Source of the DNA: a virus
Taxonomy: Duplodnaviria; Caudoviricetes
DNA: 42,527 bases
Reading direction: 5' to 3' (one strand)
Virus record (IMG/VR): IMGVR_UViG_3300026299_000100
Span: 1 to 42,527 of that record
In this document: in pieces, positions 1-42,527 of the stretch
Layout of the letters: every line of letters begins with the position of its first letter
How positions within the stretch are numbered: position 1 is the first letter of the stretch
Position numbers and translations under genes: made by a program
Notes under the pieces: model-generated
Database searches by the model: none
What the model was told of the DNA's origin: nothing
Seen by the model: the letters and a program-made list of their open reading frames with translations, nothing else

Positions 1-936
1 CTATTGGACATCAGCTTGCGAGGCTCGGTCGATCAGAACCTTCTCACCGAGTTTAAGAATATGATTGGCAATCCTTTTCCCCGTGGGATTCGTTCCGGCC
101 CATAGCAGATAGTACAAAGGAGCACCCTTGGTGTTTCTAACCAAGCTCGGATCCGAAACATTGCCAAAAAGCTTCTCCAACCGCGATATATAGTGATTCA
201 GCAACCGCTGTCCGGCGTCAGCATGCTTTAGAATCTCTTCCCCTCCCCAGAGATCGGGCTGCGTGTAGAACGCGATATCTCTCCAGTCTGGGCAGCCGAA
301 GCAACGGTCAAGCTGGGCCGCCCAGCCTTCCGGGATAGAGCGGAGGTTCTTCATCACCAACCGGTTGATAGTCATACCCAGCGGAAAGTTGATGATGACA
401 TCGAACTTTCCCGTTCTCGCCAGTGCCTCCAAAGATGCCCAATGAAGATGAGCGCCATAGGGGTCAAGGAATGCAACACCGCGCCACAACCGACCCTTGA
501 AGTGTGCGGCGATAAACTGAACTCGTTCGTTGGCCTCCCCCTCAAGTACACTAACATCACATCCGTCTTGACCTGCTGCGAGATTTTTTAGATCTGCCAC
601 ACGCTTTGGATCGAGATCGATGAAACGATAGTGGTGAAACTTCCGATCGAGCCCCAGCGCACGTAGCGGCGAACCTGCTATGAACTCTTCAAGCTCCTTC
701 TGATCCTCGTCCTCAAAGGTCTCAGGGATCAAAAGATTTACTTCGGAGGGCTCGATTCCCGCCTGATTGCGAACCCGTACTAGCCCTGCTCCTGCGAATG
801 CGTCGATGTAGAACAGCCTAAACCGCTGTTTCTGCATCACCGTCATATATGCCTTCAGGTACCGCTCAAGGGCGTCCAGCTTCCTCTTAGCCCAAGGTCC
901 AACAGTCTTTTCGGTATGAGATTTCCGTCTGGCCAT
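1..936 (-). CDS. tcmP: Three-Cys-motif partner protein (TcmP), SAM-dependent methyltransferase-like fold
   Basis: KLxxLxxYL, YIDAFAGAG and FLDPYG motifs; directly downstream of a DUF5131 gene, its usual partner; visibly lower GC than the phage core. Confidence 0.85.
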   Translation of the reverse strand: MARRKSHTEKTVGPWAKRKLDALERYLKAYMTVMQKQRFRLFYIDAFAGAGLVRVRNQAGIEPSEVNLLIPETFEDEDQKELEEFIAGSPLRALGLDRKFHHYRFIDLDPKRVADLKNLAAGQDGCDVSVLEGEANERVQFIAAHFKGRLWRGVAFLDPYGAHLHWASLEALARTGKFDVIINFPLGMTINRLVMKNLRSIPEGWAAQLDRCFGCPDWRDIAFYTQPDLWGGEEILKHADAGQRLLNHYISRLEKLFGNVSDPSLVRNTKGAPLYYLLWAGTNPTGKRIANHILKLGEKVLIDRASQADVQ

Positions 937-988
937 CAGCTTGTCCCGATTCCGATCCGGGGATCAGACAACCAGAGTGTTCGTGGGG

Positions 989-1747
989 TCAATTGCTGAT
1001 AGCTTCAAGGATCGCCTTAGGCACGATATCAGTCGGAAACCCGTTCCACTCCTCGCCGTCGAGAACACGCCCGCCGGACTTCGGCCGGGCACCGCCCCAT
1101 TGCTTGAAGAAGAAGGCAACACCGTCACGGTCGCAGGTCAGCCTAATTTCGGTTGCCCATTCGCCTTCCATCGGCCGGGCACCTGGTCCGCTTTCGCCGC
1201 CCACGATGGCCCAGGCGATGCCGCGAAGGTCCACAGACCCGATCGGGCCAAGCAGCGGTTCAAAGGAAATGAAGCGCGCCTCGGAGTTGATCTCCTTCAG
1301 ATGGCCAATCCGGCTCTTGTGGGCCGCATCCTCGACCGAGACCCCCAGCCAGATATGTGAGGGAACCTTGCCCCCATCATAGCGGCTGCGGACGTAGTTT
1401 CGCATCAGCGAACTGCGCTTGGTCAGGACCTGATAGACATGCCAGTCGGCCGCCTCCATGGCGTCGAAGACCCTGTCGACATAGCTGCGCGGGATTTCCT
1501 TCTGGAAAAGGTCGCTCATAGAGTTCACGAAGATCATCCGCGGCTTCTTCCAGAGCGCGGGCTGTTTCAGCCTTTCCGGCCAAAGGCGGAGGTCGAAGCC
1601 GAATTCGTATGGATGGCCCGGCACCCCCCGCCAGCGTTCAGCGAAGCGCTCAGCGTAGCAGTTGTCACAGCCCGCGCCGACCTTGATGCAGCCCGCCACC
1701 GGGTTCCATGTGGCATCGGTCCATTCGATTTCGGTCTTCTGGGCCAT
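989..1747 (-). CDS. DUF5131 (phage Gp37/Gp68) family protein, radical-SAM-like three-Cys motif
   Basis: IEWTDATWNPVAGC-x6-CxxCYA, IFVNSMSDLF, SFEPLLG, VGGESG, FFFKQWGG; SD AGGAGG upstream. Confidence 0.92.
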   Translation of the reverse strand: MAQKTEIEWTDATWNPVAGCIKVGAGCDNCYAERFAERWRGVPGHPYEFGFDLRLWPERLKQPALWKKPRMIFVNSMSDLFQKEIPRSYVDRVFDAMEAADWHVYQVLTKRSSLMRNYVRSRYDGGKVPSHIWLGVSVEDAAHKSRIGHLKEINSEARFISFEPLLGPIGSVDLRGIAWAIVGGESGPGARPMEGEWATEIRLTCDRDGVAFFFKQWGGARPKSGGRVLDGEEWNGFPTDIVPKAILEAISN

Positions 1748-1768
1748 GCTCGCCTCCTGTTTTCTTTG

Positions 1769-1800
1769 ACATTAGCACAGACGATTCTTCGCGGGAATCG
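1769..1800 (-). promoter_or_regulatory. Putative internal promoter for DUF5131-tcmP with paired GANTC sites
   Basis: Extended -10-like TGCTAATGT (1777..1769); inverted repeat CGATTC-N7-GAATCG (1782..1800) made of two GANTC sites. Confidence 0.45.
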
Positions 1801-1801
1801 C

Positions 1802-2605
1802 CTACCTACCGTCACGGATCAGTAGCTCGGCCGCCCTGGTCGCACCCTTTCCGCCGATCGTATAGGTGGTCTGGACCTCTTCCAGCCGCGCCCAGGAGAA
1901 CAGGCTGCGGATTTCCGGGACATCGTTGATCGACATCAGGAACCGGCCCTTCAGCCCTGTCAGGATATCGGCCAGGCGCCGGAAATCCTGACGGCTGAAG
2001 ATCTGCTTGCCATAGTCGCCCTCGCTGCCCCAATAGGGCGGGTCGAGGTAGAATAGGGTGTCCGGCGTGTCATAGCGCCGGATGAAGTCACCGAAATCCA
2101 GGCATTCGATGGTCACGCCGGCGAGGCGGCTGTGCAGGTCCTCCAGCATCGGCTCCAACGTGGTCAGGTTGAACCGCGCCGGCCGCCCGGTCTGCACCCC
2201 GAAATTCCGCCCGCTGACCTTGCCGCCGAATGCGGTGCGCTGCAGGTAGAGGAAGCGCGCTGCGCGTTCGAGATCGGTCAGGGTGTCGGGATTGGTGTCG
2301 ATCAGGCGGTTGAACTCCGCCCGGATGGTGAGCTGGAAGCGTAGCACTTCCAGGAACTGGGGATAGTGCCGCTGCAGGATGCGGAACAGGTTGGCGACGT
2401 CGCGGCCGGCGTCGTTGATCACCTCTGCTCGCGGACGCGATGTCCGCCGCAGGAAGATGCCACCCATGCCGACGAATGGCTCGGCATAGGTGCTGCAGGG
2501 TATCCCGTCGAGGATCGAGCAGATGCGTTTGGCGAGGTTACGCTTACCGCCGATCCAGGGGGCCACGGGCTGCACTGGTTCAACGGGTGTTAAAGGGGTG
2601 TTCAT
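1802..2605 (-). CDS. DNA adenine methyltransferase (Dam/D12 class) at the Mu mom position
   Basis: PWIGGK, EPFVGMG (motif I), INDA, YLDPPY (motif IV); follows the last tail gene. Confidence 0.93.
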   Translation of the reverse strand: MNTPLTPVEPVQPVAPWIGGKRNLAKRICSILDGIPCSTYAEPFVGMGGIFLRRTSRPRAEVINDAGRDVANLFRILQRHYPQFLEVLRFQLTIRAEFNRLIDTNPDTLTDLERAARFLYLQRTAFGGKVSGRNFGVQTGRPARFNLTTLEPMLEDLHSRLAGVTIECLDFGDFIRRYDTPDTLFYLDPPYWGSEGDYGKQIFSRQDFRRLADILTGLKGRFLMSINDVPEIRSLFSWARLEEVQTTYTIGGKGATRAAELLIRDGR

Positions 2606-2733
2606 CCGAATCGTGCCTCTCTGCCGCTGCCCCTTCGGGGGCGGATGCGGCCATGAAGCGCTTCCTGGTCGATGGGGCCAGCCTCAGAAACAGACCCCAT
2701 GCCGGGGGGCGCAGACGCGCCCTCCGGCCTCCT
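2606..2733 (-). promoter_or_regulatory. Structured leader upstream of the methylase
   Basis: Hairpins GCCGGAGGGCGC/GCGCCCCCCGGC, ATGGGGTC/GGCCCCAT and GCCCC-CGAA-GGGGC next to the SD; imperfect palindrome CCATGAAGCGCTTCCTGG at 2651..2668. Confidence 0.4.
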
Positions 2734-3078
2734 TCAGGCCGCCGCGATAATCACCAAGATCCGGGCGGGGTCGGCATCCGGCGGCGGGTCGGCATCTGGA
2801 TCAGCCGTGCGCAGGTCATGGACCTGTAGCAGCGCCTGCGCCCGTGCGGCGGCGGCCATGTCGGCACCCCATTCCGGGGCCACCAGCGGGCCATAGGCGG
2901 GCAGCAGCCATCCCGCATCCACCATCCCGGCGGCGCGGGCGTAGGTCTGGCCGTCCACGGTGATCCGCTGGGCCTGATCGAACGTCAGTGCATCCGCCGC
3001 TGAATAGCCCAGCACCCGCGCCAGTTGATTTGCGTCGGCCAGATGGGCCAGCGGCACGGTGATGGTGATGTGGATCAT
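2734..3078 (-). CDS. Hypothetical tail-region protein
   Basis: ATGA-coupled to the upstream gene (start moved to 3078); last gene of the tail cluster. Confidence 0.65.
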   Translation of the reverse strand: MIHITITVPLAHLADANQLARVLGYSAADALTFDQAQRITVDGQTYARAAGMVDAGWLLPAYGPLVAPEWGADMAAAARAQALLQVHDLRTADPDADPPPDADPARILVIIAAA

Positions 3079-4109
3079 GGTGCATACCTCGCCCAATACG
3101 CCCTGATCTGGGCTTCCTCGCTCGCCGTGAACGCGCCCTGCCGCAGGATCACATCCACCTGCCGAGTGCCGGATAGCGCGTCCGTGGGATCGACCACAGT
3201 ATCAACCGTGACCTGCCCCGCTGTATTGACCCGCGCCCGGCCGTAGGTGCCAGCGGGCAGGGTGATCGGCAGGCTGTCACCACCATCATTATAGAGATGC
3301 CAAACGTCCGGCACCCCCGCCTCGGTGAGGTCGTAATCCGACACCGCCCGCTGATAGGTGCTGGCCGCTGCCCCGGTCTCCAACTGCAAATCGCGCACAT
3401 AGAGGGTTACAGGGGATGTCAGCGCAGTGTAGATATACGCTGACGGGAAAAGGCTGGCGTTGGCGGTTGGGGCCCCTGCGTGATCCCTGCGCAGCCATTG
3501 CCCGACCAGCGCTGCCGAATTGCCCGCGTCGATCACCAGAGCCACCGGCGTCTGCCCGCCGCTGGTGAAGATCAGCCGGAGCCGCTCTGTCCCGGTCAGT
3601 GCGCGCGACAGGCTGACCCATGCTGAACCGCAATACTGTGTGCCTGACAGGACGGGTATTGGGTTGGTCGGGCGATGATCCGCCCGACAATTCGAGTGCA
3701 ATGCGGGCATCGTCTGGTCAAACCCGATAGCAACACAGGACGCCCCAAGATGGGTAACTCCGTTCGTAACACCGGGCGGGCTGGCCCCCTTTGCCTCCCA
3801 TCCCGTATCGGCAGGAGAGTATTGCAGCATGTTTCGCCGACCGCCACGGGGCCAGCGGCCTAGTGTGGGGCGGGAGAGGGCGGTGCCCTGACTGGCATCC
3901 GCAGACCCGCCTGCCCGTTTGACCAGCCCGACAGGCTGACCCGGAGCCGTCACCGGGATGGTGCCCGCCGCATCCTGAAACAGCCTGCCCCGCACGGGAT
4001 CGTAGCTGTCGGGCCAGTGGCCGGGCTGGCCGGCCGCGAAGAGGCTGGAGAGGCCCGCGCGGTGCGCGCCCAGCCGGAACGGGTCGAACGGCCGGAACGG
4101 ATCACGCAT
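3075..4109 (-). CDS. Putative fibre/spike or receptor-binding protein with carbohydrate-binding-like domain
   Basis: LFQDAAGTIPVTAPGQPVG and LQLETGAAASTYQR motifs typical of phage fibre proteins; start set at 4109 overlapping the upstream stop. Confidence 0.6.
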   Translation of the reverse strand: MRDPFRPFDPFRLGAHRAGLSSLFAAGQPGHWPDSYDPVRGRLFQDAAGTIPVTAPGQPVGLVKRAGGSADASQGTALSRPTLGRWPRGGRRNMLQYSPADTGWEAKGASPPGVTNGVTHLGASCVAIGFDQTMPALHSNCRADHRPTNPIPVLSGTQYCGSAWVSLSRALTGTERLRLIFTSGGQTPVALVIDAGNSAALVGQWLRRDHAGAPTANASLFPSAYIYTALTSPVTLYVRDLQLETGAAASTYQRAVSDYDLTEAGVPDVWHLYNDGGDSLPITLPAGTYGRARVNTAGQVTVDTVVDPTDALSGTRQVDVILRQGAFTASEEAQIRAYWARYAP

Positions 4110-4389
4110 GGCTGACCGAGACCTCGGTCTGGGCCCCGGACCAGACCCAGACATGCGCCGGGGTGCTGAGGCCCGGATAGAGCAGCGCCAGCGGAGTATC
4201 GGGCAGGATCACCTTGCCCGTCCCCAGTTGCACGGCCCCGGCGGCCGAGGCCGGAGGCGAGGTATCCGCCGTCAGCTGCACCAGAACCTCGAAAGGCCCG
4301 CGCGCCTGCAGCCGCAGCGCGCTGACGGTGGAATCAGTCACGCGGGTCCAGGTCTTTGCCTGGACAATGATCGTGTCATGCTTGGGCAT
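4102..4389 (-). CDS. Small beta-rich virion-associated protein (hypothetical)
   Basis: Coupled ORF with SD GAGGAG in the tail-fibre cluster. Confidence 0.65.
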   Translation of the reverse strand: MPKHDTIIVQAKTWTRVTDSTVSALRLQARGPFEVLVQLTADTSPPASAAGAVQLGTGKVILPDTPLALLYPGLSTPAHVWVWSGAQTEVSVSHA

Positions 4390-4930
4390 CGGGGGTCTCC
4401 TCGGTGATGATGGATAGGGCGGCAGTCACGTCCTCGGGCGTCTCGGCCGCGTCGATCGCGGCGGCGGCGGACATGCGCAGCGCCTCCAGCCGCGCGGCCG
4501 CCGCGCGCCAGAGGGTGGCGAGATTGAGCCAGATCTGCACGAGGCTGGCCGCATCCGGCGCGGTGATGCCGACCTCGGCCGAGATCAGCGGATAGTCGGC
4601 CGGATCGGGGGCGCGGTCCGCGATCCACGCCCGCGCCTCGGCCTCCTTGGCCAGGTAGATCATGTCCTGGCCCGGCATATCCGTGATCATCGCGGCCCGC
4701 GCCGCGCGGATCGCAGCGGACACCTGCACCCGCGCGGCCGATCTGGCCTCCGCCAGCACCTCCTCGGCCGGGGGGCCGGGCGGCGCGCTGAATGCCCTGC
4801 CATCCCAGCGCCAGCCGATGTCCGCGCCAGCGGTCAGCTCCGGCCAGTCCCTGGCCCAGTCCGGGATGCTGTCGGGGTCCACCTCGACCGCGTTGATGAC
4901 GCTACCACCCTCGATCTTTGCCAGCCTCAT
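4376..4930 (-). CDS. Putative tail fibre assembly protein
   Basis: Start MRLAKIEGG overlaps the fibre stop (ATGA); ADIGWRWDG and GQDMIYLAKEAEARAW...YPLISAEVG motifs. Confidence 0.65.
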   Translation of the reverse strand: MRLAKIEGGSVINAVEVDPDSIPDWARDWPELTAGADIGWRWDGRAFSAPPGPPAEEVLAEARSAARVQVSAAIRAARAAMITDMPGQDMIYLAKEAEARAWIADRAPDPADYPLISAEVGITAPDAASLVQIWLNLATLWRAAAARLEALRMSAAAAIDAAETPEDVTAALSIITEETPDAQA

Positions 4931-5961
4931 ATCCAGATCCTCACCTCTCCGCGCGCACCTGCCGCGCCCCGACCACCGCCGCCACCGGGGGCCACACCGG
5001 CGACAGTGACAGCGCCGCCATTGCCGCCCAACAAGCTGGCGCCGCCAAGCCCGGCCGCGCCAGACCCGCCGCCCCCGCCGCCGTGAATGGCGGCACCGCC
5101 ATCGGCAGAGCTGCCGGTGGACCCGCCACCTCCACCACCGCCCCACAGATTCCCTGCGTCCGCACCGACGCCTGTCGCGGTGCCGCCAGCCCCGCCGCCC
5201 AGGCGGCCCCCAGGGCCGCCGCTACCACCCGAGGTGTTGCCGGCCCCGGCCGCACCTCCACCACCGCCGCCGTGAGCGCTGTTGCTGCGGCCACCACCAT
5301 AGGCTGTCAACAGCGCGCCGAATGTGGTGTTGCCCCCGGCGGTATTGGTCGCGCCGCCCGCGCCGATGCCAACGCTGACGCTGCTGGCCAGATCGCCCAG
5401 CCGGAACCAGCCGCAGATATAGCCACCACCACCACCGCCACCGCCGGGGTTTCCGCTGGAGCCGCCGCCACCACCGGCCCAGAGTTCGACGAACACCATG
5501 GTGTCGTCGTCCAGCCCCGTCGGTTTGGTCCAGGTGCCGCTGGCGGTGAATTGCCACATATACCGCGGCATCATCAGACCGCCGCCCGCACCCCCCAGCA
5601 CCCGGAACGCCCCGGCCACATATTCCAGCAGCACCCGTGTCCCGGCTGCCGCCGCGCCCGACACCATCGCCGCGCCCGAGGCATCCAGCACCGCGATCGG
5701 CGATCCGCCGTTGAGCGCCAGCGTCATGCCGCCCGAATTGGTCGCGCCCCAGGTCAGGCAGAATTTCATGCCGGCGACCAGCCCGGCAAGCAGGGGCGGG
5801 TCCAGCGTGGCCGTCACCGCGTTGCCGGTGCCGCCCACCGCCGTCAGCGGCAGGACCGAGGCGTTGAACAGCTGCCCCAGCCGGTCGGAATACTGCTCCA
5901 GGAACTGCAGGCCCGTCGGCGGGGGGCCGGAGAGATGGGAATAGGTGGAACGGTCAGCCAT
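4927..5961 (-). CDS. Glycine-rich tail fibre-like protein
   Basis: FTASGTWTKP...VELWAGGGGG, GGGGGG runs and C-terminal GARGEVRIW. Confidence 0.75.
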   Translation of the reverse strand: MADRSTYSHLSGPPPTGLQFLEQYSDRLGQLFNASVLPLTAVGGTGNAVTATLDPPLLAGLVAGMKFCLTWGATNSGGMTLALNGGSPIAVLDASGAAMVSGAAAAGTRVLLEYVAGAFRVLGGAGGGLMMPRYMWQFTASGTWTKPTGLDDDTMVFVELWAGGGGGSSGNPGGGGGGGGYICGWFRLGDLASSVSVGIGAGGATNTAGGNTTFGALLTAYGGGRSNSAHGGGGGGAAGAGNTSGGSGGPGGRLGGGAGGTATGVGADAGNLWGGGGGGGSTGSSADGGAAIHGGGGGGSGAAGLGGASLLGGNGGAVTVAGVAPGGGGGRGAAGARGEVRIWI

Positions 5962-8614
5962 GATGTACCTCGTTTGCCTCGTCGACCAGCGTCAGGGCGG
6001 CGGTCAGGTCCTCGCGCGGCTCGATGTCGAAAACCTTGCAGCGCAGGGTCTCGCGGCCCGCCAGCCCTACCGACACCAGACAGCCATCCTCGATGCCTGC
6101 GGGCGAAATCGGCGCGGCGAATGTGATCGTCTGGCTGTCACCATCTCCGGTGATCGGATGAACCGTGGCGGTGCCATTGGCGCGGCGGATCATCGCGGCC
6201 GAACTGGCGCCGATCAGCGACATGTCCGGCACCGCCGACAGATCCGCGATGGCGGCCCAACTCGGCCGGGTGATCACTGGCACCGCGGCATCGAGGTCGA
6301 GCGCCGCCACCTGATCGGCATCGTCCAGCCAGATCGTGCCCACGCGGCCGGTGCCGCCGTGGCGCTCGATCAGGTCGTGCTGCACCGCCACCAGGCTGCC
6401 CCTGCGGCAGACGATGGCCTCGGCCGGGGCCGTCAGATTATAGAACGTGCCGCGCGCCTGCGGCTGGGCCAGATCGTAGAGCGCACGGCGGCGCACCTCG
6501 GTCTCGGTGACGACGCCCTCGTAATCGGTCTGCTCCAGCACCCCGCGCGCCGATCCGCCCGGCCGCAGCACGGTGATCTGGCGGGCCTCGTAGTCGAGAT
6601 CCGCGTCGCGGAAATTGACCCGCAGCCCGTCCGGCAGCCGCGGCATCGCCCGCCGCCAGCTGAACCCCTCGCTGTTGCGCGGCGTGAACATCTGCACCGG
6701 GGCCTCGGCCGAGGTGTCCCTGTCCACCATCACGCCCCAGATCTCTGACGCATAGGGCTGGCCATAGCCGCAGGCGGCCACGATGGCCGCCGCCGCCCAG
6801 GCACCTTGCCCCTCGATCACCGCATTGACGCGCCAGCCCTCGGCCGTGCAGTCGTCGCGCCAGTCCAGCAGGCCCGCAGTGTCGATCAGATCGGGCGGCA
6901 GGGCGTCGGCGTTGAGGGCCCCGGCATAGATGTCGCGCAAGTGGGGCGCGGGATTGTCCGTGACCTGCCAGTCGCGCCAGTCGGTGCCGTCCCAGTCCGG
7001 CACCCAGCCGCCCGCCAGGGTGGACACACGCTCCAGCTGCTTGTTGCGGGCGCGAACGGCGATCACCGCCAGATCGCCGGTGATGACCGGGGTCTCGTTC
7101 CAGATCGAGACGCTGCGCAGGAGGACCAGGCTGTCGGCAATGCTGTCGCGCGAGCGGACGATGGCCGGCGCGGTCGGGTTGCGATAGCCGAATAGCGCCC
7201 AGACCGAGCCCGAGACGGTATAGGCCGCAGCGGAATAGTCGGTCTGGCGGAACACCGCGCCGCGCAGGATCTCGACCTCCCAGCGGCCGGGTTCCCAGAG
7301 CGCGGGATCCAGATGGATCGTGGCGGTGTAGCGGTCGAGGTGGACCCCGGTCACGCCGGTGGTGCCCAGATTGCCCGCAGCCATCCAGGCATCGCCCGTG
7401 GTGCCGAACGCGGCGTCGGCCTCCCAGCCACCACCGGCGGGCACGGCGGTCTGGTCCGGGCTGGCCCGCCGCGCCTCGACCCAGCCTTCGCTGGCCGCGG
7501 CGGCGGGCGTGGCGGCGGCTGCGGTCCAGAGGAGGCGCAGGGTCAGCCGCATCTGCCGCAGCGTCGCGCCTTGCAGGTGCAATTCGGGCAGGTTGCGCCA
7601 ATGGGTCGATCCGCGACGGCGCATGCGGATCCTGACAGGCACCCGCAGCTTCGTCGTCCCGCCCTCGAAATGCAGGCCCTGGGCGAAGATCAGCTGCAGC
7701 TGGTGCTCGTCCGGGGCGGCCCAGGTCGCCACTGTGGCGGGCTGTGGCACGGTCTGCGCCACGTCGAGCGTGGGATCGAGCAGCGCACCATCGTCGCTGT
7801 CGGTGACGTGGCCGCGCAGCTCGGCCTGTGACGCTTCGGTGCGGCTCTGGCGGCGCAACAGCCAGAGCGGTGTGTCGCCGGGCCAGCCTTCGCGCGTCTC
7901 GATCTCGACGCCGGCCGTATCCCCCGCGACGGCCGCGCCGATGCGGATGTCGTGCAGGCGGTGCGGCCCGGCCAGCACATAGGCGGCCTCGATCACCTCG
8001 TCCGCGCCCTCGAAATAGGTCAGCGGCTCGGTGCCGAGCGGCGGGTAGACCTTCCGCTCGCCCAGGACGCGCGGAATAGGGCCGTTGGGCTCCAGGATAT
8101 TGCCTTGCAGGCTTGCCGCACCCTCGTTGCGCCAGCGGTCCTGTTTCTGGGCCTTGGGCGAGGGTGACAGGGCGGACAGCAGGAGCGAGCCGACGATCTG
8201 GATGCCTGCGGCGGCGGCATAGGCGGCGGTCGATCCGGCTGTGAACGCGGTCAGGCCGAATTTCGTGGCCAGCCCGCCATTCAACACGAATCCGGTGGCC
8301 AGCGACAGCGCGATCGAGGCGATGAACGCAAAGATTTTCTTGCCGCCGCCCTCGCCGCCCTGGGGCGGCAGGTGGAACGACAGCTCGACCGGCCGGCCGG
8401 GCCGGGGCGGTTTCGGGCGAACCAGCGCCCAGGCCGTGCGGGGCACCTCATGGCCGTTGAGGCAGATCCGTCCGCGGCGGCGGAATTCGGGTGGCAGGGC
8501 TGGCGTGAAGGCGTCGATCGCTGCCTCGATCGAGCGGCCGGGTTGCTGCCAGCAGACACGCGGCGTCAGGCCGAAGGAATCCCGATAGGCGCAGAGGATG
8601 TGACTTTCCTTCAT
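5954..8614 (-). CDS. Tail tip / host-specificity protein (lambda J-like central tail hub)
   Basis: ~886 aa after the NlpC/P60 gene; PIPRVLGERKVYPP, TDNPA, QMFTPRNS motifs; ATGA-coupled start. Confidence 0.8.
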   Translation of the reverse strand: MKESHILCAYRDSFGLTPRVCWQQPGRSIEAAIDAFTPALPPEFRRRGRICLNGHEVPRTAWALVRPKPPRPGRPVELSFHLPPQGGEGGGKKIFAFIASIALSLATGFVLNGGLATKFGLTAFTAGSTAAYAAAAGIQIVGSLLLSALSPSPKAQKQDRWRNEGAASLQGNILEPNGPIPRVLGERKVYPPLGTEPLTYFEGADEVIEAAYVLAGPHRLHDIRIGAAVAGDTAGVEIETREGWPGDTPLWLLRRQSRTEASQAELRGHVTDSDDGALLDPTLDVAQTVPQPATVATWAAPDEHQLQLIFAQGLHFEGGTTKLRVPVRIRMRRRGSTHWRNLPELHLQGATLRQMRLTLRLLWTAAAATPAAAASEGWVEARRASPDQTAVPAGGGWEADAAFGTTGDAWMAAGNLGTTGVTGVHLDRYTATIHLDPALWEPGRWEVEILRGAVFRQTDYSAAAYTVSGSVWALFGYRNPTAPAIVRSRDSIADSLVLLRSVSIWNETPVITGDLAVIAVRARNKQLERVSTLAGGWVPDWDGTDWRDWQVTDNPAPHLRDIYAGALNADALPPDLIDTAGLLDWRDDCTAEGWRVNAVIEGQGAWAAAAIVAACGYGQPYASEIWGVMVDRDTSAEAPVQMFTPRNSEGFSWRRAMPRLPDGLRVNFRDADLDYEARQITVLRPGGSARGVLEQTDYEGVVTETEVRRRALYDLAQPQARGTFYNLTAPAEAIVCRRGSLVAVQHDLIERHGGTGRVGTIWLDDADQVAALDLDAAVPVITRPSWAAIADLSAVPDMSLIGASSAAMIRRANGTATVHPITGDGDSQTITFAAPISPAGIEDGCLVSVGLAGRETLRCKVFDIEPREDLTAALTLVDEANEVHHG

Positions 8615-9027
8615 GCCGCGCGCCTCCGGTATCCGGTGATGCGCCGCGCCACCGACCAATGCGTGACCGGCACGATCACCGCATGGCTGGCCGCCTCGAC
8701 ATGCAGCATGCGGCTGCGGTCGATCATTACGCCGACATGAACCACGGCCGAGCCGCCGGTCGGGCCCCGCATGGCCACCACGTCGAAGGCCTGCGGCACG
8801 CCCACCACCCGCCAGCCATCCCTCGTATCACCGGCCTTCATGGCCTTGGCGATGCGGATCAGGTCATGGGCGGAAATCTCCCCGTAAAGGGGGAGTTGAA
8901 TACCCAGTTCAAGGTCGTAGACCGCCACCACCAGGCTCCAGCAGGTCACCTCGCCCGGTTCCTCTCCAAACGGGAGGCCGACATAGCGTTCCCACCAGGG
9001 GCGGGCAGAGGTGGCCAGCGCGATCAT
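8611..9027 (-). CDS. NlpC/P60 family tail-tip assembly protein
   Basis: YVGLPF...TCWSLV...HVG...MLH catalytic Cys/His pattern; start MIALATS coupled to the upstream stop. Confidence 0.85.
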   Translation of the reverse strand: MIALATSARPWWERYVGLPFGEEPGEVTCWSLVVAVYDLELGIQLPLYGEISAHDLIRIAKAMKAGDTRDGWRVVGVPQAFDVVAMRGPTGGSAVVHVGVMIDRSRMLHVEAASHAVIVPVTHWSVARRITGYRRRAA

Positions 9028-9536
9028 CGGAACAACGCCGGCAGGCGGTCCTGCGTCGCAAACACGTTCGGGAACGGTTCCTGGCTGAAATCCCGGATCA
9101 TCAGACGCCCGGTCAGCTCGGCCACCGTGCATTCGACATCCACCAGTTCCCACCGCGTCGGCGGGATCACCGGCGAAACCGGGCCTTTCGGCTCGCGCGG
9201 GTCGACGCTGAGGTCGAAATCCGCCGCCGAGCAGATCTCCAGCGTGACCTGGGCGCGGTCGGTCAGCTGACGCAGCGCCATGCCGATGCGGCGGTCGACG
9301 TTCGGAATCGTCAGGCGGCAGCTGGGGGCCTCCTCGCCATCGGTCGGCAGGGTGAAGCCGAAGAGGACCCCCTGCCAGACCCAGCCGTCGCGCAGGTAGT
9401 CCATCACATCGGCCACCAGCCGCAGCGGTTCCGACAGGCTGGGATGCTCGACCAGCGCGAATGCCAAGATCGCATCGACGCTCTCGGTCGATTCGATCGA
9501 GGCGCGGACGGGTGCGGGGATGATGCGCTGGGTCAT
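9024..9536 (-). CDS. DUF1833-like minor tail protein
   Basis: HPSLSEPLRLV, FGFTLP, LTIPNVDRRI, EPFP motifs; lies between distal tail and NlpC/P60 genes. Confidence 0.75.
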   Translation of the reverse strand: MTQRIIPAPVRASIESTESVDAILAFALVEHPSLSEPLRLVADVMDYLRDGWVWQGVLFGFTLPTDGEEAPSCRLTIPNVDRRIGMALRQLTDRAQVTLEICSAADFDLSVDPREPKGPVSPVIPPTRWELVDVECTVAELTGRLMIRDFSQEPFPNVFATQDRLPALFR

Positions 9537-10876
9537 GCCAGGGCTCCGGCCGCGAAAATCGCGATCCCGGCGATGTGCGGCCGCTGCTGGGTGGGCCACC
9601 AGCCCGCCGCCAGCACCTGCGCCAGCAGGGTCTGGGCGCTGCCGTCGTCATAGATCACCCGCGCATCACAGGCCCCGTGCGCGGCCACCAGCCCGGCCGC
9701 CTCGGCCCCACGGGCGACGGCGGCGGTCGTGGTCGGGACGTAGCTCGACGGCACGAATCCCTGCCATGGCTCCAGCTGCGCGCCCCAGATATGGCAATCG
9801 CCCGAGGTCACGTTGCGGCCCGAGGGCCAAAGCCGGAACCCGATTGACGGGCTGGCGCCGCTGGCATCGCCGGTCATCCGGTAGCCGATGCGCCACCAGC
9901 CGCCGCCCGCAGGCTCGAACAGCACATCCGCGGGCACGGGTGCCCCCGTCACCGCCCCGGTGGCCGTGTCGATTGTGACATTGTCCTCAGGCTGGCCGGT
10001 CCAGTAGCAGTTGAGGGTGCATTTGGTATTGGGCGCGACGGGGCGGACATAGAGGCTGGCGAAATACTGCTGGCCGACGCTATGGGCGGGGACCGTCATC
10101 ACGCGGCTGATCAGGGCCGTGACGCCACCCGTATTGGCCACCAGCGCCGCCGTCATGGAACCGTCCGGGGCGGCTGCATGCGTGGCATTGACGCTGACAC
10201 CGGTCGCGGTCCAGTTCGCGCCGCCGAAACTCTGGCTCTGGGTGGCGTAATTCACGCGCGCGGGCTCGACCATCAGCCCCCGCCGCGCGCCGGTGGCGGG
10301 CCAGTGATCGAACCGCGGCACGTCATTTGCCGCCACCTGCATCACGCCCGAGGTGTCGAAAAACCGCGCTGCCCCGGCGCGGGTGAATCCGAACGCCGAG
10401 GCCCGCCCGATCTGGCCCGCGCCGTTGTGATAAAGCCCGCGCCGGAAATCATAGGCCGCGAGCGGGGCCACGGTCCGGTCGGCCGGGATCATCCATGCCC
10501 ACCAGGGCGTCGAGGGAAGGCGGATCAGCCGCATCTGGAAATCGCGGTGGGTGTCGGAGACGCCGCTCGTCCGCACCGGCTCCTCGGCGGCGAACACCCA
10601 CTTGCGGGGCTGGTCATCCTGCGGATCGCGCCACAGGAAAGGCTTTGCCCCCTGCTCGATCTCGGCCCAGAATTCCCAGAACGCCGCCTGCTCGGCCTGA
10701 TCCGCGGCCGGGAACCGCCCGGCGAATTCCCAGGTCTCGGCCGTCACCCTGCGGCGGAACATCGGCGGGCCGGTTTCCGGGTTGAACGCGGCGCGGCTGT
10801 CGAACGGCATGCCGTCCCAGCCCGTGATATCGGGTGTGGGCAGGAAACCGGCGGGCCAGACGGGCATCAGGGTCAT
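9533..10876 (-). CDS. Distal tail protein with C-terminal fibre/carbohydrate-binding extension
   Basis: N-terminal WP...F.PETGPP..RRR.T Dit-like region after the tape measure; FTRAG, GLMVEPARVN and IWGAQLE...SSYVPT motifs. Confidence 0.7.
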   Translation of the reverse strand: MTLMPVWPAGFLPTPDITGWDGMPFDSRAAFNPETGPPMFRRRVTAETWEFAGRFPAADQAEQAAFWEFWAEIEQGAKPFLWRDPQDDQPRKWVFAAEEPVRTSGVSDTHRDFQMRLIRLPSTPWWAWMIPADRTVAPLAAYDFRRGLYHNGAGQIGRASAFGFTRAGAARFFDTSGVMQVAANDVPRFDHWPATGARRGLMVEPARVNYATQSQSFGGANWTATGVSVNATHAAAPDGSMTAALVANTGGVTALISRVMTVPAHSVGQQYFASLYVRPVAPNTKCTLNCYWTGQPEDNVTIDTATGAVTGAPVPADVLFEPAGGGWWRIGYRMTGDASGASPSIGFRLWPSGRNVTSGDCHIWGAQLEPWQGFVPSSYVPTTTAAVARGAEAAGLVAAHGACDARVIYDDGSAQTLLAQVLAAGWWPTQQRPHIAGIAIFAAGALA

Positions 10877-13626
10877 CGGCGGGCGATCTCCGGTGTCAGG
10901 CCGTGGCGGGTGCTCAGCTGCTTGTCATAGCGGCCGCGGCTGATCGACCGGCCCACGATCATATCAACCACGGCCTCGCCGTTCGGGCCGGTGCTGGTCT
11001 GCTGGCGGATCGGCTCGGGGCTGTTGTTGTGGATGTTGATGATCGGGGCCGCTGCGGCATTGCTGCCTGCGTCCCCCGGCCGGCCGATGCGCGCGGTGCC
11101 CCAGTCCTGCGGCGCATACGCGCCATTGAGGCTGCCGACATAGCCGCCGTCGGCCAGCGCGATCGGGCTGCCGCCCGCCAGACCCCCCAGCAGGTCTGAG
11201 AGGCTCGCGCCCCCGTTGATAGCCTCCAGCAGCGGCAGGTGCTGCCCGGTGGCGGCGGCGTTGACGACATATTCGCCGTTGGAGAGGCGCGTCAGGATCC
11301 GGTCGTCGCGCGGCCCGCCGGGGCCGATCACCCGGCCGCCTTCCGCCTTGGCGGGCAGGCCCAGCCAGTCGCCGATCAGCCCCTGCAACCCGCCACTGTC
11401 GCCCGTGCCCTGCCAGAACATGTCCCAGACGGCCGAGCTGGCCATCTCGGCCAGGGATTCCAGAACCATCGACAGCGCGTCGGAAAACGAGCTGGCGCCG
11501 GTCGCCAGGCTGCTGAACGCGCGGCCACCGATCTGGCCGATCTCCTCGATCCGGTCGCCGATCGCCTCCAGCCGCTCCCGCTCCTGGATCAGGCCGACGA
11601 CCTGCGCCTTTTCCGCCTCGGTGGCCCCGGCCAGCGCCTCGTGGTTTTCCAGGATGATGCGCTGGATCGGATCGGTGGTGCGCAAGAGCGCGATCTGCCG
11701 CTCCTGCGCCTCGCGCAACGTCTTCAGCGCATCGGCCTGCTTCGTGATCTCCGAGGCCCCGCCGCCAGAGCCCACGCCCGCGGCGCGGCTTGAAACCTCG
11801 GGAACCTTGAAATTCTCGACATCGAAGGTGTTGCTGGTGCCTGGCGATGCGCCGAAGCGGCGCGGGTCTCCGCCGCGCCCGCCATAGAGCTTGCCGCTGG
11901 CCGGATCGACGCCGCTGTTGAACGCCTCCTGCCGCGCCGCCGCGGCCGCCAAGGCCGCATCCCAGAGCGTGCCCGCCAGGGTGCTGGCATCGCCGATCGC
12001 CCCGGCCAGCCAGCCGCCGCCGGGTGCCGAGGCCACCAGCGCCATCATGGCCGATGTCGCGCCGTCGGCCTCGCCCTTCAGCGCGGCCATTTCCAGCGTC
12101 AGGGCCCCGGCTTCGGCCAGCGCGTCCTGGATGGCGGGCGGCAGGCTGTCCAGGCTGACTCCGGCCTCGCGCATCACGTCGCGCAGCGCCTGCATCGCGG
12201 CGATGCGGTCGTCGAAACTGGCTGCATCCCGGACAACGGCGAAGGCATCTGCGAGCCGGATTGCATCCGCCTCGGATACCTTCAGTACACTCTGCAATTC
12301 GCGCACTGCACTGGCGGTTTTTTCCGCTGCGACGGAGAGGTGGGCGGTATCCTTTTCCAATGCAGCTGCGAGTGAAGTGTCGGGCGAGACCATGAGGTCT
12401 TCGAACGCCTTTGCCTGGCTGACAGCGAGGGCAGCATCCATCCGGGCCGAGAACCGCCCCCAATCCTCCTCAGCATTCTGGATGCCCTCGGCCAGCGCGG
12501 TGCGGGCCTGGGCGATACGCAGCTCCTCCTGCGCCCGCGCGGCATCGCGGATCGCCAGGGCATAGCTGCCATATTTCTCGATCAGCTCGGACAGCGACAG
12601 GTCAAGGATGGCACGGGTGTCGCGCAGGCCCGCCTCGATCTCGCCCAGCCTCTGGGTGGCATCGGCCACGGTCTCGGCGGCCTCTTCGGCCTGGCCGAAC
12701 CACTGCACCGCCGCCGCGCCGAATCCGATCACCGCCATGGTGGCCAGCGACATCGGGTTGATCAGCATGCCGAAGGCGCTGACCAGGGCCGTGCGCAGTC
12801 CGACGCCCGCCAACCTCATCTGGCCGAACACCTGCACGACCTGGGGCCCTTGCTGCATCATCAGCAGGAACGGGCTCTGCCCCATCGCCATCATCATGCC
12901 GATGTCATTGAGCTGATAGCTCAGCTGCCCGGCATATTGCGCCGCCTGCTGATTGGACCGTCCGAACCGATCGGTCGCCGTCACCGCCGGCGCCATCGAC
13001 TGCGCCAGCCGCTCGCGGGCGGCGGCGGCCGTGGTGGCCGAGATCGCGCCCAGCCGCTCGGCTTCGGCGATCTCCCCCAGCGCCAGCTCGTACTGGCGGC
13101 TGGAGGCAAAGAGCGGATCGAATTTCGCGCGCAGCTGGTCCAGCGCCTGGCCATGGCGCAGGTGGTCGGCGATGCTTTCGTCCTCGGAGCGGCTCAGCCC
13201 GGTGTTGCGCGCGATCAGCTGCTGGATGGCGGTGTCGTGGTGCCGGATCGCCGCGGTCGTGCCGTCGAGCGTCACGCCGGCGGCCTCCATCCGGGCCTGC
13301 AGCTCGATCGCCTGGCGGGCCAGCAGATCATGCGCCAGCGCCGCCTCGCGGGCCGACAGCGCACCCGTCTCCTCGGCGATGGTCAGCTGGTCGACGGCGG
13401 CGGCCAGCGCATTGGCCTCGGCCACCATAGGCTGCATCGAGGCGCGCAGCATCTGGACCATGCTGCCCCATTCGGCAGCGCCGTCCGAGGCGGCCGCCAT
13501 GCCGCCGCCGGCGTCACGTCCCGCCTCCGCCAGCTGGGCCACGCCCTCGCGCATGGATGCGACCTCGGCCCGCGCGCGCTGCGCGTTGGCTTCGATCAAC
13601 ATGCTGATGCGCAGATCACCTGCCAC
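10873..13626 (-). CDS. Tail tape measure protein
   Basis: 917 aa Ala-rich helical protein; QLNDIG...QQGPQ lambda-type motif; GPGGPRDD...LSNGEYVVNA. Confidence 0.92.
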   Translation of the reverse strand: MAGDLRISMLIEANAQRARAEVASMREGVAQLAEAGRDAGGGMAAASDGAAEWGSMVQMLRASMQPMVAEANALAAAVDQLTIAEETGALSAREAALAHDLLARQAIELQARMEAAGVTLDGTTAAIRHHDTAIQQLIARNTGLSRSEDESIADHLRHGQALDQLRAKFDPLFASSRQYELALGEIAEAERLGAISATTAAAARERLAQSMAPAVTATDRFGRSNQQAAQYAGQLSYQLNDIGMMMAMGQSPFLLMMQQGPQVVQVFGQMRLAGVGLRTALVSAFGMLINPMSLATMAVIGFGAAAVQWFGQAEEAAETVADATQRLGEIEAGLRDTRAILDLSLSELIEKYGSYALAIRDAARAQEELRIAQARTALAEGIQNAEEDWGRFSARMDAALAVSQAKAFEDLMVSPDTSLAAALEKDTAHLSVAAEKTASAVRELQSVLKVSEADAIRLADAFAVVRDAASFDDRIAAMQALRDVMREAGVSLDSLPPAIQDALAEAGALTLEMAALKGEADGATSAMMALVASAPGGGWLAGAIGDASTLAGTLWDAALAAAAARQEAFNSGVDPASGKLYGGRGGDPRRFGASPGTSNTFDVENFKVPEVSSRAAGVGSGGGASEITKQADALKTLREAQERQIALLRTTDPIQRIILENHEALAGATEAEKAQVVGLIQERERLEAIGDRIEEIGQIGGRAFSSLATGASSFSDALSMVLESLAEMASSAVWDMFWQGTGDSGGLQGLIGDWLGLPAKAEGGRVIGPGGPRDDRILTRLSNGEYVVNAAATGQHLPLLEAINGGASLSDLLGGLAGGSPIALADGGYVGSLNGAYAPQDWGTARIGRPGDAGSNAAAAPIINIHNNSPEPIRQQTSTGPNGEAVVDMIVGRSISRGRYDKQLSTRHGLTPEIARR

Positions 13627-13924
13627 GGCGGTTCAGCTCCTCAACGGCGGCACCCTCGATCGTGCGCACCTCGTCCCATTCCTCCGGGCTGACCCCGATC
13701 CCGGCGAGGCCCAGCCCGGCTTTGGCGGCGCTGTAATCCAGCCCCAGCCAGACGATGCGGGCGCTCTCCATGGTGTTGAGCGCCTCTGTCCGCATCTGCC
13801 CCGACACGGCGCACCAGGCGCGCCAGGCCGGGATGTGCATCTCCCAGAGCTCCGCCACCGGGGCCGGGGCTTCCTCGGGCAGGGTCAGCCTCATACGGGC
13901 GGCATCTGCCCGGACCCTCTCCAT
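13616..13924 (-). CDS. Tail assembly chaperone, C-terminal (gpT-like, DUF1799-like) part reached by -1 frameshift
   Basis: GLDYSA motif; frame open back to the slippery site at 13987. Confidence 0.8.
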   Translation of the reverse strand: MERVRADAARMRLTLPEEAPAPVAELWEMHIPAWRAWCAVSGQMRTEALNTMESARIVWLGLDYSAAKAGLGLAGIGVSPEEWDEVRTIEGAAVEELNRRGR

Positions 13925-13983
13925 GCTGGCGCGGCGCTGGTCCGAGGCTGCCCGACCGCGCGCCCAGGCGCGGCCGAGCGCGG

Positions 13984-14322
13984 TCAGTTTCCCCGGCGCG
14001 GGGCCTTGGCGCCCGAGATCATCGAGGTATAGGCTTGGACGATCCCGAGCCGGACGTAATGCAGGTCGATCAGGGTGATCAGGTTGTCCTCGGAAAACTC
14101 GAACGGCTCGCCGTCCTCGCCTTTCAGATCCTCCCAGCCGACCACGACGCGGCGCAGGAATTCGTCGGTGCTGGAGGCGTTCAGCGCGTCGTAACCGGCC
14201 TCCTCGGACCGGGTCAGCGCGCGGAACCGGGCCTTGAACGAATGCTCGACCTGCCCCTTGTCGGTGGGCACCTGCACCTTGACCAGGGCGGTGAATTCGG
14301 GGTTCTTGACGATCTTCAGCAT
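13984..14322 (-). CDS. Tail assembly chaperone (gpG-like)
   Basis: F.ARFR, VVGWEDL...GEPFEFS motifs; between tube and tape measure genes. Confidence 0.85.
   Translation of the reverse strand: MLKIVKNPEFTALVKVQVPTDKGQVEHSFKARFRALTRSEEAGYDALNASSTDEFLRRVVVGWEDLKGEDGEPFEFSEDNLITLIDLHYVRLGIVQAYTSMISGAKAPRRGN
13987..13993 (-). other. Programmed -1 ribosomal frameshift site G GGA AAC
   Basis: X XXY YYZ heptamer just before the chaperone stop; -1 frame reads GKLTALGRAWARG... without stops into 13924. Confidence 0.85.
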
Positions 14323-14335
14323 GTGCAGATGCTCC

Positions 14336-15274
14336 TCAGGTGAATGCCAGGGTGAACTGGTCGTTGCCGCTGTCGCTGGGCAGGCACTTGCCGCGCAGCT
14401 GGTATTCCAGCACCCCGTCCTGCTGGGTCAGGTCGCCGGGGTTCAGGATCTGGAACCGCGCGACCGACAGCGTGACGATTTTGCCCGCGCCGACGCCATG
14501 GACCAGCGACACCGCCTGGGTAGTGCCGGCATCGGCCAGGCTGAACGGGTTGAACGTGGCCAGCGCCTCGGCCTCGATCTGGAATTCCAGCGATTCATCG
14601 GATTGCGGGATGATCACCTGGCGTCGGCGGACGAGGTTGCGGAACACCACCTGGTTGCCGGCGCTGAAGGTCAGGCTCCGCAGGCCTGCCGTGGCGAAGG
14701 CGCCGATCGAGAAGGTCGGCACCGTCTCGGTCGTGGCCTCCTGCGGGATCTGGGTCAGCTGGGCCCCAAAGGTCGGCGCCGGGATGGCCTGGCTGGTCGG
14801 CTGGGTGAACAGCCCTGTGAAGGTGAATTCGATCACCACGATGCCGTCGGCATTCAGTTTGTACTTCCAGTCGCCGCGCGCCCCGATCAGCTTGAACAGG
14901 ATCCCGTCGATGTAGAAATAGAGCGAGCACGACTTGTGGGTGGTCGAGGTCGGGTTGTAGGTCACCGATGTGGCGGCGACGATCACCTCGGCCATCTTGC
15001 AGCTGCGCAAGAGGACACCGAAGCCCGGTGCCGTGCCTGCCGTGCCCGACCCCTTGGCCTCGACCTCGAAGGTGATCTTCATGTGCTTGCCGACCAGCAG
15101 CGCCGGGCGCGCGCCCTGGTAGGGCCGCGAATGCTGCCGCGTCACCTCGGTCGCCTGCATCGGCGTCAGCTTGACGTTCTGCGCGAGGATGGCATTGGCC
15201 GCGCCGGTCGGCGCAGAGTCGGTGCCATAGGTCGTTTCTTCCTTGGCCGTGATCAGCTGGAGGTCCCAGAACAT
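14336..15274 (-). CDS. Major tail tube protein
   Basis: AKEETTYGTD, GSGTAGTAP..G.LLR.C, C-terminal GNDQFTLAF. Confidence 0.85.
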   Translation of the reverse strand: MFWDLQLITAKEETTYGTDSAPTGAANAILAQNVKLTPMQATEVTRQHSRPYQGARPALLVGKHMKITFEVEAKGSGTAGTAPGFGVLLRSCKMAEVIVAATSVTYNPTSTTHKSCSLYFYIDGILFKLIGARGDWKYKLNADGIVVIEFTFTGLFTQPTSQAIPAPTFGAQLTQIPQEATTETVPTFSIGAFATAGLRSLTFSAGNQVVFRNLVRRRQVIIPQSDESLEFQIEAEALATFNPFSLADAGTTQAVSLVHGVGAGKIVTLSVARFQILNPGDLTQQDGVLEYQLRGKCLPSDSGNDQFTLAFT

Positions 15275-15278
15275 CGGC

Positions 15279-15536
15279 TCAGCCCTCTTTCTCGGGGGCT
15301 TTTACGCCCCGTTTAACGGTGGGTTTCGGGGCGGGTTCGGCCGGGGCTTCCGCCACCGTGGTCATGACCCCGGCCTCCGGCACGACCGGATCGACCCCGA
15401 CCGGGTCGGTCGCGGCTGCCGGCGGGCCATCGACAACCGGCAGGCCGGTCTCAGGATCGACGAGGGTCAGCGAGCCGTCGGGATTGCGGATGTAGCTGCC
15501 GCCGGCGGCGGGCAGGGGATGGTCGGGGGCGGTCAT
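15279..15536 (-). CDS. Small Pro-rich hypothetical protein
   Basis: LPAAGGSYIRNPDGSL motif; ATGA-coupled. Confidence 0.65.
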   Translation of the reverse strand: MTAPDHPLPAAGGSYIRNPDGSLTLVDPETGLPVVDGPPAAATDPVGVDPVVPEAGVMTTVAEAPAEPAPKPTVKRGVKAPEKEG

Positions 15537-15970
15537 CGGGTGTACCTCAGCTGGGTGGATGTGGCGAACTGATAGCCCCAGGCAAAAAATCCGGGCTTGA
15601 ACGAGACGGGCGCACCGTGCACGAGGCGCAGCGCGCCATTGGCGCCGTCCGGGATCCAGCCGATCAGCGCCGCGCGCACCGCAGCCTTCGCGGCCTCGAC
15701 CTCATCGACCAGCTTGTCGCCTGCGCGGTTCGAGATCTCGCGGAATGTCAGGATCACGGCGATGCTCAGCTGCACCGGCTGGATGTAGGACCCGGCGGAG
15801 ATCGACGCCTGGCCGCCGCGTTCGTCGCCGATCAGGACGAAGGCGCTGATGCCGGTCTGGTCCGGCAGCTTGCCCTCAAGTACCGCCGCCAGATCCGCGG
15901 CAAGACCCACCTTGCGCAGGCCGGTGGCCTGTTCCTTCAGGCGGGTGGCGATGGAAACCAGGTCGACCAT
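15533..15970 (-). CDS. Tail terminator / Mu gp37-like protein
   Basis: VRAALIGWIP motif; follows gp36. Confidence 0.75.
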   Translation of the reverse strand: MVDLVSIATRLKEQATGLRKVGLAADLAAVLEGKLPDQTGISAFVLIGDERGGQASISAGSYIQPVQLSIAVILTFREISNRAGDKLVDEVEAAKAAVRAALIGWIPDGANGALRLVHGAPVSFKPGFFAWGYQFATSTQLRYTR

Positions 15971-16401
15971 CAGATGAACCCCGTCATCTTCTCGGGGGTG
16001 AACATCCGCTCGCGGTCGGTGATCTGGACGCCGCCGCCCTGCGGCGCGGGCGGTTCGACCCCGGCGGCATCCTTGAGCTGGATCACGCCCCTGGCGATCT
16101 CCTGAAGGCGCTTCAGGGCGTTGTCGTAGTCAGCCTTGATCTTGGCCTCTGGCTCGGTGATGTGCAGGTCGTAGATGGCGATGGCCTGGGCGATCGGTTC
16201 CAGCATCGGCGGGGTCGAGGCCAGCGGCAGGGCATAAAGGCCTGCCAGATAGCCGTCGATCAGCGCATCCGCGCCAGTCAGGGCGCGGGCCACCACCACG
16301 GCATCCACCGCCTCATCCGGCGGATCGGCGCGATCCGACAGCGCGATCAGCATCGCCTCGCCGTAGCGATCGATCAGCTGCTGTTGGGTGGCATAGGTCA
16401 T
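15970..16401 (-). CDS. Mu gp36-like head-tail adaptor (DUF1320)
   Basis: MTYAT...LIDRYG, IDGYL...Y.LPL, IAIYDL, Y..A...L..IA.G. Confidence 0.9.
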   Translation of the reverse strand: MTYATQQQLIDRYGEAMLIALSDRADPPDEAVDAVVVARALTGADALIDGYLAGLYALPLASTPPMLEPIAQAIAIYDLHITEPEAKIKADYDNALKRLQEIARGVIQLKDAAGVEPPAPQGGGVQITDRERMFTPEKMTGFI

Positions 16402-16422
16402 CTGGGCCTCTGTGCGTTTGTC

Positions 16423-16496
16423 GGGGGCTACCCTCCCCCCTGGCTGCCGGGTCCACGCTCTCGGCCGTGGCTCGCTATGGGCGGGGCTGCGGCAGC
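16423..16496 (-). ncRNA. Candidate structured RNA in the tRNA trailer
   Basis: GCTGCCG/CGGCAGC stem enclosing CGC/GCG and CCACG/CGTGG hairpins, then a GGGGG/CCCCC hairpin. Confidence 0.35.
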
Positions 16497-16510
16497 TTCC
16501 CCTGGTATTC

Positions 16511-16585
16511 TGGTTGCGGGGGCGGGGATCGAACCCGCGACTTCGGGATTATGAGTCCCGCGCTCTACCGCTGAGCTACCCCGCG
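16511..16585 (-). tRNA. tRNA with CAT anticodon (Met-type), encoded CCA
   Basis: CGCGGGG TA GCTC AGCGGTA GAGC G CGGGA CTCATAA TCCCG AAGTC GCGGG TTCGATC CCCGC CCCCGCA A CCA folds as a full cloverleaf. Confidence 0.96.
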
Positions 16586-16590
16586 TCAGA

Positions 16591-17025
16591 TCACTGCCAG
16601 CCGATCAGCGTCAGCTCCGGGTCGCCGCGGAGCGACAGCAGCTGGTCATCGGTCAGATCGGCGAGCGGCACCGGCACAGGCGCGGCCGTGAAGTGGCGAC
16701 CGGCGCGCCAGCGGCCCTTCTCCGGCCCCCTGACGATGATCTCGGCGGGCCAGCCGGCGCGATCGAAGGGGGCATCGGTCACCGGGGCGGCGGACGCCAC
16801 CTGGGGGGATGACTGCTGCATCTCCGCCGCCCCGGTTTCACCGGCTGCCGCCGGTTCGGTTTCGGCTCCGGCGGAGGGGACGACTGCACCGCCCGCCTCC
16901 GCCTTTGCCTCGCCCTCGCTTCCCGTCGCGGGCGTCGTCGGACCGCTGGCTTTGTCGTCGGCCGCCGCGGTCTTCTTTTCGTCCTGGTCGCCAGCCGTGG
17001 CGGCAGGGGTCGTTTTCTTCGACAT
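16591..17025 (-). CDS. Mu gp35 / HI1506-like protein
   Basis: Low-complexity N-terminus, then GRWRAGRHFT...LTDDQL..L..DP.L; SD AAGGA; follows the capsid gene. Confidence 0.7.
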   Translation of the reverse strand: MSKKTTPAATAGDQDEKKTAAADDKASGPTTPATGSEGEAKAEAGGAVVPSAGAETEPAAAGETGAAEMQQSSPQVASAAPVTDAPFDRAGWPAEIIVRGPEKGRWRAGRHFTAAPVPVPLADLTDDQLLSLRGDPELTLIGWQ

Positions 17026-17102
17026 CGGATAATCCTTTCGGCTCGATAAGGGGGCGGGCGCGCCGCCCCCCATGGAACCGACCGCGGCCAGCGCCGCCGG
17101 AA

Positions 17103-17999
17103 TCAGGCCAGCCAGGGCGTGACCATCAGCTCTGCCGTGCCCTTCCACGGGTTGGTTTCGCCGCCGGCCGCATATTCCGAGTTCAACAGCTTGAGGGCCG
17201 CGGCTTCCAGCGAGGGCGGCACGATCAGCAGGCGCGGCTTCAGGCCCAGCGGGCGGTCGAAATCGCCCTTCATGCCCATCAGGGCCGAGCGCGCGGCGGC
17301 ATAGCTGGTGGCATCCAGCGTCTGCTTCGAGCCATAGGCAAACTGCCAGAAGCCGAAGCCCACGTTCGCCCGTGCATCCGATCCGTAGATGAACTCCCGG
17401 TTCATGAAGACGTGGTCGTCATCGACCCGCGTTTTCGGCACGAACTCGAAGTCCTTGCGCTTTTGCAGGATGATCGGCTTCAGCGCCTGACTGATGTCCA
17501 AGAGGAACCATGGCGCGCCACCGCCGCCGCCGGTGTTCGAGACCTGGTTGACGGTCACGCCATCGGCGGCCAGCACCGGATGATCGGTGTCGAAGAAATA
17601 CTGGCCGTCGTAACAGTTGGTGGTGAAGCCTGCCTTCAGGAGGCCCCAGACCAACTCGTCCCATTTCGCGCCGGTGGAGAGGCCCATCTGGGTGAACATG
17701 GGGCCGTAGATGCCGAGGTTGTCGGTCTCGATATCGTCCTTGTCGACCGTGATGGTCAGTTCCCAGGCCTTCTCCTTGATCTTGTAGTCGGAGACGGAGA
17801 GGTTCTGCAGCTGGCGGGGGCCGAGCCATTCGCGCACGGCCGGGATCTTGCCCAGCCAGGCATAGGTCTGCTCCTTGACCGAGGCGGGCACGACCGTGGT
17901 GATCTTCTCATAATCAGAGGAGGCCTGCCCCACACCGGCCGAATAGGCGGTGCTGAAGCCGGTGGCGAGAAGGGCGAGGTTGGCGGCGTTGACGAGCAT
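17103..17999 (-). CDS. Major capsid protein (Mu gpT family)
   Basis: YAWLG..P..REW.G, CYDGQYFFDTDHPV, KPIILQ.R, GFGFWQ.AYGS. Confidence 0.95.
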   Translation of the reverse strand: MLVNAANLALLATGFSTAYSAGVGQASSDYEKITTVVPASVKEQTYAWLGKIPAVREWLGPRQLQNLSVSDYKIKEKAWELTITVDKDDIETDNLGIYGPMFTQMGLSTGAKWDELVWGLLKAGFTTNCYDGQYFFDTDHPVLAADGVTVNQVSNTGGGGGAPWFLLDISQALKPIILQKRKDFEFVPKTRVDDDHVFMNREFIYGSDARANVGFGFWQFAYGSKQTLDATSYAAARSALMGMKGDFDRPLGLKPRLLIVPPSLEAAALKLLNSEYAAGGETNPWKGTAELMVTPWLA

Positions 18000-18011
18000 G
18001 TTGCGGAATCC

Positions 18012-18443
18012 TTACGAGAGGACAGCGCGGGTCAGGGCCTCGTCGAACCGGACCCAGACGCCCTGCGCGTCCACGTCCTCGACGGTGCCCGCCGGGCTGC
18101 GGGTGTTGGTGCCGTTGGTCTTGGCGACCGTCTGGTCATCGACGATGAAACAGGCGGTGCCGATCTCGGCCTTGGTGATCGCATCCGCCGCCGACGAGTT
18201 TCCGAAACGGAACACGCCGGGCCGGTAGGTGATCGACACGGTGTCGGCCGAGACGCTGGTGGCGCGCTCCATGGACACGCCGACCCCGAACGATCCGGTC
18301 GCGGTGGCACCCTCGATCAGGTTGCCGGCGGCGTTGCGCATCAGGATGGCACCTGCGAAGATCGCCTGGGAGGCCCCCAGAAGGCCGGTGCGATTGTCGC
18401 CCTCGCGGCGGGGCGAATTGCGGTCAGCGGTCAGCGGCGCCAT
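18012..18443 (-). CDS. Putative head decoration/cement protein
   Basis: LTADRN.P, GVFRFGNS, CFIVDDQTV...RS.AG...GVWV; between protease and capsid genes. Confidence 0.7.
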   Translation of the reverse strand: MAPLTADRNSPRREGDNRTGLLGASQAIFAGAILMRNAAGNLIEGATATGSFGVGVSMERATSVSADTVSITYRPGVFRFGNSSAADAITKAEIGTACFIVDDQTVAKTNGTNTRSPAGTVEDVDAQGVWVRFDEALTRAVLS

Positions 18444-19495
18444 CAGACGGCCTCCTTCTTCTCGGCGTTGAGCGTGGCGAGGTAGTCCTTTTCGGACACA
18501 CCCAGCATGCGCGCGACACCGGCCTGCTCGGAGTTCAGCGCGGTCTGGACGCCCTGGGCGTCAGTCGGCGGAACCTCGGAGGTGTGGGAGGTGCCAAGGA
18601 TCGGCATGCCGTTGATGATTGCCTCGGTGCCGGCGACATCCTCCATGTGGAGCGCGATGAAGCGGTCGCGCGACGGCTTCACGCCGACCCGCCCGGCCTT
18701 GATGGCGCCGTCGACGAAAGACACCGCCTTGTCGCGCTTGCCGCCTTCGGTCAGGGCATTCAGCTTGGTGGTCAGCCCGACGATCTCGGATTGGAGCGCG
18801 GTGATCTCGGCCGGTTGGGCCGCTGCCTTCGCCTTCACGCCGGTCAGGATTGCGGTGGTGTCGCCGGTCACGCCGAAGGCGGTGCCGAGCGCGGTGATTT
18901 CCGACTGCAGGGCCGTCTGCGGTTCCTGCAGCTTGCCGATGGCGGAAAGGATCGCATCCTCGTCCGCCTCGGCAGCCAGGCCGAGCTTTTCGGCCAGCTT
19001 TGCCAAGTCCATGGGGGTCTCCTGGTTAAGGACGGGGGCAAGCCCCCGCAGGTTCGGGGTATTGGTCAGCGAGGCGCGCATGATCGACAGGATGCGCCCC
19101 TGCTTGTCGTGGGTGATGGCAGGGCTGATGCCGCGATAGGCCCGGTCTGAAAGCAGTGCGCGGCCGGTTTCGGTCCAGTCGACCCTGGCCCAGATGCTGC
19201 CATCGTCGCGCGCATCAAGATCGGTGATCCAGCCCCGCGCCGGTGCGGCACCGCCCTTCGGGGCGGCCAGATCGGTGGCGTGGTTCTCGTCGATGACGAG
19301 CCCGCGCTCGGACTGCAGGGAGTTGCGGATCAGGGCGGCGGCATCCGCAACATGATAGGGGCCGAGACCGTTGAAGGTGCGGATCTCGCCGGCAGAAGGC
19401 GCGGGCAGGAGCTCGATCCATTCCGGCACCACATTGCCCGCGGGCAATGCGACAGCTGAGGCCAGGGCGAGAGAGGGGGCAATGCGACGGGTCAT
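18443..19495 (-). CDS. Mu gpI-like prohead protease/scaffold
   Basis: PEWIELLP, IDENH, APARGW, YRGISP, SLTNTPNL; start placed at ATG 19495 downstream of the promoter box. Confidence 0.92.
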   Translation of the reverse strand: MTRRIAPSLALASAVALPAGNVVPEWIELLPAPSAGEIRTFNGLGPYHVADAAALIRNSLQSERGLVIDENHATDLAAPKGGAAPARGWITDLDARDDGSIWARVDWTETGRALLSDRAYRGISPAITHDKQGRILSIMRASLTNTPNLRGLAPVLNQETPMDLAKLAEKLGLAAEADEDAILSAIGKLQEPQTALQSEITALGTAFGVTGDTTAILTGVKAKAAAQPAEITALQSEIVGLTTKLNALTEGGKRDKAVSFVDGAIKAGRVGVKPSRDRFIALHMEDVAGTEAIINGMPILGTSHTSEVPPTDAQGVQTALNSEQAGVARMLGVSEKDYLATLNAEKKEAV

Positions 19496-19501
19496 GCCCG
19501 C

Positions 19502-19551
19502 AATGTCGCAAAGGTGAGGCCTGCGAATAACCCGCAAGCGCTTGCGGGGTG
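19502..19551 (-). promoter_or_regulatory. Late promoter (P_I-like): palindromic box plus -10
   Basis: Perfect palindrome CCCGCAAGCGCTTGCGGG (19531..19548), 23 nt spacer, GACATT, 6 nt, ATG. Confidence 0.7.
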
Positions 19552-19614
19552 TTCCGGCCCAGCCCCGACGGGGCGGATGCCCAAGCCTGCCCCCGGCCGG
19601 GGGCGGCGGTCAAG

Positions 19615-20106
19615 TCATGGCGAAGCTGCACCCGACAGATATTCCGCGATGATCTCCAGCACTCCGGCACGATCGGTGTCCGAGAGGCCAAGGAAGGGCC
19701 GGGCAGGAATGGTGCCCCAGGGGATCGGCCCGCCTCGGGACGTGCGGCCGAATGCACCCTGTGCAGCGCCGAACTGCATCACGGCGGCATAGTTCCTCGG
19801 CGAACCCCAGCGCACGGATGTCTCGGTGGCCTCGTAGTGGATCAGGCTCGACAGGCTGCCCGATGGCCCGAAGAGCGGCCGGTCATCGACCCTGTCGCCG
19901 CGCGCCCTATAGCCCGCCTTCGTCACCTCGGACTTCGGGGCCCAGGCGGTGCCGTCAGGGCCTGCGCCGGTTCCGAACCGTGCCTTGGTGGACTTGATCA
20001 GGAACTCGCCGACCTCCTGCATCGGCCGGGTCAGGTCACCCAGCTGCCGCGCCAGATCGTCCAGGGCGGCAGTGACGGCGGCGTCATTGATTTCGAGCGT
20101 GAACAT
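19615..20106 (-). CDS. Mu gpG-like virion morphogenesis protein
   Basis: RF....GPDG..WAP, YAAVMQFG, IPARPFLGLS. Confidence 0.92.
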   Translation of the reverse strand: MFTLEINDAAVTAALDDLARQLGDLTRPMQEVGEFLIKSTKARFGTGAGPDGTAWAPKSEVTKAGYRARGDRVDDRPLFGPSGSLSSLIHYEATETSVRWGSPRNYAAVMQFGAAQGAFGRTSRGGPIPWGTIPARPFLGLSDTDRAGVLEIIAEYLSGAASP

Positions 20107-20122
20107 CGTTATCCTTCCCGGC

Positions 20123-20203
20123 GGGATAGCGACATCGGAAAGTCGGAGTCCGGTTCGCCACCTCGGTGCCGCAAATGAGGGATTTCCGCCCCTCCGCTAT
20201 CCC
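20123..20203 (-). ncRNA. Candidate cloverleaf / kissing-loop RNA overlapping the gpF stop codon
   Basis: GGGATAGC/GCTATCCC closing stem; GAGGG/CCCTC hairpin (loop GCGGAAAT); central hairpin; GAC/GTC hairpin (loop TTTCCGAT); loops complementary CGGAAA/TTTCCG. Confidence 0.5.
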
Positions 20204-21426
20204 AAACTGCCCAACAGCACCTCAAGCAGCCCCCCGCGCTGCCGGCCCCGCAGGTCCGACATCCGCGGGCGGTAGGCCGACACGATCACATTGGGAGCCT
20301 CTTGCCCGTCAAGACGGCCAAACGCCATGTCGATGGCCAGTTGCGGCACCCGGTCGTCACCAGGCAGGACATAGATGAGCCGCCCCGTCCGCTTGTCCAG
20401 CAGGACGGCGATACGGGCCCTGATCGCATCGGGCAGGCCCGCCCAATCCTCCGGCGTCAGGGCATCGCCGGCCGCGTGGTGCCTGCGCGCCTTCGGACCC
20501 TGGATCAGGCCCGGCATCACCAGCAACTCGGCCGACCGCAGCGGCATCCCGCGCGCGGCCAGGATATCCGCCACCTCTCTCTCGATCGTTCCCACCAGCC
20601 CCGGATCGTGGCGCGCTCCCGACTTCACCTGGTCCACCCAATCCGGCCATGCGCGCTGTATCTGCGGCTGTACGGATTGACCGAAGTCGATCCCCAGATC
20701 CAGCGGCAGGCGGGCGATCTGCCGGGCTGCGGCACTGATCAGGTCGGTATTCGTGCCCCCCGGTGCGTAGCCCCAACCCCTGTCGATCCCGACCGGCGCG
20801 CCGGTCTTCGGGTCGATCCGGTCCCAGCCCGGCGGCAGCTGCTTGTCGGGATCGCCCCCCAGGCGGCGGACGCCGGCAGCTGTTCGGGCACCGACGATGT
20901 AGCAGGTGCAGCCCCAGCCGTTGGGCGCGAAATGCGTCCGCCAGAAGGGATGCGAGGGATGTGCCGCAAACCCGTGCCAGGACAGGTGGATGATGCGCGG
21001 CTCGCGCGCATTGCCATGCAGGTAGACCCAGAAGGCGAAGTCACCCTCGATGAGCTGGGCATGGCGCCCGGCGTGATAGGTGGACGCCAGGTTGGTGCGG
21101 TAGATGGTCCGGGTCCGCCAGGCCTCGCCCTTCAGGGTGCCTTCGCCGGTCCAGCCGTGCCAGCCATGCCTGGCGACCGTGGCCCGGAAATCGCGGCGGA
21201 AATCCTCCAGGCTGGTGCCCTTGCTGATGGCCTTGTCCACAGCGGCGGCCAGATCGGACAGCAGGTCCGCCTTCATGGCGCCTGCCACCATGAAGGCGCG
21301 GTCGTGGAATTGCGGTTCGACATCCGTCCAGGCCCGAGTGCCGCGTCTGTCGTCCCGCCGCAGCCGCCATGCGGCCAGTTGCTGGGCGAAGGGCTGGCCG
21401 AAGATCGCGGTCAAGCTGTCAGCCAT
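20197..21426 (-). CDS. Mu gpF (MuF) minor head protein with C-terminal nuclease-like extension
   Basis: RAFMVAGA, WRTRTIYRTN, H..W.G, PNGWGCTC, GIDRGWGYAPG; extra ~150 aa with H...LT..DW..LP...LIYV...NVIVSAY, resembling PBECR-type domains. Confidence 0.85.
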   Translation of the reverse strand: MADSLTAIFGQPFAQQLAAWRLRRDDRRGTRAWTDVEPQFHDRAFMVAGAMKADLLSDLAAAVDKAISKGTSLEDFRRDFRATVARHGWHGWTGEGTLKGEAWRTRTIYRTNLASTYHAGRHAQLIEGDFAFWVYLHGNAREPRIIHLSWHGFAAHPSHPFWRTHFAPNGWGCTCYIVGARTAAGVRRLGGDPDKQLPPGWDRIDPKTGAPVGIDRGWGYAPGGTNTDLISAAARQIARLPLDLGIDFGQSVQPQIQRAWPDWVDQVKSGARHDPGLVGTIEREVADILAARGMPLRSAELLVMPGLIQGPKARRHHAAGDALTPEDWAGLPDAIRARIAVLLDKRTGRLIYVLPGDDRVPQLAIDMAFGRLDGQEAPNVIVSAYRPRMSDLRGRQRGGLLEVLLGSLG

Positions 21427-23086
21427 CCGCCTCGTCCTCGACCGCAGCCCGGCCACCGGCCCAGCCCGCCAGCACCCCCTGTGCCAGGATCAGCGACAGC
21501 TCTGCCGTGTCGATCCTCTCGAAAGCCGCCAGCACCATTTCGCGGAACTCCTCCAGCGATCCGGCCGTCTGAAGCATGGCCTCTACCTGGTCGACCATCG
21601 CCGCGACATGGGGTGCTGCCTCGATCTCCACCCGGCCAGCCAGCGCCCCGACATGCTCGCCCACCGGGTTTCGCCGTGGGAGGGCCATAGAGGCCCCCTC
21701 CGCGTTCAGGGCTGTCGTTCCCCGCAGATCGGCCTGACCCCGTTTAAAAACGCCGGGTTTGCCTTTAATCGCGCGATCCTGATCCTCGGGGTCGGGCGGC
21801 TTCCCGTCTGGCGGCTCCTCGGGTGCGGATTTGGCGCCGGCAGGGGTCATCAGCCGGGCTTTCGGCTTGGGGGCAGCCAACCCGAACTTCTCGCGGATGT
21901 CCTCCTGGCTGACCTCAAGCCCGCGGTCGATCATCGGGCCGATGGCGGTGGCAAAGGCCGCAAGGTCTTCCTGCTCCGGGCGGTCGATCTTCAGGCGGGG
22001 ATAGGCTTTCTGAGGGCCGTGATTGACCTGGACGAAGACCCGGACAAGATCTCGGTTCAAGATCGCTGCAAGGGCCTTGGCATCTGCGCGCTCGATATCC
22101 TCCTGAACCTGCCGGTGCTCCTTGCCGGATCCCAGACCGCCCGTCACCGCATCAGTTGTCGCGGTCTGTCCCAGCACGGCTTTCGATACCTGCTGGTCGA
22201 GCCAGTCCGACCGCTCTTTGTACAGTGCATGGGCCGCCCCGACATTTGCCGCTTCAATGAACTCGATCATCATGGATTCGGGGATCATCGCCGCCATGTC
22301 GCCGGCAATGTTGGAGATCGCCCGCATCAGCGTGGCCTTCTCCGCCTCGGTGGCGCCGGGATGATATTTGCCCAGGCGCACCGGTTGGGCATAGGTCTGG
22401 GTGAAGATGGTCCAGTCGCGCTGGGTGAACGCCTTGAACATCCATGCCCAGGCCGCGACGCGGGCAATGCCGGATCGCAAGGGCAGGCCGGACTTGGCAG
22501 CGATCTGGGCGAAGATGAAGTGCCCACCCTCCATGGGCTTCAACTGGCCGTTCTGGTCCCGGATCATCGGAGTTTCGAGATCCCGAGGATCGAAGCCGAA
22601 CCAGCGTGGATCGCGGCGCAGAAGCTGTTTCGGCCAGTGCTGCCCTTCCGAGTGATCCCAGTCGATCTCGGTGACGCTGTAGCCTTTGCCGATGCAGTCG
22701 AGGATGTGGAAGATTTCGTCGGACAATTCATCGCGCTGCAGCCAATCGCGGACCTCCTCGGCGATGGCCTCGTCTTCCGAGCTGTCCGATGCGGCCTCGA
22801 CCGTGATGTCCAGCTGCGCGACCGCGCGCCGGCGGGTGCCCAGCACCCCGACATAGTGCAGATCGCGCTCCTCGATCGTTTCGGCCAGTTCCAGATAGCG
22901 CAGCCCGTCGCCGGCATCGGCCTCGCGCAGGATTGCCGCCAGCCGGCCAGGCGTCATCCCGTCGGCCGGATATCCGGTCAGCGGCGAGCGCACCCCGCCC
23001 AGCGTGGCGGAGGCAACCTCGGTGGTCAGCGTGGAAAGCCGGATCGGTCGGCCATAGGCGTCGAGCAGCTGGGGGGTGCGGGCCAT
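21419..23086 (-). CDS. Portal protein (Mu gp29, DUF935)
   Basis: LLDAYGRP, EERDLHY, KGYSVTEI.W, P.RLGKY, SKAVLGQT.T. Confidence 0.93.
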   Translation of the reverse strand: MARTPQLLDAYGRPIRLSTLTTEVASATLGGVRSPLTGYPADGMTPGRLAAILREADAGDGLRYLELAETIEERDLHYVGVLGTRRRAVAQLDITVEAASDSSEDEAIAEEVRDWLQRDELSDEIFHILDCIGKGYSVTEIDWDHSEGQHWPKQLLRRDPRWFGFDPRDLETPMIRDQNGQLKPMEGGHFIFAQIAAKSGLPLRSGIARVAAWAWMFKAFTQRDWTIFTQTYAQPVRLGKYHPGATEAEKATLMRAISNIAGDMAAMIPESMMIEFIEAANVGAAHALYKERSDWLDQQVSKAVLGQTATTDAVTGGLGSGKEHRQVQEDIERADAKALAAILNRDLVRVFVQVNHGPQKAYPRLKIDRPEQEDLAAFATAIGPMIDRGLEVSQEDIREKFGLAAPKPKARLMTPAGAKSAPEEPPDGKPPDPEDQDRAIKGKPGVFKRGQADLRGTTALNAEGASMALPRRNPVGEHVGALAGRVEIEAAPHVAAMVDQVEAMLQTAGSLEEFREMVLAAFERIDTAELSLILAQGVLAGWAGGRAAVEDEADG

Positions 23087-24762
23087 CAGATCATTCCCCT
23101 GATCCTGTGCCCCAGCGGCGGGGCGTAAATGTCGCGGGCGTCCTCTTCGTCGGCCGTCATGCCGCTGCCCGTGGCGGTGGTCTCGCGGGGCAGCGGGGCC
23201 GGTGTGTAGCCGTATTCGACCCAGCGCATGCGGGTCGCGTAATCGGCCAGGGCGCAGGCGATGGCATAGTCGCCATGCCGCTTCTTCTTCTGGCCCGATC
23301 CCTTTTCGGCGGCCGATTCCGTCCGCTCGGGCGGCACCCGCGCGATGCCGCGGATCACCTTGACCAGGCGAAGGTCGCCGGCGTGGTCGGCGTCGCGGAT
23401 CAGCGCGATGTGGTCATCCTCGAACCGCGTCTTCAGCGGCGGCATTTCGATCCGGTACCACTCCTCGGAAAACTTGATCGCCATGATCAGGCCGGCGCCG
23501 GAGAGCGGGTCCTCACGCAGCCCGTAGATCCGGCCCATGTCCTCGGCCACGGTCCAGCCCATGCCGGTGGCATCGAAGGCCGCACCCACCAGCCGGTGGC
23601 GGACGTGATCGAGGACGGTCCTGCAGATCAGCTTCTGTTCGATGCCCGGCACATTGCGCAGCTCGTAAGCCAGCGCCTCGCGGCGTTTAAGGTTCTGTTC
23701 AATGGCCATCAAAGACCCGGTCGTCAGGTCGCGGATCCGGCCGAAGTCCGATCCGAAGGCATAGCGCGGCGACAGGTCCAGCGCCTTCAGCTGGGCCTTC
23801 AGCTTCGTCAGGAACGGCTCCATCAGTGAGGCCTGCCCGACCTTGTCGAGGAAGAGGTAGTTTGCTGGCAGCTCCAGCCGCAGCACCTCCTGCTCGACCG
23901 TCATCCGCGCTTCGATCAGCGGGCCGGGCAGCCAGCTGCCCGAGGACATGGACGGGATGCAGAACAGTTCCTCGTCTGCGCCGTCACCGTAGATGTCGAT
24001 GATCTCTTGGCGCCAAGCCGCCTCTTCTTCTGCAGACCATGCCTTGCGGGCCCGGAACGCCACGCGCTGGTAGAAGCCATCCTGCAGCGCCTGGTCGAAG
24101 TCGATGCGGATGTGATCGCCCTTTTCCCGGCCAGCCAGAACCGCCTGGATCGCGACATTGAAATCGTTGTCGACACCGTCATGGGTCGAGCAGACCACGA
24201 CCTGACCACCCCAGATCAGGAAGGCCAGCGCCGCCTTCAGGAGCTCCTTCAGGTTATCGACGAAAGCCGCCTCGTCGATGATGACCACGCCCTGCTTGCC
24301 CCGCAGCCCGCGCGGAGCCGAAGACAGCGCCATGACCTCGAACCCGCTGGCGAACTTGATCCGGAAGGCGTTGATCGACTTGTCACCGTCATCCTGGTCG
24401 AACAGCGTCTCTTCGACCTCGCCGGCCGCGCTGTCGAAGGCACGGGCCCACATGGCGCAGGCATCCACGAACTCGCGCGTCATCTCCCGGCTGTAGGAGA
24501 TGTACATCACATCCATGCCACCGGCGACACGCTGGCGGCCGGCGCGCAGGACGGCATAGGCAGCAAGGCCCCAGGTGAGCCCAATCCGACGGCTTTTCTC
24601 GATGTAGCAGAGCTTCGATCCGCCATCGAGGAGGGCGACGGTTTTCGCTTGATAGGGCAGCAGCACCGAAGGCAGACCCGCGGCCTTCACCTCGTCCGGG
24701 ATCGCCTGCATGGCGGCGGCGCGGGCGTCGGCCCACTGCTTCTCGGTCAGGAGGGCGGTCAT
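23086..24762 (-). CDS. Terminase large subunit (Mu gp28-like), full length
   Basis: LLPYQ, KSRRIGLT (Walker A), VIIDEAAF (Walker B), CSTH; nuclease motifs GSDFGR, FDATGMG, HGDYAIA. Confidence 0.95.
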   Translation of the reverse strand: MTALLTEKQWADARAAAMQAIPDEVKAAGLPSVLLPYQAKTVALLDGGSKLCYIEKSRRIGLTWGLAAYAVLRAGRQRVAGGMDVMYISYSREMTREFVDACAMWARAFDSAAGEVEETLFDQDDGDKSINAFRIKFASGFEVMALSSAPRGLRGKQGVVIIDEAAFVDNLKELLKAALAFLIWGGQVVVCSTHDGVDNDFNVAIQAVLAGREKGDHIRIDFDQALQDGFYQRVAFRARKAWSAEEEAAWRQEIIDIYGDGADEELFCIPSMSSGSWLPGPLIEARMTVEQEVLRLELPANYLFLDKVGQASLMEPFLTKLKAQLKALDLSPRYAFGSDFGRIRDLTTGSLMAIEQNLKRREALAYELRNVPGIEQKLICRTVLDHVRHRLVGAAFDATGMGWTVAEDMGRIYGLREDPLSGAGLIMAIKFSEEWYRIEMPPLKTRFEDDHIALIRDADHAGDLRLVKVIRGIARVPPERTESAAEKGSGQKKKRHGDYAIACALADYATRMRWVEYGYTPAPLPRETTATGSGMTADEEDARDIYAPPLGHRIRGMI

Positions 24763-25505
24763 TCGCGCATCCTGACGCAGCCGGGCGTGCTAATTGAGGG
24801 GATGCAGAACAGTTCTTCGTCGGCGCCGTCGCCGTAGAAGTCGATGATGCCTTGCCGCCACTGCGCCTCGGCCTCGGGCGTCCAGGTCTTGCCGGTGACC
24901 AGGGCGATACGTTGATAGAGGCCCTGCTGCAGCGCCTGATCGAAGTCGATCCGCAGATGGTCGCCCTTCGAACGGCCTGCCAGCAGCTCCTGAATGGCCA
25001 CGTTGAAATCATTGTCGACGCCGTCATGGGTCGAGCAGACCACGACCTGACCGCCCCACATCAGGAAGGCCAGTGCCGCCTTCAGAAGCTCCTTCAGGTT
25101 ATCGACGAAGGCGGCCTCGTCGATGATGACCACACCCTGCTTGCCGCGCAGGCCGCGAGGAGCCGAAGACAGCGCCATGATCTCGAAGCCGGAGGCGAAG
25201 CGGATCCGGAAGGCGTTGATCGCCTTGTCGCCATCATCCTGGTCGAAGAGCGTCTCCTCGACCGCGCCGGCCGCGCTGTCGAAGGCGCGGGCCCACATGG
25301 CGCAGGCATCCACGAACTCGCGGGTCATCTCGCGGCTGTAGGAGATGTACATGACGTCCATGCCACCGGCAGTCTTCTGCCGGCCGGCGCGCAGAACGGC
25401 ATAGGCCGCAAGGCCCCATGTGAGGCCGATCCGGCGCGACTTTTCGACATAGCAAAGCTGCGATCCACCATCGAGAAGGCCCACCGTCTTTGCCTGATAG
25501 GGCAG
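23954..25505. repeat. Diverged ~0.7 kb direct repeat (23954..24660 and 24799..25505)
   Basis: Colinear at a constant 845-bp offset with many third-codon-position differences. Confidence 0.92.
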
Positions 25506-25517
25506 GAGGGCGGTCAT
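24759..25517 (-). CDS. ATPase-domain-only paralogue of the terminase large subunit
   Basis: ~88% aa identical (28 differences in 236 aligned residues, hand count) to the N-terminal part of 23086..24762; ATPase motifs intact; no nuclease domain; ATGA-coupled at both ends. Confidence 0.85.
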   Translation of the reverse strand: MTALLPYQAKTVGLLDGGSQLCYVEKSRRIGLTWGLAAYAVLRAGRQKTAGGMDVMYISYSREMTREFVDACAMWARAFDSAAGAVEETLFDQDDGDKAINAFRIRFASGFEIMALSSAPRGLRGKQGVVIIDEAAFVDNLKELLKAALAFLMWGGQVVVCSTHDGVDNDFNVAIQELLAGRSKGDHLRIDFDQALQQGLYQRIALVTGKTWTPEAEAQWRQGIIDFYGDGADEELFCIPSISTPGCVRMRE

Positions 25518-25795
25518 TGCCGGCTCTCCCGACGCAGGGCCTCAAGGGTCAGCCGACCACGGGTCAGCGAGTTTTCAAGGGGCTCGTTCCGCCCGCGCCA
25601 TGTGATTTCGAGGTTGAGCAGCCGACCATGCAGTCCGTAATACGTCCGCCCGTCGACCGCTTCACCTGCAAGCATCGCCCGGATCAGCCGCGCGCACTGA
25701 TGACAGGCCCGCGAGACATGATCGTCCCGGCGGTCCCAGTACTTCGCCTGGGCCACGAGGTCGTTGGCCACCTGAGCGGGGGTCGCGGTCACCAC
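25514..25795 (-). CDS. Hypothetical protein
   Basis: Coupled ORF in the terminase-region island. Confidence 0.65.
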   Translation of the reverse strand: MVTATPAQVANDLVAQAKYWDRRDDHVSRACHQCARLIRAMLAGEAVDGRTYYGLHGRLLNLEITWRGRNEPLENSLTRGRLTLEALRRESRQ

Positions 25796-26109
25796 ATCCC
25801 CCTTTCTGCCGACCGGCGCCAGAACTCGACCTGGGCGCCGTCGCGCTCGGGGTCCGGGCAGCGCCAGAGGCTGCGCATGTAGGGATCGGGCTGGAAGAAG
25901 CTGGTGGTGCAGATCGGCGGATCGTAGCTGCTGCAGATGGTAGTCCCGGTCGGCGGGGGCGTGTAGAGCGCCTCCATGATCAGGGCGCAGTCGCCGCCGG
26001 CCAGCAAGGCGCGTTCATAGCTGTCTTGCCTGACCGCCACGACAATGGATCCGACCGCGACCAGCCCCGCAACCGTCCCGCCCACCAGTTTGCCCAGGCC
26101 GTCATTCAC
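25789..26109 (-). CDS. Hypothetical membrane-anchored Cys-containing protein
   Basis: N-terminal hydrophobic helix, four Cys; GTGA-coupled start at 26109. Confidence 0.6.
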   Translation of the reverse strand: MNDGLGKLVGGTVAGLVAVGSIVVAVRQDSYERALLAGGDCALIMEALYTPPPTGTTICSSYDPPICTTSFFQPDPYMRSLWRCPDPERDGAQVEFWRRSAERGMW

Positions 26110-26450
26110 CGAAACACCTCCCCGGCCTCGCGCCATGCATCGGAGTGGCGCTGTTGCAGGCCGTCCGGTCCGGGCATGTGCCTGGGCTCGTGCTGTAAGA
26201 GGTCGGGGCAGAAATCATGCTTGCCCAGCCGCCACAGGTGGCGCCAGTTGCCGGTGTTCACCACGTCGCCCTGCACTGGGTAGACCTCGATCGCGCGGGT
26301 GCCCTTGCCCCAGACCTCGTTCTTGATGGCCTGCAACTGGTCCCAGGTGATCTCGCCCCGATGGCTGACCATCAGGTGCCCCAGCTGGGCGTCCAGCAGG
26401 ACCGGAAAGCCCAGCACCATCATCTCGCGCTGCTGGAGATGCAGTGTCAT
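26106..26450 (-). CDS. Conserved phage protein (ITWDxLQxIKNE...EVYP...RHLW family, DUF7694-like)
   Basis: Motif string HLMVSH..ITWDQLQAIKNEVWG...AIEVYP...VVN..NWRHLW. Confidence 0.65.
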   Translation of the reverse strand: MTLHLQQREMMVLGFPVLLDAQLGHLMVSHRGEITWDQLQAIKNEVWGKGTRAIEVYPVQGDVVNTGNWRHLWRLGKHDFCPDLLQHEPRHMPGPDGLQQRHSDAWREAGEVFR

Positions 26451-26704
26451 CAGCCCATCCCCAGCGCGGCCTTGTAAAGCTCCAGCACGGCCTCCTGTTC
26501 GGCGATGTCGTCGGGCTGACGACGGCGCAGGGCGATGATCTGCCGCATGACGGCGGTGTCGTAGCCCCGGCCCTTGGCCTCGGCCATCAGCTCCTTCTGC
26601 TGATCCGCGATGTCCTTCTTCTCGGATTCCAGCTGTTCCCAGCGTTCGATGAACTGGCGCAGCTCGTCGGCGGTGACGTTGTAAGGGTCGTTCGGATCGC
26701 TCAT
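26450..26704 (-). CDS. gapR: GapR-like nucleoid-associated protein (DUF2312/UPF0335)
   Basis: ADELRQFIER.E.LE.EKKDI....KE..AEAKGRGYD...MR.II.LR......EQEA.LELYK.ALGM. Confidence 0.92.
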   Translation of the reverse strand: MSDPNDPYNVTADELRQFIERWEQLESEKKDIADQQKELMAEAKGRGYDTAVMRQIIALRRRQPDDIAEQEAVLELYKAALGMG

Positions 26705-26952
26705 TCCGCGTCCTCCGGCAGCCGGACCCGGCCAGGGCGGAAGATCGCCCGGTTCAACGCCATGAACCCCTGTTCCAGCTGGGTCTTGGCGATGGCCAGC
26801 CAGCGCTGGTCATAGTCCGGGTTGCCCGTAATGGTCTCGATCTGGCGCAGGAGGCGTTCCTCCGCCTCCTTGTTCTGGTTGACCAGGGCGATGCGCAGAG
26901 GATCCTGCGCCTGATAGCCTTTGACGGGCAGCCCGGCGTGTTTCTCGGTCAT
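26701..26952 (-). CDS. acb2: Acb2-like anti-CBASS cyclic-oligonucleotide sponge
   Basis: KGY-x11-N-x2-K and RWLAIAKT..EQGFMA.NRAI..P match the Acb2 signature as I recall it. Confidence 0.8.
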   Translation of the reverse strand: MTEKHAGLPVKGYQAQDPLRIALVNQNKEAEERLLRQIETITGNPDYDQRWLAIAKTQLEQGFMALNRAIFRPGRVRLPEDAE

Positions 26953-27533
26953 GCGGTCACTCCAAGGATCTCGGCCTTGATGGCCTCGGTGGTTTCAGCG
27001 GACAGGCCGCGGGCCTTGGCCGTGGTCTCGACGGCCTCGGCCAGGCGCTTCTGCACATCGGCGGTGATCTTGGCCTTGCGGTCGGCCGACAGGTTCTGCG
27101 CGACCTGGGCGGCCTTCAGCCCGTCCGCCAGGCGCTTCAGATCCTCGGGCACCACGCCATCGGCGGCATCGCCCAGCATGTGCAGGACGGTCGCCTTGAT
27201 CATCTCGGCCGCGATGATGGTCAGATCGTCGCTGGCCTGCGCATCGTGCTTCTGGGCAAGCACCGCCACGATCTCGCGGGTCTGGTCGAGGCGGCGCGAG
27301 ATTCGCGCCTGGCGGATCGAGAAGCGGTTGAAGCTGCTGAAGGCCGGGATGGCGAATTCCAGTTCGCCCCGGTGCTCGGCCATCAGCGCTTCGCAGCCGG
27401 TCACGAACTCGGCGTAGATCTCGGTCTGGGTTCGGTCCCTATCGGCAAGCGCCGCCGCAGCCGTGGCGACCAGAAGGTCAGCCTCGGAGGGCAGAAGGTC
27501 GAAACTGGAAAGGCGCCCGCGCCCGGTGGCCAT
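26949..27533 (-). CDS. Mu gp27-like (DUF3486) putative terminase small subunit
   Basis: GRGRLSS.DLLP, RTQ.EIY, S.FNR, C-terminal GLSAE....I...ILGV. Confidence 0.85.
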   Translation of the reverse strand: MATGRGRLSSFDLLPSEADLLVATAAAALADRDRTQTEIYAEFVTGCEALMAEHRGELEFAIPAFSSFNRFSIRQARISRRLDQTREIVAVLAQKHDAQASDDLTIIAAEMIKATVLHMLGDAADGVVPEDLKRLADGLKAAQVAQNLSADRKAKITADVQKRLAEAVETTAKARGLSAETTEAIKAEILGVTA

Positions 27534-27536
27534 GGC

Positions 27537-27839
27537 TCAGGCCCCCGGCAGGCCGGGGCGGTCGATGCCCTCGATCGTGATGGACAGACGCAGGTGGCGC
27601 TGGCCCTTTTCGGTGATCATCGCCACCACGACGCTGCCCGCCTTGGTCAGAGTTACGGCGCCCATCTGCTCCAGCCAGTCCAGCTCGCCATGAATCCACT
27701 CGCGCGGTCGGTCGATGCCGAACCGCATCAGCTCCTTGCTGATGTAGCCCGAGTGCATCCGGTAATCCGGCTGGCCAGCCAGCGCCTTCAGGATGATCAG
27801 GCGGGCGTCGGGGCGGATGGTGTCGTTCTCGTAGGACAT
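27537..27839 (-). CDS. Mu gp26-like winged-helix protein
   Basis: RLIILKAL...WLEQMGAV...TEKG..H....IEGI.RP. Confidence 0.8.
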   Translation of the reverse strand: MSYENDTIRPDARLIILKALAGQPDYRMHSGYISKELMRFGIDRPREWIHGELDWLEQMGAVTLTKAGSVVVAMITEKGQRHLRLSITIEGIDRPGLPGA

Positions 27840-27842
27840 GGT

Positions 27843-28202
27843 TCAGGGCTTCTTCAGGAGGTGTTCTTCGTGCCGCGCAACGATGGCTTCGAGCCTGGCC
27901 ATGATGTCGGTATTGCCCTTCATGACCGCCGACATCGCCTTCAGCTCCCCCTTCAGACCTTCCATCACCAGCTCCAGCTCGTGCATGTCATCCTTGGATG
28001 GCAGGGCCTGCTGGGCCTGCTCGACCTTCGCCACCCGCTGATCGACGAGACCGATCTGGGCGGCCAGGGCGTCCAGCCGGGCGCCGTTTTTCTTGGACGG
28101 GCCTGAGAAGATGTTCCACACGACCGTGCCAAGGTTGATCACGGTCGAGAGGGCCAGCGCCCAGAGGATCAGCACCTGGACTGTGGTTTCTTCGGGCGTC
28201 AT
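27843..28202 (-). CDS. Mu gp25-like (DUF2730) membrane-anchored coiled-coil protein
   Basis: N-terminal TM helix; LPSKDDMHELEL...L.GEL. Confidence 0.8.
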   Translation of the reverse strand: MTPEETTVQVLILWALALSTVINLGTVVWNIFSGPSKKNGARLDALAAQIGLVDQRVAKVEQAQQALPSKDDMHELELVMEGLKGELKAMSAVMKGNTDIMARLEAIVARHEEHLLKKP

Positions 28203-28426
28203 TCGGGGGCTTTCCAGGTGCAGGCGGCGGCGAGGCCGGCGATCAGGGTCTGGCCGGTGGTGGCCGACAGATCGCCGCCGTCCTGGGCCAGGGCGGCGGC
28301 ATGTGTGCGGGCGGGCCGCTCCAGCGTGTGACAGATGGCGTTACCGCTGTTCGGGGGGGGCACCGCCTCCGAAGTCACGCAACCAGCCGCGGGCAGCATC
28401 GACAGGCAAAGGATCAGCGGTCGCAT
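28199..28426 (-). CDS. Putative o-spanin lipoprotein
   Basis: Signal peptide with lipobox-like AAG-C; overlaps the 3' end of the i-spanin in another frame. Confidence 0.7.
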   Translation of the reverse strand: MRPLILCLSMLPAAGCVTSEAVPPPNSGNAICHTLERPARTHAAALAQDGGDLSATTGQTLIAGLAAACTWKAPE

Positions 28427-28592
28427 CCTGAATTCTCCGGGTGACGTCGAGGGTTTCGGCGGTCTGATCGGCATCGCGCCGGGCCTTCTCGGCCTTATGT
28501 CGGGCGTCGCGCTCGGCAGCGGTCCAGCCGCGCACCATGGCGGCGACGAGAACGAGGATGGCGAGGCCCGCGACCAGCAGCAGGGTCTCCAT
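28341..28592 (-). CDS. Putative i-spanin
   Basis: Single N-terminal TM helix (METLLLVAGLAILVLVAAMV) followed by a charged helix; after the holin. Confidence 0.7.
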   Translation of the reverse strand: METLLLVAGLAILVLVAAMVRGWTAAERDARHKAEKARRDADQTAETLDVTRRIQDATADPLPVDAARGWLRDFGGGAPPEQR

Positions 28593-28933
28593 CAGCCCGG
28601 CCCCACCGCATCCCGCAGCTTGGCCTCGGCCAGCTGCTGCAGCACCTCGGCCGAAGGGTCGAGCGCATTCAGGGCGTCGGGAACCGACTGCGTCACATAG
28701 ACGAGCGCCGAATCCAGCACGGCCTGCCCGCTCAGCCCCTTGGAGAGTGCCGCCCGGATGCCCGACATGATGGCCGAGTGCAGCGCCTCGCGATGGCGGG
28801 CCTCGATCTCGATGCCCCAGCGGGTGCTGGCATAGGTGGTGGCGCGAAGGAGGAGCAGGCCGAGGATGACGCCGATGCCCTGCAACAGCAGCGGCAGAAG
28901 TTCGGCGGACAGCGCCGTCAGAATATCTTTCAT
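28592..28933 (-). CDS. Putative holin
   Basis: N-terminal TM segment, REALHSAI.SG, YV..SVPDAL..L; ATGA-coupled to the endolysin. Confidence 0.65.
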   Translation of the reverse strand: MKDILTALSAELLPLLLQGIGVILGLLLLRATTYASTRWGIEIEARHREALHSAIMSGIRAALSKGLSGQAVLDSALVYVTQSVPDALNALDPSAEVLQQLAEAKLRDAVGPG

Positions 28934-29811
28934 TTGAACCCCGTAGGATTGGTGGTGACAGGTTTGGCGTAGGAGGCGACGACCCAGCCCTCGCGGCCGC
29001 CGTAGAGGACGCAGAGCCACTGGCGACCGGCGAACAGGCCAGCTCGCAGGACCGGCACCACCGCGCCATTCGGGATCGTGGCTATGATGTTCGGATTGAA
29101 CGAGGGCCAGCGGCGCAGGTTCAGGCTGTCGTCGGGCACCTCGATCCGCACCATGGCCTCGCCATCATCGAACGGAATCGAACCCTGTTCCGCGGCAACA
29201 GCGCCTGGATCGTCATGGCCCAGCACAGCCGCGCGCACCTGGTCGAGCGGGAACAGGGGGTTCACATCGACCTTGCGGCCGGGGCTGACATACCAATGCG
29301 TCGTGATGTCTGTCAGCGTGGGCACGTCGCGGAAGAGACAGGTCAGCAGGTCGATCACCGCGCGCAGTTGCGGTTCGGGATAGGCCATCCAGAACCCCCG
29401 GCCGTGCTGCGGGGTCTCGACCTCCTGGATACCTGTCAGATTGACCGCAAACTGCTCGCCCCACCAGGCCTGCGCCTGGGTGTCAGACAACCGGGTCATC
29501 CGGCCGGGATTGACGATCTCGATGCCGATGGAAAAATCATTGCAGCCGTGGCGGCCGTTGAACGACGATGCCCCGGCGTGATTGGCGCGGCGGTTGGTGG
29601 CGATGTGCTGGCTGACCGAGCCGTCGATTTCGACAACGAAGTGGACGCTGGCCTTGGCTGTGTTCTTCGACGCCAGATATGCGGCGCTGTTGCCCTTGGT
29701 CAGCCTGCCGGCCGTGTCGTGCAGCACCACGATGGTCGGCGTGATCTGGCCGCCGGTGTAGTAGGCGGCGGTGAAAGGCAGGCCCTCGACCCTGTGGTTC
29801 TTGATGCGCAT
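28930..29811 (-). CDS. Endolysin: N-acetylmuramoyl-L-alanine amidase (Amidase_2) with C-terminal SH3b-like domain
   Basis: VVLHDTAG, SVHFVV, HAG.S, SIGIEIVN, THWYVSPGRKVD; LNLRRWPS...GWV. Confidence 0.92.
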   Translation of the reverse strand: MRIKNHRVEGLPFTAAYYTGGQITPTIVVLHDTAGRLTKGNSAAYLASKNTAKASVHFVVEIDGSVSQHIATNRRANHAGASSFNGRHGCNDFSIGIEIVNPGRMTRLSDTQAQAWWGEQFAVNLTGIQEVETPQHGRGFWMAYPEPQLRAVIDLLTCLFRDVPTLTDITTHWYVSPGRKVDVNPLFPLDQVRAAVLGHDDPGAVAAEQGSIPFDDGEAMVRIEVPDDSLNLRRWPSFNPNIIATIPNGAVVPVLRAGLFAGRQWLCVLYGGREGWVVASYAKPVTTNPTGFK

Positions 29812-29835
29812 CGCGGCCCCCTGGATGATGGGGCC

Positions 29836-29885
29836 AGAATGCGATGCCGCGCCGCGCCGATTAACCCGCAAGCGCTTGCGGGGTG
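29836..29885 (-). promoter_or_regulatory. Late promoter (P_lys-like): palindromic box plus -10
   Basis: Same palindrome CCCGCAAGCGCTTGCGGG (29865..29882), 23 nt spacer, CATTCT. Confidence 0.7.
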
Positions 29886-29888
29886 ATC

Positions 29889-30254
29889 CTAGAACAGGCT
29901 CATCTGTCGGGCGTCGGACGGTGCTGGCGATGCTCCGGCGGCCAGATATTTGCGCACGGTGACATCGGTCGTGTGCAGCCTGCGGGCAATTTCGGCAACT
30001 GGCAAGCCCCGATCACCCAGCACCTGCGCGATCCAGATCTTGCCCGTCGGCACCCGGCTGGGCAGCTGGTATTCATCGGCGCGCGCCGCCAGGGCTGCGG
30101 CCAGCTCGGCGCCGACCACATCGACCAGGCGCGACCGCCGTGGCGACCGGAAAAACGCCAGCTCCGCCCCGCCAAACGCAAGCAGGAATTCGACGGCCAG
30201 ATCCTCGCCAAGGATCTCGACATAGGGGGCCAGATGGGCGGGCGGGCGGATCAT
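29889..30254 (-). CDS. Putative late transcription activator (Mor/C position, C-terminal HTH)
   Basis: PPAHL.PYVE.LG...FLL.FGG; GLPVAEIARRLHTTDVTVRKYL HTH; directly before the lysis genes. Confidence 0.75.
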   Translation of the reverse strand: MIRPPAHLAPYVEILGEDLAVEFLLAFGGAELAFFRSPRRSRLVDVVGAELAAALAARADEYQLPSRVPTGKIWIAQVLGDRGLPVAEIARRLHTTDVTVRKYLAAGASPAPSDARQMSLF

Positions 30255-30568
30255 CGGGCGAATTCCAATGCCCAGATCTCGGCATGCAATTTCCGGTGCC
30301 ACGCAGAGACGCCGGTCTCATCCGACAGCAGCCAGCCAGGGAAAACCCTGAGGGCCAGAGCCTCCGGCAGAATGGCGATCCGCGCTTCGAAGAGCTCGCA
30401 AGCGCGCTGGCTGGCGGCCATCGTCGACCGCCAGCCCGGCCCATTGCTGTGCAACTGCCGCCAGCGCGCGGTGATCAACGGCCCGTCATCGAGCTGCGTT
30501 ACCCGATACCAGCGACCGCCCGCGCCGTTGGCGAATTCCGACAACCCTGCCTGACCCTGCCAGATCAT
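30251..30568 (-). CDS. Hypothetical protein
   Basis: ATGA-coupled ORF. Confidence 0.55.
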   Translation of the reverse strand: MIWQGQAGLSEFANGAGGRWYRVTQLDDGPLITARWRQLHSNGPGWRSTMAASQRACELFEARIAILPEALALRVFPGWLLSDETGVSAWHRKLHAEIWALEFAR

Positions 30569-30816
30569 TCGGACCTCAGCCTCCCGCCGCGCGGCAGCCG
30601 TCGCAGCGCGATGACCTCGCGTTCGATGTGGTCCATCCGGCCAGGCAGGCAGGCCACCTTTCCGACGAGGGTTTCATAGGCGGTGCGCTGCGATACTTCG
30701 AAATCGAGCCGCAACCGCAGATCCCGGTTCTCGCCCTCCAGATGGCCGATCCGGTCCAGCAGCTCCAGAAAGGCTGCCTCGAGATGGCTGATCCGGTCCT
30801 CGGGTGTCGCGGTCAT
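30565..30816 (-). CDS. Hypothetical coiled-coil protein
   Basis: ATGA-coupled; heptad pattern. Confidence 0.6.
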   Translation of the reverse strand: MTATPEDRISHLEAAFLELLDRIGHLEGENRDLRLRLDFEVSQRTAYETLVGKVACLPGRMDHIEREVIALRRLPRGGRLRSE

Positions 30817-31379
30817 GGCGCCACCCCGAACTTGCCCGTCTCGTCACCCCAGCTGGTCCAGCCGGGGCGGTCCTGGCGGCTGAAGAGATCCAGGCGAAGC
30901 ACGTCAGGCATCAACCTTTCAGCTGCCAGATAAGCCTCATCGGGCTTGCGGCTGTTTTCACGGCGGACGCCAAAAATGGTATCCCGAACGCTCTTCGTCG
31001 TCCTGGGGGCGCCGCGAGTGCCGATCAGGAAGGGCTCGCCCGCGTTCCTGAAGATGTAGCCTGTGCCGAAAGCCTGCTTTCCGCTCTTGATCATCTTGGG
31101 CCACCAGCCCATGGTCTTCAGCTCGAAACCCCAAGCCTCCAGTACGGCGATTCCGTGCTTCAGCTGGGCTGGACGCGTCCAAAGCCAGAGCAGGCAGTTC
31201 GGGGAGGCGAGCATTTCGACGGGAAAAGCGCAGATCTCGTCGATTGGCATGGTCCGGTAATGCGATTCCGGGCTTTTCTTCAGCCCCTTTTCAGAGCGCA
31301 TCTCGGTTTTCCATGGCGGGTCGGCCATGATCAGCCCAAAGCCACCTGCCGGGCGCAGGGCGGCGAAGTCGGCCATCAT
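30813..31379 (-). CDS. MT-A70 family adenine methyltransferase
   Basis: IMADPPW, HY.TM, LLWLW, WGF, FGTGY..R..E..LIG.RG, SRKPDE, LDLFSR...GW..WGDE. Confidence 0.92.
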   Translation of the reverse strand: MMADFAALRPAGGFGLIMADPPWKTEMRSEKGLKKSPESHYRTMPIDEICAFPVEMLASPNCLLWLWTRPAQLKHGIAVLEAWGFELKTMGWWPKMIKSGKQAFGTGYIFRNAGEPFLIGTRGAPRTTKSVRDTIFGVRRENSRKPDEAYLAAERLMPDVLRLDLFSRQDRPGWTSWGDETGKFGVAP

Positions 31380-31630
31380 CGTTCCCCTCCTTCGCGGCGC
31401 AGCTTGGGTGAGGTCAGCGCCTTATCGCGCCGCATGACCGTGGTGACGTGCCTCCCGGTAATCGTGTAGCGCCAGCCCTCGGACACCAGCGCCGCGGCCT
31501 CCAGTTCGACCGCCTGGGCCAGCTTGATCTCCATCGCGCGGCGGTGGCTGTCGACATCGATGCCGATCACCCGCTCCAGATAGCGCAGGAGGGCATGGTC
31601 GGTGATGATGGGGCTGCGGGCCTCGGACAT
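31376..31630 (-). CDS. Hypothetical phage protein (TDHALLRYLER motif)
   Basis: ITDHA..RY.ERV.G.D motif and C-terminal VTTV. Confidence 0.7.
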   Translation of the reverse strand: MSEARSPIITDHALLRYLERVIGIDVDSHRRAMEIKLAQAVELEAAALVSEGWRYTITGRHVTTVMRRDKALTSPKLRREGGER

Positions 31631-31633
31631 GGA

Positions 31634-32074
31634 TCAGGCCTCGATCCCGACGCGTTTACACATGCCTTTAAGGGCCTCGATCACCGTGGCGATCTGCTTC
31701 CAGTCGCGCATGCTGTCCACGTCGATCGGCACGGCACCCCAGCTCTTCTCGAACCGTGCACGGATGAACGCGTTGAGGCCAGTGGCACCCGGCACCTGGA
31801 CCGCGCCGGCGCGGACGAGCTTGCCCCAGAGCACATGGCACATCCGCACGTCGGCGCGGCGGGCCGGATTGCGCCAGCCTTTCTTGCCGGCCGAGGCGGG
31901 CGCGGTCTTGAAGCCCCGCGCCTTCAGGGCATCCAGCACCAGCTGCTGCTCGGCCGCAGTCATGTCGCGCAGTGAGGACTTGCCGGTCGCCACCAGCTGC
32001 AGGGCGCGCCGGGTGTCGGGATCAAGGCCGAGCTGGCGGCAGGCGACATGGATGGTTTTCAGGAGGGCGGTCAT
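31634..32074 (-). CDS. gemA: GemA (Mu gp16) family regulator
   Basis: IHVA..QLGLD...R..L...TGKSS...M...E...V...L...GF; LW..L; VIEALK. Confidence 0.9.
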   Translation of the reverse strand: MTALLKTIHVACRQLGLDPDTRRALQLVATGKSSLRDMTAAEQQLVLDALKARGFKTAPASAGKKGWRNPARRADVRMCHVLWGKLVRAGAVQVPGATGLNAFIRARFEKSWGAVPIDVDSMRDWKQIATVIEALKGMCKRVGIEA

Positions 32075-32316
32075 GGCGTCACCTCGGGTGGTGGTAAAGC
32101 GAGGGGCTTCCTGCGGCTCCGCTGTCTTGCAGCCTCCGCCTGCAACTTCTCGACGGCAGCGAGCTCGCGCAGCGCATAGGCGAGGGCGAATGTGTCGTCG
32201 GTCTCGACCGTGATTGTGATGGTCGCCCGCGCACCCTTTGTGCGGGCGGTAAAGCCCTTCAGGCGCAGGCGCTCTTGTTCGCCAGCCGAGATGGAAAACA
32301 CTGCATATTCGGTCAT
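32071..32316 (-). CDS. Hypothetical protein
   Basis: ATGA-coupled; start MTEYAVF. Confidence 0.6.
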   Translation of the reverse strand: MTEYAVFSISAGEQERLRLKGFTARTKGARATITITVETDDTFALAYALRELAAVEKLQAEAARQRSRRKPLALPPPEVTP

Positions 32317-32624
32317 TGCGGCCTCCCGATGATGCGCATCGACTCGGCAAGCACGGCCCGGCGATGGACCGGGCAGAGGGGCGAGAACATGTGCCCGCCG
32401 CAGACAAGCATCGCGGACGGCCAGGAGCCGGGGTCTGCCGGATCCGGGCAGGTGCAACCTTGTGCTTGCGCCTCTGGTGTGGCGGGCACGACAATGGTCA
32501 GATCCAGCGAGGTCACGATGCGGCCCTCCGCTTCGCCTGACCCTTCGCGCGGCGCAGCTGGGCCAGCGCCATGAGGGCAGGCTTCACCTCGTCTGAGGTC
32601 AGACAGTTTGCCGGACATGGTCAT
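32313..32624 (-). CDS. Hypothetical Cys-rich protein
   Basis: EAQAQGCTCP...CPVH motif; coupled. Confidence 0.55.
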   Translation of the reverse strand: MTMSGKLSDLRRGEACPHGAGPAAPREGSGEAEGRIVTSLDLTIVVPATPEAQAQGCTCPDPADPGSWPSAMLVCGGHMFSPLCPVHRRAVLAESMRIIGRPQ

Positions 32625-32935
32625 TCTCCAATGAGACGTTGACTGCGAGTGACGGACAGGTGCGAGCTGACGCCGCGCACCGGGAAAGCCTCGGCCGTGC
32701 GGTGGCGCAGCGGGCGCGCGAGCTGATCGCGCACCATTCTTTCGATCCAGTCGGGATCGACCCCCGCCAGGGAGCAGACTTCACGGAAAGCGGCGCTGCC
32801 GATCCAGCGGCGCGCGGCCAGCGGATCGCTGCCCCGGATCTGCATCAGATCCCGTTCCCGGATGGCCAGCACCAGCTGCTCGCCCAGAACGGCAAGCAAG
32901 AGACACCGCTCCGGGCTGGTGGGGCGGGTGGACAT
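32621..32935 (-). CDS. Hypothetical phage protein
   Basis: ARRWI.S..FREVC.LAG.DP motif. Confidence 0.65.
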   Translation of the reverse strand: MSTRPTSPERCLLLAVLGEQLVLAIRERDLMQIRGSDPLAARRWIGSAAFREVCSLAGVDPDWIERMVRDQLARPLRHRTAEAFPVRGVSSHLSVTRSQRLIGE

Positions 32936-33186
32936 CAGACCTCCCCCGCTTCGGCTGCATCGAGGGCGTCCGCCAGCACCCGCAAGAAGGGCGCGACCGT
33001 CTGATCGGAGGTGCTGCCGGAGTATTCCTCAGCCAGCAACTCGGCGTAGGCCTCGGCCTCTTCGGACGTCGGGCAGCGGGTGGCCAGCTCAGCAAGCAGG
33101 TCCAGCGTCATCCTGAGGTCATTGGAGAGCTGCCGCGCAGCCTCATCCACGTCGATGGACGTTCCCACATAGAAGGGCATGATCAC
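32935..33186 (-). CDS. Hypothetical acidic protein
   Basis: Coupled ORF rich in Asp/Glu. Confidence 0.55.
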   Translation of the reverse strand: MIMPFYVGTSIDVDEAARQLSNDLRMTLDLLAELATRCPTSEEAEAYAELLAEEYSGSTSDQTVAPFLRVLADALDAAEAGEV

Positions 33187-33362
33187 AAAGCTCCTCTCGA
33201 TTTGGGGTCAACACCGCGGTCACGCAGCTGCTCCAGCTGCGCGATCTTGTCCTGCAGCGTCTGGATGGCTTCGTCCCAGCTCATCCCGCCATGGCGCAGT
33301 GCGAGACGGATCTCGTCATTGATCCCCATGAACAGGGCCTTCTGGGTGCGCGACCGTTGCAT
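33183..33362 (-). CDS. Small hypothetical protein (59 aa, not in the ORF track)
   Basis: MQRSRTQKALFMGINDEIRLAL...; TAATG overlap with gam and GTGA overlap downstream fill the gap exactly. Confidence 0.6.
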   Translation of the reverse strand: MQRSRTQKALFMGINDEIRLALRHGGMSWDEAIQTLQDKIAQLEQLRDRGVDPKSRGAL

Positions 33363-33898
33363 TAGGTGGCCTCGCGCAACTCGGTCTCGAAGGGCTCGAC
33401 CGCGAAATCCTCGCCGTCCGATGCGATGGCGACACCGCGGATGGCGGTTGCGGCCGCGCGGTCGTCCAGCATGGCCTCCTTGTTGATCTCGACCTTCTCG
33501 CGCAGGAAGCGCTGGCCCAGACCCATGGCGCGGATCGCGGCGATCACCGCCTCCGCCCCCCGGATCGTCACCTTGGCGGGCTTCTGGCGCCAGCTGATCT
33601 CGCCGGTGGCAAAGCGGTGGAACTTGACCTTGCCGCCATTGGTCAGGCGGTCGCGGTTGGCCTCGGCGAAGATCCGCAGGCCCTCGACCTTGCCCTGCGC
33701 CGCATCGCGCAGGGGCGCGACCTTCTCGCCGTACTCCTGCTGCAGGGCGGCGATCTTGTCGTTCATCTCGGCTTCCAGGCGGATGATGTCGCGGTTCACA
33801 TCGCCCAGGGACCGGATGGTCTCGCGGGCTTCGCTGTCGTTCTGCGGCACCGGCAGGTTGACGCCGGCGGTTTTCACTTTGGTTTTCGGCTTTGCCAT
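33362..33898 (-). CDS. gam: Mu Gam host-nuclease inhibitor
   Basis: PQ...A...I..LG; EANRD.LT..GKVK...F.TGEI.WR..P; FLR.K.EINKEA.L; EDF.VEPFE. Confidence 0.93.
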   Translation of the reverse strand: MAKPKTKVKTAGVNLPVPQNDSEARETIRSLGDVNRDIIRLEAEMNDKIAALQQEYGEKVAPLRDAAQGKVEGLRIFAEANRDRLTNGGKVKFHRFATGEISWRQKPAKVTIRGAEAVIAAIRAMGLGQRFLREKVEINKEAMLDDRAAATAIRGVAIASDGEDFAVEPFETELREAT

Positions 33899-33901
33899 GG
33901 G

Positions 33902-34123
33902 TCAGTCCTTCAAGGTCGGTTTGATCAGGGTTTCAGGCGGGGCCTGGTTGGGCGGGGTGGGCACCAGGCCGAGGTGGACCAGCGCGCAGGCCATGGCGCC
34001 GATCTCCTCGACCGAGACCCTGGTCAGCCCACGGATGCCGTCCCGGTCGATCAGCCCGACCGCGCGGGACGCGGTTTCCAGCATCAGGCGGGTGCTGGCG
34101 AAGGGCGTGGGGTCAGGCGGCAT
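33902..34123 (-). CDS. Hypothetical protein
   Basis: Start MPPDPTPF with SD GGGAGG. Confidence 0.6.
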   Translation of the reverse strand: MPPDPTPFASTRLMLETASRAVGLIDRDGIRGLTRVSVEEIGAMACALVHLGLVPTPPNQAPPETLIKPTLKD

Positions 34124-34553
34124 GGGCGCCTCCCAGGAGGGCGGCAGCGGCCTTGCGGGCGTCGGCGTCCGACAGGGCCGCATCGGCCAGCACAGCACGG
34201 GCGGCGATGATGCTGTATGGGCCGGGCGTTGCCGGGGCCGCGACCCATGCGACGATCTCGCCGCGCAGCTGGCGCATCCTGGCGCGGTATTCCGGCTCGG
34301 CCCCGATACGGTCGGCCACCTTGCAGACGGCTTCGACGACGGTGGCCTGGTGACGGCCACCTAGCAGCTGGCCGATCTGGGCGGCAGGCGCGGCTGTCAG
34401 GTCGCGGAGCAGCCACATGACCTCGTGGCGGGGCCGAGACACCGGCCGGGCCTTGCTGTCTGCCGTCAACTCGTGCAGCGGCACCTGTGCGATGGTGCAA
34501 TAGGCCGCCAGCACATCGGCCGGGGCAAGGAAGTGACGGGCGGGCTGGTTCAT
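34113..34553 (-). CDS. DnaA C-terminal (domain IV)-like HTH protein
   Basis: R.VSRPRH..MWL.R.LT......IG..LGGRHQATV. Confidence 0.8.
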   Translation of the reverse strand: MNQPARHFLAPADVLAAYCTIAQVPLHELTADSKARPVSRPRHEVMWLLRDLTAAPAAQIGQLLGGRHQATVVEAVCKVADRIGAEPEYRARMRQLRGEIVAWVAAPATPGPYSIIAARAVLADAALSDADARKAAAALLGGAHAA

Positions 34554-34936
34554 TCCTCGACGTCCTTCTGGCTCTGGTTGCGGGGGCATTTCAGGCAGGC
34601 CCGGTACATCCGGGACCGCAGTGGGGAGGCGAGCACGAACTCGCGGGCCTTCTCGCGCCAGTCCTGGCACTTGTCGGTGGCAAGGTTTCCGAGCGCTGGG
34701 CAATCGACGGTGCCAGCCATCAGGACGCCACGGATCCGCTCCTCGATCCGGGCGGTGCTGGCGGGGTAGCTGTTGCGCAACACCTGGCTGACCACGGCGC
34801 CGGTGCGGTCCAGCTGCCGCGCGACGGCGGCCTGGCTGGTCCGGGCACACGCCAGGGCCAGCGCCTCGACCCAATCGGGCAGGTCGGCGCCCCAATGTGC
34901 GCGGGCGAGGTCGAGTTGTGATGTGGGGGTGATCAT
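34550..34936 (-). CDS. HTH DNA-binding protein with C-terminal Cys motif
   Basis: SQAAVARQL......VSQVL...Y; V.CP.LG...C; AC..CP. Confidence 0.75.
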   Translation of the reverse strand: MITPTSQLDLARAHWGADLPDWVEALALACARTSQAAVARQLDRTGAVVSQVLRNSYPASTARIEERIRGVLMAGTVDCPALGNLATDKCQDWREKAREFVLASPLRSRMYRACLKCPRNQSQKDVEE

Positions 34937-35490
34937 GCTTCACCCCGCAGCAACACGACCTCGCCGGTGTTCGGGTCGCGCAGCGCCCGTACGCGCCCCG
35001 GTACCGGGGCCTTCGGGCCGGTGTCGAGCGCCAGGCGGTAGATCGCCTCCCGTTTCATGGTCGGCGCGGCGCGGCGGGTCACTGTGAGGTACTCCGCAGC
35101 GAGGAGGGCGCGGCAATAGGCGGCCGCTTCACCGACCGAGACCGAGATCTGGTCCGTGGTGGCATGGGCTGCGATTGCAGATGGCGCAAAGCTGCGCAGC
35201 TTGCGCATGCCCGTCCACATATTGTCCTCGGCCGTGCGACCGGCTGCGGGCAGACGGACGAAATCCCCGTCCGCCCGGAACTTCTTGCGGCCAGGGCCAT
35301 GGGCGGTGCCTTCGACCACCAGGACGGCCCCTTCGGCCTCCCAGCCGCGCACGATCTGCGTGGCCTTCTCCATCGTGATGCGCAGCTCTGCACTGATTTG
35401 GGCATAACCGAAGGTGCGCAGGCGCAGGGCGACCGCCCAGGCGGCTTCGGCCAGCGAGGCGGGAATGTGCTTGGCAGAGGTGGACTTCAT
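34933..35490 (-). CDS. Tandem winged-helix protein downstream of MuB
   Basis: W...LR.F, NMW..MR.LR.F, Y...L..A.YL, DTGP.AP, DPN. Confidence 0.75.
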   Translation of the reverse strand: MKSTSAKHIPASLAEAAWAVALRLRTFGYAQISAELRITMEKATQIVRGWEAEGAVLVVEGTAHGPGRKKFRADGDFVRLPAAGRTAEDNMWTGMRKLRSFAPSAIAAHATTDQISVSVGEAAAYCRALLAAEYLTVTRRAAPTMKREAIYRLALDTGPKAPVPGRVRALRDPNTGEVVLLRGEA

Positions 35491-36257
35491 GCTGCAGCCC
35501 CGCGACGATGGAGCGCGGCCGGGACCCCGCGCGGCGGCGGTGCCTCGCCGGAATGGAACGGCTGGCTACCCCAATCGGCAAGGTCCAGCGAGGTCAGTCC
35601 GCGAACTGCCGCGAATTCAGCGACATGGGCCAGGTTGGTGCTGACGTTGCGGATCGACCCGCCCGACTTCTTCAACAAGGCCGCCTTCAGATCAGGAGAC
35701 AGCGTCAGGTCCCGCGCGTAGATACGTGCCAGGTGATCGACGTCCTTTGCGCTGGCGGGCTCCAGCCCGACCCAGCTGAGCATCCGGCTGTGGACCCGCT
35801 CCCAGCGCTGTAGACGCTGCGGCAGCATCTCTTCGCCAATCAGGATCACCGGTGCCTGGCTGATGTCGTGCAGCCGCCGGACAATCTCGATCGGCTTGTC
35901 GGTCAGGATGTGGTCGGCCTCGTCGATCAGCAGCGGGCGGCCCGTCCGGGCCAGCTGCTCTGCCGTCTGGACGAAGAGCGCCTCGGTGGTGCGCGCCGGC
36001 TTCAGGCCCAGCTCTCGGACGATCATCGTCAGCAGCCCTTTGACGCCGCCGATCGGCAGCGCTTCGACATGACAGGCCTCGACCGCGTTGATTGCCCAGA
36101 TGCAGGCAGTGGTCTTGCCCAGCCCGGCGCGACCGTAGAAACACCCCATGCCGGGTAGACCATGCTGGCGGTTCTGGGTTCGGTCGATTAGCGCGGCCAA
36201 CCGCCCGACATTGTCGAGCGGTGCGACCCCATGGACTTGTTCGGCCTGTTTTGCCAT
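35487..36257 (-). CDS. MuB-like transposition AAA ATPase
   Basis: GRAGLGKT (Walker A), LLIDEAD (Walker B), LIGEE; follows the transposase. Confidence 0.92.
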   Translation of the reverse strand: MAKQAEQVHGVAPLDNVGRLAALIDRTQNRQHGLPGMGCFYGRAGLGKTTACIWAINAVEACHVEALPIGGVKGLLTMIVRELGLKPARTTEALFVQTAEQLARTGRPLLIDEADHILTDKPIEIVRRLHDISQAPVILIGEEMLPQRLQRWERVHSRMLSWVGLEPASAKDVDHLARIYARDLTLSPDLKAALLKKSGGSIRNVSTNLAHVAEFAAVRGLTSLDLADWGSQPFHSGEAPPPRGVPAALHRRGAAA

Positions 36258-36281
36258 TCTTGCCTCCTGTGCTCGTCACAT

Positions 36282-36313
36282 GCTGGCGTGGGGTCTTGAC
36301 CACCCCCGCCAGC
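36282..36313. other. Intergenic stem-loop between A and B
   Basis: GCTGGCG(T)GGGG...CCCCCGCCAGC; no U-tract. Confidence 0.45.
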
Positions 36314-36316
36314 GCC

Positions 36317-38455
36317 TCATCCGAAAATCTCGTCGCCAAAATCGTCCCAGAGCAGCCGCTCGGCCCGATAGGCCGGGGTCGTCTGGAACACTGACAGCCA
36401 GCGTTGCTGTTCGGCCGTGTATTGCTGACCGGCTGCCAGCCCCCGTTCCATTTCAAGGGCGCGCTTGAACCGCTCGCGGTCGGTCTCCTCGGCAGGTTGG
36501 GGTGCCCGGCGGCTGGCCAGATCCGCGATGACGCGGTCCTGCGCGCGGGCCAGTTCGTCGGCCGTCAGGCCCGCGGGCTGCTCGGCGCGGGCGGCCTTCG
36601 CCTTGCCGGCGGGCTTGCCGAAGGTCGGGCGAACCACCTTGGCCTCGACCTGGGGCGCGGCAGCCGTTTCCAGCTCGTCGAGCGTCTGGCCGAGTTGCAG
36701 GGCCGAGAAGCGGCGATGCGCCTCCAGCCGCTCCCGTTCGGCATTCTGCCAGGCGCGGCGGGCGCGGGCATGGGTGCGGGCCTCGTCCATGTCGAAGAAG
36801 CCGGCCTTCTGGCGCACCGGCGCATGGCCGAGATAGCGGTTGTCGGCGGCATAGACGTGCAGCCCGTCCCAGAAGGCGGCTGGGTCGAAGCGGATGATGA
36901 CCCGCTCGCCCGCGATCTGGTGCATCCACTCGGCCCAGAACTCGTTGCCCTGGAACCAGACCGCGCCAGTGTTGGCATCGGCCCGCATGCCCTCGGCGCC
37001 CAGCAGCCAGAACCGGCGCTGCGCCTCGGTCGCCTTGCGGATCGCGCGCTGGCTGTAGCTCTCGTCGAAGACCTCGGCAAAGGACCGGCCGAAGGCCACT
37101 TCGGACCTCCGTCCCTGCCGGGTGTTGTGCTCCTCGATCTTCTCGGCAAGTACCGTCAGGAACAGCTCCAGATTGACGGCGCGGCTGCCGTAGTCCTCGG
37201 GCTTGGTGTCGACACTGCGGCCCGTCCAGGCGCCGGCAAGGCGGGGATCGCCGGGCACGGTGCGGGCAAGGTCGCGGAAGGCGCGCTCGATCGGTTTCGA
37301 CTGGCCGGAATAGGGCGTGGCCCAATGGATCGTGCAGCCCAGCGTCGTGAAGAGTCCGGGGATGTCGTCTTCCTTGACCTTGAAGCGGTACCGGGTCGAT
37401 GCGCCGCCGGTGATCGCCTTGGCGGCGAACTCACGACCGTTATCCAGCAGCACATGTTCGGGGATGCCCCATGTGCTGATCATGTCGCCTGCGGCCAGAA
37501 GAACGGCCGTGCTGTTCGGGCTGACATCGACGCGCCAGGCAAGGATGCGGCCCGAATATATGTCCTGGAAGGCGACCATCTGCGGCCGTAGGATCTGCGG
37601 CTTTTCACCGGGGGCCGTGGGCCAGAGAACGAAGACGTCGAACTTGTGGAAGTCGGCGTTGACGGCCTCCAGCGCGCCCAGGGCGGTCTTGTCCCGGACC
37701 TGAACCGGATACATCCGCTTCAGCGCCTCGATCCCCTCGCGCGCCAGCACCTGCATCGGTTTGCTGACAGCGGCGTCAAGGCGGCGGCGCATGGTCCGTT
37801 CGGGCAGGATGGCAAGACCACGCTGCTCGGCAATATTTTTGGCCAGCCGGTAGCTGTCGGTGAATCCGTGCGGCCCGATCCGCAGGAAATCGCTCTTGAT
37901 CAGGTCGAAGACCTCGGGGTCGCAATCCTTTGGCTTGCCGCCGCGCTGCTCATTGGCGCGGTTGCGCGGGGCGAGATAGGGCAGACGATCGTCACTGCGG
38001 ACGCCCTCGATCATGGCGAACCAGCCCCAGATCGTCCGGGCGCCGATCTGGCGGTGCCTGGCAACCAGCGACACCGCCAAATACTTGCCCTCCGAGGGCT
38101 CCAGCGCCTCGACCTCCTGGATGATCTTCAACCGGTCCTGCGCCTTACCCTGCACTGTGGCGGGCAGCTGTTCATACCAGGACCAGACCTCGTCGCGGCC
38201 GCGATGCGCGGGCTGGCGGGCTTCTGCCACATCCGCCAGCAACTTGCGCCGGGCCCGCACCGGGAACAGCTTCCAGCTGTATTCCCAGCCGCCGCCCTTG
38301 CCAGCACGGCGGCGGGCAAAGGCGGGCTGATCGCGCCAGTCAAGGCGCTCGACGTGAAGGTTCACACCCCGCTTCGTGGCGGGCAGATCGGGGAGAGCCG
38401 CGGCGGCGATCTCGTCGGCGGTCCACCATTCCTGATCGGGGGCGAGGCGGGTCAC
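36317..38455 (-). CDS. Mu-type DDE transposase A
   Basis: N-terminal W.TA.EIA...LP.LP Mu DNA-binding domain; NADFH, LDNGREF, SKPIERAF catalytic residues; GTGA-coupled start. Confidence 0.95.
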   Translation of the reverse strand: MTRLAPDQEWWTADEIAAAALPDLPATKRGVNLHVERLDWRDQPAFARRRAGKGGGWEYSWKLFPVRARRKLLADVAEARQPAHRGRDEVWSWYEQLPATVQGKAQDRLKIIQEVEALEPSEGKYLAVSLVARHRQIGARTIWGWFAMIEGVRSDDRLPYLAPRNRANEQRGGKPKDCDPEVFDLIKSDFLRIGPHGFTDSYRLAKNIAEQRGLAILPERTMRRRLDAAVSKPMQVLAREGIEALKRMYPVQVRDKTALGALEAVNADFHKFDVFVLWPTAPGEKPQILRPQMVAFQDIYSGRILAWRVDVSPNSTAVLLAAGDMISTWGIPEHVLLDNGREFAAKAITGGASTRYRFKVKEDDIPGLFTTLGCTIHWATPYSGQSKPIERAFRDLARTVPGDPRLAGAWTGRSVDTKPEDYGSRAVNLELFLTVLAEKIEEHNTRQGRRSEVAFGRSFAEVFDESYSQRAIRKATEAQRRFWLLGAEGMRADANTGAVWFQGNEFWAEWMHQIAGERVIIRFDPAAFWDGLHVYAADNRYLGHAPVRQKAGFFDMDEARTHARARRAWQNAERERLEAHRRFSALQLGQTLDELETAAAPQVEAKVVRPTFGKPAGKAKAARAEQPAGLTADELARAQDRVIADLASRRAPQPAEETDRERFKRALEMERGLAAGQQYTAEQQRWLSVFQTTPAYRAERLLWDDFGDEIFG

Positions 38456-39324
38456 TCGGCGGCCTCCGCCCATTTATGCAGCGGAACACCGGCGTTCTGA
38501 TCGTGCCAAATTTCTTTGGCATAATCGAAAAGGAAGCGCTTCCGCGCGGCCATCGGCGCCCGATCCCATGCCTTGCGCAGGGCGTTGAAGGCCTCTTCAA
38601 CAGGGTCTTTTACCGGGGCATCTTCGCCCTTTTCACGGGCGAGCCAGACCTTGCGGGCGGCGGAAGCTGACTTGGCGCTGCCATCGCGCAGCGCGTCGAT
38701 GACCGCATAGCGCTCGGTCGGGTCCGTGATCGTCCCGATGTCCAGCAGATCCTTCAGCGTCACCGGGCGCGGGCAATCCCGCAGCCGCGCACTGTCTATG
38801 CCAAGCCGCTCACCAGCCGACACCATCTTGAACACCTGACGATCCGACAAACCGAATTTCGCGGCGGTGGAGGTGACGAAGGATGCAACTGACTCCGAGT
38901 CAGTTGCAGAATGCCGTGCCAGCGCGCCGGCAACTCCGCGCCGCGTCTCCGGGTGCAGCCGCTCATAGACGCGCTTGCGCTCGGCCAGAAAGACGGCGGT
39001 GTCGAGCGGGCACATCTCGGCCCCGGCCAAATTGTCGTCGATCTCGATCAGGCGGGCGTGGTCATCAGTGATGTTCGACCACACCCATGCCTCGATCTCC
39101 TCGGCGCCGAGACGCCCGTAGACCGCATGACGATGGCCGCCCGCCAGCAGGGTCAGGCCCTTCTTGGACTTACGCAGGTGGATCGGGTCCTTGATCCGGC
39201 CGATCTCCTGCACCGAGGCAAGAATCGCCTCAATGCCAGCCTCGGTTGCCGGGCGCAGGCGCTGGCCCACGATGATATCGGCCAGGCGGACGCGCTGCAG
39301 GGTGGGGGCGGGCAGGTCTTTCAT
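38452..39324 (-). CDS. ParB N-terminal domain protein
   Basis: I.VG.RLR, PI.LR, LLAGGHR, EIDDNL, RK.VYE.LHPET. Confidence 0.85.
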   Translation of the reverse strand: MKDLPAPTLQRVRLADIIVGQRLRPATEAGIEAILASVQEIGRIKDPIHLRKSKKGLTLLAGGHRHAVYGRLGAEEIEAWVWSNITDDHARLIEIDDNLAGAEMCPLDTAVFLAERKRVYERLHPETRRGVAGALARHSATDSESVASFVTSTAAKFGLSDRQVFKMVSAGERLGIDSARLRDCPRPVTLKDLLDIGTITDPTERYAVIDALRDGSAKSASAARKVWLAREKGEDAPVKDPVEEAFNALRKAWDRAPMAARKRFLFDYAKEIWHDQNAGVPLHKWAEAAE

Positions 39325-39575
39325 TTGACGGGAGGCGCCTTCAACATGGTGTAGGTGAACCGCGGCGACCGGGTGATCGGGTCATGCGAGCGGGTGCAGG
39401 TGATTTCGGCGCCGTGCTGGCGCAGCTCTGAAATGCAGGCGTTGACGGCCATCACGCGGGCCAGCCTGACGATCTGCCGCGTGGTCCGGGGCTTGCCGTC
39501 CGACAGGAGGGCAAGCACCCGGCGCAGACGCGGGCTGGTCAGGGGGGCCGCGTGGATATGGCCGACAGCACCCAT
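39321..39575 (-). CDS. Small winged-HTH protein
   Basis: RL.RVL.LLSDG...TT..I....V.AVN..ISELR..G..I.C. Confidence 0.7.
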   Translation of the reverse strand: MGAVGHIHAAPLTSPRLRRVLALLSDGKPRTTRQIVRLARVMAVNACISELRQHGAEITCTRSHDPITRSPRFTYTMLKAPPVK

Positions 39576-39898
39576 CAGGCGGCCGAGCGGCTGCGATAGC
39601 CGGGAGAGAACGGGTCCGGCGCGATGTCGCGGTGGCGGCAGTCGAGACACATCCGGTTGTGGATGCCCTCGCTGACGAACTGGCGGCCGCAACACATGCA
39701 GGCGCGAGGCCCCCTCTTGGCCGCTCTGTCCGCATTGCGCTGCCGGGCTTCCAGGCTCATCAGCGCCTTGTTCTCGCACTGGAAGGGCCCGGCGAGGTTC
39801 GTGCCGTACTCGTCCTTGACGAACCAGCCATGACCGGCGCGCCAGTCGAGATGCAGGGCACCTATGCGGGGCTTTGAGACGTGTTCGTTGGCGGGCAT
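39575..39898 (-). CDS. Hypothetical zinc-finger protein
   Basis: R.CMCCG..F.SEGIHNRMC..C. Confidence 0.7.
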   Translation of the reverse strand: MPANEHVSKPRIGALHLDWRAGHGWFVKDEYGTNLAGPFQCENKALMSLEARQRNADRAAKRGPRACMCCGRQFVSEGIHNRMCLDCRHRDIAPDPFSPGYRSRSAA

Positions 39899-40347
39899 CA
39901 GAACCCCCCGGCGCGGCAGCGGCGCTCGATCTGGTCCATCTGCTGGTCCGCATCGTCCGACGTGATCAGCAGGATCAGGGTGGACAGCGCGTCTGCTCCC
40001 GCATCGGAGAACTGATCGGCGATGCGGGCAGCTTCCATGCCGATGGCATCGCCACCGCGAAGAACGCTGACCTCACAATAGGCCAGCGACTCGTCTCGCA
40101 GGTCCGATGCTAGCCTTGCCGCCTCGCGGATCCGAGAGACTCGCTCCGCCGGGGACATCGGCCCGGTCGAGAGGCCGGCCAGCTGTTCCAGCCGGTCGGT
40201 CGGGATGGCGCGCGGGGTCAGGGTGCCCAAGGGCGGCGGCGGGGCGAACTCCAGCTCGGCAGCGGCGGCATCCCTCTGCACCCTCTCGCGGGGCTTGGTT
40301 TCGCCGGCAAAGGTCGCGGGTCCGTCATGGGGGTGATCGCGCATCAC
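39898..40347 (-). CDS. Hypothetical protein
   Basis: Coupled ORF in the early operon. Confidence 0.55.
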   Translation of the reverse strand: MMRDHPHDGPATFAGETKPRERVQRDAAAAELEFAPPPPLGTLTPRAIPTDRLEQLAGLSTGPMSPAERVSRIREAARLASDLRDESLAYCEVSVLRGGDAIGMEAARIADQFSDAGADALSTLILLITSDDADQQMDQIERRCRAGGF

Positions 40348-40514
40348 AGGCCCCCCTCGTTCAGGAACAGGGGCAGCAGGCCCAGAACAAACAGCGTGAC
40401 CGCGCCGAGGGCCAGCCCGAGCGGGCTGTCCTCGAAACGGTCAAGCGCGCAGATCATGCGGTGCAGTCGCATGGCAGGCTCCTTGACGAGGTGGATGAAA
40501 GGACGAAGGGCCAT
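40344..40514 (-). CDS. Small hypothetical membrane protein
   Basis: C-terminal TM helix; TGATG coupling. Confidence 0.5.
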   Translation of the reverse strand: MALRPFIHLVKEPAMRLHRMICALDRFEDSPLGLALGAVTLFVLGLLPLFLNEGGL

Positions 40515-40873
40515 CAGGCAGCCCTCCGCTTGCGCGACGACCGCGCCGAGGGCCGGTCGATCCCGGCAGGCCATTCCAGATCGGCGGGCCAGTGGGTGTC
40601 GAACCAGGTCAGGACGCGGGAATAGGCCTCGATGCGGCATCCACCGCCGGCTTCGATATTGGTGAAGAACCGGCTGTGGACGCCCACCCGCGCCGCCAGG
40701 GTGTAAAGCCCACGGTCGGTATGCCTGCAGAGCAGCTGGCCAAGAGAAAGGAGGTGCTCAGCAAACATTTCTTGTGCTGGAGACGAGGCCTGGATCGACA
40801 TCACTGCCATCCGAAGTTTGGCCAATGCGTCTCGGGTCGCGTTAATTTCCGACCGAAGTGCAGGGCGAAGCAT
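40514..40873 (-). CDS. Hypothetical (possibly HTH) phage protein
   Basis: WF..HWP.DLEWP..I.RP motif; TGATG overlap with the ner-like gene. Confidence 0.65.
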   Translation of the reverse strand: MLRPALRSEINATRDALAKLRMAVMSIQASSPAQEMFAEHLLSLGQLLCRHTDRGLYTLAARVGVHSRFFTNIEAGGGCRIEAYSRVLTWFDTHWPADLEWPAGIDRPSARSSRKRRAA

Positions 40874-41151
40874 CAAGCAGCTCCCTTCTTCAAATCGACG
40901 ACATGGGATTTGAGGCGGGTCAGATAGGCTGTCTCAACGACCTCACGGCCTGCGGCCTCGATCAGTCGCGCAAGCAGTGCCCGACCCTTCGGCCCTTTTG
41001 ATTGTCCGTAGGTAGCGTTGCGCGCGACCGAAGGTGCGATGCCATTATCAGCACACCAAGACTCGAAGCTGCCGCCACGGGCCTTGAAAGCTCCAACGAC
41101 AGCATCGTGAAGGATGGCTCCCGGTTGGTAAGGGGGGGCTTGCGCCGACAT
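40873..41151 (-). CDS. Ner/Cro-like early regulator
   Basis: First gene of the early operon, divergent from the repressor; F...G.S...WC..NG HTH-like pattern. Confidence 0.7.
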   Translation of the reverse strand: MSAQAPPYQPGAILHDAVVGAFKARGGSFESWCADNGIAPSVARNATYGQSKGPKGRALLARLIEAAGREVVETAYLTRLKSHVVDLKKGAA

Positions 41152-41189
41152 GAAAACCTCGCAAGGTGGAAATACGCAGATTCAGTGCG

Positions 41190-41218
41190 AGATTAGGTAG
41201 ATAATAATCTACCGTCAA
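41190..41218 (-). promoter_or_regulatory. Early lytic promoter (sigma70-type)
   Basis: TTGACG-17 nt-TAATCT. Confidence 0.8.
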
Positions 41219-41243
41219 GCTGAAAGGTTGAGATTTGTCTACC
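41196..41243. promoter_or_regulatory. Putative repressor operators
   Basis: GGTAGAT-AATA-ATCTACC (41196..41213) fills the early-promoter spacer; degenerate GGTTGAGATTTGTCTACC (41226..41243) covers the repressor start codon. Confidence 0.7.
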
Positions 41244-42047
41244 TTTGGTCAACGGTTGAAGGATGAGCGGGAGCGGCTCGGGTTGACGCAAGTCGACTTT
41301 GCAGCCTTGGGGGGCGCAAAAAAGCACTCCCAGATCAACTATGAGGCAGATAGGACGGCCCCCGGCGTAGATTACCTTCAAGCGCTGGCGGCGCACGGGG
41401 TCGATATCGTCTACCTGATGACCGGGAAAAACATAGTCGAGCCGCTGCCCGGCGGTGGCTTCGATGTTGCCAATGTCGAGGGTGCAATGCTCGAACTCGC
41501 TAGGCGAGCCAGCAACCCAACCTTGGCTGAGGTACGCGATCGCTACCTTGCTGAGCGCCTAGACGCGATGGAAGACCCGCATAGCCTAAGCGATATGTCC
41601 GCCTACGCGTCAGATTTCGCTGTGGTGCCACTGTACGATGTGCAGCTGGCTGCCGGCGCGGGGTATGTGAACGAGTTGGAAGCGGTGATCGGGTACCTAT
41701 CGTTCCGAAAGGACTGGCTGAAGCAGATCGGCGCCTCGTTGCCATCACTCAGGATTGGTCGCGCGACAGGTCCCAGCATGGAACCCACGATACATGATCA
41801 GGACCCTGTTCTGATCGACACTTCCAAGCGTGATGTGCCGTTGTTTGCGCCAGCTCGAAGAAAGAAGGGGCCGATCTACTCATTTCTTCATAACGGCGAG
41901 GCGAGGTTAAAGCGCATCCTCCGCTTCAAGACGGGTGCATCAATGCTGGTCTCGGACAACCCAGAGTTTCCACCAGAGCCCGTCGAACTCGCGAGCCTTC
42001 AGATCGTCGGGAGAGCTCTCTGGTGGGCACATACAGATGAGGAGTAG
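41235..42047 (+). CDS. Prophage repressor, XRE HTH + S24 peptidase
   Basis: RLK.ER.RLGLTQ..FA HTH; LAAGAG cleavage region, GPSMEP (Ser), LKRI (Lys). Confidence 0.92.
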   Translation: MSTFGQRLKDERERLGLTQVDFAALGGAKKHSQINYEADRTAPGVDYLQALAAHGVDIVYLMTGKNIVEPLPGGGFDVANVEGAMLELARRASNPTLAEVRDRYLAERLDAMEDPHSLSDMSAYASDFAVVPLYDVQLAAGAGYVNELEAVIGYLSFRKDWLKQIGASLPSLRIGRATGPSMEPTIHDQDPVLIDTSKRDVPLFAPARRKKGPIYSFLHNGEARLKRILRFKTGASMLVSDNPEFPPEPVELASLQIVGRALWWAHTDEE

Positions 42048-42050
42048 ACC

Positions 42051-42527
42051 GTGGCAACTTGCAGGACCTGTGGTGCAAAAGCCTCCCTCTTTGATATGGC
42101 CGATGGCGAATGCCCTGACTGCCTTCGGAAAGATCGACTGCAACGCGAGGCGGCAGCACTGAAGGAGGCAGAGGAATCCAGTGCTCTTTCTGAGATCATC
42201 CTCACCACCGAAACCGCGCACGATCTGCCCATCGCCCGGCGATTGGACATTATCACGGCCGAGGTCGTCATCGGCATGCACCTGTTCAAGGATATCGCCA
42301 GCACTTGGCGTGATGTCTTCGGCGGCCGCAGCCAGGTGATGCAGACCGGCCTCCGTGATGCCCGAAAGTCCGCCCTCGACGAACTGCGGCGCGAAGCCGC
42401 CTCGATCGGCGCCGACGCGGTCGTCGGGGTCGACCTCGACTATTCCGAGATCTCGGGTGGCGGCAAGAGCATGCTGTTCCTGGTCGCCAGCGGCACGGCG
42501 GTGACGCTGAAAACGACCAGCAACTGA
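42051..42527 (+). CDS. YbjQ/UPF0145 family protein with N-terminal zinc ribbon
   Basis: CxxC...CxxC; RD.FGGRS, AR..AL.EL..EA...[19 protein letters not shown]. Confidence 0.88.

Follow-up and report, generated by a model that had tools for sequence, protein, structure and literature searches.

In the excerpts considered here of Jamet 2017 (PMC5576092) and of the Apk2/IapK study (PMC12226406), MuF polymorphic toxins have a MuF N-terminus, a variable toxin C-terminus, a place in the head module and a partner encoded directly downstream. MuF proteins are thought to be present in the head at 2–3 copies, according to the available part of PMC12226406, and their injection is a hypothesis in that of PMC5576092. 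Characterised colicin-like RNases, as covered in the accessible sections of bioRxiv 2026.08.28.747851, are mostly tRNA cutters. We analysed a 42,527-nt stretch of DNA (IMG/VR record IMGVR_UViG_3300026299_000100), hereafter called the window, whose gpF locus fits the MuF layout with a MuF N-terminus, an exchangeable C-terminal domain and a position in the head module of a temperate phage. Unlike the toxins in the excerpts of those two papers, the window gpF has an antisense RNA gene as its candidate partner and no small immunity ORF downstream.

Genomic setting of the extended gpF

Profile matches to transposase, transposition protein, repressor, terminase, portal, protease I, gpT and tail genes mark the window as a Mu-like prophage, and its late genes lie on the minus strand. 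The head-tail operon also contains a canonical tRNA-Met (CAT) gene (16511–16585, minus strand), flanked by the post-capsid ORF and the head-tail adaptor, and two neighbouring ORFs of 558 and 252 aa (23086–25517, minus strand) each match terminase large-subunit profiles. The proteins of the gpF–gpG region have the following features.

20197–21426, minus strand: gpF (MuF minor head protein), 409 aa with a C-terminal extension, from ORF and translation (PF04233, E 4.7e-11; phrog_220, E 1e-72)
20896–21249, minus strand: MuF domain (Pfam PF04233), residues ~60–177
20200–20742, minus strand: MuF-C/PBECR-type C-terminal domain, predicted colicin-like BECR RNase (profiles of homologs, AF2, VIA, Atlas)
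20479–20493, minus strand: Lys312-x-x-Arg315-His316 in the helix ahead of the BECR core, predicted catalytic (His316 codon, 20479–20481)
20278–20292, minus strand: Asn379 and Ser383 in the terminal strand, predicted second half of the active site
19615–20106, minus strand: gpG (virion morphogenesis; PF05069, E 9e-31), its 5' end overlapping the −35 box of the predicted antisense promoter

The gpF–gpG gap measures 90 nt. An initial annotation of the window had noted extra C-terminal residues on gpF, and an extension of ~170 aa past MuF was indeed found. Its statement that no ORF separates the two genes stood except for a 38-aa ORF with a TTG start (20225–20109, minus strand), the sole ORF across the gap; gap lengths among homologs vary by non-multiples of three.

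A predicted RNase domain of the PBECR/MuF-C kind

The PBECR/MuF-C assignment of the extension, made initially from motif resemblance, was upheld by profile matches of homologs, VIA and Atlas neighbours. Window gpF matched PF18819 with an E of 0.08, under the cut-off, and homologs exceeded the PF18819/PF18812 cut-off of 27.6 bits (L007, 29.9 bits, E 6e-7; Sakai ECs4971, 36.7 bits). The first Atlas match (0.93) carries MuF_C on 32% of its members with a low recognition score, and its neighbours are MuF_C/PBECR2/3. Profile search with the domain retrieved 929 clusters at 50% identity (E up to 0.001). Among 18 close homologs, R315, H316, N379 and S383 are invariant and K312 is nearly so.

Structure prediction, a check already proposed in the initial annotation, gave an AF2 model of the domain with a pLDDT of 95 (H83–91, H97–108, E112–116, E122–125, E134–138, E151–157), in which a helix is followed by a four-stranded sheet, the BECR topology. 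K312, R315 and H316 sit on helix H83–91 and S383 on the last strand, E151–157, which is the layout of PBECR/colicin-like RNases in the available text of PMC5512222 and bioRxiv 2026.08.28.747851; the catalytic role of K312/R315/H316 is predicted from these sources. Foldseek against the PDB with the domain model returned nothing at E 1e-3, and a PDB sequence search with the domain returned no match. The wide VIA structure search gave weak matches, the top rows being mostly BECR RNases with Z of only 3–4.2 (BrnT, Z 4.2, rmsd 3.8, 75 aligned; CdiA-CT NC101, Z 3.6; colicin D, Z 3.4). The C-terminal domain is a predicted RNase; the weak fold matches and the position of the window protein under the MuF_C cut-off count against reading its partner as an RNA antitoxin.

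A conserved tRNA-shaped RNA in the gpF–gpG gap

The gap and the 3' end of gpF hold an RNA element on the plus strand, with the arm order P1, 2-nt joint, P2, P3, short joint and P4 leading directly into P1, which is the arm order of tRNA.

20123–20203, plus strand: tRNA-shaped four-way-junction RNA gene, class A, antisense to gpF/gpG, 5' end predicted at 20122–20123 (covariation, model R1)
20123–20131 pairing with 20195–20203, plus strand: P1 (acceptor-like), 7 of 8 pairs changed on both sides
20134–20154, plus strand: P2 (D-arm-like), stem 20134–20138/20150–20154, loop CGGA 20144–20147, 4 of 5 pairs changed on both sides
20155–20174, plus strand: P3 (anticodon-arm position), free in length and sequence among homologs, drawn by eye from the alignment and outside the covariation count
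20177–20194, plus strand: P4 (T-arm-like), stem GAGGG/CCCTC nearly invariant, loop UCCG 20185–20188 pairing with the P2 loop

The 8-bp closing stem of the initial annotation, GGGATAGC/GCTATCCC (20123–20130/20196–20203), is present and holds the gpF stop codon. By itself, the window sequence has a fold of no more than chance quality (z −1.85 and −1.99; 10 and 8 of 200 shuffles as good), so the case for structure rests on covariation in the 3' flanks of homologous genes, where the initial annotation had advised to look for it. Across 38 homologs, 96% of 832 cells are paired and 13 of 22 pairs changed on both sides, a level that was reached by none of 500 shuffles, which ignore the kinship of the homologs, and slid controls are 39–54% paired. 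This bears out a conserved tRNA-shaped RNA at the position of an immunity gene. The RNA is placed on the plus strand because the closing stem has 21 G-U versus 4 A-C cells, all four A-C cells at its two outermost positions. The earlier placement of the RNA within the gpF mRNA was thus reversed: it lies on the opposite strand as a separate gene with a predicted promoter.

The two loops make contact through CGG(N) in the P2 loop and (N')CCG in the P4 loop, in the window C144–A147 with U185–G188, and this kissing pairing holds in 37 of 38 homologs. Its variable position is Watson-Crick in 37/37 (A-U 20, G-C 13, C-G 4; shuffle mean 15.8) and, over all loci, in 56/56 unique cores, a count that leaves out six chance-motif loci. 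The 6-nt kiss first proposed, CGGAAA/TTTCCG, was abandoned; among the 38 homologs only the window can form it, and it uses the 5' strand of P2. Covariance model R1 has one match at the element in its own genome (E 5e-13), and a second match (E 0.19) was rejected as it looks like chance in coding sequence. At the window element, Rfam 15 gave no match and ARAGORN called no tRNA; the RNA has no T-loop consensus, no CCA and a variable P3, and is therefore no canonical cloverleaf.

Predicted antisense promoter and transcription

The following promoter is predicted upstream of the RNA.

20087–20115, plus strand: predicted sigma70-type promoter, TTGATT (20087–20092), 17-nt spacer, TATCCT (20110–20115), 8 of 12 consensus matches

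The TATCCT −10 box ends 7 nt ahead of P1. A promoter/terminator scanner reported nothing at the element with its cut-off of 9 consensus matches, the candidate having 8. TANNNT is found upstream of the RNA in 29 of 37 homologs, also where the next gene is other than gpG (L120, L096, L131). The −35 box lies within gpG codons and is thus weak evidence by itself, and its persistence in loci that lack the RNA counts against the RNA-antitoxin reading.

Transcription from this position was seen in a homologous locus. In prophage Sp18 of E. coli O157 Sakai, the dRNA-seq start list (Dataset S1 of PMC7547250) has an antisense start at 5,058,595 (minus strand; enrichment 14.58), 1 nt before the first stem. 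Sp18 gpF keeps K..H, and a close allele is 31% identical to the window domain. With 9 minus-strand starts in the 38.8 kb of Sp18, a match within 2 nt has a chance probability near 0.001. This start belongs to a T-loop-class homolog and not to the RNA of the window, which counts against the RNA-antitoxin reading. A sister allele is annotated in RefSeq as 'tRNA-OTHER' on the same strand, and related gaps occur in 227 of 5426 E. coli genomes.

RNA and predicted catalytic histidine are absent together

The locus sample consisted of the best 80 viral and best 80 genome loci by MuF part, three isolated phages and the twin of the window (L001), with extensions clustered. It yielded 100 non-redundant PBECR-type domains, of which 95 were counted; the five dropped had no gpG match or a gap of >260 nt, and one of them, L072, is frameshifted. 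Among the dropped loci, L209 and L187 have an RNA by eye, and L165 and L194 lack both His and RNA. With gap length as a proxy for RNA presence, a gap of at least 50 nt was found in 85/85 His-bearing loci, 1/10 His-less loci and 1/20 loci with a short gpF, the sole His-less exception (L138) having a 36-codon ORF. A strict antisense promoter was present in 51/85, 0/10 and 0/20 loci, respectively. By eye, every His-bearing gap except that of L163 contains a recognisable RNA class. In L163 (2641–2920), a 75-aa ORF takes the place of a recognisable RNA behind a His-bearing class B domain, which may reflect a return to protein immunity. For class C the second His was scored, a choice made after seeing the data; with the first His there are three exceptions, L080 and L194 (His, no RNA) and L187 (RNA, no His).

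The His-less rows are scattered on three domain trees, the second and third of which are quick trees, and need 4, 4 and 2 changes, of which 3, 2 and 1 are forced by starred branches. In phage Mu, gp30 has no K..H helix and its gene overlaps gpG by 4 bp; the sister of gp30 (support 100/100) keeps K..H and has a tRNA-like RNA. The available text of PMC5512222 describes the phage Mu version as inactive. Gaps behind other kinds of gpF extension hold an ORF of 57–113 aa, in 7/7 of the HExxH (metalloprotease) type, a motif identified by eye, and 3/4 of the ART type. ORFs of at least 50 aa occur in 4 of 87 PBECR-type gaps, and none of that size in the other 83, the window included. As far as sequence comparison reaches, this evidence favours an RNA antitoxin at the position of the immunity gene.

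RNA classes, orphan copies and breadth

Different PBECR subtypes carry different RNA folds. ARAGORN called a tRNA on the antisense strand in 6 of 24 tested loci, with unrelated anticodons; sister RNA classes that are called tRNA keep a GTTCGA T-loop. Rfam gave no match for classes B and C (16 loci), and one class D copy is a weak tRNA-Sec match. Model R1 is blind to classes B, C and D and to the phage B3 RNA, and gives no sign of common descent. The RNAs of phage B3 and a Rhizobium prophage (L087, L214) have other kissing sequences, and further RNA classes were seen in L141, L151, L158, L161, L170, L183 and L200 (longer class B variants). A point against the RNA-antitoxin reading is that K..H-type domains occur with RNAs of two different folds, kissing-loop and T-loop, which leaves protein–RNA specificity a supposition.

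Protein-blind scans recovered class B RNA at 79 loci (73 unique), of which 66 adjoin a class B domain, five are orphan and two truncated; where visible, class B domains beside class B RNA carry the His (65/65). The class A motif adjoins a His-bearing class A domain at 32 of 42 viral loci (not deduplicated). In metagenomes, 41 class A loci (30 unique) were found, 12 adjoining a His-bearing domain and four adjoining remnants or another subtype. The remaining 14 of 30 are without a PBECR match within their flank of 0.15–0.9 kb, and 8 of these 14 are in tandem with another class. RNAs without an adjacent domain fit orphan immunity and break strict one-to-one pairing. Arrays in which two or three different RNA classes follow one another, with no cognate domain, were found in L233, L238, L239, L242, L250, L258, L265, L273 and L333, several of them ahead of gpT or protease I, or behind a regulator-like gene, of Mu-like phages. 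The strictly cis-encoded RNA of the initial annotation does not hold for such copies, which lie away from any cognate domain. Motif matches of 14–25 bits in L104, L107, L110, L119 and L122 were taken as chance.

Fifteen matches to Pfam PBECR3 plus MuF_C were obtained in 401 genomes of the phylum. Of the 14 with flank, 12 have an antisense promoter 50–150 nt after the domain (1.14 expected) and none has a sense promoter, the range of 50–150 nt and the threshold having been chosen after viewing the loci. In the giant virion-type proteins of L215, L227 and L228, with frames of 1986, 2886 and 2449 aa, a compact stem-loop and antisense promoter lie in frame right behind the PBECR3/MuF_C domain, and the 'xLQLP' peptide of L227 and L228 is read from the strand complementary to an RNA hairpin common to both loci. 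Domains ahead of embedded RNAs in L111 and L112 are PBECR-like by eye and were not counted, as they had no match in Pfam or our own profiles.

Several loci have unusual arrangements. At L120 (659–1440), a PBECR-like gene of 213 aa stands alone, with no MuF part; behind it come a class A RNA and the promoter TTGACA-17-TACAAT. L125 has three divergent RNA copies. In L251, L253, L248, L237 and L100, remnants of domain C-termini, each with an RNA behind, are stacked after another domain–RNA pair, and some of these stacks are beside CRISPR-like repeats. In L295, an insert of ~1 kb separates gpF from a class B RNA that still adjoins gpG.

Proposed function and alternatives

The RNA behaves like an immunity gene in that it persists only where the predicted active site is intact, occupies the slot of a small ORF, has its own host-type promoter and occurs as orphans and cassettes. 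We consider it likely (probability about 0.7) that this tRNA-mimic RNA is an antitoxin that binds and neutralises the predicted virion-borne RNase in place of a protein immunity gene. The domain would be an active tRNase that is packaged, injected with the DNA and bound by the RNA, which would act as a decoy for the gpF RNase domain and neutralise it. Characterised colicin-like RNases mostly cut tRNA, which makes a tRNA-shaped decoy a plausible inhibitor. As the T-arm-like stem and the junction are conserved and the arm at the anticodon position is variable, the protein probably reads the elbow and the acceptor side. A host-type promoter independent of the late operon would make the RNA available in lysogens and early after the DNA enters a cell, such that it could protect the producer during late gene expression and lysogens from the toxin of incoming kin; orphan copies might protect against toxin subtypes of other phages.

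Joint loss of RNA and His would also be expected if the RNA were a cis-antisense silencer of the type I kind, pairing with the gpF–gpG late mRNA including the stop codon and lowering leaky toxin expression in the lysogen. The RNA is fully complementary to that mRNA, overlaps the gpF 3' end and has its own promoter. We nevertheless regard silencing as improbable, because orphan arrays of different classes lie away from any gpF and have no complementarity there, the kissing contact and tRNA elbow are strictly kept although needless for mRNA pairing, and non-RNase toxins in the same slot use no RNA. Loss alongside the His and the link of RNA class to domain subtype are compatible with any binding partner, and so would suit an RNA that serves as activating partner or preferred substrate of a domain that need not be toxic, perhaps packaged with gpF as a ribonucleoprotein; the available part of Iyer 2017 (PMC5512222) suggests that PBECR domains may spare host tRNA. 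Such a cofactor or cargo is less probable still, as immunity better accounts for the RNAs that occur alone or in tandem with no domain, and for the way the RNA and small immunity-like ORFs replace one another.

The least probable of the three alternatives is that the RNA acts as a general decoy against defence: mimicking tRNA, it would absorb anticodon nucleases of hosts or competitors and merely travel with the PBECR gene. The resemblance of several classes to tRNA genes with random anticodons and the existence of orphan copies agree with such a decoy, which leaves unexplained both the repeated loss alongside the His of the phage's own domain and the link of class to subtype. Returning to the antitoxin reading, we see evenly balanced odds for a wider picture in which immunity made of RNA takes part in the polymorphic-toxin arms race of phages. 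Decoys derived from tRNA would have diversified into several folds, each matched to a PBECR RNase subtype. Their genes would follow the domain in antisense orientation, in some cases within the reading frame of a giant virion protein, and phages would accumulate different classes in orphan arrays for use against competitors. If the antidote came only from intact injected DNA, the RNase could punish a cell that destroys that DNA.

If correct, the antitoxin reading would explain how PBECR/MuF-C RNases are tolerated without an immunity ORF and would provide an example of RNA-based immunity to a delivered polymorphic toxin. It would also account for some prophage 'tRNA-OTHER' calls, suggest that what looks like a linker after the PBECR domains of large virion proteins is in fact a gene for an antisense RNA, and add several new structured RNA families that are absent from Rfam 15.

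Comparison with known systems

Our literature search, with subscription papers mostly outside its reach, returned no paper that connects MuF or PBECR domains with a partner RNA. The viral structured-RNA catalogue of PMC10690425 may hold these RNAs unnamed; in the part considered, entries for Phage_Mu_F in its file 5 name genes located downstream of a candidate RNA. Besides the shared layout, the loci resemble MuF polymorphic toxins, as presented in the excerpts of PMC5576092 and PMC12226406, in their C-terminus remnants with partners behind (here L251 and L253). They differ from the PBECR/MuF-C domains of Iyer 2017 (PMC5512222) and bioRxiv 2026.08.28.747851 by the RNA partner, which is absent from the available portions of those descriptions.

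The toxins of type III toxin–antitoxin systems have MazF-like or HEPN folds, whereas the toxin candidate of the window has a predicted BECR fold and is fused to a virion protein. With type III systems (ToxIN, CptIN, TenpIN; AvcID; AbiF/RCd22, bioRxiv 2025.04.15.648962), as far as the accessible accounts go, the locus shares a protein toxin, often an RNase, that is held, here by prediction, by a structured RNA with a pseudoknot-type contact. ToxI-type antitoxins, compared by description from the same partial accounts, are co-transcribed repeats processed by the toxin, whereas the window has one tRNA-shaped RNA gene, antisense and under a predicted promoter of its own. Complementarity of the RNA to the toxin mRNA, as in type I systems, is true at the window and untrue for orphan copies. 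The bacterial Y RNA YrlA is a tRNA-like RNA. With tRNAs and tRNA-like RNAs (RefSeq 'tRNA-OTHER') the window RNA shares the order of acceptor, D, anticodon and T arms; unlike tRNA, its class replaces the elbow with a 4-bp kiss.
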